From Patescibacteria group bacterium (GTDB lineage Bacteria; Patescibacteriota; Patescibacteriia; GWA2-46-9), in NCBI GenBank assembly GCA_041660005.1, contig JBAZXG010000005.1:4064-68063 (forward strand): a DNA stretch of 64,000 bases. The letters run 5' to 3'. Positions 1-64,000 of this stretch are shown piece by piece. The first letter of the stretch is position 1. The number at the start of each line of letters is the position of its first letter. The notes under the pieces are model-generated. The model saw only the letters and a list, made by a program, of their open reading frames with translations, made no database searches and had not been told where the DNA came from. Both the position numbers and the translations under genes were made by a program.

Positions 1-1391
1 TCCCGGTTATTCTTTGGCTGCTGCATATCTTTGCGAGCAAACTCACCAATCTCGGTTGCGTAGGGTAAGCTCGTCGGAGGTGGCGTGTGTTTAAACTCAG
101 TCCGTTGCACCATAGCGCGCATCGGCTCAAATTCAGTCTTGATCGGAAAATGCCAAAGCGTCGCCAGTTCTTCGATATTCATCACCTGAGGCTCCCGCCC
201 GAATTCAAGTTCCCGCACACGGTAGCGATGCATAATTTTCCTGCGTTTCATGTTTTTTCGCCACTCAACAAAAAAGTAGTTAGCGTGTACGCCAACGTGT
301 TTGGTGTCGGGCTTGAGTGAATTAAGATCCTCAGTATTAAACTGCTTTATTGCTCCAACAAGCGCCTCTCTGCCGTGCGTCACGTTGTAACGCTCTTTCG
401 TTCCAATATAAATAAAGCGAATTTTTGTTTCAAAACCAATTTTTTTCACCTTAAGTGACATGGCCTCCACGCGTTCACGATCGTAGGGCGAAAGCAACAA
501 TAAACCACTGATGGTGGAGCTGTCGCCATGCGTCTCTTCTAAAACCCCTGAGCCGCCAGAAAACTGATGCGACGCTGACTTTCCAAATTTAGAAAATTCA
601 TCCGCTATTCTTCCAAGAACAGACGGGGAATGCTTTACATTACCCATGGCAGCTGTAATTTTATGAATCACCTCTTGTTTCCACTTGTTGTCTATAGGGA
701 GAATAATTATTTGCAGCCACAATTGTTCACCAGGCCCGAGCTTGCTCATTGTTTCCAACACCGCATTCATCGGATCCTTAAATTCCCTCGTCATCATGTG
801 CTCAAACTCAGGATAAGTACGAATAGGAAGGGCTTCGTTCTCAACGTAAATAACTTCAGTTCCGTACATATCATATCGTTCATCCGGATAAACTGCAGGA
901 TAACCGACCGTATAATCCTCTACCTCAGTTATTTGCGCATCCGGGTACTGACTATATATTGCGGCCTCAACTAAATCGCGGAATCGAATCTCTGTACGAA
1001 TCAAAAACTGCACATAACCCTCAATACTAACAATTTCTAAGGAAAACTCCTCCTGCACCTGTCCGTACCAATATTTTTCTAGCATTGTTTTTGTACCGTG
1101 TGCACCCGCTAAATGTGCAAAAATATTCTCAACAGCTTTGGGGGATTGAATATTGTCTTTAGGGACATCGATAGCAAGCAGCACGTATTTAAAAGTATGC
1201 TCACGGTATTTCTCCTTAATGTGGCGCATCCAGAAAAACCAAAAGATACGGACAAACGCAGCAACAAAAACCACCCAACCGCCATGCGTTACGATGTAAA
1301 AAAAGAGTTTCCAACTACTCAGAAGCGGTGATGCTCCGTAAATGGCTTCATTAAATAGCTGTAGAAATGTCGACGGTGCTGATGGATCCAT
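1..1391 (-). CDS. Hypothetical membrane-anchored protein (partial; 3' end beyond window start)
   Basis: Manual minus-strand translation gives a continuous open frame from ATG at 1389-1391 to position 1 (MDPSAPSTFLQLFNEAIYGASPLLSSWKLFFYIVTHGGWVVFVAAFVRIFWFFWMRHIKEKYREHTFKYVLLAIDVPKDNIQSPKAVENIFAHLAGAHGTKTM...ATEIGEFARKDMQQPKNNR) with an N-terminal TM helix. It is absent from the ORF track, presumably because no stop lies inside the window. It starts 4 nt downstream of the stop of the 1395..2639 gene, so likely the same operon. Confidence 0.6.
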   Translation of the reverse strand, partial: MDPSAPSTFLQLFNEAIYGASPLLSSWKLFFYIVTHGGWVVFVAAFVRIFWFFWMRHIKEKYREHTFKYVLLAIDVPKDNIQSPKAVENIFAHLAGAHGTKTMLEKYWYGQVQEEFSLEIVSIEGYVQFLIRTEIRFRDLVEAAIYSQYPDAQITEVEDYTVGYPAVYPDERYDMYGTEVIYVENEALPIRTYPEFEHMMTREFKDPMNAVLETMSKLGPGEQLWLQIIILPIDNKWKQEVIHKITAAMGNVKHSPSVLGRIADEFSKFGKSASHQFSGGSGVLEETHGDSSTISGLLLLSPYDRERVEAMSLKVKKIGFETKIRFIYIGTKERYNVTHGREALVGAIKQFNTEDLNSLKPDTKHVGVHANYFFVEWRKNMKRRKIMHRYRVRELEFGREPQVMNIEELATLWHFPIKTEFEPMRAMVQRTEFKHTPPPTSLPYATEIGEFARKDMQQPKNNR

Positions 1392-1394
1392 CTT

Positions 1395-2639
1395 TTATGT
1401 TTTAGAACTGACGAGCGAATAACGCCCGTCCTCGCCTTTTACAAATAGTGACTGATTAAGAAGCGCCAGGTGAATCGTTTGCTTTTTTACCATACGTTTC
1501 CGCAAAACCTCGCTCACAATTTCTTCTCTCGTTAACGATTTTCGCTCGACTAAAAGTTCCCGAACAACGTCCCCCACTGTTCCCGGCTGATACCCCCACT
1601 CCCGGAGTGCATACAAACCGCGTCCCACTAACACGAAACGTTTATCTAAAATAAGTTCGTTATGTACCGACGGAGCTTTGGCAACTTTTGCATCAAAATG
1701 AGCGCCATTAATTTTCTCGGTTATCGCGCTAAAGTGAAGCGGCTTGCCCTCATGACGCAGTATTAAATAAATTTTATCGTTCATGCGCCGCGGACGAATC
1801 GTCGGCCACGATTGTTTACCCCATTCGCCGAATATATTTTGCGACAAGTCCCCAGAAGCTGCTAAATACGCAGTGAGCACGCCATCCTCTTCGGCGGCTG
1901 TTGGTTCCTCATCTACATTTGGATCGCTGAGAAATTCTCGGGCAATATGCACAGGTTCAGCTACGAGCTGCCGTTTGTGCTCAATATAGTATGGCTGCTG
2001 ACGATAACGACGCAGTAACTCTGTGAGCTGCAGCGGAACGCCAGCCGGCTCCACGACGTTTAAAAAAGCTCCTACGGCTCCTTGCAACAGTAACGTATCG
2101 ACACCCGTCAACACGTAAAGCGTACGAAGCTTCTGCTGCTCGACACGACGTTCAACAAATCCTTCAAGTAAGTTGTCAAGTAAAAAATGAAGGCAGGCTC
2201 TGGTACGTATCTCTTGCGTGCTTGCGTCACCCGAGGTGTGTGAATAATGTAACAGCTGATTAATAAAGTATTCTGACTCTAAAGCTCCTCCATGGCTTCT
2301 GAGTAAGTATTCGGTCGTGCGAATAAATAACTTCAACTCATCATGCTTTGATCGCAGCGCTTGCAGTTTGCCTACAGAAGATTTTGTAATTTGACGGACA
2401 CGCTCTCTCGTAACTTGAAGTTTTTTTCCTATTTCCTCAAGGGTCTCGGTCTGACCACCGTCAGGAACAGCAAAACGGTGACGAACCACCTCTGCTTCAC
2501 GCGGAGTTAATGTCCCCAAAAGATGCACAACTACTGAAACTGGATCAAACGAACGAATTTCCTCAGCATGGCGCTGTGTTATAAGTTTGTCTAAAATACT
2601 GTACTCAGACATCGTTATATGGGCTAGTAAATGAATCAA
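1395..2639 (-). CDS. Sigma-70 region 4 (HTH) domain protein with large C-terminal domain of unknown function
   Basis: 414-aa ORF. The N-terminal segment ETLEEIGKKLQVTRERVRQI plus flanking residues resembles sigma-70 region 4, the -35-binding HTH. The remaining ~300 aa has no recognisable family. An alternative start is M10 at 2612. Confidence 0.55.
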   Translation of the reverse strand: MIHLLAHITMSEYSILDKLITQRHAEEIRSFDPVSVVVHLLGTLTPREAEVVRHRFAVPDGGQTETLEEIGKKLQVTRERVRQITKSSVGKLQALRSKHDELKLFIRTTEYLLRSHGGALESEYFINQLLHYSHTSGDASTQEIRTRACLHFLLDNLLEGFVERRVEQQKLRTLYVLTGVDTLLLQGAVGAFLNVVEPAGVPLQLTELLRRYRQQPYYIEHKRQLVAEPVHIAREFLSDPNVDEEPTAAEEDGVLTAYLAASGDLSQNIFGEWGKQSWPTIRPRRMNDKIYLILRHEGKPLHFSAITEKINGAHFDAKVAKAPSVHNELILDKRFVLVGRGLYALREWGYQPGTVGDVVRELLVERKSLTREEIVSEVLRKRMVKKQTIHLALLNQSLFVKGEDGRYSLVSSKT

Positions 2640-2687
2640 AAACTATGATGCTTGTAAAATAGCATAAAAAATAGATTATGTCAACAC

Positions 2688-2716
2688 AAAACAAGGGGCT
2701 TTATGCCCCTTGTTCT
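2688..2716 (-). terminator. Rho-independent terminator downstream of secF
   Basis: Hairpin CAAGGGGC-ataaa-GCCCCTTG in minus orientation followed by a TTTTGTGTTG run. It lies between the secF stop (2735) and the start of the 1395..2639 gene. Confidence 0.55.
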
Positions 2717-2734
2717 TGTAATACTGTAATTATG

Positions 2735-3685
2735 CTAATACTGAGCTAACCGACGCTTCTCCTTCCAGGAGTACCAGCTAACAAGCAATGGTGAAGCAAT
2801 AAAGATCGAGCTGTAGGTTCCAAAAGTGATGCCGAACACGAGAGCTAGAACAAAATAGCGGCTACTCGCACCACCAAAGAACAGTGTGAAGAGTAAAACG
2901 AGCAGTGTGGTGAGTGACGTGTTAAGAGATCGCGACATTGTTTCGTTGAGACTACGGTTGACAACTTTGGCAAATGAATCCGTTGTGTGATGTAAGTTCT
3001 CTCGAATACGGTCAAAAACAACGATGGTGTCGTGAACAGAAAAACCGAGGAGCGTTAAGAGCGCGGTAATAAACAAGGTATCAATTTCAACGCCCATAAA
3101 ATGACCGAGCACGGCAAAAATGCCGACGGTAATAATGGTGTCGTGAAAGAGTGCGATAATAGCAGCCATACCGTACTGCCAGGAAGGGACCGGTCGCGAT
3201 ACCTTTCTGAACGCCCAAGCAATATACAAAACAATAGCGCCGAGTACGGTCGCAAGAGCAAGTATTGAGTTCTGCCGGAGCTCCGCACCAATAGTTGGGC
3301 CAATGGCGGTAAAACGCTCGACAGTAAGCTTACTGCCATCCTCTCCCCCAAACTTTTTTTTCAAAGTACTCACCAACAGTTCATGGTCTGCATCGCTGAT
3401 GGCAGAACCTTCTTTGGCGCCAATTCGCAAAACAGCGCCTTGGCTTCCAACGGGCGTAACATCAACTTTGCCGAGTGAACTGGGTAGCGCCGTTTCAATG
3501 TCTGCCACGACTGGCCTGTCACCAGTAAAGGCAACTTCGAGAAGCGACCCTCCAGTAAAATCGATACCGTACCGCAAACCCCAGCCAGGCACAACCACCG
3601 CCAAAATCGCCAACACCGTCAAAGTGCCGGAAAATATATATGCCACGCGGCGATACCCTACAATGTTAAAGTTTCTGCGCTTCAT
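2735..3685 (-). CDS. secF: Protein-export membrane protein SecF
   Basis: 316 aa. SecF hallmarks include TLLTLLGFSVHDTIVVFDRIREN and a multi-TM topology. It overlaps the secD stop by 4 nt (ATGA). Confidence 0.9.
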   Translation of the reverse strand: MKRRNFNIVGYRRVAYIFSGTLTVLAILAVVVPGWGLRYGIDFTGGSLLEVAFTGDRPVVADIETALPSSLGKVDVTPVGSQGAVLRIGAKEGSAISDADHELLVSTLKKKFGGEDGSKLTVERFTAIGPTIGAELRQNSILALATVLGAIVLYIAWAFRKVSRPVPSWQYGMAAIIALFHDTIITVGIFAVLGHFMGVEIDTLFITALLTLLGFSVHDTIVVFDRIRENLHHTTDSFAKVVNRSLNETMSRSLNTSLTTLLVLLFTLFFGGASSRYFVLALVFGITFGTYSSIFIASPLLVSWYSWKEKRRLAQY

Positions 3686-5523
3686 AACTGTTCACTTTCA
3701 GAATTTTTATGAGACCAACCGTACAGCCACAATCGCTTGGTGCTACCATTACCAACAACAAGACGCAGGAACGAGCGGGTAACCGTGATCGCGCTGAACA
3801 TACTCACCAAAATACCAAACGCTAGAGTTAGCGCAAAACCGCGAATCACGCTCGTACCAAACCAGTACAGTATGAGACATGTAAGCAGTGACGAAACGTT
3901 TGAATCGCGAATTGATGTCCAGGCACGTTGAAACCCTACCTCAATTGCAGATTGCAGCGGACGCTTATCAGCAAGCTCCTCGCGCAGGCGTTCAAAGATA
4001 AGAACGTTTGCGTCTACCGCCATACCAATCGACAAAATAAATCCTGTCACTCCGGCTAATGTTAATGTTACGGGCCAAATTTTGAAAACAGCCAAAGCAA
4101 TACTTGAATAAATAAGCAAAGCAAGAACAGAAAGTATGCCCGGCAGGCGGTAATAGAGAATCATAAAAATCGCGACAAACAGAAACCCCATGAGCCCTGC
4201 CTTCAGACTCCGATCAATGGCAGCCGCACCAAGTTTAGCTCCAACAGTTTGCTGCGAAACTAACGTAATAGGAACGGGCAGCGCACCGGCGTTTAAGCGT
4301 TGCGCCAGAAGCTTTGCTTCGTCAATGGTAAAACTGCCAGTAATGACCGCTTCTCCGCCCACAATTGCCTGCTGTACAGTTGGTAAACTAATTGGCTGCT
4401 TGTCGAGGAAAATACCAACGGGTTTGCCAATGTTTCTACTGGTAATTTCTTCGAATAACTTTGACCCTTCGGCATTAAAACGAAGTTGTACCTGTGGTTG
4501 ATTAGTCTGCTGCGCAAAAACAACGGCTGCTGAGTCCAGTTGTTTACCCGACAATTCTGTATTTTTCCACCCACCGTTGGTGTCCTTTGGCAAAAAGTCA
4601 CTCTCTGAAGGTGCGGAAATGAGAATGTGGCGCGCGTGAATCTCCAGCGTGCCATCAGCGCTCTTTCGGTCATCAAGTCTTTGGATAACATGATAGCCAT
4701 AAGCAGACTGAACCGGTCGCGTCGTAACTTGGTTCGTTTTTAATTGATCAAACAGCGCAGTGCCAAATTCAGAGACAACACTCGCCTTAGTTATATACCC
4801 CAAATCGCCGCCATTCTCTTTCGAGCCGGTATCAGCAGAAAACTCCTTTGCCAGTGCTGCAAAATCAGCACCAGTTTTTAAACGCCGAATGATGTCCTCA
4901 GCTTTTTTCTTTGCATTAATCTGACCGTCAGCAATAATTTTCTTTTGCTCAGTAGTCAAAACTGGTGCCACGGCATTTGTATCTTGTTCTTTGAATTCAA
5001 GTAGCGGCGTTTCACCGATCTGCTTTATGGCGTCTGCCACATTCTCTACCCCAGCAAGTTCAACCAGCACGCGCCACTGATCCCCTGAACGGTCAGTTTG
5101 AACGACCGGCTCGGCTACGCCAAAAGCATTAACCCGTCGATCGATGACATCACGAACACCCTCAAGAGCTGAAGCGCGATCCTTTTGAGGAATCTTACTT
5201 GTATCAGCGTCATACAAAAGTTGCGTCCCACCAACTAAATCAAGGCCGAGACGAAATGGTCGATTAATAAAATGCGGAACGCCGGCCTTGAGAGCACCAC
5301 CGACCCACCCGAGGCCTCTTGGAAAATGATTTGATCCGAGATTAGCCAATTTAGGATTTACAGCATCTACCGCTCGGTTATAGTAAACCGGATCATTATA
5401 GAGAGCTGTGGTAATGGTCAAAATAATAATAGCGACAAAAGTCCAGCGCACTCTCCCTCGCCGCGTCTGGAAAGTAACCTTAAGTGCCATCCATAAAAAA
5501 CCTAGGCCGTGCAAGATAAACAT
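3682..5523 (-). CDS. secD: Protein-export membrane protein SecD (with inserted parvulin-like segment)
   Basis: 613 aa. SecD P1-head motifs are present (GLDLVGG, IGKPVGIFLD, VQQAIVGGEAVITGSF) with a C-terminal 6-TM block. Residues ~190-330 carry PpiC/parvulin signatures: ADFAALAKEFS, GGDLGYI, YGYHVIQ, EIHARHILIS. Confidence 0.9.
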   Translation of the reverse strand: MFILHGLGFLWMALKVTFQTRRGRVRWTFVAIIILTITTALYNDPVYYNRAVDAVNPKLANLGSNHFPRGLGWVGGALKAGVPHFINRPFRLGLDLVGGTQLLYDADTSKIPQKDRASALEGVRDVIDRRVNAFGVAEPVVQTDRSGDQWRVLVELAGVENVADAIKQIGETPLLEFKEQDTNAVAPVLTTEQKKIIADGQINAKKKAEDIIRRLKTGADFAALAKEFSADTGSKENGGDLGYITKASVVSEFGTALFDQLKTNQVTTRPVQSAYGYHVIQRLDDRKSADGTLEIHARHILISAPSESDFLPKDTNGGWKNTELSGKQLDSAAVVFAQQTNQPQVQLRFNAEGSKLFEEITSRNIGKPVGIFLDKQPISLPTVQQAIVGGEAVITGSFTIDEAKLLAQRLNAGALPVPITLVSQQTVGAKLGAAAIDRSLKAGLMGFLFVAIFMILYYRLPGILSVLALLIYSSIALAVFKIWPVTLTLAGVTGFILSIGMAVDANVLIFERLREELADKRPLQSAIEVGFQRAWTSIRDSNVSSLLTCLILYWFGTSVIRGFALTLAFGILVSMFSAITVTRSFLRLVVGNGSTKRLWLYGWSHKNSESEQL

Positions 5524-5620
5524 GACACCACGACCCAGCCATTCGATAGGCTTAGTTACAATAGCGCGAATTGAACCGAGAAATTTGAAGTTTATCTTTT
5601 TCAGATGATGAAACTACAGA

Positions 5621-5645
5621 AAAACCCCCTTTCGGGGTAAGCGAA
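5621..5645 (-). terminator. Possible intrinsic terminator (minus orientation) after the Nudix island
   Basis: Minus-strand ACCCC-GAAA-GGGGGT hairpin followed by TTTTTCT, about 250 nt downstream of the 5894 stop. It has a short stem and is tentative. Confidence 0.35.
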
Positions 5646-5893
5646 ACTATGGTAGCAAAAATGACAGTTAATGCAAGACCGCGGCACACAATAACACCTC
5701 AGCTGTTTATATTGAAACAACGTAACCCATGCGTATCAAGACTTATTCCTCAAATATCCCATTGATTTCAGCAATTTCCTGGCTGGATGGACAAGATTGA
5801 AATACAAACCAATCCCAGGCGGCTTCCTCACTGAGAAGACCCAAATTATCTTTCTCTGCAACACCGATCATTAAAGTAACGGTATTCACAACT

Positions 5894-6391
5894 CTAAATA
5901 TTTTTATACTTCTTAGTACTCTCTAGTATAGAGACTTCGTCAAGATCAGATCTTTTATACAAATCGTGCTGAGTGCTCATTTTGCTTATCAAAAAATCAA
6001 TCGGTAAAAATTTTATTTCACTGCCAGCTTCGGGGTCAGACATGTCACGCAACGAAGCATCGAATTTAACTAAATTGCACAGAAAATAAAGCGTGGTTTT
6101 TTTAACTTGAATACTTCCACGAGGAAACTCACTGGTAACCGCCCCAATATACGTTTCAATTATTGCCTCAACACCACATTCTTCAAGTAACCCTCTATGC
6201 ACAGCTGTCTCAAGTGTCTCTCCAACCTCAAGCGTTTCTCTCATTAACAAATATAAATTTTTATAGCATCCACCGTAAAGCTCAGTCGAAGTGAAATAAT
6301 GACAAAAAACTTCGTTCCGATCGTTTAAGACAACTGCCCCAACCGAAAGATGGTACGGATGCTCTTTGGTTCCATTGAAGTAGTTAGACAT
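5894..6391 (-). CDS. Nudix hydrolase
   Basis: 165 aa. It carries the Nudix box MRETLEVGETLETAVHRGLLEECGV (GX5EX7REUXEEXGU). It lies in a markedly AT-rich island. Confidence 0.8.
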   Translation of the reverse strand: MSNYFNGTKEHPYHLSVGAVVLNDRNEVFCHYFTSTELYGGCYKNLYLLMRETLEVGETLETAVHRGLLEECGVEAIIETYIGAVTSEFPRGSIQVKKTTLYFLCNLVKFDASLRDMSDPEAGSEIKFLPIDFLISKMSTQHDLYKRSDLDEVSILESTKKYKNI

Positions 6392-6410
6392 AACGAAGAT
6401 AATGTACCGA

Positions 6411-6839
6411 TCAAATTTTCGATAGGTCCCCTCTTAATACAATCGGCTGCATGGCTTTAATTTCATCACTGTAGCTCATCTTTGGAATATTATTCAACAA
6501 AAAAATCTTTTTATTGAGAACATGAGCAAACCCCATTTCTAAAAACACATTGCCGCCAATATACCCCTTAATCCCCTTCTTGTCATAATTGGCAACAAGT
6601 ACCACATCGCAATCATTAATGACGTTCCAGTATGCTCGTATTGAATCATACTGAATGGCTCTGTCGGAAAATTTTCCGCTTTTCTTCTCGTCTTTTATAC
6701 TATCCAAGGAAAACTCTCCAGCCAAAATTTTTCCTGAAGTAATTGGAATATGCACATCGAACTTCCGCGCACGAAGTTCATTTGCTAGTTTTTCAACTTC
6801 ATACGTAAAATCTAAGCTTGCACAAATTGCGATTTTCAT
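6411..6839 (-). CDS. Nucleoside 2-deoxyribosyltransferase-like (NDT/Rcl-fold) protein
   Basis: 142 aa. Resemblance to the NDT fold is weak. The N-terminal KIAICASL is an NDT-like Rossmann start. The C-terminal GGNVFLEMGFAHVLNKKIFLL resembles the catalytic-Glu block DSGTAFEIGYA of NDT/DNPH1. Confidence 0.45.
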   Translation of the reverse strand: MKIAICASLDFTYEVEKLANELRARKFDVHIPITSGKILAGEFSLDSIKDEKKSGKFSDRAIQYDSIRAYWNVINDCDVVLVANYDKKGIKGYIGGNVFLEMGFAHVLNKKIFLLNNIPKMSYSDEIKAMQPIVLRGDLSKI

Positions 6840-6842
6840 AAA

Positions 6843-7304
6843 TTACTTGCCATGACACTCTCGATATTTTTTACCGCTTTCGCACACGCACAATGTATTT
6901 AATTTAAAAAAATTACAATCGGAAACAAAGAGTGGCTCTGGTAAATCATTTAAATGAAACCATCGAATCTCAGTGCAGCGATCAGGCTCCATCATTCTAG
7001 GCTTCCCGCTCCACTTCGTTGCTTTCATAAAGATAGTCACATAATGCTTCTGCTCTTTTTTAAAAACATCGTTAGTTACGCCGAGAACGCGTACTTCCTC
7101 AATGTCTAAATCAACTTCTTCTTTTGTCTCTCTCATAGCGTTTTGTAAAAAGCTTTCCTGCCACTCCAAATGACCACCCGGCAAACACCAAGTACCTGCT
7201 CCATGACTTCCGCTTCTCTTTTCAAGCAAAACTTGATTCTTATCGTTTAAAATAAAAATACCAGTACCCACACTTGGTCTCATTGCCTTAGTTTCATTTA
7301 CCAT
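6843..7304 (-). CDS. Nudix hydrolase with C-terminal SEC-C-type zinc motif
   Basis: 153 aa. Nudix box GGHLEWQESFLQNAMRETKEEVDL. The C-terminus CVCESGKKYRECHGK resembles the SecA C-terminal CxCxSGKKYKxCHG metal-binding motif. Confidence 0.75.
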   Translation of the reverse strand: MVNETKAMRPSVGTGIFILNDKNQVLLEKRSGSHGAGTWCLPGGHLEWQESFLQNAMRETKEEVDLDIEEVRVLGVTNDVFKKEQKHYVTIFMKATKWSGKPRMMEPDRCTEIRWFHLNDLPEPLFVSDCNFFKLNTLCVCESGKKYRECHGK

Positions 7305-7411
7305 AGTATTTATACTGCGTATTTCGCTCCGGATTACAGCTCACCACTCATACATTATTATTAGCAGACCTAAGCATTTTTTCCATGGCAATGTTTGTCC
7401 CTCGACTTCGC

Positions 7412-10174
7412 TCAGGACTGCGAAATATCACTTCCGTGGCATTTCTTGTATTTCACCGGGGTGCCATCTGCTTTAACCGCTCCGCACGGGCACGGTTCAT
7501 TTCTACCAATTTTTTCTGCATGAACTTGTACAGCGCTAGAGCTCACATTTCCACCTGCCGGCAAACCACCGTCAGCTGTTCGCTCTGACATGGTTTTGGC
7601 GGGTGCAGAGAAGGTTATGTTTTGCTTACGTTGAAGCGAAGGCGCCATGTTTGCTGCAGCCCGCACTTTATAAATACTGTACACAACTTGCTTACGAATG
7701 AGATCAAGGAGCTCAGCAAACAAACGGAATGCCTCTCGCTTATACTCAACCAGAGGGTCTCTCTGTCCGTATCCGCGTAGACCAATACCCTGCCGCAAAT
7801 GGTCCATGGCTTCTAGGTGCTCGATCCATAGGGAATCAATGGAGCGCAGTAGCAGTGAACGCTCAACGAGAAGAAAACCGTTCTTGTCGTCCTTGATGGC
7901 TTCGTTAATTTCTTTGGCAAGTTGCTCATAAGCTGTCTCTGCGTCTTTCAAAATCTGCGTTATGAGCGCGTCACGTTTAACAACAAGGGTATGCTCTTCC
8001 CCGCGACTACTGAGTTTTACAATTTCTTGCTCAGTGTCTGCAGAAACCGGATAAATCGTTCGCATCACTTCGCTAATTTCCTTAGTGTTCCAGTCACCGG
8101 TATTCTCACTACTGGTATGAAATGCTACCACCGTCTCGATCTCTTCCGTAATCATTTTTAATATTTCGGGACGCAGCAAATCCTCGCTCGTTTCCTCGCC
8201 GAGCTTGAAATTATCCAGAACACGATGGCGCATACGATAAATCGTTTCGCGATGCTTGTTGATAACGTCATCGTACTCAACTAAGTGCTTACGAATATCA
8301 AAGTTATGACCCTCAACCCTGCGCTGCGCCGATTCTAGAGCGCGCGAAACCATTTTGTTCTCAATCGGCATATCTTCAGGTACACCGAGGCGCTCCATCA
8401 TGGTTTTGATGCGCTCACTACTAAAAATGCGCATGAGGTCGTCCTCTAAACAAACGTAAAACTGAGATGACCCGGGGTCACCCTGTCTGCCGGAACGACC
8501 GCGCAATTGGTTGTCTATTCGCCGCGATTCATGACGTTCAGTTCCGATAACATGCAGCCCACCGGCTGCAACCACACGCTTATGCTCCTCCTCCCAGCGC
8601 GCCTGCTCTTCTGGACTTTCTGGCGCACCGTTAATGAGCTGCGGCGAAGAGCCGCCTAAGATAATGTCGACACCACGACCAGCCATGTTGGTTGCCAATG
8701 TCACCGCCCCAAATCTTCCCGCCTCGGCGATGATACTCGCTTCGCGCTCGTGGTTTTTTGCGTTAAGAACTTCATGTGGTACGCCAGCTTCCAATAGCAG
8801 CTGACTCAAATGTTCGTTTTTTTCAATTGATATCGTCCCAACGAGAACCGGCTGCCCTGTCTCGTGACGCGCTTTAATCTCGTCAATAACTGCCTTAAAT
8901 TTTCCGTGTTCGTTTTTATAGATACGATCAGACAGGTCACCCCGAACCATCGGGCGATGTGTTGGTATAACAACAACTTCCAACTTATAAATTTTATGAA
9001 ACTCCTCAGCTTCGGTCTCGGCTGTACCGGTCATGCCGGCAAGTTTTTCGTAAAGACGAAAATAATTCTGAAACGTTATCGTTGCTAACGTCTGGCTTTC
9101 TCGCTGAATTTTCACGTTTTCCTTGGCCTCAATTGCCTGGTGCAACCCCTCAGAATAACGCCGACCATACATAAGTCGCCCGGTAAACTCGTCAACAATG
9201 ATAACTTCATCGTCCTTCACAACATAGTCGCGATCTCTTTTATATAACCGTTCTGCTCTCAATGCTTGTTCGATGTGGTGAACAATCTCAAGACCACTAC
9301 CCGTATAGAGATTCTCAATATTAAGCAATTTCTCGAGCTTCGAAATCCCTAATGCGGTCAAGGTAGCCGCGCGCATCTTTTCGTCGACATTATCATCAAC
9401 CTCTGGCTCTAATTTCCTAATGAGTTGGGCGAACTGGTAATAGCGATCGTTGGATTCTTCAGCCGGAGCAGAAATAATGAGCGGCGTTCTCGCTTCGTCA
9501 ATAAGAATGCTATCCACCTCGTCGACAATGGCGTAGTGAAGCCCCCGCTGCACCCTGTCCTCAACGCGCGCAACCATGTTGTCGCGTAAATAATCAAAAC
9601 CAAATTCATTATTGGTGCCATAAGTTATATCGCAGGCATAGGCCTCTTTCCTGCTAACCGCTTCGAGTTCTTTTGTCTCTGGGTTATAGCGAAAGGCGGC
9701 ATCATGTTCAATTGAGCCCACCGACATACCCAGCATATCAAATACTGCACCCATCCACTGACACTGGAAACGGGCCAAATAATCGTTCACCGTAATCAAA
9801 TGGGCACCCCTACCCGTGAGCGCATTAGCATAAAGCGGCGCGGTTGCCGTTAACGTTTTACCTTCACCCGTACGCATTTCCGCAATGTTCCCACGATGCA
9901 ATATGACGCCACCCATGAGCTGCACATCAAAATGCCGCTGGTTAAGTGTGCGGCGCGCCGCTTCCCTTACCGAAGCAAAAGCTTCGGGTAATAAGTCGTC
10001 AAGTGATTCACCTTCGGCAAGACGACGCCTCAAGGTAACCGTTTGGGATCGAAGTTCTTCTGCGCTGAGCTTTGTACACGCTTCTTCGAATCCATTTATC
10101 ACATCAAGCGTAACCTGAACGTTTTTCAGCGCCCGGGCGTTGCTATCTCCAAATAATCTACTAATAATGCTCAC
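7412..10174 (-). CDS. secA: Preprotein translocase ATPase SecA
   Basis: 920 aa. Full SecA architecture with DEAD motor, preprotein cross-linking domain, helical scaffold and C-terminal zinc motif CPCGAVKADGTPVKYKKCHG. The start codon is GTG at 10172-10174. Confidence 0.95.
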   Translation of the reverse strand: MSIISRLFGDSNARALKNVQVTLDVINGFEEACTKLSAEELRSQTVTLRRRLAEGESLDDLLPEAFASVREAARRTLNQRHFDVQLMGGVILHRGNIAEMRTGEGKTLTATAPLYANALTGRGAHLITVNDYLARFQCQWMGAVFDMLGMSVGSIEHDAAFRYNPETKELEAVSRKEAYACDITYGTNNEFGFDYLRDNMVARVEDRVQRGLHYAIVDEVDSILIDEARTPLIISAPAEESNDRYYQFAQLIRKLEPEVDDNVDEKMRAATLTALGISKLEKLLNIENLYTGSGLEIVHHIEQALRAERLYKRDRDYVVKDDEVIIVDEFTGRLMYGRRYSEGLHQAIEAKENVKIQRESQTLATITFQNYFRLYEKLAGMTGTAETEAEEFHKIYKLEVVVIPTHRPMVRGDLSDRIYKNEHGKFKAVIDEIKARHETGQPVLVGTISIEKNEHLSQLLLEAGVPHEVLNAKNHEREASIIAEAGRFGAVTLATNMAGRGVDIILGGSSPQLINGAPESPEEQARWEEEHKRVVAAGGLHVIGTERHESRRIDNQLRGRSGRQGDPGSSQFYVCLEDDLMRIFSSERIKTMMERLGVPEDMPIENKMVSRALESAQRRVEGHNFDIRKHLVEYDDVINKHRETIYRMRHRVLDNFKLGEETSEDLLRPEILKMITEEIETVVAFHTSSENTGDWNTKEISEVMRTIYPVSADTEQEIVKLSSRGEEHTLVVKRDALITQILKDAETAYEQLAKEINEAIKDDKNGFLLVERSLLLRSIDSLWIEHLEAMDHLRQGIGLRGYGQRDPLVEYKREAFRLFAELLDLIRKQVVYSIYKVRAAANMAPSLQRKQNITFSAPAKTMSERTADGGLPAGGNVSSSAVQVHAEKIGRNEPCPCGAVKADGTPVKYKKCHGSDISQS

Positions 10175-10191
10175 AAACTGTATGCTTTAAT

Positions 10192-10360
10192 AATAAATGG
10201 TATTAACCCAAGGGCAAACCCCTGGATTTCTCAATCCGCCAGTTGGCGGATTGAGAAAGAAAGCGCGGCTGGTCCGCGCGGGGTATTAAACCCTTTGACG
10301 CCTGCGCCGCACAGAAATACAAACTGCTATTTGCACTTCGCTCACTATCCTCGGCAATAA
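10192..10360 (-). repeat. Copy 1 of ~170-nt structured intergenic repeat (minus orientation)
   Basis: Reverse complement of the elements at 33990-34159 and 46370-46537. It contains a perfect hairpin CTCAATCCGCC-AGTT-GGCGGATTGAG and a GCGCGG-ACCAG-CCGCGC hairpin. It fills the hpf-secA intergenic region and ends 18 nt before the secA GTG. Confidence 0.8.
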
Positions 10361-10418
10361 TTCCTCGATCCAAGCATGGTCGAAGAGCACAAACAATGAA
10401 CAGAAATCAATTTTATTG

Positions 10419-10742
10419 CTAGAACGACTTTCTGTCACGCTTCATTTTTTTTGTTTTGAACCGGCTCATTTCTTTTTTAAGTTCATCACGCAAGATATCA
10501 ATTGCGCCATAGAGGTCTGCAGCTGAAGCCTCTGCATAAAACGAATGCCCAGGCACAAACGCCTTCGCACTGCTGCGAAAAAGATTTTCGCCTTTTTGAT
10601 GATGTTGCGTCGTTCGCTCTAGCTCAACATCCATGCGTAAGGTCTCTGGATAAAATTTGACCAGGCCGCCGATTTTATTTTGCGTATACTCCGCGAGCGC
10701 GGTAGTCACGTCAACATTAATACCTTTTATTGCTACCTGCAT
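10419..10742 (-). CDS. hpf: Ribosome hibernation promoting factor / RaiA family
   Basis: 107 aa from M at 10742. The sequence MQVAIKGINVDVTTALAEYTQNKIGGLVKF matches the HPF/YfiA fold. The longer 148-aa track ORF would overlap murB, so the internal start is preferred. Confidence 0.75.
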   Translation of the reverse strand: MQVAIKGINVDVTTALAEYTQNKIGGLVKFYPETLRMDVELERTTQHHQKGENLFRSSAKAFVPGHSFYAEASAADLYGAIDILRDELKKEMSRFKTKKMKRDRKSF

Positions 10743-10785
10743 ATTAAAAATAACGTACCATAAAAAAACCCATTCTGCAAGCGCT

Positions 10786-11886
10786 TTATTGCCTAAAAAC
10801 GGACGGCAGTGTGTCAAAACCGACGCACTCTGCCTCTGGAAATAGACGTACGCCAAAATGTTCAAAAACTGCGGCTTGAATGTCCGTTGCTAAGTTAATG
10901 ACATCATTTGCCGACGCATGGGAAAGATTAACAATGGCCAATGCCTGCTTTGACGACAAACCGACTGAACCCCTCTGGTAGCCTTTAGGGAAGCCCGCCT
11001 GCTCAATCAACCAGGCAGCCGAAAGCTTCACTTTACCGTCAGCACTTGGCCAGCGCACCAGTTTAAGGTTTCTAACTTTTAACTGCTCATCTAATGCGTT
11101 ACTTTGCTCCAAGCTTATTACTGGGTTGGTAAAAAAAGAACCGACGCTGCGACTATAGGGTTCGTCCGTGCTCAAAACCATGGCTTTCTTTTTTCTGAGT
11201 GTTAGCACTGCAGCGCGAATTGCTTCGAGGGTGGGTTCTTCTCCACGCTCAGCGAGCAAACTACGTAGCTCTTCGTATTTTACACTACCCGTTTCCGATG
11301 AAAGCAAAGAAAAGGTTACGGTCATAACAACATAGCGCTTCCGCCATAAACGTTTAAAATTGCTGGTGCGATAGCCAAAGCCGCATTCTTTTTTACTCAA
11401 ATCTACGACCCTCTGTTGCTCGGTATCATAAACACGCACGGACACTATACTTTCACCAACTTCTTGCCCATAAGCGCCAATATTTTGTACCGGCGTAGCG
11501 CCAACGCTTCCGGGAATACCGCTCAAACACTCCACGCCGCTTAAGCCCTTTTGAACGCAAAGCGATACAAAAGTATCCCACGAGACAGCTGCCTCGGCTT
11601 TGACCTCGACCCTCCCACTAAGAGGCTCAGAAAAATGGATGCTCTTAGCCACGAAGCGAACAACGAGACCACGATAACCAGTATCCGAAAAAAGTATATT
11701 ACTGCCATCGCCCAAAACAAAAAAATCAAGACGCTGTTTTTTTGCACTCTCAATCGCCCACACCAATTCCTCCTCAGTCTTTGCTTCAAAATAGTAATCA
11801 GCCGGCCCGCCAATTTCTATCGATGAATGCTCGGAAAGTGGCTCATTCGTTATAACCCGTGAAGCGCTGACGCCGGTAAAAATCAT
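10786..11886 (-). CDS. murB: UDP-N-acetylenolpyruvoylglucosamine reductase MurB
   Basis: FAD-binding MurB N-domain GGPADYYFEAKTEEELVWAIESAKKQRLDFFVLGDGSNILF and a typical C-terminal domain. The start is set at M14 (11886) to avoid a 35-nt overlap with murC. Confidence 0.85.
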   Translation of the reverse strand: MIFTGVSASRVITNEPLSEHSSIEIGGPADYYFEAKTEEELVWAIESAKKQRLDFFVLGDGSNILFSDTGYRGLVVRFVAKSIHFSEPLSGRVEVKAEAAVSWDTFVSLCVQKGLSGVECLSGIPGSVGATPVQNIGAYGQEVGESIVSVRVYDTEQQRVVDLSKKECGFGYRTSNFKRLWRKRYVVMTVTFSLLSSETGSVKYEELRSLLAERGEEPTLEAIRAAVLTLRKKKAMVLSTDEPYSRSVGSFFTNPVISLEQSNALDEQLKVRNLKLVRWPSADGKVKLSAAWLIEQAGFPKGYQRGSVGLSSKQALAIVNLSHASANDVINLATDIQAAVFEHFGVRLFPEAECVGFDTLPSVFRQ

Positions 11887-11890
11887 AGCA

Positions 11891-13276
11891 TTAACGAATG
11901 AGCATATCGGCAACGCGCCAGACATCCCCGGCGCCCATGGTTATGAGTACCCCTTTGCCGGTTTCTTTTTTGGCAACGAGACTGGCCTCCTCAAGACTTC
12001 CTACCCCAACCGCATGCCCCGGATTCACTGCATTAATCGCCGCAACAAGCATGGCGTGGTCTACCCTCCCCTTGTCTTCACGAGCGGAAGCATAAATTGG
12101 CGGAACGATAACAAGATCGGCTTCACCCAAAGACTCCGCAAAATCAGGAAGCAACTGTTCTGTGCGACTGTAGGTGTGCGCTTGAAAAACAACCACAATG
12201 CGACGCTCCGAATACCCTTTTCGTACGGCGCGAACAACTGAACGAATTTCTGAAGGGTGATGCGCATAGTCGTCAATCACCACCATTGACCCAAATGCAC
12301 CGCGTCGCTCGAAACGCCTGGCGGTGCCTCGATAGTGCTCCAAGGATCTGCCAATAATTTTTGAAGATACCCCCGCCTTGTCCGCCATGACTAACGCGGC
12401 AAGAGCATCAAGAGCGTAATGCTTGCCCGGAAAATTAAGGGAGAATTCTCCATGCAAAACGTTATGCTTGTATACGCGAAAGTTTGTCACGCCTTCTTTA
12501 ACTTGAACGTTTTTAAGTTGCCAATCATTCTTTTTATCTTCACCAAAAGTAACGACTGATGCGGAACAACCTTTGACTAAACTTTTAGAGACAGGATCGT
12601 CACCATTAATAATGAGCGTACCGTCTGCGGGCAAACGCTTTACAAACTCGGCAAAAACAGCGAGATAGGCGGCTTCGTTTTTAAAGAAATCTGGATGGTC
12701 ATAATCAACGTTCGTAATAATGATATGACGAGGTGCGTAGAACTGAAATTTGTTTTGATACTCATCAGCCTCAAAAACAAACCAATCCCCACTACCGGAA
12801 CGTGCATTTTTTCCCCAGGCGGTTACCGGTGCACCGATTAACGCCGTTGGATCAATGCCTCCTTCTTCAAGCATGTGTGCAAGCAATGCCGTGGTCGTGG
12901 TTTTACCGTGAGACCCGGCAACCGCTACCGAATTCCGATAACTCAACGCCAGCACACCGAGTACTTCGGGATAACTCCACTCTGGCAGAGATAAATCTCT
13001 GGCCGCCTCGCGCTCAATATGGTTTGGTGCGTAGGCTGTTGAATAAACAATCGCGTCAATAATCGAAGTAATGTTGCTTTTCGAAAAACCCTCAGCAACC
13101 GAAATGTTTGACGAGCGCAGTACTTCATCGGTCTGAAAAGATTCCATTGTGTCAGAACCGCTGACTACATACCCTTGCGCTTGTAGCAGCGCTGCTAAGC
13201 CAGTCATTCCTACACCTTTAATGCCAATAAGATGTATGCGTGCCGGTGGGTTAGGAAATTGAGTTTCTGCAGTCAT
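11891..13276 (-). CDS. murC: UDP-N-acetylmuramate--L-alanine ligase MurC
   Basis: 461 aa. MurC N-terminus IHLIGIKGVGMTGLAALLQAQGYVVSGSD with Mur ligase central and C-terminal domains. Confidence 0.9.
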   Translation of the reverse strand: MTAETQFPNPPARIHLIGIKGVGMTGLAALLQAQGYVVSGSDTMESFQTDEVLRSSNISVAEGFSKSNITSIIDAIVYSTAYAPNHIEREAARDLSLPEWSYPEVLGVLALSYRNSVAVAGSHGKTTTTALLAHMLEEGGIDPTALIGAPVTAWGKNARSGSGDWFVFEADEYQNKFQFYAPRHIIITNVDYDHPDFFKNEAAYLAVFAEFVKRLPADGTLIINGDDPVSKSLVKGCSASVVTFGEDKKNDWQLKNVQVKEGVTNFRVYKHNVLHGEFSLNFPGKHYALDALAALVMADKAGVSSKIIGRSLEHYRGTARRFERRGAFGSMVVIDDYAHHPSEIRSVVRAVRKGYSERRIVVVFQAHTYSRTEQLLPDFAESLGEADLVIVPPIYASAREDKGRVDHAMLVAAINAVNPGHAVGVGSLEEASLVAKKETGKGVLITMGAGDVWRVADMLIR

Positions 13277-13283
13277 AACAACC

Positions 13284-14342
13284 CTAGGTTATGAGTTTGC
13301 GAACAATTGCTAAAAAAAACTGTGTGCCGTCAGGTATTAGCGCGTGCAAACGCTCACCCATTTCAAGACGGTGCTCTGGGTTATCAAGAAGGTCCGTTAC
13401 CGTATGAACAAGGGCATCTGCAGTCAATTTCTCTTGGTTACAAATAACTGCCGCAGAATGCTTTTCAAGAACGGCAGCATTGTCTTCTTGGTGTGAATGA
13501 GGAATCGGCACGACAATTGTAGCTTTTTTTAGTGCTGCCGCTTCGGAAAGATTAGCCATACCGGCTCTCGTTATGACAACATCGGCCGCACGGTTAATGT
13601 CCGGCCAGTCAGCAATAGAGAGATCAATGGCACGATACCTTTCGTTTCGAATATCTGTGCGCAACTTACCGCGTCCCGTCAAATGAATGACATACGCTTT
13701 TAGAGTCAGTGCCGGTAATGCCTCAATGACGATATTATTCAATGCGAGTGACCCTGTTCCCCCACCCGTAACGAGAAGGATGGGTATTGATGGGGAAAAT
13801 GCAAAGCGTTTCAACAACGATTCTTTGGTACCACCATAACTCGATGGACGAATTAAATTACCAATTGTTTCAGCGCCCTCTTTGGGCCATACGCTCGTCC
13901 GCTTGCTAGCCGTAAAACGAACGAGCTTATTGGCTAATCCATCACGACTATCTTGCTCATGCACCAAAACGGATATCCTTAAACACCACGCCGCCCAAGC
14001 AACGGGAACAGCAACATATCCGCCGGCCGATACAACGAGCGCGGGGCGAATGAACGACAAAAGAAACAGTGCTTGCACAAAACCAAACAACGTTAGAAAT
14101 GGACTTATAAAATTATAAATACTCCAATAACGCCTAAGTTTGCCGCAAATGATTTTATAGAAAGGTACTTTGTAGGTGGCCACTATATCATGCTCAGGCC
14201 CGCTAAACGTACCCATCCAGACGAATTGCTCCTGATCATGTGTAGACGCTTCTCGTGCAGCTTCAATCAAAGCGAGAAGTGGCGTAACCGAACCAAGGGT
14301 GCCCCCACCAGCTAAAACAATAGTGCGCTTTTGAGGTGTCAT
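13284..14342 (-). CDS. murG: Undecaprenyl-PP-MurNAc-pentapeptide GlcNAc transferase MurG
   Basis: 352 aa. GT28 fold, N-terminal VLAGGGTLGSVTPLLAL. It overlaps ftsW by 4 nt. Confidence 0.85.
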   Translation of the reverse strand: MTPQKRTIVLAGGGTLGSVTPLLALIEAAREASTHDQEQFVWMGTFSGPEHDIVATYKVPFYKIICGKLRRYWSIYNFISPFLTLFGFVQALFLLSFIRPALVVSAGGYVAVPVAWAAWCLRISVLVHEQDSRDGLANKLVRFTASKRTSVWPKEGAETIGNLIRPSSYGGTKESLLKRFAFSPSIPILLVTGGGTGSLALNNIVIEALPALTLKAYVIHLTGRGKLRTDIRNERYRAIDLSIADWPDINRAADVVITRAGMANLSEAAALKKATIVVPIPHSHQEDNAAVLEKHSAAVICNQEKLTADALVHTVTDLLDNPEHRLEMGERLHALIPDGTQFFLAIVRKLIT

Positions 14343-15457
14343 ACTTCTTTGGCGTGTCTTGATATATTCGTGAGCATTCCAACCGCTGTAATGGAAACGG
14401 CGAGCGCCGTACCGCCATAGCTGACAAAGGGAAGCGGCAACCCTGTGAGCGGCAACAGGCCAAGCATGGCACTGATATTAATGATGGATTGCATCATAAA
14501 CCAGAGCACAATCCCCGCCCCCAGATACCGTCCAAAATCATCAGGTGCCCGGGCGGCGATCTTTAACCCGCGAATAAAAACATAAACCAAGAGAAGAATG
14601 AATAAGATAGAAAGTGCAAAGCCAAGCTCTTCTCCAATAATGGCAAAGATTGAGTCCCCGCTTGCTTCAGGCAGATACTGGAACTTTGCTTGCGAGTGCC
14701 CATACCCCCTACCCCAAAAACCTCCAGAACCAATCGCCAAAAAAGCTTGATTAATGTGATACCCGATGCCTTGTGGGTCAAGCGCTGGGTTCAGAAAGGT
14801 AAGAAGCCGTTTCAAGCGATAGGATTCGAATACGACAAGCGCACCAATGGATGCTGCGCCAGTAATCGTCAATAATAACATGTGGCGCAGGGGCGCACCT
14901 GCCAAGAAGTAGAGTGCAACAATGGCTAAACCAATAGCCATGGCAGTGCCAAGATCCGGCTCTAAAATGATGAGGCCAAGTACCGTACCCAAAAGTAACA
15001 TAAAGGGCACGAAACCTTGTTTAAAACTTTTTAGTTCTTCTTGCTTACTGGAAAACCAGGAAGCCATGTAGATAACGAAGGCGAGTTTGGCAAATTCGCT
15101 CGGTTGAAACGAGATGCCAGCAATTGATATCCAGCGGCGCGCACCGCCGTAGACTTGACCAAGACCCGGCACTAGTACCAAGACAAGCAAAATAACAGCC
15201 AGGGAAAAAAACGGAAGAGCAAAACGGCGTAAATTGCGGTAGTCAACAAAGTAGAAAAAACCAAAACCCAAAAGTCCGGGAACGACCCCTAAGGAAAACT
15301 GGCGTTTTAAGTAATAGTAAGCATCGCCAAAACGGCTAAATGCGGTGGCGGAACTTGCGGAAGAAAGCATCAGAAGCCCAAAAACAAGCAAAATACCCAC
15401 CGCAATGAGAAAGCGGTAATCTGGAGCACCGTTGCTTTGCCTTGAAAAACGACTCAC
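14339..15457 (-). CDS. ftsW: SEDS family cell-division/elongation protein (FtsW/RodA)
   Basis: 372 aa, about 10 TM helices, SEDS-family motifs. It sits between mraY and murG in the dcw context. Confidence 0.8.
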   Translation of the reverse strand: MSRFSRQSNGAPDYRFLIAVGILLVFGLLMLSSASSATAFSRFGDAYYYLKRQFSLGVVPGLLGFGFFYFVDYRNLRRFALPFFSLAVILLVLVLVPGLGQVYGGARRWISIAGISFQPSEFAKLAFVIYMASWFSSKQEELKSFKQGFVPFMLLLGTVLGLIILEPDLGTAMAIGLAIVALYFLAGAPLRHMLLLTITGAASIGALVVFESYRLKRLLTFLNPALDPQGIGYHINQAFLAIGSGGFWGRGYGHSQAKFQYLPEASGDSIFAIIGEELGFALSILFILLLVYVFIRGLKIAARAPDDFGRYLGAGIVLWFMMQSIINISAMLGLLPLTGLPLPFVSYGGTALAVSITAVGMLTNISRHAKEV

Positions 15458-16509
15458 AGCTTCACGCGGTCAATGAGGAAAAAAGCGAGGCCCAACATAG
15501 TCATAACACCCGTAATGAGCCAGAAGCGCATTACAATTTTCGGCTCAATCCAACCAATTGCTTCCAGGTGGTGGTGTAAGGGCGAGGAGAGAAACACTTT
15601 TTTTCCAAAAAACTTTTTAGAAGCGACCTGCACCAACACCGACCCAGACTCTATGACGAGAATAAAACCAAAAAGCGGCAGCAAGAGTGCGGTATTCGTC
15701 AGCATAGCGAGAACACCCACAACAACACCCAAGGACATTGCCCCCGTGTCACCCATAAAAAAACGTGCTGGGTGAATATTAAACCAAAGAAATGCCAACA
15801 GCGCACCCGAGAGAACCGCAATAAAAGCAGCGAGATCGTAGCGATCCTGCGCAAAACTAATGATTGAATAGGCAACAAGGACGATAAGCAGAACCCCACC
15901 GGCTAGCCCGTCGAGCCCGTCGACTTCGTTCACAGAAAAAGCCGTTGCAACAATGACCACAAAAAAAACCAAAAGATACCACCAGCCAATGGTGATGTCG
16001 CCTACGAGTGGAATATGAATGGTGTCCCAACCAAGTTTAAAGTAAAACCACCAAGCACCGATGGCAGCGATAACCGCATACAGGAGTAGACGGTGCTTTA
16101 CCGTGAGCCCGCCGCTCGTTGCGCCAAGTTTCCAAACATTCAAGACGTCATCGACAAATCCAACAAGCGCTGCCGCAATGAGGACGCCAAGCGGCAGCCA
16201 AGTTTCAGCGCGCGTTAAAAAATTGAGCGCACCGAAGCGCTCAGGGACCGTTGCCGCTAAAGCCCAAAACAATAAAGTAATAACGCTCGCCGTAACCCAA
16301 ACAAGCACACCGCCCATGGTCGGCGTACCTTGCTTATGCGAGTGCAGCTTAGAATAGACAGGTGTCTCGCCGGTTGAACGAACCGACTTACCGACGCGAT
16401 AACGATATAACAAGCTCGTTAAGAGCGGCGTCCAGGCCATGGCAAGCGCAAAGGACAGCACTGCCAAAAGAAGCATTCGTAAAATCGCAAAAAGCGCTAC
16501 CGTTGACAT
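15454..16509 (-). CDS. mraY: Phospho-N-acetylmuramoyl-pentapeptide transferase MraY
   Basis: 351 aa, polytopic. MraY motifs FFMGDTGAMSLG and NEVDGLDGLAGG. Confidence 0.9.
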   Translation of the reverse strand: MSTVALFAILRMLLLAVLSFALAMAWTPLLTSLLYRYRVGKSVRSTGETPVYSKLHSHKQGTPTMGGVLVWVTASVITLLFWALAATVPERFGALNFLTRAETWLPLGVLIAAALVGFVDDVLNVWKLGATSGGLTVKHRLLLYAVIAAIGAWWFYFKLGWDTIHIPLVGDITIGWWYLLVFFVVIVATAFSVNEVDGLDGLAGGVLLIVLVAYSIISFAQDRYDLAAFIAVLSGALLAFLWFNIHPARFFMGDTGAMSLGVVVGVLAMLTNTALLLPLFGFILVIESGSVLVQVASKKFFGKKVFLSSPLHHHLEAIGWIEPKIVMRFWLITGVMTMLGLAFFLIDRVKL

Positions 16510-16515
16510 ATAAAA

Positions 16516-16881
16516 TTATACGTTAACGTAGATGATCAATGCGCTCGCTGTTGTAATGAGTACGGTTATGACAACCGTACCAACAGCTAAGAAGTAACTC
16601 GTGGGAGCATCGCGGTGCCAGACAAAAAGCCCCACAGCCGCGTTAATGGCTGTGAGCACTATACCCACAACCGGAAGAAGAATCGCCGTTTGCCAACTTC
16701 CCAAGAAATCAATGCCGAAGTAGACGTTGTAATGTAATGAAAGTGCGTCTTCACGGGGCAAATAACGAAACATAGTAAATGCCGACAAAAGACACAGCGT
16801 CATGCTCGCGCCGTACGCGTATAAATTCCAGCGATCTCTAAAAAAAAGGCGTGCCAAGGCAAGAAAACGAGAACTATTCAT
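16516..16881 (-). CDS. Hypothetical small membrane protein (3 TM)
   Basis: 121-aa hydrophobic ORF immediately upstream of mraY in the same orientation. No recognisable family. Confidence 0.45.
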   Translation of the reverse strand: MNSSRFLALARLFFRDRWNLYAYGASMTLCLLSAFTMFRYLPREDALSLHYNVYFGIDFLGSWQTAILLPVVGIVLTAINAAVGLFVWHRDAPTSYFLAVGTVVITVLITTASALIIYVNV

Positions 16882-17108
16882 ACCTGCATCCTAGCATACA
16901 GCTCTATTCGGACAAGCGCCTTACTGGGTCGTCTTTTCAATTCGCACTCGCCCAGTTACAATTATGGAGGTCGAATGACAGAGAAATCGGTCATTATTGA
17001 GGCGCTAGCGACAGACCAGCTAACACTCCATACCGCAATTCGCAAAGTTTAAATTGAAATTTTCGATTTATCGTACTCGTTCTTTAGGTATTTGCACTGC
17101 ATTACCTT

Positions 17109-18881
17109 TTGTTTGACTATAATCAATGGTATACTTTAGATATGTTTACCGATAAACAGCTGGTAAAAATTCTAGATTCAACAGGAGCTTTTCCGTCGGC
17201 TGATATACAAAAATATAAAAGCGAAGCAGATGAGAAGCGCTTGCCATTAGAAAATTATCTCATCAGCAAACGGCTTATTTCAGAAGACAGTCTTTATGAA
17301 AACGCAGCTACGGTCTATAAAGTTCCCTTTATTAAACTCGGCGGCAAGCCCATTCGCAAGGATATTCTTTTTTTAGTACCGGAGCCGCTCGCCAAGCACT
17401 ATCAAATCATCGCCTATGACACTGAGGGCGACTCGATACTGAAGGTTGTTACCACTGATCCTGAAAACTTACAGGCCGTTGAATTTTTAAAGAAAAAAAC
17501 ACACCAGCAAATTGCGCTTTCGGTGACGACGCCTGATGAGTGGCAAGAACTGATGAAGCAGTACCACAAAAGTTTGCAAGCTGAATTTAGTGAACTAAGC
17601 AACAAACCGGAAAAGAAGGACGCCAAGGCTAGCATTAGTAAGGACTTGAAAGAACTTGCCGAAGATCTGCCCGTGATTCGCGTTGTCGACACCATACTCG
17701 AGTATGCCATATTCGAAGGCGCATCTGACATTCACATTGAGCCAGAAGAGCGTGATCTTAATGTACGCTACCGCATTGATGGTGTACTAAAAAATGTAAT
17801 GACTCTGCCGAAACCGGTTCAACCTGGCGTTATCGCGCGCATTAAGGTGCTATCAAACTTAAAACTTGACGAACACCGCATGCCCCAAGATGGTCGGTTC
17901 AAAATTGAAACAGAAGAATATAAAGTTGCTTTTCGTGTTTCCGTACTGCCGACGTTTGATGGTGAAAAAATTGTGCTGCGCCTACTTAACGAAGGTGGCC
18001 AAGTGCTTACGCTCGCCCAGCTCGGCATGCAACCCAAGGCGCTTGAGTTACTACAGAGTAATATCCAAAAACCACACGGCATGATTTTAGTTACTGGTCC
18101 TACGGGCTCCGGTAAAACAACGACGCTCTACACCGTGCTGAATGTACTTAATAAACCAGAGGTCAATATTTCCACAGTTGAAGATCCTGTTGAATACCGC
18201 ATGGAGCGCATTAACCAAAGCCAGGTTAATCCAAAAATTGGCTATACCTTTGCCATGGGTCTCCGTGCCCTACTCCGTCAGGACCCCAACATCATCATGG
18301 TCGGGGAAATTCGCGACCTAGAAACTGCAGAAATCGCCGTTAATGCCGCCATGACTGGGCATTTGTTGCTCTCAACACTGCACACCAATGACGCGGTTAC
18401 CGCCATTCCGCGCCTTTTCGACATGGGTATCCCCCCCTTCCTCGTCGCTTCAACCACCAATATGGTGATGGCACAACGTCTCGTGCGGCGCATTTGCACG
18501 CAATGCATCTCTAGCTACACGCTTGATCAGGCAGCGCTTGATGAACTACGCAAGCAGTTCAATCTGGATCTCATTCTTGAAGCACTGGTACGTCACGGCA
18601 GTGTTGCTAAAGGGACAAAAACATTCAATGACCTCCTTTTTTACCGCGGCAAAGGTTGCAAACAATGTAACAACGAGGGCTACAAGGGACGAATCGGCGT
18701 CTATGAGGTTCTCGACATCAACAAGGAGATTAACGATGCGATTTTGCGTAAAGCAGACCGAGAAGAACTGCAAGAACTTGCTCGCAAGCAAGGTATGACA
18801 ACAATTCTTGAAGACGGATTCTTGAAGGCAAAAGCAGGCATTACTTCGATCGAAGAGGTGCTCCGTGTTACTCAGGAATAA
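17109..18881 (+). CDS. pilB: Type IV pilus assembly ATPase PilB (GspE family)
   Basis: 590 aa. GspII_E N-domain, Walker A GPTGSGKTTT, Asp/His boxes and the tetracysteine motif CTQC...CKQC. An alternative start is 17142 (MFTDKQL). Confidence 0.9.
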   Translation: MFDYNQWYTLDMFTDKQLVKILDSTGAFPSADIQKYKSEADEKRLPLENYLISKRLISEDSLYENAATVYKVPFIKLGGKPIRKDILFLVPEPLAKHYQIIAYDTEGDSILKVVTTDPENLQAVEFLKKKTHQQIALSVTTPDEWQELMKQYHKSLQAEFSELSNKPEKKDAKASISKDLKELAEDLPVIRVVDTILEYAIFEGASDIHIEPEERDLNVRYRIDGVLKNVMTLPKPVQPGVIARIKVLSNLKLDEHRMPQDGRFKIETEEYKVAFRVSVLPTFDGEKIVLRLLNEGGQVLTLAQLGMQPKALELLQSNIQKPHGMILVTGPTGSGKTTTLYTVLNVLNKPEVNISTVEDPVEYRMERINQSQVNPKIGYTFAMGLRALLRQDPNIIMVGEIRDLETAEIAVNAAMTGHLLLSTLHTNDAVTAIPRLFDMGIPPFLVASTTNMVMAQRLVRRICTQCISSYTLDQAALDELRKQFNLDLILEALVRHGSVAKGTKTFNDLLFYRGKGCKQCNNEGYKGRIGVYEVLDINKEINDAILRKADREELQELARKQGMTTILEDGFLKAKAGITSIEEVLRVTQE

Positions 18882-18887
18882 ACCACT

Positions 18888-20003
18888 ATGCCACTAACCG
18901 CAGCTCAAGAGGTTACTGATGCGACGCAGCCAGCAGTAATCATTAAAAGGAAACGTTTACCCTGGCAGCGAATCAGTTCAAAAGATATTTTATTTTTGAC
19001 GCAGCAGTTAGAAATCATGGTTCACGCTGGTGTCCCTTTAACAAAAACACTGGAGACGCTGCAGGTACAAACAAAGAACAAGTACCTACACTTTGTCCTC
19101 GAAAGCGTTTCAGCAGATATTCAGCAAGGAAAAACTTTAGCTGACGCGCTAACTTCTTTCCAGAAAGACTTTGGTGAACTGATGATTAATATGATTGCCG
19201 CTGGTGAAGCAAGCGGTAGACTTGATGAAGTCTTGGCTCAGCTTTACTTACAAATGAAAAAAGACCACGAAATTGTGGCGCGCGTGCGCGGTGCGCTTAT
19301 TTATCCGGCAATTGTTGTAGCCGCCATGTTTGGCATCGGTACATTTATGATTGTTTTTATCGTTCCGAAACTAACGAGTCTCTTTACTGAGATGAGTGTT
19401 ACGCTTCCGCTACCGACGCGAATACTTATTGGCATGAGTAATTTTCTGACCAACCATGGGTTGCTGGCAGTTGGATTGTTTGTGGGTTTCATTATTGCCT
19501 TTACCTGGACCATTCATCAGCCATGGGGAAAGAAAGGCTGGCATAAACTACTTCTTTATACTCCTATTGTCGGCCCGATTATAAAAAAGGTTAACGTGGC
19601 GCGCTTTGCTCGCACCGTAAGCTCTTTTTTAAAGACCGATATTCCCGTTGTGAAAACGCTGCAAACGACGGCGCATGTTTTAGGAAATGTCTACTACAAA
19701 GAGGCGCTTCTCGATGCTGCTGAGAAAATTACGAAGGGTATTACGGTTGAAGAAGCGCTTCGCCCGCACAGTGCCCTCTTTAACCCAACGATACTGCAAA
19801 TGATTTCGGTCGGCGAACAGGCAGGGTCCTTAGACGACATGCTGGCTGAAGCTGCCGGCTTTTATGAATCTGAAGTAAACCAGACCATGGAAACATTACC
19901 ATCGCTTCTAGAGCCGATCCTTATGCTGCTCCTTGGTTTTGGTGTTGGCGGCATGGCTGTCGCTATCATTCTGCCGCTCTACACGCTTACGCAAGCGTTT
20001 TAA
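18888..20003 (+). CDS. pilC: Type IV pilus inner-membrane platform protein PilC (GspF family)
   Basis: 371 aa. Two GspF repeats and 3 TM segments. Confidence 0.85.
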   Translation: MPLTAAQEVTDATQPAVIIKRKRLPWQRISSKDILFLTQQLEIMVHAGVPLTKTLETLQVQTKNKYLHFVLESVSADIQQGKTLADALTSFQKDFGELMINMIAAGEASGRLDEVLAQLYLQMKKDHEIVARVRGALIYPAIVVAAMFGIGTFMIVFIVPKLTSLFTEMSVTLPLPTRILIGMSNFLTNHGLLAVGLFVGFIIAFTWTIHQPWGKKGWHKLLLYTPIVGPIIKKVNVARFARTVSSFLKTDIPVVKTLQTTAHVLGNVYYKEALLDAAEKITKGITVEEALRPHSALFNPTILQMISVGEQAGSLDDMLAEAAGFYESEVNQTMETLPSLLEPILMLLLGFGVGGMAVAIILPLYTLTQAF

Positions 20004-20006
20004 AAT

Positions 20007-21074
20007 ATGTCACTCTCTTTCACACTCTACACTCCCGAGCCGCCTGCCGCATTTGGCTTAGACCTATCTGATGACTCGCTCAAAATCGCTCAGTTAAGTA
20101 AGGCAAGAAAAATGACTGTTGTAGATATCCTTCACAAAGAAAGCCTACCAGCGGGCGCAATTGTCGATGGTGAAATTAAAAATGCCGATGCTGTGGCGAG
20201 TGTTTTGAAGCGCGTTTATGATGAGAACCGACGCATACTCGTTCCAAGCGTTGTTCTCTCACTACCCGAAACGCAAACATTCACTGCCACCATCCGAGTA
20301 GCCAAAAAAGATAACAAAACACTTTCAGAGCTGCTTACTGACGCGCTTGCTGAGTACCTACCCGACAGTATCGATAAGCTTTACTACAATACGCAAACTA
20401 TTGGCGAAGACAATGAGTCTTGGGATGTTCTTGTGGGGGCTGCTCCGCAAGCCCTAGTGCTGCCCTACCTGGATGTTGTGGAAAAAGCTGGCCTTACCAC
20501 TCTCGTTCTTGACATCGAAGCGCTCGCTACCGCCAACGCGCTCATTTCCAATAAATCTGATGCAGAAAAAACGCGCGCCATTATCAACCTCGGCAGTCGT
20601 CGTGCAAGTCTTATTCTCTACACCAAGGGTTCTGTACGATTTACGCTAAGTTTGCCAATATCTGGCGAAGCAGTAACCAAAGAGTTGCAAGAACAACTTG
20701 CCATCACGAGGGAGCAAGCCGAACAAACGAAGCGCCTCTGCGGTCTTGATGGAAAAAAGTGCGACGGCGTACTTCGGCAAGTGTTGGAACGTATGGTACA
20801 AAATTTACTTGACCGCATTGACGAAGGCAGAAAATATTACCGAGATCATCATCCCGGATCTTCCGAGATTGAAGAAATCATTCTCTCCGGCGGTGGCGCA
20901 CATTTAATTGGTCTTGATACAATACTAACTGAAGCCCTAAGTATTCCGGTACGCCTCGGCAACATCTGGGAAAATACATCTATTGTTCGACCACCGGAGG
21001 TTGAGTCACCGCTTAGCTTTGCTACGGTCATTGGCCTTGCAGAGCGTGCCCTCATTGAAGAAAAAAATCTATGA
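20007..21074 (+). CDS. pilM: Type IV pilus assembly protein PilM (actin-like)
   Basis: 355 aa with an FtsA/actin-like fold, encoded directly after pilC. Confidence 0.75.
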   Translation: MSLSFTLYTPEPPAAFGLDLSDDSLKIAQLSKARKMTVVDILHKESLPAGAIVDGEIKNADAVASVLKRVYDENRRILVPSVVLSLPETQTFTATIRVAKKDNKTLSELLTDALAEYLPDSIDKLYYNTQTIGEDNESWDVLVGAAPQALVLPYLDVVEKAGLTTLVLDIEALATANALISNKSDAEKTRAIINLGSRRASLILYTKGSVRFTLSLPISGEAVTKELQEQLAITREQAEQTKRLCGLDGKKCDGVLRQVLERMVQNLLDRIDEGRKYYRDHHPGSSEIEEIILSGGGAHLIGLDTILTEALSIPVRLGNIWENTSIVRPPEVESPLSFATVIGLAERALIEEKNL

Positions 21075-21613
21075 TGCTCACCCTTAATCTTATTCCGGAA
21101 TCAACAAAAGAGCATGTGCGCATGCTCCGACTCTACAGAATGCTGCGAACGTCCCTCGTTGTCGTGGCACTTTTTACTCTTATCATAGCCATTATTATCC
21201 TTATTGGTAGGCTTATCTTGCAACAACAATTTACCCGTATTGTTAACGAAACAACTCTGGTTACTACCAATAACCGAGCCGTTGAAACAAAAATTCGCGA
21301 CTTGAACAGCAAAGTTGGTACTGCAAAAAAGATTCTTGGCAGTACACACCCTTGGGCTGAGACTGTTTTTTCAATTTTAGAAATAATGCCAGGCGGAATA
21401 ACCATTGACTCGATTAGTTTGGACGCTGAAGGCAAAAGCACCATTAACGGAAAAGCGAAAACGCGAGACGAGCTTCTCGCTTTTAAAGCCGCGCTCGAGG
21501 CCGCACCCTATGCGACAAACGTGGGCCTACCAATTACCGATTTACTAAAACGGGAAGACGCCATATTTAGCATTAATTTTACACTCAAACCAGATGCGGT
21601 TTCCAAACGTTAA
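21071..21613 (+). CDS. pilN: PilN-like pilus assembly protein
   Basis: 180 aa with a single N-terminal TM and periplasmic domain. It overlaps pilM by 4 nt. Confidence 0.6.
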   Translation: MMLTLNLIPESTKEHVRMLRLYRMLRTSLVVVALFTLIIAIIILIGRLILQQQFTRIVNETTLVTTNNRAVETKIRDLNSKVGTAKKILGSTHPWAETVFSILEIMPGGITIDSISLDAEGKSTINGKAKTRDELLAFKAALEAAPYATNVGLPITDLLKREDAIFSINFTLKPDAVSKR

Positions 21614-22172
21614 ACTTAAACGACAAAACGTAACGATGTTACTTTTTACCGGGACCATACTATTGGTGCCGTTAGGTATCATTATTCCTAATGTACTTGA
21701 AATTCGATCAACTGCTCACGCCATATACAGCCAGTATGACTTTTTAGAAGAAAGAAACCGGCTCGGCTACGACATCAAAAAGGCCAGTCGCGACTACACT
21801 GAAGCACTCCCCCGTATTAAGGAGCTCACGTCACTGTCTTTACCTGAAGGTGATGAGCTGACGTTTATTACTGCAACTGAATCATTGGCGGACAAAAATG
21901 GCGTATCAGTAACACTTAACCTACTAACAGACAAAGCAGTTAAGGGTAAGACTGGCCAACTACCGTTCACTCTTCGCGTTGAAGGTACATTTGCGAACGT
22001 CATGGGCTACATTGGTGCATTACGCACACTGCCCATGGCAACAAGTATCAACAGGATCAATATTGGTAAAAAGGTTACTTCTACCCGCGAGCAGCAAAGC
22101 GTAACCAGTAATGCAGTTGCTGTAACCATGGAGGGGTTTGTTTACCGATCACCGGTTGCAACCGCGAACTAA
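21594..22172 (+). CDS. pilO: PilO-like pilus assembly protein
   Basis: 192 aa with an N-terminal TM and periplasmic coiled-coil/ferredoxin-like region. The call rests on position after pilN. Confidence 0.5.
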   Translation: MRFPNVKLKRQNVTMLLFTGTILLVPLGIIIPNVLEIRSTAHAIYSQYDFLEERNRLGYDIKKASRDYTEALPRIKELTSLSLPEGDELTFITATESLADKNGVSVTLNLLTDKAVKGKTGQLPFTLRVEGTFANVMGYIGALRTLPMATSINRINIGKKVTSTREQQSVTSNAVAVTMEGFVYRSPVATAN

Positions 22173-22177
22173 AAACT

Positions 22178-22528
22178 ATGAAATTAAAACTGCCCATAAC
22201 TTATATTGTTCGCTACGGTTATGCGTTTATTGTTACGTTAATGTGTTTAATATTTGCTGCAATTTTGTGGTTTATCTACGGGAATGTTTACGTACCACTC
22301 ACCCAGGCAACATTTCTCGCAGAACTACAAGCCCGGGTGGCCCTCATTAGTGTTAATAAAAAAGACCTAAAAGATGTTCTAGACGCTATGAGCATAAACG
22401 CCAAACCCACTGCTATCGACTGGTCTAGCGCGAGAAACCCGTTTATAATTGAGCCCGCAGTGCTGTCACCCGTTGCAACAGATAGCCAAAACCCTGCAGT
22501 CAACGCTGCCAAACAGCCGACACAGTAA
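22178..22528 (+). CDS. Hypothetical membrane protein (PilP-like position)
   Basis: 116 aa with an N-terminal TM, the last gene of the pil operon. Confidence 0.4.
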   Translation: MKLKLPITYIVRYGYAFIVTLMCLIFAAILWFIYGNVYVPLTQATFLAELQARVALISVNKKDLKDVLDAMSINAKPTAIDWSSARNPFIIEPAVLSPVATDSQNPAVNAAKQPTQ

Positions 22529-22598
22529 TCTTGACTCACGTACACTATCCTGCTATAGTCTTCTCTACGTGATTCCTAATATTAATTAGCCCACCTCT

Positions 22599-22880
22599 AT
22601 GGCACATAAGAAGGCCGGCGGATCTACATCCCTCGGCAGAGATTCGCAAGGACAACGACTTGGAGTAAAAGTTTCCGATGGCATGCTTGCTACGGCAGGC
22701 AGCATTATTATACGACAACGCGGTACACACATTCGAGCGGGTGCCAATGTTGGTCGTGGCGTCGACGACAGTCTTTATGCTAAGGTTGCCGGTATTGTTA
22801 AGTTTTCTGCCAAGAAAATCCGCACCTACACTGGCCAACTCAAACGCGCTGGATTTGTTACGGTTATACCGAAAGAGTAG
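22599..22880 (+). CDS. rpmA: 50S ribosomal protein L27
   Basis: [28 protein letters not shown]...[17 protein letters not shown] is canonical L27. It is 93 aa with a short C-terminal extension. Confidence 0.95.
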
Positions 22881-22902
22881 ATTGCATTAAACCATTTATT
22901 TC

Positions 22903-22932
22903 AAAAACAGCCCCTAGAAGGGCTGTTTTTGT
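22903..22932. terminator. Bidirectional rho-independent terminator
   Basis: ACAGCCC-CTAGAA-GGGCTGT hairpin with A-run upstream and T-run downstream. It serves rpmA (+) and the convergent 22960..23871 gene (-). Confidence 0.7.
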
Positions 22933-22959
22933 TATAAAACGTTCTAACAAATGAATGAA

Positions 22960-23871
22960 TCAACTTAAATGCTCCCTCTCGCTAGCTTCCATTTTGTGCA
23001 AAACGCTTGGGGAGGCCGCATCATAAGCTCTAGATTGATATTTATATCTCACTGATTCTCTACGTTTTTCCTGTAGAACGCGCAAAGCCCTTGCCAAAAG
23101 AAGCATGTCTCCACGATTGTTTTCTTGAACCTCGTCATTCATAGTACCCTCTACTCCCTGCTTGGCGTTAGTCTCTGCTGCCTCAGCTAAAACTTCTCCC
23201 GTATGTTGAATCAGTAGATCAATTCGACTTTGGTATTTGAGCATTTCCATTTTATCACGAGGAGGCCCACCTTTTGCTTCAAGTTCATTCAGAAAATATT
23301 GAACATCCAAAAGAGAAGCTATGCACGCCCCTTGCTTTGGTAATTCAGCATGCCTAATTGACGCACTGGCGTAGTTTGGCTCTGCGTCATCCGGATACAT
23401 CTTATCCATGAGTCGCGTAAACAGGTTTTCCGCAGCTTGGTAACGCTTTTGCGCTACTGCTTGTTCTCTCTTCGTACTGTTGTCGATGTTGTCGGCGGCG
23501 GCGTTCTCTTCCTGTCTGCCAAACCCTGAACGCGCCATTTCAAAACCAAGCATCGCAGCACCAGGTGCCAATTGGTTACGAACTTCATCGCCCTCTCCAA
23601 TTGCTAGTGTTTCTCTAAGATACTTGGTTATTAGAGGGCCCTGTTCCTGCAACATAAGAACTAAATGTTGGTCATCCGGCTCAAGTGCCATTTCTCCAAA
23701 AACAATACCTAAATTGCGTACTGTTTCGACATTTCTCTGGTCTTTCGCTTTCGCAGCAGCCGCAGCATCGACGTGCATAGTCACGGCTCTACTCTTGTCG
23801 GCATTACCATGCGCATCGCGTGTAACACCAACTAAATGTTCTTCAGGTATAAATCGTTCTTCCATAGTCAT
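22960..23871 (-). CDS. Hypothetical protein (soluble, predicted all-alpha)
   Basis: 303-aa ORF with ordinary codon usage and no recognisable motifs. Confidence 0.5.
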   Translation of the reverse strand: MTMEERFIPEEHLVGVTRDAHGNADKSRAVTMHVDAAAAAKAKDQRNVETVRNLGIVFGEMALEPDDQHLVLMLQEQGPLITKYLRETLAIGEGDEVRNQLAPGAAMLGFEMARSGFGRQEENAAADNIDNSTKREQAVAQKRYQAAENLFTRLMDKMYPDDAEPNYASASIRHAELPKQGACIASLLDVQYFLNELEAKGGPPRDKMEMLKYQSRIDLLIQHTGEVLAEAAETNAKQGVEGTMNDEVQENNRGDMLLLARALRVLQEKRRESVRYKYQSRAYDAASPSVLHKMEASEREHLS

Positions 23872-23911
23872 TAAAATAACACTTAAAGCGTACCACGATG
23901 CCGAAAATCGA

Positions 23912-24688
23912 TCAAAAAATCTGCGTCAAGTAATCTACCACTTTTGGTTTGCCGCATATGATATTGTGCTTCATTTTTCCGTCCGTCGACTGCGTTCTTT
24001 TGGTTGTTACGAATTTTCCTCCAGCCTCTTCAATAATAATCTGAGTAGCAGCGACATCCCAGTCATTTATATGAAAATCAACCATGGCGCCGACCGCACC
24101 CTTTGCGGCTAACGTATGACCAAAGCAGTCCGGAATTGTCCGCACGAGCTGATGTTTAGACAACAAGTTATTGTAAGCATCCATAGTACCGGATAACTCA
24201 AATTGCTTTAAGTCACCGGTCGCAATAATTTCTCGACTCAATTCGCTTAGAGAACCAATATCTTTCATAGTAATCCTTGTTTCGTTACAAAATGTGCCTA
24301 AACCCTTTGCTGCGTAATAACAAAGATCGAGTCCAGGATGGTCGATAATTCCCACTAACGGAATATCGTTTTGATAAAGCGCCAAAATAGTCCCATAAAG
24401 AGGTATGCCGTGACTAAAACTGATGGTTCCGTCTATTGGGTCGATATACCACTTAAATTCAGCATTTTGATTTATAACCCCAAACTCCTCACCGACGATA
24501 GAATGCGTTGGAAATTTTTTTTCAATTTCATTGCGTACGAGTTGCTCGGTTTCTCGGTCCACCTCAGTTACCGGCGAATCGTCATCTTTTATAGATACAC
24601 TAAAACCCGTTACGCTTTTTTGTTTAATCAGAGCTCGGGATTTAATTACCGTTTGCAACCCAAAATCTAAAAATGTTTGTGTATTCAT
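23912..24688 (-). CDS. Inositol monophosphatase family protein
   Basis: 258 aa. IMPase motifs WYIDPIDGT and the metal-binding DxxDGT pattern. Confidence 0.8.
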   Translation of the reverse strand: MNTQTFLDFGLQTVIKSRALIKQKSVTGFSVSIKDDDSPVTEVDRETEQLVRNEIEKKFPTHSIVGEEFGVINQNAEFKWYIDPIDGTISFSHGIPLYGTILALYQNDIPLVGIIDHPGLDLCYYAAKGLGTFCNETRITMKDIGSLSELSREIIATGDLKQFELSGTMDAYNNLLSKHQLVRTIPDCFGHTLAAKGAVGAMVDFHINDWDVAATQIIIEEAGGKFVTTKRTQSTDGKMKHNIICGKPKVVDYLTQIF

Positions 24689-24697
24689 ATATCAAAA

Positions 24698-25411
24698 TTA
24701 TTCTTCAGAAAGCGGCTTATGAATCAAAAAATAAGGGCCCGTAATTTCTGAAGCAATTTCAATACTACAGTGAAGTTCTCTTGCAAGTTTCTTTACGGCA
24801 AGAGAAATTTCCCATTTTTTTTGCGGTTTTCCTTGAAAAAAATCAGCCGTTCCATCCGATTGAAACGGTCTTTCCAAAAAAACATACCCACCTGGCTTGA
24901 GTATAGCCACAGCCGCCCTAAGCCTTTTTTCAAGCTGACCGTATACTACTTCCCTATAGCGAGGGTTATGTTTCAAATTTAAACGTGGGTCATAGCTCTG
25001 TAAACCTACAACGGGCTCAAAAGTTACAAGTGCCGGAGCGACATTTTCTTGCTTTAATCGTTCTAACAAGTTTGAAAAGTCCGCATTGCTAAAAATATCA
25101 CCATCAATGAAAACATCGTTTGGCCTTACGACTCTTCTAGATTCTGGTGTCTTCAGAGAAAAACAATAGGATTTATCGGCGCCTAATTTTTCAGCCGTTG
25201 CACGACCGCAAATGTCGACATGCACGACTTCTTCGTTGCTTCCATGAAGTGCTTGAAAGTACGTTGTTATTTGTTCTCTCCACTTTGGAAGCAAGGCAAA
25301 ATATTCAGACGCATCACGCCTGTCCAAATTGTAGTAATCGTGGGATTGTTGACCCGCAGAAGTTTCTTTCTGAAACTCTACCGCCTCACGAACTTGTTTG
25401 AATTTACCCAT
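24698..25411 (-). CDS. Hypothetical protein, possible SAM-dependent methyltransferase-like fold
   Basis: 237 aa. Degenerate motif I VVHVDICGRATAEKLG and post-I motif ILKPGGYVFLE. The assignment is weak. Confidence 0.3.
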   Translation of the reverse strand: MGKFKQVREAVEFQKETSAGQQSHDYYNLDRRDASEYFALLPKWREQITTYFQALHGSNEEVVHVDICGRATAEKLGADKSYCFSLKTPESRRVVRPNDVFIDGDIFSNADFSNLLERLKQENVAPALVTFEPVVGLQSYDPRLNLKHNPRYREVVYGQLEKRLRAAVAILKPGGYVFLERPFQSDGTADFFQGKPQKKWEISLAVKKLARELHCSIEIASEITGPYFLIHKPLSEE

Positions 25412-25516
25412 ATACTACTAACGTAACTATACTCTTTTATGATCCCTTTAGGTAAATGTTATCTTGAGATCAATATTTTTCCACTTTCTAAGCATAAGCG
25501 TGTCTATACTATTCTA

Positions 25517-26365
25517 TTAAGTTCCGTACCTTGTTAATGCTGCATCGACTGATGCTCTTTTGATAGAAATGAACACGCCTACTGCCATAATTGCAATACC
25601 AACAAGTTGGTAGAATGACAGGCTTTCATTAAAAAACCCAACCAAGAAAATCAGGCTAAATAGCGGAAAGGTCATAACGAGGGATATTGCCTTTGATATA
25701 TCAAGACGTTTAAGCCCTTCATACCATACTACTTTTCCTACACCTAACAAAATAAAGCCCGTGAACAAAATAAGTTTCCAGTGAACTAGTACCAACTCAA
25801 GCACATTTGAGTGCGGCTCTATAACAAGTGACAAAGCAAGGAGAAGCAATCCACCAATTAAAAAACGAATAAAAAGAATGATTGCGGGAGAAACAAAATT
25901 CAAAGCTTTTTTTGCATAAAAATTGCCTATTGGGAATGTAGCAGTACTCACGATAACGAGTAGGTCACCCGTATTTAAACCGAATTTCCCGTTATATAAA
26001 ATGAACGAGGCACCAATTAAAACTCCCATGGCGCCGAGAAGTTTATTGATGGTCGTTTCTTCTCCTATGAAGGGAGTGTAAAGGAGTGTAAAAATAATTT
26101 CAGAAAGCAAAAGTAGTGAAGAGTTAACGCCAGAGGTTTTACTGGCACCTACGAAAAATAACGTGTAAGGAATAACAACAATGCAAAGCGTAATCATTGC
26201 CAAAGATGCGTAAGACTTTCGATTACCTAGCTCATGGAGCTTGCCTTTAAGGATTGCATAGACAAAAGAACCGCAGGCGGCAAGCAGCGTCGTAATTGCA
26301 GCGAACATGATTGGAGGAATACTTTGTGCTCCGCGGTTAACGAGCACAGGAAACATGCCCGCCAT
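25517..26365 (-). CDS. EamA/DMT family transporter
   Basis: About 10 TM helices with the two-EamA-repeat pattern. The start is uncertain: the track ORF extends to 26518 but would overlap crcB, and M at 26365 is the first in-frame ATG clear of it. Confidence 0.65.
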   Translation of the reverse strand: MAGMFPVLVNRGAQSIPPIMFAAITTLLAACGSFVYAILKGKLHELGNRKSYASLAMITLCIVVIPYTLFFVGASKTSGVNSSLLLLSEIIFTLLYTPFIGEETTINKLLGAMGVLIGASFILYNGKFGLNTGDLLVIVSTATFPIGNFYAKKALNFVSPAIILFIRFLIGGLLLLALSLVIEPHSNVLELVLVHWKLILFTGFILLGVGKVVWYEGLKRLDISKAISLVMTFPLFSLIFLVGFFNESLSFYQLVGIAIMAVGVFISIKRASVDAALTRYGT

Positions 26366-26427
26366 CGCCGCGGCAATGAAAGCAAAAATGACGCCTACAT
26401 TTTCCTGCTTTTTCGACACACTAATGA

Positions 26428-26817
26428 TCAAATTTTTTTCACGACTAATATATAACCTAAAGACGCTAGTGCTATACCACCCGCAACACTCAGAAAAATA
26501 TTTCCGACAAAAAACCAATAATGCTTTTCGACAAGTAACTGAAAACTATCCTGACTAAAAGTGGAAAATGTTGTAAACGCCCCAAGAAAACCGGTTATAA
26601 AAAGATAATGACTAAACGACCCTCTGCTTAAAATGTTATATTTGACGCTTAAACCCAAGGCGATGCCAATAAGTAAGCTACCAACTAAATTTACAACTAA
26701 TGTGCCAAATGGAAAGTCGGTACGATGATAGGAACGATCATCAATCATAAAAACAAAATAGCGGCTTATTGCACCAAGAAACCCGCCAACTCCAATGGCT
26801 AAGAGATTCATGATCAT
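26428..26817 (-). CDS. crcB: Fluoride ion channel CrcB/FluC
   Basis: 129 aa, 4 TM. CrcB signature LAIGVGGFLGAISRYFV. Confidence 0.85.
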   Translation of the reverse strand: MIMNLLAIGVGGFLGAISRYFVFMIDDRSYHRTDFPFGTLVVNLVGSLLIGIALGLSVKYNILSRGSFSHYLFITGFLGAFTTFSTFSQDSFQLLVEKHYWFFVGNIFLSVAGGIALASLGYILVVKKI

Positions 26818-27605
26818 AGAACCCGACTTTGTTTTTTATCTCTGAACAACTGCTGCATCTTTCTCGCAGCTTTTTTAGAAAACAATGCGAGACTCACTGG
26901 CGTGACTGAAATTCTTCCTGCGGCTAATGCTCCTAAATCTGTTCCCGACTTTGCAATAGAAAAATTTATCGGCGGAGATATGAGTGTATACTTGCCGCCG
27001 ACTTTATGAAACAACTTTCCATATGAGTCCCGGTGTGGGCTGGTAATCTCTATTTCAGTGTCGACCCCTGCCTGGTAGGGAATATTTACTGACAGCAAGT
27101 CAACACTTTCTCCAAAGGGTTCATCAATAAACATTTTGACTATGCTAGCTGTAATAATAGCAGCATTATCAAAAATCGTTTTATCAACATCTCGGCTTCT
27201 TACTCCTTCTGGTATGTGCATAGATACTGATAGCGATTTTACTCCATTGACTGATGCTTCCATTGCGGCGCCGACAGTTCCAGAGCTCAAAATCCGACCA
27301 TGCCCAGTATTTAGCCCCTTATTTATTCCCGAAACAACTAATCTGGGTTTATCGTTAAGTACATCATATAAACCAATTTGCACACAGTCCGCTGGCGTGC
27401 CATTTAATGAGTAGATTTGAAATTCACTAAGAGTACGCTGTACGAGCGAAAGAGGGGTTGACCGCGACAATGATTTTCCAATCCAACTTTGCTCAGTCGA
27501 CGGTGCGACTGTTTCAACAGAAAAATGTTTAGATAGTTCCCTTAGCAACGGATAAAACGCGATCGAACTATATCCGTCGTCGTTCGTTAATAATATATCA
27601 ACCAC
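26814..27605 (-). CDS. surE: 5'/3'-nucleotidase SurE
   Basis: 263 aa. N-terminal ILLTNDDGYSS, the SurE catalytic motif. Confidence 0.85.
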   Translation of the reverse strand: MVDILLTNDDGYSSIAFYPLLRELSKHFSVETVAPSTEQSWIGKSLSRSTPLSLVQRTLSEFQIYSLNGTPADCVQIGLYDVLNDKPRLVVSGINKGLNTGHGRILSSGTVGAAMEASVNGVKSLSVSMHIPEGVRSRDVDKTIFDNAAIITASIVKMFIDEPFGESVDLLSVNIPYQAGVDTEIEITSPHRDSYGKLFHKVGGKYTLISPPINFSIAKSGTDLGALAAGRISVTPVSLALFSKKAARKMQQLFRDKKQSRVL

Positions 27606-27643
27606 AAAACGGTTCTAAAAAAATATTGCCAACGCTCAAAAAC

Positions 27644-27883
27644 TTATGACTTTTTTACGAAAAAATACGACACCAAAAAAGTCATAACAAAAACCACCAA
27701 GTAACGACCAACTAAAAATGCACCGCAGCTAAAAAAATATTGCCAAGGATTCAAGTATTGAGCAGTGCACTCAAAAGCAATGACCCCTGTGTTTCTGAGC
27801 AGTGCGTAAACAAGACTAACGCCGAGCGCGACCCAAGCAGACGTTTTAATTGCTTTTAAATTTTCTTTAATATAATCATTCAT
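27644..27883 (-). CDS. Hypothetical small membrane protein
   Basis: 79 aa with 2 TM, between pyrG and surE. Confidence 0.4.
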   Translation of the reverse strand: MNDYIKENLKAIKTSAWVALGVSLVYALLRNTGVIAFECTAQYLNPWQYFFSCGAFLVGRYLVVFVMTFLVSYFFVKKS

Positions 27884-27885
27884 GG

Positions 27886-29535
27886 CTACCTCTTTGTTGC
27901 CACTTTCGATTTTTTAAACCGGCACTTGTCAGCGGCCTCAATGAATGCGGCGAAAAGTGGATTTGGCGCAACAGGGCGTGAGGTAAACTCCGGGTGAAAC
28001 TGAACACCAACAAAAAAAGGATGCTTGATGAGCTCAATAATTTCCACAAGTTTGTTATCCGGAGAAACACCTGCCATTCTCATACCCTTCTTTTCGAATA
28101 GTTCTCTATACTTGTTATTAAATTCGTAGCGATGACGGTGGCGCTCCGTGATATTTCGTTTGCCATACGCCTTCCTGCTAATCGAGTCCGAGGCCAGCAC
28201 AGCTGGGTACGCGCCGAGTCTCATGGTCGCTCCATAATTTTTTTGCTTCAGCTTTTCGACCTGTTCAAGCATAACGTGAATGACGTTGTTCTTAGAATTT
28301 GTACCAGCTTCCTCCGTATTTGCATCGTTTAACTTACAAATATTTCTGGCAAATTCAATTGCCGCCAGTTGCATACCCAAACAAAGCCCAAAGAAAGGTA
28401 TGTTATGCTCGCGGACGTACTCTATGGCTCGAATCTTACCCTCTAAACCTCTCGTACCAAAGCCACCTGGGACAATCACCCCATCAAACTCATCCAGCTC
28501 TTTTAATTTACGTTTGTCATGCTCATAGCTCTCAGCGTTTAACCACGTAATTTCGGGCTTCCTATTGGCCTGCCAGGCGGCGTGGCGAATGGCTTCAATG
28601 ACTGAAATATAAGAGTCAGACAAGGTGAAATCACCCGTCCCGAAATACTTACCAACAATACCAATTTTTACAGGCGTCTTGGCTCGTTTAATCTTACTCA
28701 CAAGCTCCTTCCACTCTTTCATGTCTCTGGTTCGAGATTTCAAGCTTAACGCTTCAAGTAATTTATCGCTCAATTTTTCCCGTTCATAAATGACTGGTAT
28801 ATCGTAGATAGACTCCACATCTGGAGCTGAAATAGCATTACCTTCTTTGATGCCACAAAATATGGCCAGTCTTTTCCGGCGCGGTTCATCAATGGGCTTT
28901 TCGGCTCGACACAAAATAAAATCGGGTTGCAGTCCGGCAGAGTTTAGTGATCGCGAAGCATACTGTGTCGGCTTTGTTTTCATCTCTCCAATTGATCGCG
29001 GTATCGGCAAGTAACTAACGAGTACCAAAGCAATATCTTTTGGATATTTCAACTTCATCATACGGATTGCCTCGAGGAACAAAATATTTTGATACTCCCC
29101 TACTGTTCCGCCAATTTCTATGATGGTAATATCGGCCTTGTTCTTTTTACCGGCAACTTGAATGCGCCGAATAATTTCGTTAGGAATATCAGGAACAACT
29201 TCAACGTCCTCTCCGGCATAGCCGAGGTTGCGCTCTTTTTCAATGACCGTTTTATAAACTTGACCCGTAGTAATGTAATTGTCTCTCGTGCTCGTTACAC
29301 CCGTAAACCGCTCGTAATTCCCTAAATCCTGATCTGCCTCAATACCATCTTCACCAACGAATACTTCTCCGTGCTCAGTTGGCCGGATAGTCCCTGCGTC
29401 AATGTTGATATACATGTCGCATTTAACAAGGGATACTTTATATCCCCGACCTTGAAGAATGCGGCCAATAGACGCGGTTGATACGCCCTTACCAACACTC
29501 GACATAACCCCGCCGACCACGAATATGTATTTCAT
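27886..29535 (-). CDS. pyrG: CTP synthase
   Basis: 549 aa. N-terminal synthase domain MKYIFVVGGVMSSVGKGV and a C-terminal GATase domain with GLCLGMQ. Confidence 0.95.
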   Translation of the reverse strand: MKYIFVVGGVMSSVGKGVSTASIGRILQGRGYKVSLVKCDMYINIDAGTIRPTEHGEVFVGEDGIEADQDLGNYERFTGVTSTRDNYITTGQVYKTVIEKERNLGYAGEDVEVVPDIPNEIIRRIQVAGKKNKADITIIEIGGTVGEYQNILFLEAIRMMKLKYPKDIALVLVSYLPIPRSIGEMKTKPTQYASRSLNSAGLQPDFILCRAEKPIDEPRRKRLAIFCGIKEGNAISAPDVESIYDIPVIYEREKLSDKLLEALSLKSRTRDMKEWKELVSKIKRAKTPVKIGIVGKYFGTGDFTLSDSYISVIEAIRHAAWQANRKPEITWLNAESYEHDKRKLKELDEFDGVIVPGGFGTRGLEGKIRAIEYVREHNIPFFGLCLGMQLAAIEFARNICKLNDANTEEAGTNSKNNVIHVMLEQVEKLKQKNYGATMRLGAYPAVLASDSISRKAYGKRNITERHRHRYEFNNKYRELFEKKGMRMAGVSPDNKLVEIIELIKHPFFVGVQFHPEFTSRPVAPNPLFAAFIEAADKCRFKKSKVATKR

Positions 29536-29538
29536 AAA

Positions 29539-29985
29539 TTATCTTTCCTCTAGTATAGAAAGAGATATGACTGCCTGTCCACTATGCGGCACTGAAATAG
29601 TCACCTTATGCTTTCCTACTGTTTTTATTGGCTCGAGTAATTGCACTGCTGTTTCCGGAACGATAAACTTCTTTTTTTCAAGTAGCGCGACAATATCAGT
29701 TGCATGCAAGGCAGAAAACAAACGACCCTGTTCGCTACTTTTTTTTGATGTAGTAAACTCTTTCCCTTGAAGACGCTGGAGTACCTTTGCAAGACCCGCC
29801 TGTTTTGCTGCTGCACTACCCTCCCGCTGTTTCTTATGGGTGGCCAGATCATCGAGGCGCTGCTTTGTCGCTACTTCGGCCAACTGCCGGGGGAAAAGGA
29901 AATTCCTAGCATACCCTTCGCTCACTTCGCAGACAGTTTCCGCGTTGCCAAGCGTAGGAACAGTTCTTTTTAAAATCACTTTCAT
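29539..29985 (-). CDS. rplI: 50S ribosomal protein L9
   Basis: MKVILKRTVPTLGNAETVCEVSEGYARNFLFPRQLA is the canonical L9 N-domain. 148 aa. Confidence 0.9.
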   Translation of the reverse strand: MKVILKRTVPTLGNAETVCEVSEGYARNFLFPRQLAEVATKQRLDDLATHKKQREGSAAAKQAGLAKVLQRLQGKEFTTSKKSSEQGRLFSALHATDIVALLEKKKFIVPETAVQLLEPIKTVGKHKVTISVPHSGQAVISLSILEER

Positions 29986-31256
29986 GGCTTCTTACTCAGG
30001 AGCTCTAACGCCCGCTCGAGGACAGCATCAGAGTCCTTGGGGGCAGATTCAGCTACTTTTACTAGAACATCTGGAGCAATCCCGCCATCTGCTATAGATC
30101 GCCCCTTAGGCGTCAACCATTTAGCAACGGTTATTTTCACCGCCGACCCGTCGCTTAGTTGCCGTAGCTCCTGCACAGAACCCTTACCAAAGGTATTTTC
30201 ACCAATGAGCGTCGCCAGTTGATCATCCTGCAGTGCACCAGCAACAATCTCAGCGGCACTTGCACTGCCACCATTAACGATAACAATCGTCGGCTTACCG
30301 TTTAATTTTGCCACACCTTGGTGCTGGTGTTCGTTCGTTGCTCCGCCTTTAAATTGTTCAATGACAATCGGGCCGTCATTCACCCAGTAACTTGCAATAT
30401 CAACTGCGCTATCCAAAAAACCGCCCGGGTTGTTTCGTAAGTCAAGAATAATACCCTTAGGGTCACTCGCGAGCATGGTGTCTACCGCCTTACTAAAATT
30501 TTTCGTCGTATCTTCATTAAAATGTGTGACATTGATATAGGCAATGTTCTTCGGTCCTTTTGTGGTCGCAGAAATGAGTTTACTCTCAACAGAAGCAATG
30601 GTAATGGTGTCTCGAGTTACTGAAACGTCAAAAACGCGATGCTCGCCGTTAACGCGTTCTAAACGCAGTGCTACCTGAGTACCGCGCCGTCCGCGAATAC
30701 GAGAAACGGCCTCTACTAAACTCATGCCCGTGGTATCGGTGTTGTCTATGGCTCGAATGATATCGCCCGTTTTTATATCTGCTTTGTCAGCTGGTGTATT
30801 GGCCAATGGCGCAATCACCACGAGTTGGTCTTTCTTAACGCCGATTTCCATGCCAATCCCCTCAAAGCTACCGGAAAGTTCAGACGAAAAATCAGCGGCA
30901 GTTTTTGGATCAAGAAAAACTGTGTACGGATCTCCAACGCCTGCCACTAGTCCGGTAAGTGCGCCATAAAATAATTTGGTATCAGAGAGAGGTCGCGAAA
31001 CATAATTGTTCTGCAACAAATCCCATATCTGCCAAAAAAGAGAAAAATCAACATCGTTTGAAAGATAGGCGGGCGAGGGTGTTGTTTTTCCAGACAGCGA
31101 TCCGCTCCCTAATGCCTCTTGTGCACCTTTCGCTTTACCACTTTTATAACCTGCGGAAAAAAAAGCTACCAAGAGAACCAGGACTCCCAGGACCGCAAAA
31201 AACTTCCTACGTGAGGAAGTGGAGTTGTTGTGCAACGTCGCGAGAAGTTCAGGCAT
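29982..31256 (-). CDS. Carboxyl-terminal processing protease (S41 family) with PDZ domain
   Basis: S41 motifs: GVAKLNGKPTIVIVNGGSASAAEIVAGALQD (catalytic Ser), the TFGKGSVQ Lys block, and a PDZ domain. The start is taken at M35 (31256), which is followed by a signal/TM sequence. Confidence 0.85.
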   Translation of the reverse strand: MPELLATLHNNSTSSRRKFFAVLGVLVLLVAFFSAGYKSGKAKGAQEALGSGSLSGKTTPSPAYLSNDVDFSLFWQIWDLLQNNYVSRPLSDTKLFYGALTGLVAGVGDPYTVFLDPKTAADFSSELSGSFEGIGMEIGVKKDQLVVIAPLANTPADKADIKTGDIIRAIDNTDTTGMSLVEAVSRIRGRRGTQVALRLERVNGEHRVFDVSVTRDTITIASVESKLISATTKGPKNIAYINVTHFNEDTTKNFSKAVDTMLASDPKGIILDLRNNPGGFLDSAVDIASYWVNDGPIVIEQFKGGATNEHQHQGVAKLNGKPTIVIVNGGSASAAEIVAGALQDDQLATLIGENTFGKGSVQELRQLSDGSAVKITVAKWLTPKGRSIADGGIAPDVLVKVAESAPKDSDAVLERALELLSKKP

Positions 31257-31346
31257 AGGTGAATAGTAGCAGACGGTAAGAGCCTGCGTCAAAGCGGGTT
31301 GCCGGTACTGCCTCTTTTCTGCTACGATGCACGCAACAGAACCATT

Positions 31347-32603
31347 ATGCACCAACAATTTCGCATTTTAGGGGGTCAAGAACTCAGTGGCAGTATTGCT
31401 GTGCAGGGAGCCAAAAATTCTGGCCTAAAGATTATGGCCGCCGCACTACTCTCTGATGACCCCTGTACGATAACCAACTTGCCGGCAATTGAGGACATTG
31501 AGCGCATGAAAGAACTATTGATATCAGTCGGCGCAAAAATAAGTAGCGAGTCCGATGGATTTCGCATTGCAGCAGCAGGTAACCTTCTCTCAACACTACA
31601 ACCGGAGTTAGCTGGAAAACTTCGCGCTTCGGCAATTCTTGCCGGTCCTCTGCTTGCCCGCACTGGCGAAGTTTTTTTACCTTTTCCTGGCGGTTGCAAT
31701 TTGGGTGAGCGACCTATTGATATTTTTCTTGATGCATTCAAAGCGCTCGGTGCTGAAGAAGAAGCTTCAGACAACGGCGTTCGCATTACCGCACCCCACG
31801 GCCTCAAAGGCGCAAACATACTTCTCCCACGCGTTAGTGTAACCGTTACTGAAACGGCAATGATGACTGCTGCTCTAGCCACAGGAACAACGGTTATCAA
31901 AAATGCCGCCATGGAACCAGAGATTCCCGCGCTTGCCGAATATCTCACTACTCACGGCGCTTCAATTACCGGAGCCGGGACGAGCACGATTACGATTCAT
32001 GGAGTAAAGAAAATTGGTGGCGGAGTTGTGACTTTGATTCCTGACCGCATTGAGGCGGGCACGTTTGTCATGATGGGCCTACTCACAAATAGTGAAATTA
32101 CCGTGACCAACGTACAGCCCGAACATTTGGAAAATTTGTGGTTACAACTTGAACGCGCGGGAGCCGAGTTCACTATTCACGACAACAGCGTCAGCACAAA
32201 GCACCATCGCGGGCTTGTCGCCAAAGATATAACGACGCATGAATATCCTGGTTTTGCCACGGACCTACAAGCGCCCTACACCGTACTCATGACGCAAGCA
32301 AAGGGACTATCGCTTATTCATGAGACTATTTTTTCTGGAAGACTTTTTTATACAGATTTGCTGCGCTCCATGGGCGCGAATGTCATTATGTGCGACCCGC
32401 ATCGCGTTATTATTAATGGACCAACAAAACTACGGGGCAGATTTTTGACGAGCCCCGACATCCGCGCTGGTATAGCTCTTATTCTAGCGGGGCTCGCGGC
32501 AAATGGCGAAACAAAGATTGACAATGTTTACCAGATTGATCGGGGCTATCAAAATATTGTAGAACGTTTACAAAAGTTGGGAGCAAACATTACCCGAGAA
32601 TAA
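31347..32603 (+). CDS. murA: UDP-N-acetylglucosamine 1-carboxyvinyltransferase MurA
   Basis: MHQQFRILGGQELSGSIAVQGAKNSGLKIMAAALL is the canonical MurA start. The start is taken at M17 of the track ORF. Confidence 0.9.
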   Translation: MHQQFRILGGQELSGSIAVQGAKNSGLKIMAAALLSDDPCTITNLPAIEDIERMKELLISVGAKISSESDGFRIAAAGNLLSTLQPELAGKLRASAILAGPLLARTGEVFLPFPGGCNLGERPIDIFLDAFKALGAEEEASDNGVRITAPHGLKGANILLPRVSVTVTETAMMTAALATGTTVIKNAAMEPEIPALAEYLTTHGASITGAGTSTITIHGVKKIGGGVVTLIPDRIEAGTFVMMGLLTNSEITVTNVQPEHLENLWLQLERAGAEFTIHDNSVSTKHHRGLVAKDITTHEYPGFATDLQAPYTVLMTQAKGLSLIHETIFSGRLFYTDLLRSMGANVIMCDPHRVIINGPTKLRGRFLTSPDIRAGIALILAGLAANGETKIDNVYQIDRGYQNIVERLQKLGANITRE

Positions 32604-32607
32604 AAAG

Positions 32608-33984
32608 TTGGTTACTATGAACTTTACTGTGCGTCGAAGGATTTTTTGGTCTTTCATCATTTCTTTTTTTGTATTGTCGCCATTCATTATTCTGTATACA
32701 GCCGGCTATCGTTTAGCGAAAAACGAATTTGGCGTTGTTAAAACGGGAACAATCATCATCTCCACTGACCCGCGTCAAGCTTCGATTAGTATCAATGGAA
32801 AGGATACCAGCAAGACAACTCCGACTTTGCTTAGAGGTTTACAACCAGGTCGTTATGATATTGGTTTAACGAAGGTCGGCTACCTACCATGGAGTAAACG
32901 CCTCGACGTTACGGCTGACCAAGCCACTTTTGCAAGTAATATCCGTCTCTTTAAAAGCGCAGCGCCACTGCTGCGCCTTAAAGGAAACTCCATCGCAATG
33001 TGGTCAAAGGCAAATGGAACGCAGACGTTGATCATAGAGAACGATAACAGCGACCCGCACATTTATCACTTGTCTTTACTGCCTCGTATCCCTTCCTCAC
33101 CCCTTGTGCCTATTGCTACTGTCAACGGCTCGTCTGTTACACCAATCGACTGGTCACCAGACGAAACGAAAATTATTCTGCAAGTTGACCAGAGTTGGAT
33201 GATTGTCAATTTAGCAACATTACAAAGTTCGTCGCTCAAAACAACCGACGTTCCTGAAGGTACTTTTACATTACGCTTTTCCCAAAATAACTCCCTTTAC
33301 GCGGCGACCCATAAACAACTTTTTTTACTAGAAAAGGGAACAAATAGTTACGATCCAAAGCCAGAGAGAAATCCCATTAGTGCCCTAGGAAAAAATGCGC
33401 ACATTACTGACTTCTGGATAGACGCGGATCGGATATACGAGGCTATCTCGCTTGATGCTTCCAAGTCAGTGCTCCGAATTTCAAAAAATAGTTCGCTAAA
33501 CACAGAAATGACCACCCTACCAGATAGTGGTGACTACCACTATCTGGCGAGTGACAGCAATACGCTTATCCTTGAACACCAAGGAGATTTAAGTCTATAC
33601 AATATAACCTCTGAGACACCGTCGCTCCTTAAAACCATATCCAGCGCAAACACTGCGGTCATTGGAGACAATGGTGAAATTCTTTATAGTAATGGCTTTG
33701 AACTGCAACGGTATGCCCCTCTAACAAACACCAGTACCTTATTGCTGCGCTCAGCGCAGTCAATCAAAAAATTGGCTTGGCTGGCTGACAGCCGCCATGT
33801 GCTTTTTGCGTCTGACCAAGGGATATCAGTTGTCGACACACAACGTCCGGAGCCTTACACCACTTGGATGATAAGCCCACTATTGAGTCTCCAAAATTAT
33901 GCTACGACGACAGATGCGACTGCTCTTTATTTCGCAGGTACATTACCAGATGGAACGGCAGGATTGTTTGAGCAGCCATTATAG
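32608..33984 (+). CDS. PEGA domain protein, membrane-anchored with C-terminal beta-rich domain
   Basis: 458 aa. N-terminal TM, PEGA motif ISINGKDTSKTTPTLLRGLQPGRYDIGLTKVGYLPWS, and a repeat-rich C-terminal region. Confidence 0.6.
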   Translation: MVTMNFTVRRRIFWSFIISFFVLSPFIILYTAGYRLAKNEFGVVKTGTIIISTDPRQASISINGKDTSKTTPTLLRGLQPGRYDIGLTKVGYLPWSKRLDVTADQATFASNIRLFKSAAPLLRLKGNSIAMWSKANGTQTLIIENDNSDPHIYHLSLLPRIPSSPLVPIATVNGSSVTPIDWSPDETKIILQVDQSWMIVNLATLQSSSLKTTDVPEGTFTLRFSQNNSLYAATHKQLFLLEKGTNSYDPKPERNPISALGKNAHITDFWIDADRIYEAISLDASKSVLRISKNSSLNTEMTTLPDSGDYHYLASDSNTLILEHQGDLSLYNITSETPSLLKTISSANTAVIGDNGEILYSNGFELQRYAPLTNTSTLLLRSAQSIKKLAWLADSRHVLFASDQGISVVDTQRPEPYTTWMISPLLSLQNYATTTDATALYFAGTLPDGTAGLFEQPL

Positions 33985-33989
33985 TATTG

Positions 33990-34159
33990 CTTATTGCCGA
34001 GGATAGCGAGTGAAGTGCGCATAGCAATATGCATTTCCGAGCGACGCAGGTATCAAAGGGTTTAATACCCCGCGTGGCTATGCCACGCTAACTCTCTCAC
34101 TCCACCAACTAGCGGGTTGAGGAGTCCAGGGCTTTGCCCTGGGGTTAATACCATTTATT
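33990..34159 (+). repeat. Copy 2 of ~170-nt structured intergenic repeat
   Basis: Begins TTATTGCCGAGGATAGCGAGTGAAG and ends GGGGTTAATACCATTTATT. It has hairpins TGCATA-gcaa-TATGCA, GCGTGGC-TAT-GCCACGC and CCAGGGC-TTT-GCCCTGG. It starts 6 nt after the stop of the 32608..33984 gene. Confidence 0.8.
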
Positions 34160-34214
34160 GCCAAGGATTGCGAATTGAGAACTATTTAAAACTTTGCCCT
34201 GGGATTAATACCCT
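34155..34214 (+). repeat. Internally deleted mini-derivative of the repeat, tandem to copy 2
   Basis: TTATTGCCAAGGATTGCGAATTGAG matches the element 5' end. CTTTGCCCTGGGATTAATACCCTCTAC matches the element 3' end. It abuts the VanW-like stop at 34215. Confidence 0.6.
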
Positions 34215-36059
34215 CTACTCAACGACAACAGGCGCTGCTTCGTTTGTTACGCTCGTTATCGCGCTATTCATTTTTTTTGCTTCCAGAGTGTCCGATCCGA
34301 CGAGCCAACGCTCCGGCCAAGGACGGTAGTAGCTCTTGAATTCTTGATTTATAACGTGTCCGTCGCCATACGTCACCGTATATTTTGCAATTGCGGACCC
34401 TCCAGGATGCGCATGTTCAAGCAATTTTTTTTCATTAGCGCCAATGGTGTCCGATTCAACATAAATTGGGTCCCCGGATGGAATGCTACTCAGTGTATGT
34501 GGTCCGTCCACAACTGACTGGCGGCCATCTTTTGTACCATAGAGATCGAAGGTTATAAGTAGTCCTTCAACTCGACCAACAATCAAAAGAGAATTGGCGG
34601 TGTCGTTACGGAACCGAAGGTCGGGACGCGGTGAGTAAATCGTGGCGTCTAAACCAGGGCCGATACGCACACCGTTGCCATCCTTTTCATAGTAACTAAC
34701 TCTATAGGAATGATTTTGCCTGGCCGTTATGGGCAAACCCGCGTTTAAAAGCGAACGAAATAAAGTGGTTGACACCTGACACAACCCCCCACCAAACTCA
34801 GGCACCGTTCTGTCTCCTTTGATGACGAGTTCGGGTAAATACCCAGTTGTATTGTCTATACTCCCTAACGATTGTAAGGTTGAAAATTCTTCACCCGGCT
34901 TGACAAGTAAGCCCGACAAAAACCGAGTACCGTTTTTAATGTTTGCGATGCGATTTTTTGGACTACCGGAGAAACTCGTGGTTGCAGTTCCAATCAACTC
35001 TCGGATGCCAAGGTCAGCAGCAGAGCCATCTATGACTGGCTCTCGCACTGAGACAGGCAAAGACAGCTCACTCACTTCCTCCTGACCTTGCAATCGTACC
35101 TGTAATGCCTGGGTGAGTAGTAGAATGGTATCCTCCTCTTGCAATGTTCGTCCTGGCTGGGGTGCAGAAAACGAAACCACCTGATTTTCGTTGACTACAA
35201 CTTGCAAATTCTTTGCTGTGGTGTTCATTTTATCCGCGAGGTCAGCAACAAACTTACTTAACGCTACGGTATCGAAATGAACCGTCAGCTTATTACCTTC
35301 AGATGCAGATGCAACAAAACTGCCGAGTTCTTCACGCGTTACTGTATAGCGATTACCCTGGTAAACAAGAACAAGCGGCTTACCAATAACGCGCTTAACA
35401 GCATTAACCGCATCCGCCACTGTTCCGGGGTCAATACTCGGCTGTGTTGAAATTTTTTCTACAACGAGCGGCTGAAACTCTAGTTCAGCAGCTGAAGCCA
35501 GCAGATCATTACGCAATTTCTGCTGATCTATAATGAGGCCCGGTTTCGTATCCTTCAGTACGTTAACGTTCGTACCGTTAATTGACAAACGAATATCACG
35601 ACCAGGTTCGTCGTAAAGGGTAGCAATATCAGCAATCTCGCTCGTTAGCGCCACTTCATCAATACTAAGCGGAGCGGCTAATCGGGTACCTACAAAAAAG
35701 TTTTTCGAAGATTCGTTGATTCGGTGTAGTATGTCCCCTCTACGGCCAACACTCATCGCCTGCTTAACCGCCGCCGACCCGTCAATATTCAAACCAAACT
35801 GCTGCAAATGAATAACTTGGGTTTCGCTGTCAAATTTTAATGGTATGCCAACATCGTGAAGAGCTCTCAACCTCGCGCTAACTTTTGCTTCAGCCACAGT
35901 TGCCGAAAGCCCACCAACGTCGACGTTGCCTACAGAGACATTGGGTAAAACATGACCTGCATAGGCAACTCTATACAGAATCACGACTGCAGTAAGCGCA
36001 ATAAAGAGCGCCGCAGTGAGCAAAGCTAATTTTCTACCGATTGTTGTTAGTATCGCCAT
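34215..36059 (-). CDS. VanW family protein
   Basis: 614 aa with an N-terminal TM. The C-terminal VanW-domain signature EFGGGLCQVSTTLFRSLLNAGLPI. Confidence 0.7.
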   Translation of the reverse strand: MAILTTIGRKLALLTAALFIALTAVVILYRVAYAGHVLPNVSVGNVDVGGLSATVAEAKVSARLRALHDVGIPLKFDSETQVIHLQQFGLNIDGSAAVKQAMSVGRRGDILHRINESSKNFFVGTRLAAPLSIDEVALTSEIADIATLYDEPGRDIRLSINGTNVNVLKDTKPGLIIDQQKLRNDLLASAAELEFQPLVVEKISTQPSIDPGTVADAVNAVKRVIGKPLVLVYQGNRYTVTREELGSFVASASEGNKLTVHFDTVALSKFVADLADKMNTTAKNLQVVVNENQVVSFSAPQPGRTLQEEDTILLLTQALQVRLQGQEEVSELSLPVSVREPVIDGSAADLGIRELIGTATTSFSGSPKNRIANIKNGTRFLSGLLVKPGEEFSTLQSLGSIDNTTGYLPELVIKGDRTVPEFGGGLCQVSTTLFRSLLNAGLPITARQNHSYRVSYYEKDGNGVRIGPGLDATIYSPRPDLRFRNDTANSLLIVGRVEGLLITFDLYGTKDGRQSVVDGPHTLSSIPSGDPIYVESDTIGANEKKLLEHAHPGGSAIAKYTVTYGDGHVINQEFKSYYRPWPERWLVGSDTLEAKKMNSAITSVTNEAAPVVVE

Positions 36060-36091
36060 GGACGGCTTCGAACCTACCGCCCGCCACTCTG

Positions 36092-36868
36092 TTACTTTTG
36101 ACCGGCGGCTTTTGCTGAATCAATAATTGTTTGCAATTGCGCCAAAGGAACTGCCCCGTTAACTGGAGTATTCTGACCATTAGCAATGATTACCGAATAG
36201 GGCGTTCCACTACCTCCAGCAGCAACCGCTTCATCGTACTGACTCTGAACCTTCTGAGTATAGCGACCGCTTGCCAGACAGTCATTGAAAGCCTTTTCGT
36301 TTAAACCAACAGCTGTAGCTATTTTTGGAAGTTCTGTCTCCGGTAATGAATTATTCGAACCAGTGCGGTTGAACATCTCGTCGAGATATGCCCAAAATTT
36401 ATCGTTACCACCAAGCTCACCCGCACATTCAGTTGCTTCCGCTTCATGTGGTGCCTTGCTGTGGAGAGAGGCTAAAGGAAAGTGCCGGTACACCCAGGCC
36501 ATAGTACCCTTATTGTTTTGGTATAATTGCTCCATGGTTGCATGGAACTGCTTACAGAACGGGCACTCAGTATCAGAATACTCAACGACGACAATGGACG
36601 CATTCACGTCGCCTCGAATGTGATCTTTATCCGTAACCGCAGCAACACTAACAGGCGCTGCTGGATTCGCTGCTGCATCTGTCGGCTGATCGACAACCGC
36701 ATTCTTCTGCGCACTCGGTGCAAAGACTGCTGACTTCGGAAATGTCTTTCCGTTGACAAATTGGCTGAGTAAAACAATGAAACCGACGGTACAAACCGCC
36801 ATAATGCCTCCAACCACTCCTGCAATGAACGCCGTCTTGGGGTTCATGTTCTTAAAAAATTCATTCAT
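36092..36868 (-). CDS. DsbA/thioredoxin-family thiol:disulfide oxidoreductase, membrane-anchored
   Basis: 258 aa with an N-terminal TM and the thioredoxin active site CPFCKQFH. Confidence 0.75.
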   Translation of the reverse strand: MNEFFKNMNPKTAFIAGVVGGIMAVCTVGFIVLLSQFVNGKTFPKSAVFAPSAQKNAVVDQPTDAAANPAAPVSVAAVTDKDHIRGDVNASIVVVEYSDTECPFCKQFHATMEQLYQNNKGTMAWVYRHFPLASLHSKAPHEAEATECAGELGGNDKFWAYLDEMFNRTGSNNSLPETELPKIATAVGLNEKAFNDCLASGRYTQKVQSQYDEAVAAGGSGTPYSVIIANGQNTPVNGAVPLAQLQTIIDSAKAAGQK

Positions 36869-36914
36869 AATAATAATTAATTAACTTCGCACTAGTATAG
36901 CACGCTTCTAATGA

Positions 36915-37649
36915 TTATACAGAAAATCCTTTACTATGACTAGCGAGAAGCACATTTGCACGCAGCAACGAATCAAAGGTACCGGCATCGGTCCACTCAC
37001 CGCGCACAACTTCAAAGGTCATCGTACTATTCTTTATGTAGGCATTATTGACATCTGTAATCTCCAGCTCTCCGCGACCCGATGGCTCAAGCGTCTCAAT
37101 GACTTCAAAAACATTTTTATCGTAAAAGTAGAGACCGGTAACTGCTAAATTACTTTTGGGAACGCGGGGTTTTTCCTCAATGCCGACGATCCTGTCTCCT
37201 GAAACTTCGGCAACGCCAAAACGCGGCGCATCGGTTACTTCTTTCAACATAACTTTCGCCCCTGCCGTTTGATGTTTAAAATCCTGTGCTGCTTTATGAA
37301 TCTGCGTGAGATCGGTAAAAATGTTGTCCCCTAAAATAACCATGATCTTGCCGCTGTCAGAGAAATCTTTCGCTAAACCAAGAGCCTCAGCAATACCGCC
37401 CGGTTCTTCCTGGACTTCGTAAGAGAGCCGCACCTTAAACTCCCGCCCGGAACCAAGCAGGTTCAAAAAATGGCCAGCATGCTCTGGCCCTGAAACAATC
37501 AAGATATCCTTGACGCCTGCCGCAGCCAACGTTTGCAGAGGAAAATAAATCATCGGCCGATCAAAAACGGGCAGAAGATGTTTGTTGGTAACTTTTGTGA
37601 GCGGGAAGAGCCGGCTGCCGGTTCCACCAGCAAGTATGACGCCTTTCAT
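36915..37649 (-). CDS. rmlA: Glucose-1-phosphate thymidylyltransferase (short form)
   Basis: MKGVILAGGTGSRLFPLTKVTNKHLLPVFDRPMIYFPLQTL matches the RmlA N-terminus. 244 aa. Cluster context with rmlBCD. Confidence 0.8.
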   Translation of the reverse strand: MKGVILAGGTGSRLFPLTKVTNKHLLPVFDRPMIYFPLQTLAAAGVKDILIVSGPEHAGHFLNLLGSGREFKVRLSYEVQEEPGGIAEALGLAKDFSDSGKIMVILGDNIFTDLTQIHKAAQDFKHQTAGAKVMLKEVTDAPRFGVAEVSGDRIVGIEEKPRVPKSNLAVTGLYFYDKNVFEVIETLEPSGRGELEITDVNNAYIKNSTMTFEVVRGEWTDAGTFDSLLRANVLLASHSKGFSV

Positions 37650-38560
37650 GAAGCTAGTTTATCATGTTCCGCTGCGGAGAGGTACTCAATAAGAGCGTCC
37701 TGCCAGGGCCGAAGAAGCGGCAAACGTATACTGGTGAGCGCCGAAAACTTTGGCCGCGGGGCAGGCCTAGGCACGTCGGCTGCTGCCACTGGCAATAATT
37801 CAATATATTTTTTCCCCTTAATTGCCTCATTTGTGGTGTAGTGCTCGGAATTATCGAGAACGGCCTTAGCAAAATCGTACCAACTGCACGAACCTTGGTT
37901 GGTACGATGGTAAATACCAGACGGCGGACGATTCACAACAAGCCCACGCACCGCTGCTGCCAGATCTGCCGCATAGGTGGGGCTGGAAATTTCGCTGCCG
38001 TCAATGAACGACAAACTGTTTGTTTCGGCTGCACGTGTCAGCACAAGATCAGGAAACGACCGTTTAGCTTTCTTGTTTCTTCCTGATAGACCAAAAAGAC
38101 GCGATGTCCTGACGAGATAGTAAGAAAGACCGCGCTCCCCCGCTTTGATAAGAATCTCTTCACCCTCGCGCTTTGAGCGCCCGTACACAGACAATGGATT
38201 TGGTATATCGTCCTCATTGTACTCATCTCCCTTTTTGCCATCAAATACATAGTCAGTGCTGAAGTGGATAAGCACAGCACCGAGGGAAGCAGCCACCTCA
38301 GCCAATCCATGCACTGCTTTACTGTTCAGACTAAAAGCTTGCTCCGACGCCTCTGCGCTACGCTCCGCCTCATCAACCGCATTATACGCGGCGGCGTTAA
38401 TAATAATATCCGGAGTTGTTGCACTGCACTGCTCTCGAACTGCCTCAACATCTCGAATGTCAACATCGTCACTAGCCCACGTAAACACATCAGCATCTGA
38501 AAAAACTTTTTCCAGATAGCCGCCGAGTAATCCGTTGGTACCAAAAAGTGCAATACGCAT
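37646..38560 (-). CDS. rmlD: dTDP-4-dehydrorhamnose reductase
   Basis: 304 aa. RmlD-type SDR MRIALFGTNGLLGGYL. It overlaps rmlA by 4 nt. Confidence 0.8.
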   Translation of the reverse strand: MRIALFGTNGLLGGYLEKVFSDADVFTWASDDVDIRDVEAVREQCSATTPDIIINAAAYNAVDEAERSAEASEQAFSLNSKAVHGLAEVAASLGAVLIHFSTDYVFDGKKGDEYNEDDIPNPLSVYGRSKREGEEILIKAGERGLSYYLVRTSRLFGLSGRNKKAKRSFPDLVLTRAAETNSLSFIDGSEISSPTYAADLAAAVRGLVVNRPPSGIYHRTNQGSCSWYDFAKAVLDNSEHYTTNEAIKGKKYIELLPVAAADVPRPAPRPKFSALTSIRLPLLRPWQDALIEYLSAAEHDKLAS

Positions 38561-38563
38561 AGC

Positions 38564-39103
38564 TTAGGAATTTCCTAAAACGCTATCCCTCATCTTCTGT
38601 ATACTCGGAATATCGGCAGGGAGAATGTTGACGTAGTCGTCTGGGTCGTACGGTGTTGAAGCAACGCAGATAACATCTACCATTGATGCAGAAATAGGCC
38701 AGTACACATGATAAACGCCAACCGGCACGGTGATACCTGGCATCCCCTTCTCCCCCCTACGATAAACCGGGTAATCAGAAGTAAATGCGTCGTCTTTTTC
38801 AGTCGTCAGTATGACGGCTGCAGACTCGCCCTTCGTGCGAGAGTCATCGCGAAAATCGTAAAATGCCCAGAGCGCCGAACCTCTCACGACAAAAAAATTT
38901 TCCGTTTGCCGGTGATGATAGTGGCCAGCGCGAGGCGAAATGCCGTTTGCTGACGAAATATAAATATTCTTTATTCCCTCTTTTGCTTGCGCATTGTCGG
39001 TGCCACCCGGCAATAGTTCGGCCAAGAATCCGCGTTCATCTTCGATAAACCGGTTATAACTTACTACGAGTCCGTCTATTAATGTTTCAAAGTGCTCGCC
39101 CAT
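38564..39103 (-). CDS. rmlC: dTDP-4-dehydrorhamnose 3,5-epimerase
   Basis: 179 aa with a cupin fold and an RmlC-like N-terminus FIEDERGFLAELL. Confidence 0.75.
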   Translation of the reverse strand: MGEHFETLIDGLVVSYNRFIEDERGFLAELLPGGTDNAQAKEGIKNIYISSANGISPRAGHYHHRQTENFFVVRGSALWAFYDFRDDSRTKGESAAVILTTEKDDAFTSDYPVYRRGEKGMPGITVPVGVYHVYWPISASMVDVICVASTPYDPDDYVNILPADIPSIQKMRDSVLGNS

Positions 39104-39113
39104 AGCAGATTCC

Positions 39114-40115
39114 TTAGCGCAAATGTTCGTTAATGTCGCTAATGCGTCGCTTAACGTCAGCCACCCACTCGGCGTGGTCGCGATACCACTGAACCGTTTC
39201 AGCTATACCGTCCTCGAAGGTCGTTGCTGGTTCCCAACCGAGCTCGCGTCGCAGTTTGCTGGCGTCTATGGCATAGCGTCGATCATGACCCGGTCGATCT
39301 GTAACAAAGGTGATGAGTGATTCGCTCTTACCCAATATTCTTAGAATATGGCCGGCAATTTCGATATTTGGTTTTTCAGCATTGCCTCCGATGTTGTACA
39401 CTTCGCCCGCCTTACCGCTCCGCAAAATGGTATCAAGCGCAGAACAATGGTCGCGCACATAGAGCCAGTCACGAACATTTTTTCCATCGCCATACAGAGG
39501 CAGCTGCTCACCACTAAGCGCCCGATCAATAAAAAATGGTATCAACTTTTCCGGAAACTGATACGGCCCATAATTGTTCGAGCAGTGCGTCACAATAACG
39601 TCTGAGCCAAATGTTTTGCTAAAGGCGCGACATAACAGATCCCCGCCTGCTTTTGCCGCCGCATACGGCACATTCGGAGCAAACGGAGTCTCTTCCGTGA
39701 ATTGACTCGGGTCATCAAGCTCCAGCGAACCGTATACCTCATCCGTTGAAACCTGAATGTGACGAACGCCACCCTGTTTCCGTTCAGCATCGAGGAGCGT
39801 TTGCACGCCGAGCACATTCGCCATAACGAAGTCTCGTGAGCCAACGTGAATACTTCGGTCGACATGTGTTTCTGCTGCAAAGTTAACGACCGCATCAATA
39901 CCAGTGAGTGCCTTAACAACGGTTTCGTTGTCCGCAATATCTCCCTGTATGAAATGATATCGCGGACTACCCACTAAATCTGCCAGATTCGCGGGGTTAC
40001 CGGCATAGGTTAATTTGTCCAGATTCACAACGTAATCCTCTGGATACTTCTCAAGAATATAGTGAATGAAGTTGGAGCCGATAAAACCTGCTCCTCCGGC
40101 AACAAGTATGCGCAT
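39114..40115 (-). CDS. rmlB: dTDP-glucose 4,6-dehydratase
   Basis: MRILVAGGAGFIGSNFIHYIL...DKLTYAGNPANL with YxxxK. Canonical RmlB. Confidence 0.9.
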   Translation of the reverse strand: MRILVAGGAGFIGSNFIHYILEKYPEDYVVNLDKLTYAGNPANLADLVGSPRYHFIQGDIADNETVVKALTGIDAVVNFAAETHVDRSIHVGSRDFVMANVLGVQTLLDAERKQGGVRHIQVSTDEVYGSLELDDPSQFTEETPFAPNVPYAAAKAGGDLLCRAFSKTFGSDVIVTHCSNNYGPYQFPEKLIPFFIDRALSGEQLPLYGDGKNVRDWLYVRDHCSALDTILRSGKAGEVYNIGGNAEKPNIEIAGHILRILGKSESLITFVTDRPGHDRRYAIDASKLRRELGWEPATTFEDGIAETVQWYRDHAEWVADVKRRISDINEHLR

Positions 40116-40159
40116 AAATGTACAGGAAGCTTACTCAATTCTGAGCTTTCCGACAACAG

Positions 40160-40200
40160 CAACAAACAAAGATGGCTCCGTATTGGAGCCATCTTTGTAA
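40160..40200 (-). terminator. Rho-independent terminator downstream of the giant surface-protein gene
   Basis: Perfect 12-bp hairpin AAAGATGGCTCC-(GTAT)-GGAGCCATCTTT followed on the minus strand by TTTGTTTGTTGCTGTTG, 25 nt past the 40224 stop. Confidence 0.7.
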
Positions 40201-40223
40201 TCGGTCATACCTAAATTTAACTC

Positions 40224-43200
40224 TTAATGATTCTGCCCGTTACGCCTACCTCTCGTGTAGTAATAGTACCAGAGGTAGAGCAGGATGAGTAGAATAGGAA
40301 GCCACCAGTACCAACACAGCGAGAAAATGGTGTAACACCCAGGGCCAGACGGTACTGCTATAGGTGGTGTGTCCTGATTAAGGTTGTCACCAGCTCCAGT
40401 CGGACCCGTAGTGCTCTCACCTGAGCCAGATTGCCCGCCTTGTGGCTCTCCGCCAGTGTTACCACCCGCGCCACTGGTATCAGTAACACCAAGTACTTCA
40501 CCCGAGGGCTGCCCGCCTGTTGTCGGAGGCGGGGTTGTGCCACCACCAGTACCAGGACCTGTTTCAACACCGAGAACTTCTCCACCAGGAGGTGTTCCAC
40601 CACCAGTATTTTCGCCGCCTCCAGTTGTTGTGTTCGTGGTGCTTGCAAGTGTAACGTTGGTTGATTTAATGGTCGTACCGCCGCCTGCATTTCTGAATTT
40701 TGCATACACGGTCTTGAGGCCGTCGCCAGAAACCAGAACCCATGTACCTGATGTGGATGCCGGCTGGAAACCAGGTGAGTCGCTCAGATCTGAAAGGTTA
40801 CCTACAGCAATTTCCGTTACGTCCGGACCGTACGTGAAGAGCAAATGCACGTTTGGTGAAGTTACGCTCGTCCCTTCAGCAACGGCTACTGCGACAGTAT
40901 CGTAGTTAGGCCCGCCTGGCGTAATACCGCTGCCGCCACCTCCACCACCGCCGCCGCCCCCGCCGCCACCTCCACCACCACCGCCGCCACTAGTAGTCGC
41001 GAAGGAGAATTCAGCGCTTACGGTTTCCGGAACTGTTGCGGAAATAACGCGGTAGTAAATAGTCGTCGCCGCTGGTAGTCCGCTCAGATTCACGCCATGC
41101 GAAGTTAGTTTTGTCGAATCAGTCGGTGATGTTGAGCCGTAGTTATAGTTTGGTGCGCTCCCGAGTGTTCGCGATACTGCATCGTAAACAACGCGGCTCG
41201 TACTCCCTCGATCAGTATTCCAACTAATCGTGGCGCTACTCGTGGTGATGGCGCTCGCAGCGACATTACTAATAACCAGATCAGGGTAGTTACCAAAAGT
41301 CATGGTATTATCAGCGTCGTCAAGCGTAACTTCGTCAGCCGCACTGAGATTGGTAACCGTAACATCGTACGAGACCGTCTTATTCAGGTCTGCGCCTTCA
41401 CAACCATCTATTGAACAGACAAGCGTAAAGTCTTTACCTGAGAGCGCAGGATACGTACTTGCCCAGCCATGCTTATTCCCCTCGAGCACACGATAGGTGC
41501 CAGTAGTCGGTATGGTAAGGTCAACAAAACCGTCGGCGTTTGTGCTGCCAAGAGAGGCAATAGTGACCGTTTCAGTGGTACCGCCCTCAGTTTCAATGGT
41601 TACAACTTTACCAAGAGCGATTTGCCAACCTTCTACACCGTTTTCTCCCTCTTCTCGTGTACCATTGCCATTATCGTCTGACCACTTCTGAACACGAACG
41701 TGAGGCAGCTTGAAGTTCCCAAACTGTAAATCGAGGCTTAAAGACTCCCCATTTTGTCCGGTGGAAACCGTACTGCCACCTTCTGCAACCGTAACGTCAT
41801 ACGTTCGACTTGTTTCAAGAGTAACTCCGTCGCAGCCGGAAACGGTACACGTTACTGTGTAATCACCCACTGCGTTAACCGCTGGGCTTGTTGTCTGCCA
41901 GCCATCAGCTTTGGCTTCAAGAACACGGTACGTACCGGTTCCTGAAACCGTGAAGGAGAAATTACCGCTCTCATCAGTCTGCACAACTTGTAGAACCGTC
42001 AATGGTGTTGGATCGCCCGAATGAGCTGGCTCGCCAACTGATGCCAAGGCGATTGTCCAGCCGGCAATCGTCGATTCACCCTCTCCGTAAACGCCATCGT
42101 TATTGGCATCATTCCATTTAAGTCCACTGATTGTGGAATCCTCGATGTTGCCAAATTGAATCGTATGCTCGCTGTTATCGAGAGTAACCGTACCGCCGTC
42201 GGGCTGTGTTGTGTCGACCGTTACATCAAAAAAGGCGTTGGTGTCGAAGTTGTGTACATCACAGCCGAGAACTGAGTCGCCACAGGTAACTGTTTGGTTG
42301 ACGGTTTGTGAGCCGGGCATGATTCTACTCCAAGCAGAACGCAGCTCTTCAAACACGCGGTAGGTACCACTTGATAGAATTGGGATGGAGAAAGAACCGT
42401 CGGTACCCGTTAAACTGAGCGCGGTTATTTCAACCGGCACGGGCTCGTCCCCCTCTGAGGAACCAATTTTTCCGAGGGCAATCTTCCAACTCTCAATGGC
42501 GCTCTCCAAAGGACTGCCATCCCAAACACCGTTGCCATTCTTGTCGTTCCACTTGTGGCCACCAACATTCCAGTTTGAGTCGCAAGCGTCACCGATGTGG
42601 TCAGTGTCAGTATCGGCCTGGTCACTGTTCGCTACAAGCGGACAGTTGTCGCCAGGAGGAATCGCTAAATCTGTAAATACGCCGTTTCCGTCATCAGTCT
42701 TGTCAGTGACTTCGTCATTGTCGGCATCGGTGTCACAAACGTCACCAATATAGTCGCTGTCAGTATCTGTCCGCAGCGCATTTTCCGTAAGCGGACAGTT
42801 ATCGCCACCGTCGACCGAATCAATCGCAGTGAAAGTCCCGTCTTCGTTATCAGTTTTATCGGCAACGCCATCGCCGTCGCTGTCAGCATCGCAGACATCA
42901 CCCTTGCCGTCGGTATCCTTATCGCGCTGGTCAGGGTTGGCAATCGTCGGACAGTTATCTTCACCGTCAACAAAGCCATCACCGTCCGTGTCAACATCTA
43001 CAAATTTATTATTGAAGGTGCAGTTAACATTGTCTCCGGCTGCTACATCAAGATGTAGAGGATCGTACGTTGTTGCACTGTCGTTAATGGTGCAGCTAGA
43101 ACTCGTCAGCTCCCATCCGCTCGCATTCGCTTCGGTAACTGCATAGGAACCGGGCAGCAAGTTAGCGTAAGTGTGGGACTGACCGTCAGAGAGTGATTGT

Positions 43201-46046
43201 TCGTCCGCGTCATTCAGTGCGAAAGTAAATAACCGTGGCGAGTCAGCAGGGTCTGTGACCTTGGTTACGGTTATTGATGCAAATTTAACATTGCCAAAGT
43301 TACGATTGGGATGAGTGAGGTCACCGGTTGACCCTGAAACGAGGTAAGTTCCGTTGTCTTGCCCGCCAAGACCGGTCTCGGCCGTTGGTGCTGTTTGGTG
43401 CCAGCCATCCTGTTGAATCTCTGAAATAATGTACTCACCTGGACCAAGGTTGTTAAACTGGTAATTACCAGAATCGTCTGTTTGTACTTCACAATACTCG
43501 CCGCTGACAGTCGCTTCTACTGTCTTTCCAGATACACAAGTTGGTGCGCTCTCTGAACCAGCGAGGTCAAGACGGATCGTCCAACCGGGCAGATTAGGAT
43601 CAGCTCCGAGCGTGCGTACTCCATCAGCACTCAGGTCGTGATACTTCTTCCCGGAAATTGAGAAGAGTTCAAAGTTACCAAAGTCTTTTCCCGTAATGTC
43701 CTTTTCTTCACCAATGGTAACCAAATAAGTGCCAGAAGCAGGATAAGTCTGAGTCCATCCGCTCTTTACGGATTCTGAAAGAGTATAGCCGCCAGGGGTA
43801 ACGTCTAAGAACGAGTAGTTACCATTTTCATCCGTAGTCGCTGACTGGGTTGATCCGCTACCAGCCAAGGTGATTATCCACCCTTGAAGACCCGGCTCAC
43901 CAGCGTCCTTAGCGCCGTTACCGTTGGTGTCTCTAAATTTCATGCCCGAAACTGAACCGAGCTTCGTACTGTTGTAGGTACAGGTAATGTTGGAGCCCGC
44001 AGACAATGAAAGCGCGGACGGGTCCTGACCATCGGTGCAGGTCGGGGTTGAGTCAATAGTAAACCCACTTGAAGCACTACCGACGAGACTATAAGTAGTA
44101 TCTGGCAGTAAGCTCGGGAAGGTGTAGGAATCGCTACCCACTAATGAATGCGATACTGTTGTGCCGCCGCTTGGTGTTAAATCAAACGTAAACGTACCAG
44201 CGTCACTCGGGTCAGCAACGTTAATGACCGTGATCGTTCCGCGCTCTGCGTTCGAGAATGTGCATGAAAGGTTTTGACCAGCACTAATCTCAATGTCGCT
44301 TCCGGGAACATAGGTTACGTCACCACAAATCGCTGCCGTTAAATCCCAATCAGTGACATCGCTTTCGTTCAATGCGTATGTACCCGGCAAGAGACTGCCA
44401 AATGTTCCGGTTTCCCCGTTTTTTAGTGATGCAATGCCAGCCGATTTTCCACTGAGGGTAAAGCCAAATGCCTGTGTGGACGCTGACGGATCTGCATTTT
44501 TGGTTACACTGATAGAACCCAATTCGACATTCCCAAAATCAAGATTGTTTATAATGTCGTCATCAGCAACCGGCTGAGTATAACCAAATCCAGTCAAACA
44601 AGTTGCTCCAGCCGTTGGATAGGTCTGTTGCCAACCTGCAGGCACCGTTTCACACACGGTGTAGGTGCCAGCAGCCAATCCAGAAACGCTATACTCGCCC
44701 AAAGCATTTGTCGTAGCCGTTGCTGGTGTTGGACCGGCCAAGGTTACTTCCTGGCCAGAGAGTGGCGTACCGTCGTTGTTGATGCCGTCAGCATTAAGAT
44801 CGCTGAAGACTGCTCCATTAATAACTCCATTATTTTTCGCCGGCGGCTCACCTGCTCCCCAAACCGTAACATCGTCTAAGCGAACAATTTGATCGCTCAC
44901 CGGAGAATCAATTTCAAAACGTAGAGCAAAATTTGGGTTATTCTCTGCCCCGGCAAGCGGCCCAAATGATGTCCACACCAAATAGGGTTCAATGTTTTTT
45001 CGCGCTTCCAGTTGCAGCCAGGTAGTTCCAGCGTCAACAGAATAGTAAGCGCGCAAACCTTCGCCTCCGTGTTTCATTTCGCTAACGCGCCGAGCATACG
45101 CCACATGAATACCTTGGGTTACACCCGCAGTACTAATAACTTTACTAATGGCATCGCTAACGCCATGGGAACGATTAAGCTCGACACCATACCCCTTATC
45201 TGGAGTGTTATCGTCGGTGTAGTACTTTCGCTCATTTATCGTTTTCCCTTTTCTAATAACCGGATCATTTTCAACGGTCCAGTTGTTCGGCAGAGTATCA
45301 ACGGTATTAGCTTCAAACCCATCGTAAAAAATAGGGGGATTTAAGCCATACACTTTAACATTATCTATACCAACCTTGTCGCCATTAACACCCATCAAGT
45401 AAAACTGCAGCGACAACATGGCGTGACGGTCAGAATTTTCAATCGTATAGGTTGTCACCGTATGTGTTGGTATGGATTCAGTAACCGTTTCCAGTGCAAT
45501 GTCTGGAACAACGCTCCAGGCGTTGTATAGTGGGTCTTCAAAAGAATACTGAGAAACAAACTGACTTGTCGTCAGAGGTACGGCAAATTGAACCTTGCGA
45601 GAATATTCAACAACCAACCTTGCGTATCCTTGCGTAGCAATTTCACGACCGCCGCCATTATCAAGTGATGTTTTATTTGCACCTTCAAGATAGAGCCCTT
45701 TAGAACCCTCTACCCCAACAGGAAAACCATCGATGGTATTGTCACGCTTGGGTTTCGTTGCGCCGTCCAGTATTTCCCAATTATTCGTACCGATATTCGT
45801 TGTACCTTGATCAAAGTTGTCGTTAAAAATGAGAACCGGCGCTGGTACGACCGACGCCTGAGCGATACTCGGTACCGTTAAAGAAAAATGAACAGGACCG
45901 AAACTACTCACGACCATCGTAAAGATGGTAATAGTAGTTGTTACTTTATGAATAAATTTTTTCAATGCTGTTTTGCGACCCACCGACAAACGGCTGATCG
46001 CGCCTCTCTTAATTTGACTGCCGAACTGCAGTTTTATGTGAGTCAT
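40224..46046 (-). CDS. Giant multi-domain surface adhesin-like protein (SdrD-B-like / TSP3 / FN3 domains, poly-Gly linker, C-terminal membrane anchor)
   Basis: 1940 aa with a signal/TM N-terminus. Multiple SdrD B-like/Cna-B-type repeats (NGNG..D.GE.GL.GW..TL...NG.Y.F..L.PG.Y...E....GW.QT). Thrombospondin type-3 Ca-binding repeats (DTDGDGFVDGEDNCP..DQRDKDTDGKGDVCDADSDGDG). An FN3 module. A 21-residue Gly run. The C-terminus is CWYWWLPILLILLYLWYYYY followed by RGRRNGQNH. Confidence 0.85.
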   Translation of the reverse strand: MTHIKLQFGSQIKRGAISRLSVGRKTALKKFIHKVTTTITIFTMVVSSFGPVHFSLTVPSIAQASVVPAPVLIFNDNFDQGTTNIGTNNWEILDGATKPKRDNTIDGFPVGVEGSKGLYLEGANKTSLDNGGGREIATQGYARLVVEYSRKVQFAVPLTTSQFVSQYSFEDPLYNAWSVVPDIALETVTESIPTHTVTTYTIENSDRHAMLSLQFYLMGVNGDKVGIDNVKVYGLNPPIFYDGFEANTVDTLPNNWTVENDPVIRKGKTINERKYYTDDNTPDKGYGVELNRSHGVSDAISKVISTAGVTQGIHVAYARRVSEMKHGGEGLRAYYSVDAGTTWLQLEARKNIEPYLVWTSFGPLAGAENNPNFALRFEIDSPVSDQIVRLDDVTVWGAGEPPAKNNGVINGAVFSDLNADGINNDGTPLSGQEVTLAGPTPATATTNALGEYSVSGLAAGTYTVCETVPAGWQQTYPTAGATCLTGFGYTQPVADDDIINNLDFGNVELGSISVTKNADPSASTQAFGFTLSGKSAGIASLKNGETGTFGSLLPGTYALNESDVTDWDLTAAICGDVTYVPGSDIEISAGQNLSCTFSNAERGTITVINVADPSDAGTFTFDLTPSGGTTVSHSLVGSDSYTFPSLLPDTTYSLVGSASSGFTIDSTPTCTDGQDPSALSLSAGSNITCTYNSTKLGSVSGMKFRDTNGNGAKDAGEPGLQGWIITLAGSGSTQSATTDENGNYSFLDVTPGGYTLSESVKSGWTQTYPASGTYLVTIGEEKDITGKDFGNFELFSISGKKYHDLSADGVRTLGADPNLPGWTIRLDLAGSESAPTCVSGKTVEATVSGEYCEVQTDDSGNYQFNNLGPGEYIISEIQQDGWHQTAPTAETGLGGQDNGTYLVSGSTGDLTHPNRNFGNVKFASITVTKVTDPADSPRLFTFALNDADEQSLSDGQSHTYANLLPGSYAVTEANASGWELTSSSCTINDSATTYDPLHLDVAAGDNVNCTFNNKFVDVDTDGDGFVDGEDNCPTIANPDQRDKDTDGKGDVCDADSDGDGVADKTDNEDGTFTAIDSVDGGDNCPLTENALRTDTDSDYIGDVCDTDADNDEVTDKTDDGNGVFTDLAIPPGDNCPLVANSDQADTDTDHIGDACDSNWNVGGHKWNDKNGNGVWDGSPLESAIESWKIALGKIGSSEGDEPVPVEITALSLTGTDGSFSIPILSSGTYRVFEELRSAWSRIMPGSQTVNQTVTCGDSVLGCDVHNFDTNAFFDVTVDTTQPDGGTVTLDNSEHTIQFGNIEDSTISGLKWNDANNDGVYGEGESTIAGWTIALASVGEPAHSGDPTPLTVLQVVQTDESGNFSFTVSGTGTYRVLEAKADGWQTTSPAVNAVGDYTVTCTVSGCDGVTLETSRTYDVTVAEGGSTVSTGQNGESLSLDLQFGNFKLPHVRVQKWSDDNGNGTREEGENGVEGWQIALGKVVTIETEGGTTETVTIASLGSTNADGFVDLTIPTTGTYRVLEGNKHGWASTYPALSGKDFTLVCSIDGCEGADLNKTVSYDVTVTNLSAADEVTLDDADNTMTFGNYPDLVISNVAASAITTSSATISWNTDRGSTSRVVYDAVSRTLGSAPNYNYGSTSPTDSTKLTSHGVNLSGLPAATTIYYRVISATVPETVSAEFSFATTSGGGGGGGGGGGGGGGGGGGSGITPGGPNYDTVAVAVAEGTSVTSPNVHLLFTYGPDVTEIAVGNLSDLSDSPGFQPASTSGTWVLVSGDGLKTVYAKFRNAGGGTTIKSTNVTLASTTNTTTGGGENTGGGTPPGGEVLGVETGPGTGGGTTPPPTTGGQPSGEVLGVTDTSGAGGNTGGEPQGGQSGSGESTTGPTGAGDNLNQDTPPIAVPSGPGCYTIFSLCWYWWLPILLILLYLWYYYYTRGRRNGQNH

Positions 46047-46369
46047 AAAATAATAATATTTAAACCAAAAATAACGCTAACAAACAACGACTATTGATAT
46101 AATGACGTTTGTTTTTTCTTTTTATTTCGGCGAACAGAACCACTTTTAAAACACTGGCGCACTTATCAATTCCGTGGTTCTTTCCCCCTTTGAACCAAAC
46201 AAACGCTGTTATAAGGCACGTTGGCCTTAAAAAGTTAAGATGATTTGTGTATCTTCGTTTTCTGATATTGCCTGCTTTTCCGACCAAGGACTGCAACGAA
46301 GCACCTAATAGCTTAGTTAATAAAACCCCTGCTGTCAATAGAAAAATTAAATGGCCCTGTCGTATAATC

Positions 46370-46537
46370 TTATTGTCGAGGATAGCGAGTGAAGTGCGCA
46401 TAGCAAATATGCATTTCCGAGCGACGCAGGTATCAAAGGGTTTAATACCCCGCGTGGCTATGCCACGCTAACTCTCTCACTCCACCTAGCGGGTTGAGGA
46501 GTCCAGGGCTTTGCCCTGGGGTTTTATACCATTTATC
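46370..46537 (+). repeat. Copy 3 of ~170-nt structured intergenic repeat
   Basis: Near-identical to copy 2 (TTATTGTCGAGGATAGCGAGTGAAGTGCGCATAGCAAATATGCATTTCCGAGCGACGCAGG...). It lies in the 536-nt region between the giant gene start and the CAP-domain gene stop. A TATAAT hexamer lies immediately upstream (46363-46368). Confidence 0.8.
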
Positions 46538-46582
46538 CACAGTTTTTAACTAAAAAACCCAAGGAAAACGTATAAGTTAATC

Positions 46583-47776
46583 CTAAACGACCAGCAAAAA
46601 TACGGCTAAAACCACAACAGCAATTGAGTGGCTCACGAGAGATAGGTGGCGAATATGCAATTTTAGCGCAAATAGGTAGACCAGAATGCCTGCGGCCAAG
46701 AAGACGCTGAACGCCAGATAGATCATGCGCACTTTGTCGTTCAGGTTCCCGACCTTCAATAGCCCCCCAAAAAATGTGGTAAATCGCTCTGTTCCCTCGT
46801 TAAAAATGTAGAGCTGCTGCGTCTTTGAAACCGGCGCAACCAGAGCAATGGCTTTCGTTTCCAGATGCTTATCCGCCCCAGAAGCAACTAAGGTCAACTG
46901 TTCGCCATTACTAGACAGGGTGTTAGGGTCATACGGGATGCTGCCACTCCACACGCCGCTATCCGGTTGCGGCGCTAAATCACTTTCTACGCCCGCGAGC
47001 TGTGCCCGAACGGCCTCCGCCTTTGGCGCTTTTACGGCAACGGAAACAGATTTACCTTTCTGCTGGAGGACTAAACTAGATTCGTCAATAACGCTCGCCT
47101 TAACCACACTACTGGGATTTGTTACTACCGGCCCTGCGGCCAAGGTTGTTGCGGGATCACCAAACATCTGCACGACAAAAGTCGCGCTCACGCCCTCGTA
47201 CTCACCCGTTGCCGTACCCACGCCAATTTCGGTATATCCTGGGTTAATGATGTTCGCTCGGTGCGAAGCACTTGCCATCCATCCAGAATCGACGTCTTCA
47301 GCCGTGTGAAAGTTAACGGCCAAATTCTCACCGGCTTTGAGATAGTGGTATCCTGACGCCTTAATCCAATCCCAGGGTGTTTTTCCGTCAGGGCTGTTAT
47401 GCGCAAAATACGAATGTGCCAGCATGTCCCGCGCTTTGGCGTTCGCCGCGTCGGTTAATGCAGCATTTTTTTTCAATCCTTTTAATCCAAAATTCTTTCG
47501 CTCCTGATTAGTGAGTGAAATGATGTTCGCAGGCGTAATGGAGCTTGAAAAAAGACTGGACGAAGGCAAAGATAGCGGCGCGAGGACAACCAGCACCTTA
47601 AACAAAATAAGAATAACGCTATACCCCATGAGCACACGGTGCCGTAGTGCATGCGGTTTATAGCTATTTCCCGCGTGTGGAATCAGGTGGTCAAAGATCA
47701 CCTGGTAACCTTGCTTAGCATTACTATGCAAGCGGTTTTTCACTGGCGTTTTTTTGCGCATGGGTTCTTTGTTCAT
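46583..47776 (-). CDS. CAP (SCP/PR-1-like) domain membrane protein
   Basis: 397 aa. CAP motifs HSYFAHNSPDGKTPWDW and GENLAVN...GHYTQ-like HRANIINPGYTEIGVG. It has an N-terminal TM and two C-terminal TM helices. Confidence 0.75.
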   Translation of the reverse strand: MNKEPMRKKTPVKNRLHSNAKQGYQVIFDHLIPHAGNSYKPHALRHRVLMGYSVILILFKVLVVLAPLSLPSSSLFSSSITPANIISLTNQERKNFGLKGLKKNAALTDAANAKARDMLAHSYFAHNSPDGKTPWDWIKASGYHYLKAGENLAVNFHTAEDVDSGWMASASHRANIINPGYTEIGVGTATGEYEGVSATFVVQMFGDPATTLAAGPVVTNPSSVVKASVIDESSLVLQQKGKSVSVAVKAPKAEAVRAQLAGVESDLAPQPDSGVWSGSIPYDPNTLSSNGEQLTLVASGADKHLETKAIALVAPVSKTQQLYIFNEGTERFTTFFGGLLKVGNLNDKVRMIYLAFSVFLAAGILVYLFALKLHIRHLSLVSHSIAVVVLAVFLLVV

Positions 47777-47826
47777 ACGATATGTTTCAAAAAGCTATAT
47801 CGCTTTTGAAAACGTTACAATGTAGC

Positions 47827-48261
47827 CTAAATCGAGGCATCTGTCAATACGTTGCGTATTCTCTCTGCAATTTCTTTTGCTTCACCCGAACTATAGCTAG
47901 TATGACCCCATGATTGCAGGCCGTCATTGTCTTTTCTCGGTATGATATGTATGTGCATGTGACCAACCAGTTGACCTGCAGCTTTACCGTTATTAATGCC
48001 AACGTTGAATCCGTCTGCTTCTACGCCCAAAACAACCGACCTCGCAATGTTTGGTAAAGAGCTCATGAGATAAGCCAAACTTTTTTCATCAACAGAAAGT
48101 AAATCATTAGCGTGCGTTTTAGGAATCAGCAGCGTGTGCCCTTGACGAATAGGTTGAATATCGAGAAAGGCCAGAACTTCATCATCTTCATAAACTTTAT
48201 CACTCGGTAGTTCACCCGAAACGATTTTGCAAAAAACACAATTTTCCATACTGCTAAACAA
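47827..48261 (-). CDS. HIT family hydrolase
   Basis: 144 aa. Histidine-triad motif GHMHIHIIP and N-terminal CVFCKIV. Confidence 0.85.
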   Translation of the reverse strand: MFSSMENCVFCKIVSGELPSDKVYEDDEVLAFLDIQPIRQGHTLLIPKTHANDLLSVDEKSLAYLMSSLPNIARSVVLGVEADGFNVGINNGKAAGQLVGHMHIHIIPRKDNDGLQSWGHTSYSSGEAKEIAERIRNVLTDASI

Positions 48262-48589
48262 TCACGTAGGCTAGTAAAATAAGCAAAAACAATGCGACAG
48301 GGATGAGTAAGCTTGCTTGACCACTAAAACCCGCTGCGTAAAGTATAGCACCAGCAAGAATACCAACCAAAATCGATTTCACGACATAGGACTTTCCGTA
48401 ATCGATGGCAGGAGCGTTGAAGACAATCCACACACCATAAACAAAGAGAAAAGCAAAAACAACATACAAGTTGAGGTAACTCAAAACTAAGCCCGGACGC
48501 GCCAGTTCGGCGGCAGAATAAAAAAGAAAACTAACAAAAGCAATAAAGAATACGATGCTAAATTTTTTGTCTGAATATTGCAGGTGCAT
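48254..48589 (-). CDS. Hypothetical small membrane protein
   Basis: 111 aa with 3-4 TM. It overlaps the HIT gene start by 8 nt. Confidence 0.4.
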   Translation of the reverse strand: MHLQYSDKKFSIVFFIAFVSFLFYSAAELARPGLVLSYLNLYVVFAFLFVYGVWIVFNAPAIDYGKSYVVKSILVGILAGAILYAAGFSGQASLLIPVALFLLILLAYVIV

Positions 48590-48594
48590 ATATT

Positions 48595-49170
48595 TTATCG
48601 GGCTATGAGGCGACCTAGCCAGGACTGCACAACCGAGAGACTTAGCGCTTCACCGGCAAAGTTGACTCTTATACTATGAATTGCCGGACGCACACTAACC
48701 ATACTGAAATTGGGCGCTGAGATGATGAAGCGAACTCTGTTCTTCGACACTAAGGCCTCCGCTAACGAAAAGGTAAGGTCAGCACTTTGGGGGGCACTGC
48801 CATCAATGGGCATCAATTTTTTAATTTCGTAGCGCCAGGGTTCGTTTGGCGTTGGTGGCAGCGCCACACCTAGTCCAAGGGGCACAGAACTGGCATATAA
48901 GATACGTACGGTCGCGGATGACAACCTGCGCGGAAGGCGGACATCGAAATAAACTGGCTCGCCGCTCAGAACCGCGTATGGTTTCTCATTATTTCCTTGT
49001 TCAATGCCTACCCTGCCCTCAGGGTAGAGACGGCTCATGACGGGCTGCGATTTGGTAACATCGAGCGAAACAGCATACGTTCCCGTTGGCAGCGCGTCTT
49101 GGTAGAGCAGCCAGGCAAAAAACACAACCGGCAAGGCAGCAGCACAGCCAATGGCAATATTTTTTTTCAT
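48595..49170 (-). CDS. Hypothetical exported protein
   Basis: About 190 aa with an N-terminal signal/TM. The start is taken at M9 to avoid overlap with the upstream gene. Confidence 0.4.
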   Translation of the reverse strand: MKKNIAIGCAAALPVVFFAWLLYQDALPTGTYAVSLDVTKSQPVMSRLYPEGRVGIEQGNNEKPYAVLSGEPVYFDVRLPRRLSSATVRILYASSVPLGLGVALPPTPNEPWRYEIKKLMPIDGSAPQSADLTFSLAEALVSKNRVRFIISAPNFSMVSVRPAIHSIRVNFAGEALSLSVVQSWLGRLIAR

Positions 49171-50804
49171 AGATGAACGAGCGGATAAAGCCAAGCACCA
49201 TCGGGCAGTGCAAACGGTCGATGCAGAACCACTTGATACTGCTTTAGCAGCTCAACTGTTTCTGGTGTGACTCCCGTTAAGCTATAAAGGTAGAGCGGCA
49301 CATTATCAGCAATGGTAGGCAGCACGCGGATAACTTCAGTGTACGTTGTAAACGGTCGATCCCCAGGCGAAATAACGCTGCGCTCAGGAAAAAATATTTT
49401 ATCAATGCGGTCCCCTACTATAACCGAATCCGTTCCTGTTAATGCATTTACCGTTTGACTGACCGTTCTGTAGGTTGCTAGGCGACTAGCCACAACCGCT
49501 AGACCTTCCGATGAGTCAAAATAAACTTGCAAAAAACTGCTAAAACCGAGTACCAGTAGTAACACGAGAATCATGCTGCCGTTTTTATAAACGTTCCCTA
49601 ACAGGTGCATAACTCCATAACCAGCAAACGGCAGCCAAACTACAAATATCGGCAACCAATAGCGCACATAAGAAATGCCGAGTGTAATGTGCTGAGGGCC
49701 AACAGTATCGGCAATACGCCAACTTCCATAGTAAACACCGAGGGTTAAGGTCACCCAAACCGCCGCGTACACATATGAGCGCTCTTGTGCCGACCAGCGC
49801 TCGCGCTCTCTATAGCGAAGGTAACCGCCAAAAAACACAAGCATCCAAAATGGTAAGGTGACAAGAAAGCAATAGAAAAATACATTTGTAAGAATACTTA
49901 GTGGGTGAAAACCAAACGGCACTATGATACTGAGGAGAGAACTCACAATGTTGCCATGCGCCGTTAAGCTAGCAGCATTACGTACGGCTTGGTAGCCAAC
50001 CGGCAATGGTGCGTCGTACACCACAGTAAACAACAGAACAATAGTTGTCAGGAGCGCCGCACAAAGACTTCCTGCAATCACAATTTGCGGCAAACGAATG
50101 TGATGCCGCAGATGCCACAAACCAAATAATGCCAAAGGGAAAAGCCACAGGACTTCTGACGAACGCACGATGAGAGCGCCAACGAACATGATAATAGAAA
50201 AAATAAGCCACTCAACAGAGTTGCGCTCACGCTCTAAATGTACAAATCCCCACACGCTAAAAATGACGAGATCGAGAAATAAAATATTATGATAGAAACC
50301 ACGGCTGGCGTAATACCAAATCGCTGGGTGCATAGCAAGCAGTACCGTTGCGGCGAGAGCAACACTGACATTAAAAATGCACCGCCAGCAACCATAAGCT
50401 GCCATAAGCGCAAGTGCAGTCATGACTGCGGTGAGATATGGCAACACACCAAGTCCAAATACGAGAGCCGTCGCGCCGAAAATCATCGGCAGTCCCACGA
50501 AACTCGCTGGCACCAAATCATTTCCAACTGGAATGGTGGCGCGCGGATGGATTACACCGTTCGAAAGCGCTGAAAGCGGCTCAGGATAGCTGAGACCAAC
50601 GCCATTCGCAACTTGAAAACTAAAAAAGTAGTTGGCAGTTTCATCCGGGGAATTAAATCGCGGCGCCTGACGAATAGTCGCCCACGAAAAAAATGCGTAT
50701 GCAAAAAAGGCAACGAGCGTAATAGCCACGACATACACCCGTGGCTCTTTTGCCGCACCCTGCACAAACGCGCGCGCCCTGAGTATAAAAGTTTGAATCG
50801 TCAT
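49167..50804 (-). CDS. GT-C superfamily glycosyltransferase (ArnT/PMT-like), polytopic
   Basis: 545 aa with at least 11 TM. A conserved first-loop acidic motif NSPDETANYFF, typical of polyprenol-phosphate-sugar-dependent GT-C enzymes. Confidence 0.55.
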   Translation of the reverse strand: MTIQTFILRARAFVQGAAKEPRVYVVAITLVAFFAYAFFSWATIRQAPRFNSPDETANYFFSFQVANGVGLSYPEPLSALSNGVIHPRATIPVGNDLVPASFVGLPMIFGATALVFGLGVLPYLTAVMTALALMAAYGCWRCIFNVSVALAATVLLAMHPAIWYYASRGFYHNILFLDLVIFSVWGFVHLERERNSVEWLIFSIIMFVGALIVRSSEVLWLFPLALFGLWHLRHHIRLPQIVIAGSLCAALLTTIVLLFTVVYDAPLPVGYQAVRNAASLTAHGNIVSSLLSIIVPFGFHPLSILTNVFFYCFLVTLPFWMLVFFGGYLRYRERERWSAQERSYVYAAVWVTLTLGVYYGSWRIADTVGPQHITLGISYVRYWLPIFVVWLPFAGYGVMHLLGNVYKNGSMILVLLLVLGFSSFLQVYFDSSEGLAVVASRLATYRTVSQTVNALTGTDSVIVGDRIDKIFFPERSVISPGDRPFTTYTEVIRVLPTIADNVPLYLYSLTGVTPETVELLKQYQVVLHRPFALPDGAWLYPLVHL

Positions 50805-50826
50805 CGCTCTCTAGTACAATAATGTC

Positions 50827-52953
50827 ATGCATCTCAAAAAGTGGATAGTTATCCCCCACCTCGGCATTTCATTGCTTATTATCATGAACGCCTGTCTTTG
50901 GCGTTCGTCTGAAGTAGGCCTTATCTTGGGCATCGTGTATCTAGCTTTTTATGGATACGTACTTGGCGAATGCTGGTCTCGAACACTTTCGTCTTTTATC
51001 CGCTTCATAAGTGGTTTACTGCTCACACTGACGACCTTGGCGGGTTTGGGTGGCATTGTCTACTACCTCATTGGTCTGCCGAACTGGCTCGCCACAATCG
51101 TTCTCGTTGTCATTGCGTCTTCAATTGTTTTATTGAATTCCTGCATTGCTGAGGAAATCAGACCCACGCCTGACTCTATTATACCACAGAGCCAACACGG
51201 GCGAATGCAGATAATGGTAGCGTTTATTGGTGCGCTAGCCCTTGCTTTTGCGTTTTCTTTTCTTTTTAAAGCTCGCACCGGTGAAGCATTGCGATCGCCC
51301 TGGTCAGTAGTTGACGCGCGTTTTTTTGGCTGCTTCTTTATTGCTGAATTTTCCGCCTTACTTCTGCTCTGGACGGACAACAAGCGGAGAATGTTGCGTG
51401 ATTTTTTTGTTCTGTCGGCATTGACTACACTTGCCACAACCATCGGTATTATCGTCTACCGGGTTGGTTTTGGCTTTGATCCTTTTATCCATCAAGCCAC
51501 CGAATCACTCATCGCTACCGCAGGAGTCGTTTATCCTAAACCGCTCTACTACCTTGGCCAGTACGCTCTCGTTGTCCTGCTGCATACGCTGACCCTTCAA
51601 CCGATAGCGATCATAGACTCACTGCTCTTGCCGGCGGTTACCGGTCTCGCTCTTCCAGCACTTTTTATAACCACTTTCTACCATGACAATAACAAAAGAA
51701 CTGCTGCTTTAAGTGCAGCCACTTTTATTGGGATGCCGCTGTATCTTTTCGCCATGACGACACCCCAAGGCATCGCTAATCTTTTATTCGTTGCAGTAAT
51801 TTTTCTTGGCTACCGTAATGATTGCGATAAAGCAAGAACTAACCGTCAGTTCGAACTACTTCTTCTTGGTCTTTCAGTTACAGCAATGGTAATGCATCCG
51901 CTGGCAGGACTACCGGCACTTTTTTTTGTCGGACTGCGCTATATGCAAAACCGCTACCCGAAACAAAATATTATATATAGTCTGGCAGCGATAGCAGCTG
52001 CGGCTGTTTTGCCCATTATTTTTTTCATGCAAAACGCCGGTCGTGCTGGTGTGCAGGCTACAGCTACACTACCAACAATACCGGCTGAACAACTTTCGCG
52101 TGGCATTTTGTATTTCGGTCGACACTATAATTTTATCCTTGATACGGTTTATCTCTACGCCTTTAATCTTGGCGCTATTATTATTGCGCTCTTGTTAATC
52201 GGAATCTATCTGCTGAAGCGACAAGAAGAAGGCATTGCAGACAACAAATCGCTTTTGCTCATTTCGCTCATACTTTTCTTCGATGCGTTTATCGTTAAAT
52301 TTTTCATACCTTTTTTATTTCTTATAGACTATGAACGCAGTAACTTTAGTGGCCGCCTTTTCACGCTCGGGTTTATTGCGCTTTTGCCATTCGCCGTTAT
52401 AGCACTGCGCTCTTTTTTTGAACGTCTCACCAATGCACCACGAAGTGTTATTGTCTTTTTTTTGCTCACTCTCTCATGCCTCGCTACGATAAGCGTGTAT
52501 GTCGCCTATCCGCGCTTTGACACCTATGCTTTTGATCGCGGCTACTCAACAAGTCTCCACGATATTACTGCCGTAAGGTATATAGATTCAGTCGCAAGCG
52601 GCTCATACGTTGTTTTGGCCGACCAAGCGGTTGCCGCTGCAGCACTCAAGGAATTGGGGTTTAAGCAGTACTTCGCGCGACAGGGCAATAAAAGTAATGA
52701 GCAAATCTTTTTCTACCCTATTCCAACCGGCGGCTCACTTTACCAGGAGTACCTACGCATGGTCTACGAAAAACCAACGCGAGACCCTATTCGCTCGGCG
52801 CTTACCATGACCGGTGCAAATGAAGCGTATTTTGTGTTGAACGACTATTGGTTTGATTTTGAAAATATTCGCGACAGCGCAAAACAGTTTGCTGATGATT
52901 GGAAAGAAATTGATGGCGGGAAAATAGTCATCTTCCACTACAAAAAACTATAG
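50827..52953 (+). CDS. Large polytopic membrane protein, possible GT-C-like glycosyltransferase
   Basis: 708 aa, more than 12 TM, and a C-terminal soluble domain. It is divergent from the GT-C gene with only 22 nt between the start codons. Confidence 0.4.
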   Translation: MHLKKWIVIPHLGISLLIIMNACLWRSSEVGLILGIVYLAFYGYVLGECWSRTLSSFIRFISGLLLTLTTLAGLGGIVYYLIGLPNWLATIVLVVIASSIVLLNSCIAEEIRPTPDSIIPQSQHGRMQIMVAFIGALALAFAFSFLFKARTGEALRSPWSVVDARFFGCFFIAEFSALLLLWTDNKRRMLRDFFVLSALTTLATTIGIIVYRVGFGFDPFIHQATESLIATAGVVYPKPLYYLGQYALVVLLHTLTLQPIAIIDSLLLPAVTGLALPALFITTFYHDNNKRTAALSAATFIGMPLYLFAMTTPQGIANLLFVAVIFLGYRNDCDKARTNRQFELLLLGLSVTAMVMHPLAGLPALFFVGLRYMQNRYPKQNIIYSLAAIAAAAVLPIIFFMQNAGRAGVQATATLPTIPAEQLSRGILYFGRHYNFILDTVYLYAFNLGAIIIALLLIGIYLLKRQEEGIADNKSLLLISLILFFDAFIVKFFIPFLFLIDYERSNFSGRLFTLGFIALLPFAVIALRSFFERLTNAPRSVIVFFLLTLSCLATISVYVAYPRFDTYAFDRGYSTSLHDITAVRYIDSVASGSYVVLADQAVAAAALKELGFKQYFARQGNKSNEQIFFYPIPTGGSLYQEYLRMVYEKPTRDPIRSALTMTGANEAYFVLNDYWFDFENIRDSAKQFADDWKEIDGGKIVIFHYKKL

Positions 52954-53037
52954 CTGTGTTGATGGGCTCAAACTGTGCAGTTGCGCAGCTTGAGCCCACC
53001 GTTCGGTCATCTCCACTCCGCTCAGCCGAAAGCGAGA

Positions 53038-53478
53038 CTAGTCGACATTCGCAGGTGTCGCATGTTTCAGGGTTGACGTATCAAACACGCCAGCCCAAAC
53101 GGGGAAAGAGCTATCGGGGAAACCGAGCGCAGAGAGAACGTTCCTCGTTGCCGAGCATGGCAGGATGAAAACGGGCAGCTCACCGTTCTCGGCCCCCGTC
53201 ACCTCAGCCTGAATGTACAAGGTCGTATTGCAGTCGGCGTCCATGACCTCGACCGCAAGACCGAAACGAGATGCAATCTCGGTCACGGCCTCCGCCGGAA
53301 TTCTTGCGTCCGCATATCCCCTGAGGACGAATCGCTCTTTGTGCAAGGCCTGCGCAGCGTGACGCCACCGTTGAACAAAGACAGCTGCACCAACTGCCTG
53401 GGTCCGCAAAGCACGCTCATCGTCCTGCCTGTCAGCATCGATCCCAATGATTCCAAACCGCATGGTTAATCCTCCCAC
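53038..53478 (-). CDS. Hypothetical protein in a GC-rich (about 58-60%) segment
   Basis: 146-aa ORF MRFGIIGIDADRQDDERALRTQAVGAAVF... Composition differs clearly from the neighbours. No confident family assignment; an RNase-H-like GIDxD start is only suggestive. Confidence 0.45.
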   Translation of the reverse strand: MGGLTMRFGIIGIDADRQDDERALRTQAVGAAVFVQRWRHAAQALHKERFVLRGYADARIPAEAVTEIASRFGLAVEVMDADCNTTLYIQAEVTGAENGELPVFILPCSATRNVLSALGFPDSSFPVWAGVFDTSTLKHATPANVD

Positions 53479-53518
53479 TTTACAAACACCCGAAATTGGG
53501 TTTACTCAATCCTAGCAA

Positions 53519-54694
53519 TTAGTTTAAATCAGTCAACGCTATCAGTTCTTTGGAGTACTCTTTTGAGCCAACGCTTAAAGCCAAAATATTTTCACGAACA
53601 AACACGCGCGATTCTGCGCTCTCAGTAATGGCGCTCGCCAATGCTTCAGAGTCCCCCGGCGGAACTAACTTGGTATTTGGCGCTAAGCGTAAAAGCTCGG
53701 ACACGCCGCCAATGTCACTCGCCACAACGGGAACACCATGACTTAAGGCCTCGACAATACTCATGGGATTGTTTTCTATGAGTAACGACGGATACACAAA
53801 AACGTCAGTGACTTCCCAAATTGCCGCGAGCTGAATTTGCGACAAAAAACCAGAAACAATTATGCTACGGTCTTCAAGAGATGCTTTTTTTACTGCATGT
53901 AAGTAAGAACCAGCTCCAGCAAGAATTAACCGCCAGTGAGGTCGGCGAATTGTTTGCCAAACGTCAAGAAGTAACTGAATCCCCTTTTGCTCTTCTATTT
54001 GCCCAATGTAAACAACATTTATGCCCTTATGTTCTTTATGCACAACCGCAACGTCCGGCACCGGATTCATAAGAACCGACCGCTTCGCAACAGAAAAAAA
54101 ATGGTGCCCAGTATAAAAATCTTGAAGAAATTTTGACGGAAAAACAACGATTCCAACAGTGCGAAAAAGGTGCCGCGTTAGCGTACGGTACAGTATTCGA
54201 ATTGGTCGTGACAACTGCGTTTTTAGTTGTGCGACAAGCAATATACCGCTTGGCTCAACAAGCTGAACGTCATGCACAACTTGAATGTAGCGCTTTGCTC
54301 GCTTTGCAAAAAGACGCGGCAACAAGTAACCAAGTCCACGCAAATTGTGCGAGAGAACAAGGTCGGGTTGCTCACGACGCAACACTGCTCTTGTCACCAA
54401 CCAAGAATGAATGTTCATAACATCAAGACACCCCCAAATGGCGCGCGCGAAAAAACCATACGCATTTATGTTTACATACGAAAAAATATTCAGTGGAAAG
54501 AAGCGGAGCACCTTAATGCCCTCCTCTTCTTCTGCTACCGGCGTGAGTGAACGTATGCCATGAAAAGGTCTGACCGAAAGCACGCTCACCTCCCAGCCGA
54601 GCTCTTTGAATCCGTTCGCTGAGGCCTTCACAACGGTCTCTGCTCCTGACCGGTAGTACCGCCCGTACAAGTTACTGACAATTAAAACTTTCAT
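53519..54694 (-). CDS. Glycosyltransferase family 4
   Basis: 391 aa. GT-B fold with an EX7E-type C-terminal region (VVASDIGGVSELL). Confidence 0.75.
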   Translation of the reverse strand: MKVLIVSNLYGRYYRSGAETVVKASANGFKELGWEVSVLSVRPFHGIRSLTPVAEEEEGIKVLRFFPLNIFSYVNINAYGFFARAIWGCLDVMNIHSWLVTRAVLRREQPDLVLSHNLRGLGYLLPRLFAKRAKRYIQVVHDVQLVEPSGILLVAQLKTQLSRPIRILYRTLTRHLFRTVGIVVFPSKFLQDFYTGHHFFSVAKRSVLMNPVPDVAVVHKEHKGINVVYIGQIEEQKGIQLLLDVWQTIRRPHWRLILAGAGSYLHAVKKASLEDRSIIVSGFLSQIQLAAIWEVTDVFVYPSLLIENNPMSIVEALSHGVPVVASDIGGVSELLRLAPNTKLVPPGDSEALASAITESAESRVFVRENILALSVGSKEYSKELIALTDLN

Positions 54695-55836
54695 AGAACG
54701 AGCCCCAAAAGCTCAAGTAATTTTTTACGAACCACGGGTTCACTATATTCTTCCTCAACAATTATTCTACCCCGCTCTCCGTAACGCTTTGCAACTGCAG
54801 GGCGACTCAACAAGTGAATGAGCGCCGCAGACAGCGCCTCGACACTCTTTGGCTCCACAAGTTGGCCAGTTTCACCGTCTCGCACAACACGACGAAGCCC
54901 TGGCAAATGAGAGGCAACGGTGGCACGAGCGCTCGCCATGGCTTCAAGGAGCACTAACCCAAACGCCTCAGAGGCGTCAATAGAGGGCAGAACCACCACA
55001 TCAGCGAGTCGATAGTGTTCAGGAAGCATATCGCCCGAAACGCTACCTAGAAAACCAACTGAATCTGCAATCCTGAGATGCTTTGCTTCCGCTTCATAAC
55101 GCACTCGCCGATCACCGTCACCTACGAGTAGTAATTTAGCATTCGGTACTTCTCGCACAACTTCTTGCCATGATTTTAATAAAACTGAAATACCTTTGAA
55201 ATAGTGCGCGCCATCAAGCCCTCCAACAAAAAGTGCGACAGGCGTGTCTTTGGTAAACCCATACTCTGCCAAGAGATGATCTGGCTTTGGGCCGGGAGAA
55301 AAAAGAGCCGTGTTAACCGACAGTGGTAGTTCACGCAAACGACCCCCAATGCTCGGCAAGTACTGAGCAAGGAGAGAGTGCTCAGCATAGTCGACTGAAC
55401 TCACCAGAATTAAATGCGCATGATCAAGAAGCGGCTTCAAATAACGGCGATGATACAACTTAAATAATAATTTTTTCCAACCAACTCCTACGTTGTCCAT
55501 GTGATAGAAAAGAACGAGTTTCTGATTTGCAGCAACTCCACGACGGGCGTACCCTTGTGCGCCACCAAAAAACGGATAGTTGAGGATAACTATTTCGGCG
55601 CCAGTCGTAAGATCCGGAAAGTTTGGGATAATTGCCGCATTGCCGTAACGAAATAACGTTTTAACATAAATCACTTTTACTGCTCCGCCCTCAACGCTCT
55701 CCGGTTTTGGTGCCGACGTATACACATTAACCTGAATACCCTCTTGGCTTAGTGCGCGCGCCTGACTCGCAGCCACATTACCCATGCCGCCGCCATAGGG
55801 CGGATAGGTTGAGACAACAATGTTTACGCGTTTCAT
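54691..55836 (-). CDS. Glycosyltransferase family 4
   Basis: 381 aa. N-terminal STYPPYGGGMGNVAASQARAL with a GT-B fold. It overlaps the neighbouring GT4 by 4 nt. Confidence 0.75.
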   Translation of the reverse strand: MKRVNIVVSTYPPYGGGMGNVAASQARALSQEGIQVNVYTSAPKPESVEGGAVKVIYVKTLFRYGNAAIIPNFPDLTTGAEIVILNYPFFGGAQGYARRGVAANQKLVLFYHMDNVGVGWKKLLFKLYHRRYLKPLLDHAHLILVSSVDYAEHSLLAQYLPSIGGRLRELPLSVNTALFSPGPKPDHLLAEYGFTKDTPVALFVGGLDGAHYFKGISVLLKSWQEVVREVPNAKLLLVGDGDRRVRYEAEAKHLRIADSVGFLGSVSGDMLPEHYRLADVVVLPSIDASEAFGLVLLEAMASARATVASHLPGLRRVVRDGETGQLVEPKSVEALSAALIHLLSRPAVAKRYGERGRIIVEEEYSEPVVRKKLLELLGLVL

Positions 55837-55845
55837 ACGTTCGAG

Positions 55846-56943
55846 TTACCAAAAAATAACTGAGCGAATAATGCGCCAATATCCAGCCAAAAGCGGGTTC
55901 ACTATTCTGAGCGGCAGTGAAGGGACAGTCTGATACTCTACCACTGCACTCATCGTACGTATCACGTCACGATCTTTTGTCTTACGCATTGATTGACGAC
56001 GAGAGCGCTCTTTCATAATTTCTGAAAAATGAACAATAACATAGAGGTAACCCTTAAGCTTCAAAGGAAGCCATCCTTTCAAAGTAGCAAACAGCACAAC
56101 GCCAATTTCCATAACGAACCAGGCGGGAAAGATGAGCAACAGTGTCGCGAGATGGTAATTCTCGAGAAGCACGATGAGACGATTTCGCTCACCATAATAA
56201 TACTTGATGCGCGTGGAGCGGCTAAATTCGTAGCGATGATAAGCGCGTGCACTAGGCACGAGAACGCTTTGTTTACCAAAAAGCGATATGCGCCAGCCCA
56301 AATCCAGGTCTTCGTGGTACATAAAAAAATCTTCCGAAAAAAGACCAAACTGATTGAGGTCAAGCATTTTAAGCACGAGAGCCGCACCTGAGGCATAAGC
56401 AACCCGACGCGGCTCTTTAAGGTATCGCTGCATGGCCGTGCTGTTCATGTTCGTACCTTCTCGGTCACTATAGCCAAAACCGAGGTAGTGAATGCAGTTG
56501 CCAGCCGAATTAACGACGTCTCGGTTCTGATCAAGGAGAATTAAGGGCTGCGCCGCCGTTGCTTCGCTATGCGCCTCAAGGTAGTCAATAAGTTGACTAA
56601 ACATAGAGGCCTCAACAAAACAATCTTGGTTGATGAGCGCCAGGTAAACCGCACCAATTTTTTTCGCCTCCTCGTACCCACGAAGACAAGCCCCGGTAAA
56701 CCCTAAATTATTTTCATGCTCAATAATGTTGAGCGTCGGATACTTAGCTCGCGCACGCTGAACACCCACATCACTACTATGATTATCTACGAGAATGATT
56801 TCTAAATTATCGTAATCCGAAAGCATAAGCGCTTCCAGACATCGCTCCAGATCATTGCCGCCGTTAAAACTCGGCACAACAACCGCCAGGCGCAATCTTT
56901 TATTCTGATTCTTGTCTGTCACTGGCTGCATGGTGTTCTTCAA
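55846..56943 (-). CDS. Glycosyltransferase family 2 with C-terminal TM region
   Basis: 365 aa. GT-A start VVVPSFNGGNDLERCLEAL...VDNHSSD with DxD and C-terminal membrane helices. Confidence 0.75.
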   Translation of the reverse strand: MKNTMQPVTDKNQNKRLRLAVVVPSFNGGNDLERCLEALMLSDYDNLEIILVDNHSSDVGVQRARAKYPTLNIIEHENNLGFTGACLRGYEEAKKIGAVYLALINQDCFVEASMFSQLIDYLEAHSEATAAQPLILLDQNRDVVNSAGNCIHYLGFGYSDREGTNMNSTAMQRYLKEPRRVAYASGAALVLKMLDLNQFGLFSEDFFMYHEDLDLGWRISLFGKQSVLVPSARAYHRYEFSRSTRIKYYYGERNRLIVLLENYHLATLLLIFPAWFVMEIGVVLFATLKGWLPLKLKGYLYVIVHFSEIMKERSRRQSMRKTKDRDVIRTMSAVVEYQTVPSLPLRIVNPLLAGYWRIIRSVIFW

Positions 56944-57250
56944 GTGCTCGTTGACGTACGAGCTCCGTTAACGAACGCTCCAGGCGATCGGTCTTCCGGG
57001 ACTGCTGAAAAAAAGCATAAAAAAGGACAAGCACCGACGTATAAAGAACTGCATCAACTCCACGTCCAACCCCCAAGATGCGTGCTGCAACGTCCGTGGT
57101 CTTTGGCAAAAAAACAATCAAAACCGTTGCTACCCAAAAGAGAAGCCAAATCAAGAGCTTTCGTCGATCAAGCGATCCGCTGCGATACGCACGTAGTGCC
57201 CGAGAGACCGCAAAGAGCGCAAAAAGTGTAATCAGCCATTGTATGGGCAT
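56900..57250 (-). CDS. DUF2304-like small membrane protein
   Basis: 116 aa with 3 TM and a charged C-terminal tail. The typical genomic partner of GtrB-like GT2. Confidence 0.5.
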   Translation of the reverse strand: MPIQWLITLFALFAVSRALRAYRSGSLDRRKLLIWLLFWVATVLIVFLPKTTDVAARILGVGRGVDAVLYTSVLVLFYAFFQQSRKTDRLERSLTELVRQRALEEHHAASDRQESE

Positions 57251-57253
57251 AGC

Positions 57254-57931
57254 TTAGCGATGAGGAAAAAATTTCTCAATCACAAGATCCCGAACGATTG
57301 TTAAAGCGTTTACTGACGACTGCCCGTGCGCTAACGAGTACGGCGTGTAATGCACCGTAACCGGTACTTCAACATAGCGCAATTTGAGGTCAGCAATACC
57401 ATCAAGTATTTCCGAAGCGTGAGCCCAGCCATCATGACGTATAGGTAGCTTCGTTGCCGCAGAACGGGAAAATGCTCGAAGACCATTGTTGGTATCGCTC
57501 AAATAAATGCCAGAGAAGAATCGTGTAAAAAGAATGCCTGCCTTTAAAAGAATGCGCCTCTTCAATGGAAGATTGACCGCATGACCAAGAAAGCGCGACC
57601 CTAAAACAATGTCAGCCCTGCCGTCACGAATCGGTTCAGTAAGCAGAGTGATATCGTGCGCATCATGCTGCCCATCTGCATCGAAATGAACAATAATGTC
57701 TGCACGCTCCTCTAGGGCAAGCGCCACGCCAGTTGCCAGAGCTGCCCCCTGGCCACGGTTAATGCTGTGGCACAAAACTACTGCTCCCGCGCTCCTTGCG
57801 AGAGAAGTCGTGGCATCATTAGAGCCGTCGTCAACGACAATCACTTCGTCAACATATCTGCGCACGTCGGTTACCACATCATAAATGCCGCGCGCCTCGT
57901 TATAGGCCGGAATGACGGCAATCGTTCGCAT
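57254..57931 (-). CDS. Polyprenol-phosphate sugar synthase (GtrB/DPM1-like GT2)
   Basis: 225 aa. MRTIAVIPAYNEARGI...VVDDGSNDAT, a dolichol-P-mannose/undecaprenyl-P-glucose synthase-like catalytic core. Confidence 0.75.
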   Translation of the reverse strand: MRTIAVIPAYNEARGIYDVVTDVRRYVDEVIVVDDGSNDATTSLARSAGAVVLCHSINRGQGAALATGVALALEERADIIVHFDADGQHDAHDITLLTEPIRDGRADIVLGSRFLGHAVNLPLKRRILLKAGILFTRFFSGIYLSDTNNGLRAFSRSAATKLPIRHDGWAHASEILDGIADLKLRYVEVPVTVHYTPYSLAHGQSSVNALTIVRDLVIEKFFPHR

Positions 57932-57937
57932 ACGAAC

Positions 57938-58960
57938 CTATGACGCGCCGAGTTTTACGAGCCCTCGACCCGCTTTTAAGTCTTCTACTGTCTTTGCTAA
58001 ACCGTCCTTCAATAATGTTACCGGAAACCAGCTCAAATTTTCTTTGGCGCGAGTTATATTTGGAATAAGACGTGGATGATACCCATCTGGGTAATCTGGG
58101 CGCACCATAATGCGAACCTCTTCTTCAACGAGCGTCATCATCATGCGCGCGAGCTCAGTCAGCTGCAAAGCTTGATCGCTGCCAATGTTAACCGGCTGCT
58201 CGTCACCTGCGCTCATCAAGCGGATTAACCCTTTGACCGTATCGCTAACGTAGCAAAATGACCCCACGGCTTCGGACCCGCCGTAGATAATAACTTCTTT
58301 CCCTTTGAAAATATTTTGTAAAAATTCAGTTACCACATTCGAGTCATCGAGCCGCATGCGCGGCCCATAAGAAGAAAAAACGCGGGCAATCCGTACGTTG
58401 AGACCATAATTCCTGCGATACGATTCAACCAGCGCTTCCCCGAAACGCTGCGCCACAGCAAAGGCGCTGTAGTTATCAATGTGCGGCACTATCCCTTCAG
58501 CGCTCTCGCTAACACGTCCGCTGCCGTTTACCACCTGGCCATAAGTCGCATCTGACGAGACATAGCAAAAAATCGCCTTGCTCTCTTTGGCAAGATCCAG
58601 CGCATAGCGCAGTCCCACAGAATTGACCATCATGGTCTCTATGGGAAATCGTTCAACGTCGCTGCGCGAAGACGGGGAAGCCAAAAAATAAACTTCTTGA
58701 ACGCCTTGCCATGCCGCTTTAAATTTCTGTAAGGCACGTTCTTCTCCCGACAAAGAGAATGGCTCAGTAATATCATGGCGTATAAAAGCAAAGTCCGGAT
58801 TTTCAAGCAGGTGGTCAATGTTTTGCTCGCTCCCCGTCAAAAAATTATCAAGACAAATGACTTTTGATGTTTTGACCAGTTCATCACAGAGATGCGATCC
58901 TATAAAACCGGCGCCACCAATGACCAGTACGTTTTTTTTCTCAAAAATTGTTTTCGCCAT
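57938..58960 (-). CDS. NAD-dependent epimerase/dehydratase (extended SDR; UDP-sugar epimerase/decarboxylase-like)
   Basis: 340 aa. Rossmann start VLVIGGAGFIGSHLCDEL with YxxxK. Confidence 0.75.
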   Translation of the reverse strand: MAKTIFEKKNVLVIGGAGFIGSHLCDELVKTSKVICLDNFLTGSEQNIDHLLENPDFAFIRHDITEPFSLSGEERALQKFKAAWQGVQEVYFLASPSSRSDVERFPIETMMVNSVGLRYALDLAKESKAIFCYVSSDATYGQVVNGSGRVSESAEGIVPHIDNYSAFAVAQRFGEALVESYRRNYGLNVRIARVFSSYGPRMRLDDSNVVTEFLQNIFKGKEVIIYGGSEAVGSFCYVSDTVKGLIRLMSAGDEQPVNIGSDQALQLTELARMMMTLVEEEVRIMVRPDYPDGYHPRLIPNITRAKENLSWFPVTLLKDGLAKTVEDLKAGRGLVKLGAS

Positions 58961-58981
58961 GATGCATGATAAGAATGTATT

Positions 58982-59386
58982 CTAAGTCTCTAAAGTATAG
59001 CGAAAAACCCACTTTTTAGCGAATAGGAAGTTCCAGCACAGCGCTACAATCAAAATGGCTAACACCTTTGCTGCGAGATCATAGATATGGATAGTTTCCA
59101 CAAAAAGCGCTAAAAGAAGATTTTGCCATAGAATGCCAAGGCCGTAGACCGTTAAAAATTTGCCGTACCGACTCAGTGACAGTGGCGCTGGGTGGCGAAA
59201 GGTCCAGAGATGGTGCAGGGTGTAAGCAACGCTTGCCCCCAAAAACGAAGTTCCAACACTCGTCGCCAAATAGTGTGCGTAAAAAAACGGGATAAGACGA
59301 GTAAGCAAACTATAGCTACCAAAGTCAGCCACAGCAGAAGTTGCGCCGACGCTAGCAAAACGAAACAGTTGAGTCAGAAGCTCCAT
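58982..59386 (-). CDS. GtrA family membrane protein (polyprenol-P-sugar flippase-like)
   Basis: 134 aa, 4 TM. GtrA N-terminus QLFRFASVGATSAVADFGSY. Confidence 0.7.
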   Translation of the reverse strand: MELLTQLFRFASVGATSAVADFGSYSLLTRLIPFFYAHYLATSVGTSFLGASVAYTLHHLWTFRHPAPLSLSRYGKFLTVYGLGILWQNLLLALFVETIHIYDLAAKVLAILIVALCWNFLFAKKWVFRYTLET

Positions 59387-59395
59387 AGTGACACC

Positions 59396-61474
59396 CTATC
59401 TCAGTACCGCAACATTAATGCCAGCTCGGTAATACTGGTTATAGGCAAAGAATTGCCCAATCACTTTTCCTTGTGGTGTAAAGATTCGCACCTGCGGACC
59501 GCCGCCAGTTAGTGGCGCAATAACAATTTCATCAACGCCATCACTCGTAACATCACCAACACTCAACGAAACGCCGCCACGAAAGGTCTCCGGCAAAACA
59601 AAAAACTGATTCAACATTCGTCCGAAGCCATTAAATAGGCGCACTTGCGGACCACCGCCAGCCACGGGTGCAATAGCAATTTCTGCCTGTCCGTTTCCGT
59701 CTAAGTCTCCGCTTGCAACATTCACGCCGCCACGATAGGTCGGGTACGGGTACCATTCGCGAAGCAAATTTCCTTGGTCGTTGAACACACGCACGGGCAG
59801 GAATAAAGTTGTTGAGCTGACAATAATTTCATCTTTACCATCACCATTAACATCACCCGCCGCAACGCTAAACCCGCCGCGCAAGTTTTTGTCGTAGGCG
59901 AAAAATTGTGTGCGCAAGTTGCCGCCCCGATCGAAGACGCGAATCTGCGGACCGCTAGCGTTCGCCGCGGCTACAATAATACTGCCAACGCCGTCGCCAA
60001 ATATGTTACCGGCTGCAACGTTAATACCACTTCGGATGGGACGACTAAACGCGTACCACTGCGACAACGTTTCTCCATTTGTTGAAAGCATACGCACCCG
60101 ACCGAGCCCACTCTGCCCTTCGCCGATAATTATTCTCTGGTCGCCCCGTATAATGGCGCTTATGCGCACGCCACCATCTTCCGGAACGGAACGAGAATTT
60201 TCACTGACCGCAATGCCGCCTCCGCCGACAAAATCCTTACCGTAAACGGACCAGTTGTGCTGCATGGAGCCGTCGTTAAAAAACAGCTTGAGCTGCGGTT
60301 CATATAGTGTGTGCGCAACGGTGATAATGCGGCCAGCGGTGTTTGCCAAAGCCACAGGAGGAACTCTCGCAGGTGCCTCTGCGCCGAGTAAGGCACGACT
60401 GGCATCTACCCGCCCAACACCGAGCTTGCCAGTATAACCGTGATTCACCGTACTGATGTCGTCAGCACTTTTTAATAAAATATCGGTAATCTGAGCGTTC
60501 GTCAGTGTGGGATGAGCCGATTTTATAAGCGCCGCCACGCCAGTTACAACAGGCGCAGCAACAGACGTCCCAGACCAGCCGCCACCATAAGCATCGGTAA
60601 GACCTCTGGCAATGTCATACACTTCTGTGCTAAAAAAAAGCGTTCCCGGTGCAACAATATCCACGCAGCTTCCATAGTTTCCTGTCAGCAACCGCTGGTC
60701 CAGTGTATCAGTAGCGCCAACGCCGAGAATCCAATTTTCTTTTGCTCCGCTGTCAAAACAAACCGGGTAACGCGGGGATTGATCAAGGTTGCCGCCCGTA
60801 CCGTCGTTGTTGCCCGCAGCAACCACAATGAGAACGCCAGCATCATAGGCACGTCTTACCGCAGCATACAAACGATTACTATATCCCAGTCCAACAAAAC
60901 TTAAGTTAATGATGTCGGAACCATTCTTGACTGCGTAATCAACGGCGTCTGCTACGATATTAACGTCGCCCTCCCCTTTTGAGTCGAGAACTCTGAGCGG
61001 CATAATGCGCGTGTGCCAAGCAAGACCCGCAATGCCTTCAACATTATTTCCCGCCGCTGCAATAATTCCGGAAACAACCGTACCGTGATTCAGCGCTGTT
61101 CTACTAAACGGCGGCGTTGCATCAGGCCGTGGGTCTGCGGTACTTGAAACGAAGTCCCATCCGTTGACGTCGTCAATATATCCATTACCATCATTGTCTT
61201 TTCCGTCACCGGCAATTTCGCCGGGGTTTCGCCAAATATTTTCCCGAAGATCGGGGTGGTAAATATCAACACCGGTATCAAGAACTGCCACGACGACGTC
61301 TGGTACTCCCGTCGTTGTTTCCCACGCCGCAGGCGCACCAATTTGCTGCAAGTACCATTGCTTCGGATAGTAAACGTCGTTTGGGTCAAAGGCAGCAAGG
61401 ACTGGCTGACCAACAAACAGAAGAGTCAAGGATAAACCAATACATTTATTTAAAGTACACAAAAAATGTCTCAT
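59396..61474 (-). CDS. Secreted S8 (subtilisin-like) peptidase fused to FG-GAP/beta-propeller repeats
   Basis: 692 aa with a signal peptide. Catalytic triad blocks VLDTGVD, HGTVVSGIIAA, GTSVAAPVVTGVAALI. The C-terminal half carries repeated FG-GAP-like motifs (VAAGDVNGDGKDEIIVS, VASGDLDGNGQAEIAIAP, LSVGDVTSDGVDEIVIAP). Confidence 0.85.
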   Translation of the reverse strand: MRHFLCTLNKCIGLSLTLLFVGQPVLAAFDPNDVYYPKQWYLQQIGAPAAWETTTGVPDVVVAVLDTGVDIYHPDLRENIWRNPGEIAGDGKDNDGNGYIDDVNGWDFVSSTADPRPDATPPFSRTALNHGTVVSGIIAAAGNNVEGIAGLAWHTRIMPLRVLDSKGEGDVNIVADAVDYAVKNGSDIINLSFVGLGYSNRLYAAVRRAYDAGVLIVVAAGNNDGTGGNLDQSPRYPVCFDSGAKENWILGVGATDTLDQRLLTGNYGSCVDIVAPGTLFFSTEVYDIARGLTDAYGGGWSGTSVAAPVVTGVAALIKSAHPTLTNAQITDILLKSADDISTVNHGYTGKLGVGRVDASRALLGAEAPARVPPVALANTAGRIITVAHTLYEPQLKLFFNDGSMQHNWSVYGKDFVGGGGIAVSENSRSVPEDGGVRISAIIRGDQRIIIGEGQSGLGRVRMLSTNGETLSQWYAFSRPIRSGINVAAGNIFGDGVGSIIVAAANASGPQIRVFDRGGNLRTQFFAYDKNLRGGFSVAAGDVNGDGKDEIIVSSTTLFLPVRVFNDQGNLLREWYPYPTYRGGVNVASGDLDGNGQAEIAIAPVAGGGPQVRLFNGFGRMLNQFFVLPETFRGGVSLSVGDVTSDGVDEIVIAPLTGGGPQVRIFTPQGKVIGQFFAYNQYYRAGINVAVLR

Positions 61475-61597
61475 AGATGACTTAGATTATAGCACGACTT
61501 TTATTAACTACCGAAGTCAATAAAAATAGCTAACATTAAAACTAATAACTTGTAGGTGTTCATAAATCAACAACCCATCCGCAGGTGGTCAAGAAAG

Positions 61598-61680
61598 GAA
61601 CTTTTATTGCCGAGGATAACGAGCGAAGCACAAACTACAGTTTGTATTTCCGAGCAACGCAGGCAACAAAGGGTTTTATG
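61598..61680 (+). repeat. Partial (5' half) copy 4 of the structured intergenic repeat
   Basis: TTATTGCCGAGGATAACGAGCGAAGCACAAACTACAGTTTGTATTTCCGAGCAACGCAGGCAACAAAGGGTTT. The hairpin is ACAAACT-aca-GTTTGT here versus TGCATA-gcaa-TATGCA in copy 2, a compensatory replacement. Confidence 0.7.
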
Positions 61681-61693
61681 TCATGTATTACGA

Positions 61694-61735
61694 TTTTTAC
61701 ACCATTTTGTGCGTACGCACAAAATGGTGTAAAAA
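61694..61735. promoter_or_regulatory. 42-nt perfect palindrome (core TTTTGTGCGTACGCACAAAA)
   Basis: TTTTTACACCATTTTGTGCGTACGCACAAAATGGTGTAAAAA is perfectly self-complementary. It shares a 20-nt core with the palindrome at 62647-62686. Confidence 0.7.
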
Positions 61736-61982
61736 TTGAAAAACTCAAAAAGCAATAATACCAATTAACTCATTTCAGCTTTGTTTCGTTATTTTAAGGA
61801 CTCAACTAATCAATTACCCCACCCCAGGGGGGACGGGATATGTAATGGTGATCCCACTTCGCTGAGTCAAACTCATTTCCTTCACTTAAGCTACGGACGG
61901 TCAAGGAGCTACGAGGGATATTTTTGTCTTCTGCAACAGTAACCTCGCGGCAAGCCGACGAGGTATTGGGGACAAAAATAGA

Positions 61983-62639
61983 CTACCTTGCAGCTAAACT
62001 AAAATGCTTGCAATACTTGGCATCATCTTCAATTTTTTCAACAAGCGCATACGTTAAGTTGTCCGTTAAGTGGTAATGACGTCGCAACATCACAACTAAC
62101 TCATAACAATCGTAGGGGTATAAATAAACACTTTTTTGTATCTGCAATAGGCCAACGCGCTGCAGTGTCCGGCGAATGCTATTTCGAAATTTATGTTCTG
62201 TTTGTGGAATATCGAAAATAACTAACCTCCATTTTTTGTCCCATGTCTTTTTCATTTTAGGACGCCAGTGTGAAATACCAACAGCATCGAGCTTGTCTTT
62301 CCCCTTCTTTGTTAACTCAATAAGTTGTTCACCGTGCAATTTACGAATACGTATATACCCATGTGTGGCTAACCGACTAATTGCCGACCTCATATCAGCA
62401 ACCGTGAATTCGCGAGCATGCTTTTTGCGTGGTTTTGCAAAAAGAACCATGGCATTTGGTGCAAGGACAGCCACAGAAACTACCCCGACGACCAACACAG
62501 TCTTTAAAATATATGGCAATATATTCTGACGACTACTTGAACCAAACTGCATGTCATCATTTAAAATTTTATCAATTATTGATTGATTGAACTTTGTTTC
62601 TTTCTTTTGAGCTGTGGCTTGTTTGTTTATTTTTGTCAT
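61983..62639 (-). CDS. PaaX-like (Cas2-fold C-terminal domain) putative transcriptional regulator, membrane-anchored
   Basis: 218 aa with one TM (ILKTVLVVGVVSVAVLAPNAMVLFA). The C-terminal WDKKWRLVIFDIPQTEHKFRNSIRRTLQRVGLLQIQKSVYLYP resembles the PaaX C-terminal domain. Confidence 0.45.
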   Translation of the reverse strand: MTKINKQATAQKKETKFNQSIIDKILNDDMQFGSSSRQNILPYILKTVLVVGVVSVAVLAPNAMVLFAKPRKKHAREFTVADMRSAISRLATHGYIRIRKLHGEQLIELTKKGKDKLDAVGISHWRPKMKKTWDKKWRLVIFDIPQTEHKFRNSIRRTLQRVGLLQIQKSVYLYPYDCYELVVMLRRHYHLTDNLTYALVEKIEDDAKYCKHFSLAAR

Positions 62640-62646
62640 AATATCA

Positions 62647-62686
62647 TTTTACATATTTTTGTGCGTACGCACAAAAATATGTAAAA
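62647..62686. promoter_or_regulatory. 40-nt perfect palindrome (core TTTTGTGCGTACGCACAAAA) 8 nt upstream of the PaaX-like start codon
   Basis: TTTTACATATTTTTGTGCGTACGCACAAAAATATGTAAAA is perfectly self-complementary. Its core is identical to the 61694-61735 palindrome but the outer arms differ (ACATAT versus ACACCAT). Confidence 0.7.
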
Positions 62687-62816
62687 ACTACTTCTTGTAT
62701 TAAAATTCAAGCACCCACTAATAATTTGAACGATTGTTTTGGTAACTGCATAAATGCAAGTATACCAAATCAAAATCAACTGCGCTCCCTTGTCCTATCG
62801 AACTGCAAAAGCCGGA

Positions 62817-63503
62817 CTACTTTGTTTGGCTTATTTTTGCCTTAAGCTCTTGCACTTTAAGTTCATACTCTGCTTTATTTTGGTCGGACTTGTCTGCTAA
62901 AATTTGCCAGTATTTTATGGCGCTCGCGTAATCTTTCGTAACAGTCTCCAAGAATACGGCGTAGGCCTTCACAACGTTTAAGTTCTGACCACTTTTTGTA
63001 ACGGCGTCTGCGTAGAAATCATTGGCTGCACTGGTGTCGTGTAAATCATTCACATAAATTGTAGCGACGTCAAGCCAATATTCCGGTGCTTGCGGCGCTG
63101 CTTTGTATACACCCATATACGCTCCTATGGCTTCCTTATATTTACCTTGGAGAACATACATCCTCCCAAGGTTACTGAGGTATCGAGGGTCGTGCGCGTC
63201 TCTCTTGTTGGCGATAATAAACGCATTTGCCGCACCACTGTAATCGTTAAAGGCAGCGCGCAAAATACCAATCTGGTTATACAGACCTGCCTCATTCTTC
63301 CCCCACTCACCCGGGTGGTTCAACAGATCATGCTGACGATTTAAGTAATCTTTCTTCGCTTGGTCGCTTAAACTCGCAGGGAAATTGAGGCGCGTGTTCC
63401 AATAGCGAAAAGCGTAGGGGTATACAAAAAATGCACCGGCAACCAAAAGAACAATTAAACCAGCAACTATTGTTTGAATTTTTTTCATAGTAGCGAATAG
63501 CAT
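62817..63503 (-). CDS. Tetratricopeptide-repeat protein with N-terminal TM
   Basis: 228 aa with an N-terminal TM and TPR-like Y/A/G periodicity (AIGAYMGVYKAAPQAPEYWLDVATIYVN). Confidence 0.6.
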   Translation of the reverse strand: MLFATMKKIQTIVAGLIVLLVAGAFFVYPYAFRYWNTRLNFPASLSDQAKKDYLNRQHDLLNHPGEWGKNEAGLYNQIGILRAAFNDYSGAANAFIIANKRDAHDPRYLSNLGRMYVLQGKYKEAIGAYMGVYKAAPQAPEYWLDVATIYVNDLHDTSAANDFYADAVTKSGQNLNVVKAYAVFLETVTKDYASAIKYWQILADKSDQNKAEYELKVQELKAKISQTK

Positions 63504-63663
63504 AGCAATTCTCGGGCGCGCAAGGCAAGTACGCGTATATTAATACAAGTGACAATATTGACTCAATTTAACATTCTTACATTCTTGAGAATGTTGGAAT
63601 ATCAAAGTTAGTTTTCGATAGTAAATGCCGAAAAAATAGGGTTGCTTTGGTACACCATAAGCA

Positions 63664-63706
63664 AAACCCCCTCCGTGTCCGCCGTTAGGCGGATCGGAGG
63701 GGGTTT
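63664..63706 (-). terminator. Rho-independent terminator for the edge-truncated minus-strand gene
   Basis: 9-bp GC stem CCCCCTCCG...CGGAGGGGG enclosing a CCGCC-GTTA-GGCGG hairpin. On the minus strand it is followed by TTTTGCTT, 55 nt past the stop at 63761. Confidence 0.6.
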
Positions 63707-63760
63707 GCTCGATCAGGCAACTACTGCCGTGATCCCAACCTTACTAAGTCCTACAACGGA

Positions 63761-64000
63761 TTAGTAGAGGAAGGTCGGACCGTTCACCGGGTAGCTATCC
63801 GAGATAGTAAAGCCTGTGAGAGCTGAACCACCGGACGGAGTGTAGCCCCAGGTCAAGCCGCCATTAGAAGCGCCTTGGGTCCCGTTAATCTTCGTGTTGA
63901 AGCTAACAGTTGAACCACTTACTGCACCAGTACGTACAGCTGTGGTGTCGGCCTTAACCGTGAGGGTCAGACCTGAACCAGCTGTAACTCCCTGTGAAGC
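63761..64000 (-). CDS. Hypothetical secreted/surface protein (partial; 5' end beyond window end)
   Basis: Minus-strand open frame running off the window. Its C-terminus is ...GLTLTVKADTTAVRTGAVSGSTVSFNTKINGTQGASNGGLTWGYTPSGGSALTGFTISDSYPVNGPTFLY* with TAA at 63761-63763. It is Gly/Thr/Ser-rich, beta-like, and not in the ORF track. Confidence 0.5.
   Translation of the reverse strand, partial: ASQGVTAGSGLTLTVKADTTAVRTGAVSGSTVSFNTKINGTQGASNGGLTWGYTPSGGSALTGFTISDSYPVNGPTFLY

Follow-up and report, generated by a model that had tools for sequence, protein, structure and literature searches.

PaaX, the phenylacetyl-CoA-responsive paa repressor of E. coli and Pseudomonas, is a protein of around 305-316 amino acids in which a winged helix is followed by a Cas2-like middle domain, and it also contains a PaaX_C effector domain. 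E. coli PaaX binds the sequence TGATTC(N27)GAATCA, with a span of 39 bp, and represses its own promoter through steric hindrance (PMC9493321). This operator consists of two inverted 6-bp boxes separated by about 27 bp.

The DNA analysed here (the window) is a stretch of 64 kb from a Patescibacteria MAG. It contains a gene whose product is predicted to have the same order of domains as PaaX, with a putative winged helix followed by a Cas2-like domain, but consists of only 218 amino acids and lacks PaaX_C; it will be called mini-PaaX in this work. The gene is bracketed by two long palindromes that, judging from their sequence, seem to be built like the PaaX operator, with the outer boxes TTTACA-N26-TGTAAA. 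However, there are no paa genes nearby and the protein has an extra hydrophobic N-terminal helix. The sites also differ from the PaaX operator: they are wholly palindromic, including a GC-rich centre, and a second one is located downstream of the gene. Besides, among the loci retrieved the mini-PaaX family is found only in Patescibacteria, unlike PaaX. These bacteria have tiny genomes in which very few regulators can be recognised, and hardly anything has been learned about how they control transcription. The literature searched contained no mention of PaaX-like proteins in connection with Patescibacteria or with these palindromes.

The mini-PaaX gene and its product

The features of the locus, with their coordinates in the window, are the following:

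61604-61679, plus strand: truncated copy 4 of an intergenic repeat of about 170 nt, ending 13-14 nt short of the downstream palindrome.
61693-61736, no strand: downstream palindrome, perfect and loopless, 44 nt; proposed auxiliary operator (loop partner or roadblock).
61737-61785, minus strand: gene-side flank of the downstream palindrome, conserved in the related locus L001 according to the alignment (TTAATTGGYATTATTG...).
61919-61980, minus strand: nested inverted repeat that follows closely on the stop codon, with a 10-bp outer stem and a CCTCG/CGAGG inner stem.
61983-62639, minus strand: mini-PaaX gene, 218 amino acids (Pfam PF20803, AF2 model, Foldseek, hydropathy, NCBIfam).
62646-62651, minus strand: candidate -10 hexamer TAAAAT, read from the sequence, made up of the last 5 nt of the upstream palindrome plus 1 and located 6 nt before the ATG.
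62647-62686, no strand: upstream palindrome, perfect and loopless, 40 nt (TTTTACATATTTTTGTGCGTACGCACAAAAATATGTAAAA); proposed primary operator overlapping the promoter of the gene.

The original prediction correctly described a gene bracketed by two palindromes. Since the gene is on the minus strand, the palindrome at 62647-62686 is the upstream one and that at 61693-61736 the downstream one. The upstream palindrome is separated from the ATG by 7 nt, whereas the downstream palindrome begins 246 nt beyond the stop codon. The immediate neighbours of the gene encode an S8 peptidase and a TPR protein.

Three parts can be distinguished in the protein: a hydrophobic N-terminal helix (residues 41-67, approximately), a predicted winged helix (around 77-123) and a Cas2-like PaaX_M domain (around 131-202). 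The last one is the only Pfam match (PF20803; E = 1.2e-17, 64 bits against a cut-off of 24, residues 131-202), no Pfam wHTH family passing its own cut-off. There is no match to PaaX_C (PF08223) and the protein stops at residue 218, directly after PaaX_M, while the NCBI PaaX model TIGR02277 gives 33.7 bits against a cut-off of 264.55. An AF2 model built on an alignment from 48 relatives has an overall pLDDT of 81 and is confident from residue 80 or so on (pLDDT >88), with a helix at 80-92, a beta-wing at 96-109 and a second helix at 111-123; the first HTH helix is not evident in this winged helix. When the model was searched with Foldseek, the best match among solved structures was E. coli PaaX (8a39), followed by the PaaX-like structures 3l09 and 3kfw, and then by Cas2 proteins and AspA, a centromere binder with a winged helix. 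In the N-terminal segment, residues 48-66 average 2.42 on the Kyte-Doolittle scale; the same segment is above 1.6 in 33 out of 48 relatives and below transmembrane-like hydropathy in the other 15, and on the basis of its composition this helix is likely a membrane anchor. Both the C-terminal domain with the PaaX/Cas2 fold (the PaaX_M match) and the hydrophobic segment (the hydropathy peak) had been anticipated from the open reading frame and are borne out by these results. Mini-PaaX is most likely a PaaX-type repressor cut down to its winged helix and its Cas2-like dimerisation domain.

In GenBank the gene carries the PGAP name 'CRISPR-associated endonuclease Cas2', because the NCBI cas2 model TIGR01573 is just passed (27.0 bits against a cut-off of 24.5), on 37 residues only (137-173, positions 2-39 of the 96 in the model). 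The PADLOC Cas2 models give only partial matches. Mini-PaaX has in common with Cas2 the ferredoxin-like beta1-alpha1 core and the conserved Asp of the 'VIFDI' strand, but it differs from the stand-alone Cas2 proteins (about 90-100 amino acids) in the short extent of the match, in the fused winged helix and in the lack of a CRISPR array in the 64 kb; CRISPR-like spaced direct repeats were not detected anywhere in the window. The label is a mislabel which the family carries systematically, and it can inflate the CRISPR inventories of Patescibacteria genomes.

The winged helix also brings up another possible function. In an HMM search of PDB sequences it gave weak matches to AspA (E = 0.002), TubR, MarR, PadR and the wHTH of PaaX. 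As the two best of these matches are centromere binders and AspA appears in the fold search too, mini-PaaX could be a membrane-anchored centromere or tether binder of the AspA, TubR or ParB type, the palindromes being anchoring or nucleation sites instead of operators. The hydrophobic helix, the position of the sites at both sides of the gene and the small number of solo sites would fit such a role. Nevertheless, the AspA and TubR matches are weak and the fold match of the whole protein is PaaX; moreover, single genomes contain several paralogues with orthogonal sites, the upstream sites are tied to -10 boxes, and no conserved partner ATPase is encoded beside the gene. Among the explanations considered in this work, this is the one to which the lowest probability is given.

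The palindromes and their arrangement around the gene

Perfect palindromes had been proposed at 61694-61735 and 62647-62686. Both are present, and the first one can be extended by one A/T pair, to 61693-61736. The 20-nt core which they were said to share, TTTTGTGCGTACGCACAAAA, is indeed found in each of them, and in the upstream palindrome the outer boxes TTTACA and TGTAAA surround the core GTGCGTACGCAC. This 12-nt centre does not occur anywhere else in the 64-kb window, where the sole match with 2 mismatches is at chance level. No other palindrome of the window is as long as these two or free of a loop: the rest have arms of 15 or less with a loop, and are terminator-like.

Relatives of the protein were found in the GTDB species representatives by means of one peptide pattern. 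This single pattern yielded 570 confirmed relatives, so the family is an abundant one; the best 80 of these 570 are nearly all labelled as Patescibacteria. The statistics on the layout rest on 78 GTDB Patescibacteria loci. Around the gene, perfect palindromes with arms of at least 15 reach 23 times the density that they have in the rest of these loci (32 vs 8; p = 8e-20). When mismatches are tolerated, an inverted repeat of about 38-40 nt with at least 14 of 19 pairs is found upstream in 55 of the 78 loci and downstream in 48, compared with about 7% of 1006 control windows at the same threshold. The two sites of one locus have a median identity of 84%, whereas identity between loci is 37%. Related to this, paralogues of one genome have different outer boxes (L080/L081; L006/L011/L015; L012/L013).

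The anatomy of the sites was derived from 102 of them. They are highly symmetric at positions 2-4 and 9-17, counted from the centre, with a dip at positions 5-8, and the central hexamer CG[AG][CT]CG is present in 59 of the 102. Such a conserved centre, together with outer boxes that are specific to each lineage and linkers that are often asymmetric, looks like the pattern of an operator contacted by a protein. Perfect symmetry is not a requirement of the family, since the linkers of the relatives are often asymmetric; in most of them this is the case, and both copies run in the same direction instead of being inverted. Terminal inverted repeats or a flip-flop arrangement were also considered, the central AC/GT dinucleotide being inverted between the upstream and downstream copies in L012, L064 and L072. 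This possibility was rejected: judging from the asymmetric linkers of the imperfect sites, the copies are usually direct repeats, and the central dinucleotide flips independently of the linkers (L026, L006, L013, L035). Permissive pairwise alignment of the short AT-rich flanks was uninformative, its shuffled control giving an identity of 0.77.

The genes that surround the family members are found on either strand and do not cluster into families. A conserved partner gene or regulated neighbour was therefore rejected, and the site-gene-site arrangement is consequently regarded as a self-contained unit.

Promoter signals are associated with the upstream sites and with one of their edges. At a distance of up to 25 nt, a -10 box accompanies the gene-facing edge of 21 of 54 upstream sites and the distal edge of 7 of 54 (p = 0.004), and for the extended -10 (TGnTAnnnT) the counts are 14 of 54 and 1 of 54, respectively (p = 4e-4). 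Across the family the downstream sites have no promoter enrichment at either edge, and they often face convergent genes. The candidate -10 of the window, TAAAAT, is conserved in L001 (TGTAAAATGATAGTATG), although a simple sigma-70 scan did not flag it. Its location so close to the ATG implies a leaderless or near-leaderless mRNA and, in our own reading of the sequence, the upstream palindrome would span from about -47 to -8 of a leaderless promoter.

These data also bear on the proposal that the palindromes work as RNA hairpins independently of the encoded protein, controlling translation at the 5' end and stabilising or terminating the mRNA at the 3' end. Their single strands are predicted to fold into highly stable structures (-21.6 and -28.1 kcal/mol; z = -6.5 and -6.9), the changes in their arms are compensatory and preserve pairing, and in several relatives the downstream site is found 0-6 nt past the stop codon. 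The terminator scan, however, revealed no U-tract after either palindrome on the minus (gene) strand; it flagged only the upstream palindrome, in the direction of the plus strand, and no gene runs into it from that side. The arms are AT-rich and followed by A-runs. If the -10 is at the edge of the palindrome, the upstream copy is not transcribed with the gene. In addition, hairpins do not account for the matching of upstream and downstream copies or for the distinct sequences of paralogues, and the stems of most relatives contain 3-5 mismatches clustered at positions 5-8. There is no Rfam match in the window nor at the solo sites. The idea of RNA hairpins or bidirectional terminators, put forward from the sequence of the window, is hence unsupported on the gene strand, where the U-tract is missing, and leaves the match within the locus unexplained; its probability is very low.

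The most probable explanation, held with moderate confidence, is that the palindromes are operators of the encoded mini-PaaX repressor, the upstream one serving for autorepression and the downstream one as an auxiliary site. It draws on what has been observed: the site-gene-site layout throughout the family, the anatomy of the sites, the PaaX fold of the protein and the adjacency of the upstream sites to promoters. From these we infer binding, repression, looping and membrane anchoring in the way that follows. A mini-PaaX dimer would read the outer boxes TTTACA and TGTAAA with two winged helices placed about three helical turns apart, while a conserved part of the protein would read the conserved GC-rich centre. 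As the upstream site would occupy the promoter of the gene itself from about -47 to -8, binding would turn the gene off (negative autoregulation). The downstream site, which has no promoter of its own, would most likely be an auxiliary operator, either looping out the gene of about 0.9 kb or serving as a roadblock or insulator; this role is a conjecture because downstream sites are not associated with promoters and often face convergent genes. Finally, the handful of solo copies at other intergenic places could form a small regulon. The autoregulatory operator pair, which was one of the readings in the original prediction, is the best supported of them on account of the recurrent layout, the PaaX-like span and the upstream sites lying against -10 boxes. 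It leaves unexplained, however, the perfect symmetry of the palindromes and the young age of the unit that they bound.

Solo copies, symmetry and age of the unit

A metagenome scan for the 20-mer core gave 14 loci. One of them is the contig of L001 itself (L095) and another the distal upstream palindrome of the L001 locus (L098), while five (L088, L090, L094, L096, L099) are bare 20-mers within coding genes of unrelated organisms. The remaining loci, about six, are perfect palindromes of 34-40 nt which are intergenic, come from the same lake samples and have no PaaX-like gene nearby. They adjoin an ABC-transporter operon, a PyrD-like/Nramp pair, a membrane protein, a SufB-like gene and small membrane proteins, and no functional theme was seen among these adjacent genes. 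At the solo sites with this core, -10 boxes adjoin 7 of the 22 edges, which against a background of 22% is not significant. A core that was common genome-wide would have spoken against its link to the gene; in the sequences covered it is not common, with 2 copies in 64 kb and about six other intergenic places in related metagenome contigs.

The 10 copies with this core (8 of them distinct) are all perfectly symmetric, even though positions 11-13 from the centre vary (ATA, TGG, TTG, TTA, ATG, AGG). Simple selection for an operator does not predict perfect symmetry kept by compensatory changes. Selection for a hairpin or cruciform structure is one possible source; a mutational process that makes the arms symmetric, for instance template-switch 'quasipalindrome' correction, is the other.

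The orthologous locus is found in lake-metagenome contigs (L001-L005), which carry a protein 75% identical followed by the same nine genes, including those for the S8 peptidase, GtrA, an epimerase and glycosyltransferases. There are three perfect 38-nt palindromes with the core of the window in L001: two upstream, 223 nt apart and the nearer one at 8 nt from the ATG, and one located 85 nt past the stop codon. Comparison with an orthologous locus had been recommended together with the original prediction, and L001 does keep palindromes at both sides of the gene with the core unchanged. Their arms differ from those of the window at positions 11-13 from the centre, symmetrically on both sides.

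Sequence divergence between the two loci is uneven. The mini-PaaX gene has an identity of 0.68 at four-fold sites, while all 8 syntenic neighbours lie at 0.22-0.33; the values of pS are 0.44 in the gene and 0.74-0.86 in the neighbours, and those of GC3 are 0.36 and 0.42-0.49. Nucleotide homology between the two loci sets in at the upstream palindrome, which is also the exact point where synteny is lost. An overlapping antisense gene was considered as the reason why the gene has changed so little at synonymous sites. Both genomes do have an open frame of 133-154 codons on the opposite strand, but this candidate is unsupported, as only 28 of the 78 relatives have such a frame of at least 100 codons. 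In 12 other syntenic pairs, the four-fold-site identity of the gene equals that of its neighbours. Because these pairs lack excess synonymous conservation, the family is normally inherited vertically and its general mobility was rejected. That the unit has diverged so little at synonymous sites in comparison with its flanks points to recombination or exchange as a further process, and in the window/L001 pair the unit delimited by the palindromes seems, as far as the sequences tell, to have been exchanged locally and only once.

It has also been considered that the palindromes delimit a discrete cassette that is exchanged or recombined between genomes, which is compatible with the protein also binding them. 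They could be short homology arms used after DNA uptake; alternatively, they could be hairpin or cruciform sites on which the Cas2-fold protein acts, the solo palindromes being dispersed derivatives, as in REP/RAYT systems. The low synonymous divergence of the gene and the start of homology at the upstream palindrome point in this direction, and so do the non-conserved neighbours of the family genes, the solo palindromes at other intergenic places and the compensatory changes that keep each copy of the core symmetric, as if its hairpin or cruciform form mattered. Between L041/L042 and L059, furthermore, an identity of 92% stops 11 nt past the downstream palindrome, and the contigs L059 and L079 break or fold back precisely at a downstream palindrome. 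These breaks may be due to rearrangement, or they could be assembly artefacts at a repeated palindrome. The 12 syntenic pairs argue against a mobile cassette, as do the occurrence of the unit at the same place in the genomes of the window and L001, the mostly asymmetric linkers and direct copies of the relatives, and the low copy number (2 in 64 kb). Neither a recombinase nor an HUH/Y1 domain was found in mini-PaaX with Pfam and NCBIfam, which give only the PaaX_M, Cas2-like and weak wHTH matches. A cassette of this kind is unlikely, though it is the least unlikely of the alternatives to operators and keeps some probability for this particular locus. The original prediction had included a cassette delimited by recombination sites: the low synonymous divergence and the synteny break speak in its favour, and the vertical inheritance in 12 pairs and the missing rest of repeat copy 4 speak against it.

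That repeat had been described as directly abutting the palindrome, which is not strictly so, since 13-14 nt lie between them. A comparable junction between a half-repeat and a palindrome exists at an unrelated locus (L093). A simple insertion of the unit into repeat copy 4 was rejected because the missing half of the repeat was not found across the other side of the unit.

The nested inverted repeat noticed after the stop codon of the gene is real (61919-61980). It folds at -27.6 kcal/mol (z = -3.5) and sits in a stretch of about 165 nt that is missing from L001 in the alignment; no second copy was found among the sequences compared. It could be a terminator or a small insertion.

A self-contained element, in which the protein with the Cas2 fold and winged helix would work on the palindromes at both sides of its gene in their hairpin or cruciform form, in the manner of REPIN/RAYT but with a non-HUH protein, has a low probability. 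If it existed, its activity would keep the palindromes symmetric, seed the intergenic solo copies and let the cassette of about 1 kb be swapped between distant Patescibacteria.

Significance and comparison with known systems

Since each member of the family has a long and obvious cognate site, specific to its genome, on both sides of the gene, regulons could be predicted by a plain motif search, and the specificity of these sites is open to simple binding assays. This lineage offers, besides, two concrete puzzles: how palindromes are maintained in perfect symmetry and how a gene is exchanged locally, as the anomalously young cassette illustrates.

REP/REPIN sequences and their RAYT genes resemble the system presented here in several ways: a single-copy, vertically inherited gene lies between cognate palindromes, further copies are intergenic, the palindrome sequence is specific to a clade and compensatory changes keep the stems. 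However, mini-PaaX is not an HUH/Y1 (IS200/IS605-like) transposase, and RAYT systems have tens to hundreds of dispersed copies, whereas the mini-PaaX sites are very low in number in the sequences covered, mostly in direct orientation and, in most relatives, with the bipartite symmetry of an operator. The looping systems lac O1/O2, gal OE/OI and deo are also similar, in that an operator at the promoter is accompanied by a matching site some hundreds of bp downstream. In the mini-PaaX locus, by contrast, the second site is found past the stop codon, so that the pair brackets the regulator's own gene, and looping and tetramerisation are putative. Compared with these systems, the locus most likely represents a variant not described in the literature searched: a truncated, probably membrane-anchored PaaX-type repressor with fully palindromic operators around its own gene, which is widespread in Patescibacteria.

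Divergence of the palindrome-bounded unit

The unit bounded by the palindromes, which encodes the 218-aa PaaX-like protein (mini-PaaX), was compared between the window (61977-62685) and L001 (9955-10663), a lake-metagenome contig carrying the orthologous locus. Within the unit, synonymous sites have diverged far less than in the flanks; its identity at four-fold sites is 0.68, compared with 0.22-0.33 for eight syntenic neighbours. Its AT content is also higher than that of the flanks, and third positions are 80-90% identical over mini-PaaX codons 41-80, which correspond to the hydrophobic helix.

L001 lacks ~165 nt found at window ~61790-61980, in the interval that separates the stop codon from the conserved sequence beside the downstream palindrome; the missing stretch includes the nested inverted repeat (61919-61980). 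No further copies of it were found in the window and the relatives' sequences compared. On the upstream side, L001 contains two identical palindromes, the second one 223 nt further out; they have in common ~15 nt of 5' flank and are separated by an AT-rich, non-coding segment:

L001 9732-9769, upstream palindrome
L001 9955-9992, upstream palindrome

Intergenic repeat and palindrome junctions

Four copies of a ~170-nt intergenic repeat are present in the window, and a similar half-repeat in L093, an unrelated second locus:

10192-10360, minus strand, repeat copy
33991-34159, plus strand, repeat copy
46370-46523, plus strand, repeat copy
61604-61679, plus strand, copy 4, truncated
L093 1634-1700, half-repeat

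The repeat, without Rfam match and without constant orientation relative to the flanking genes, has a conserved 5' half in which one hairpin shows covariation; three terminator-like hairpins come after this half. In copy 4 the palindrome stands in place of the hairpin half, and a comparable junction is found 9 nt earlier in L093, upstream of a SufB-like gene.

Breaks at downstream palindromes were also detected in the loci of other family members: in L079 the palindrome is the precise point at which the contig turns back on its own sequence (4498-4667), and the 92% homology of L059 (872-920) with L041 and L042 ends 11 nt past the L059 palindrome. These breaks are either rearrangements at palindrome sites or assembly artefacts at a repeated palindrome.

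A different, short tandem repeat (40927-40986), CCG/CCA-rich, lies within a 1940-aa ORF (40224-46046); because this ORF is on the minus strand, the repeat probably encodes a Gly-rich low-complexity tract.

Promoters and non-coding stretches

The only other intergenic piece conserved between the window and L001 (93% over 31 nt) is a promoter region:

61475-61510, minus strand, S8-peptidase promoter region (counterpart L001 10929-10959)

Its extended -10, TGCTATAAT, is located 11 nt before the ATG. Considered alongside the promoter of mini-PaaX, this region points to leaderless or near-leaderless mRNAs as a common feature of the lineage.

Two palindromes without a PaaX-like gene nearby adjoin GC-rich, structured-looking non-coding stretches (L087 13500-13900; L097 1520-1640), one of them preceded by a good promoter, TTGACG-17-GATAAT. 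As neither has Rfam matches, both may be unannotated RNAs.

Naming of mini-PaaX as Cas2

In GenBank/PGAP mini-PaaX (61983-62639) is named 'CRISPR-associated endonuclease Cas2' because it exceeds the TIGR01573 cut-off by 2.5 bits, on a match of 37 residues. This name is a mislabel, also borne by relatives such as a Levybacteria protein, and it could inflate CRISPR counts in Patescibacteria.
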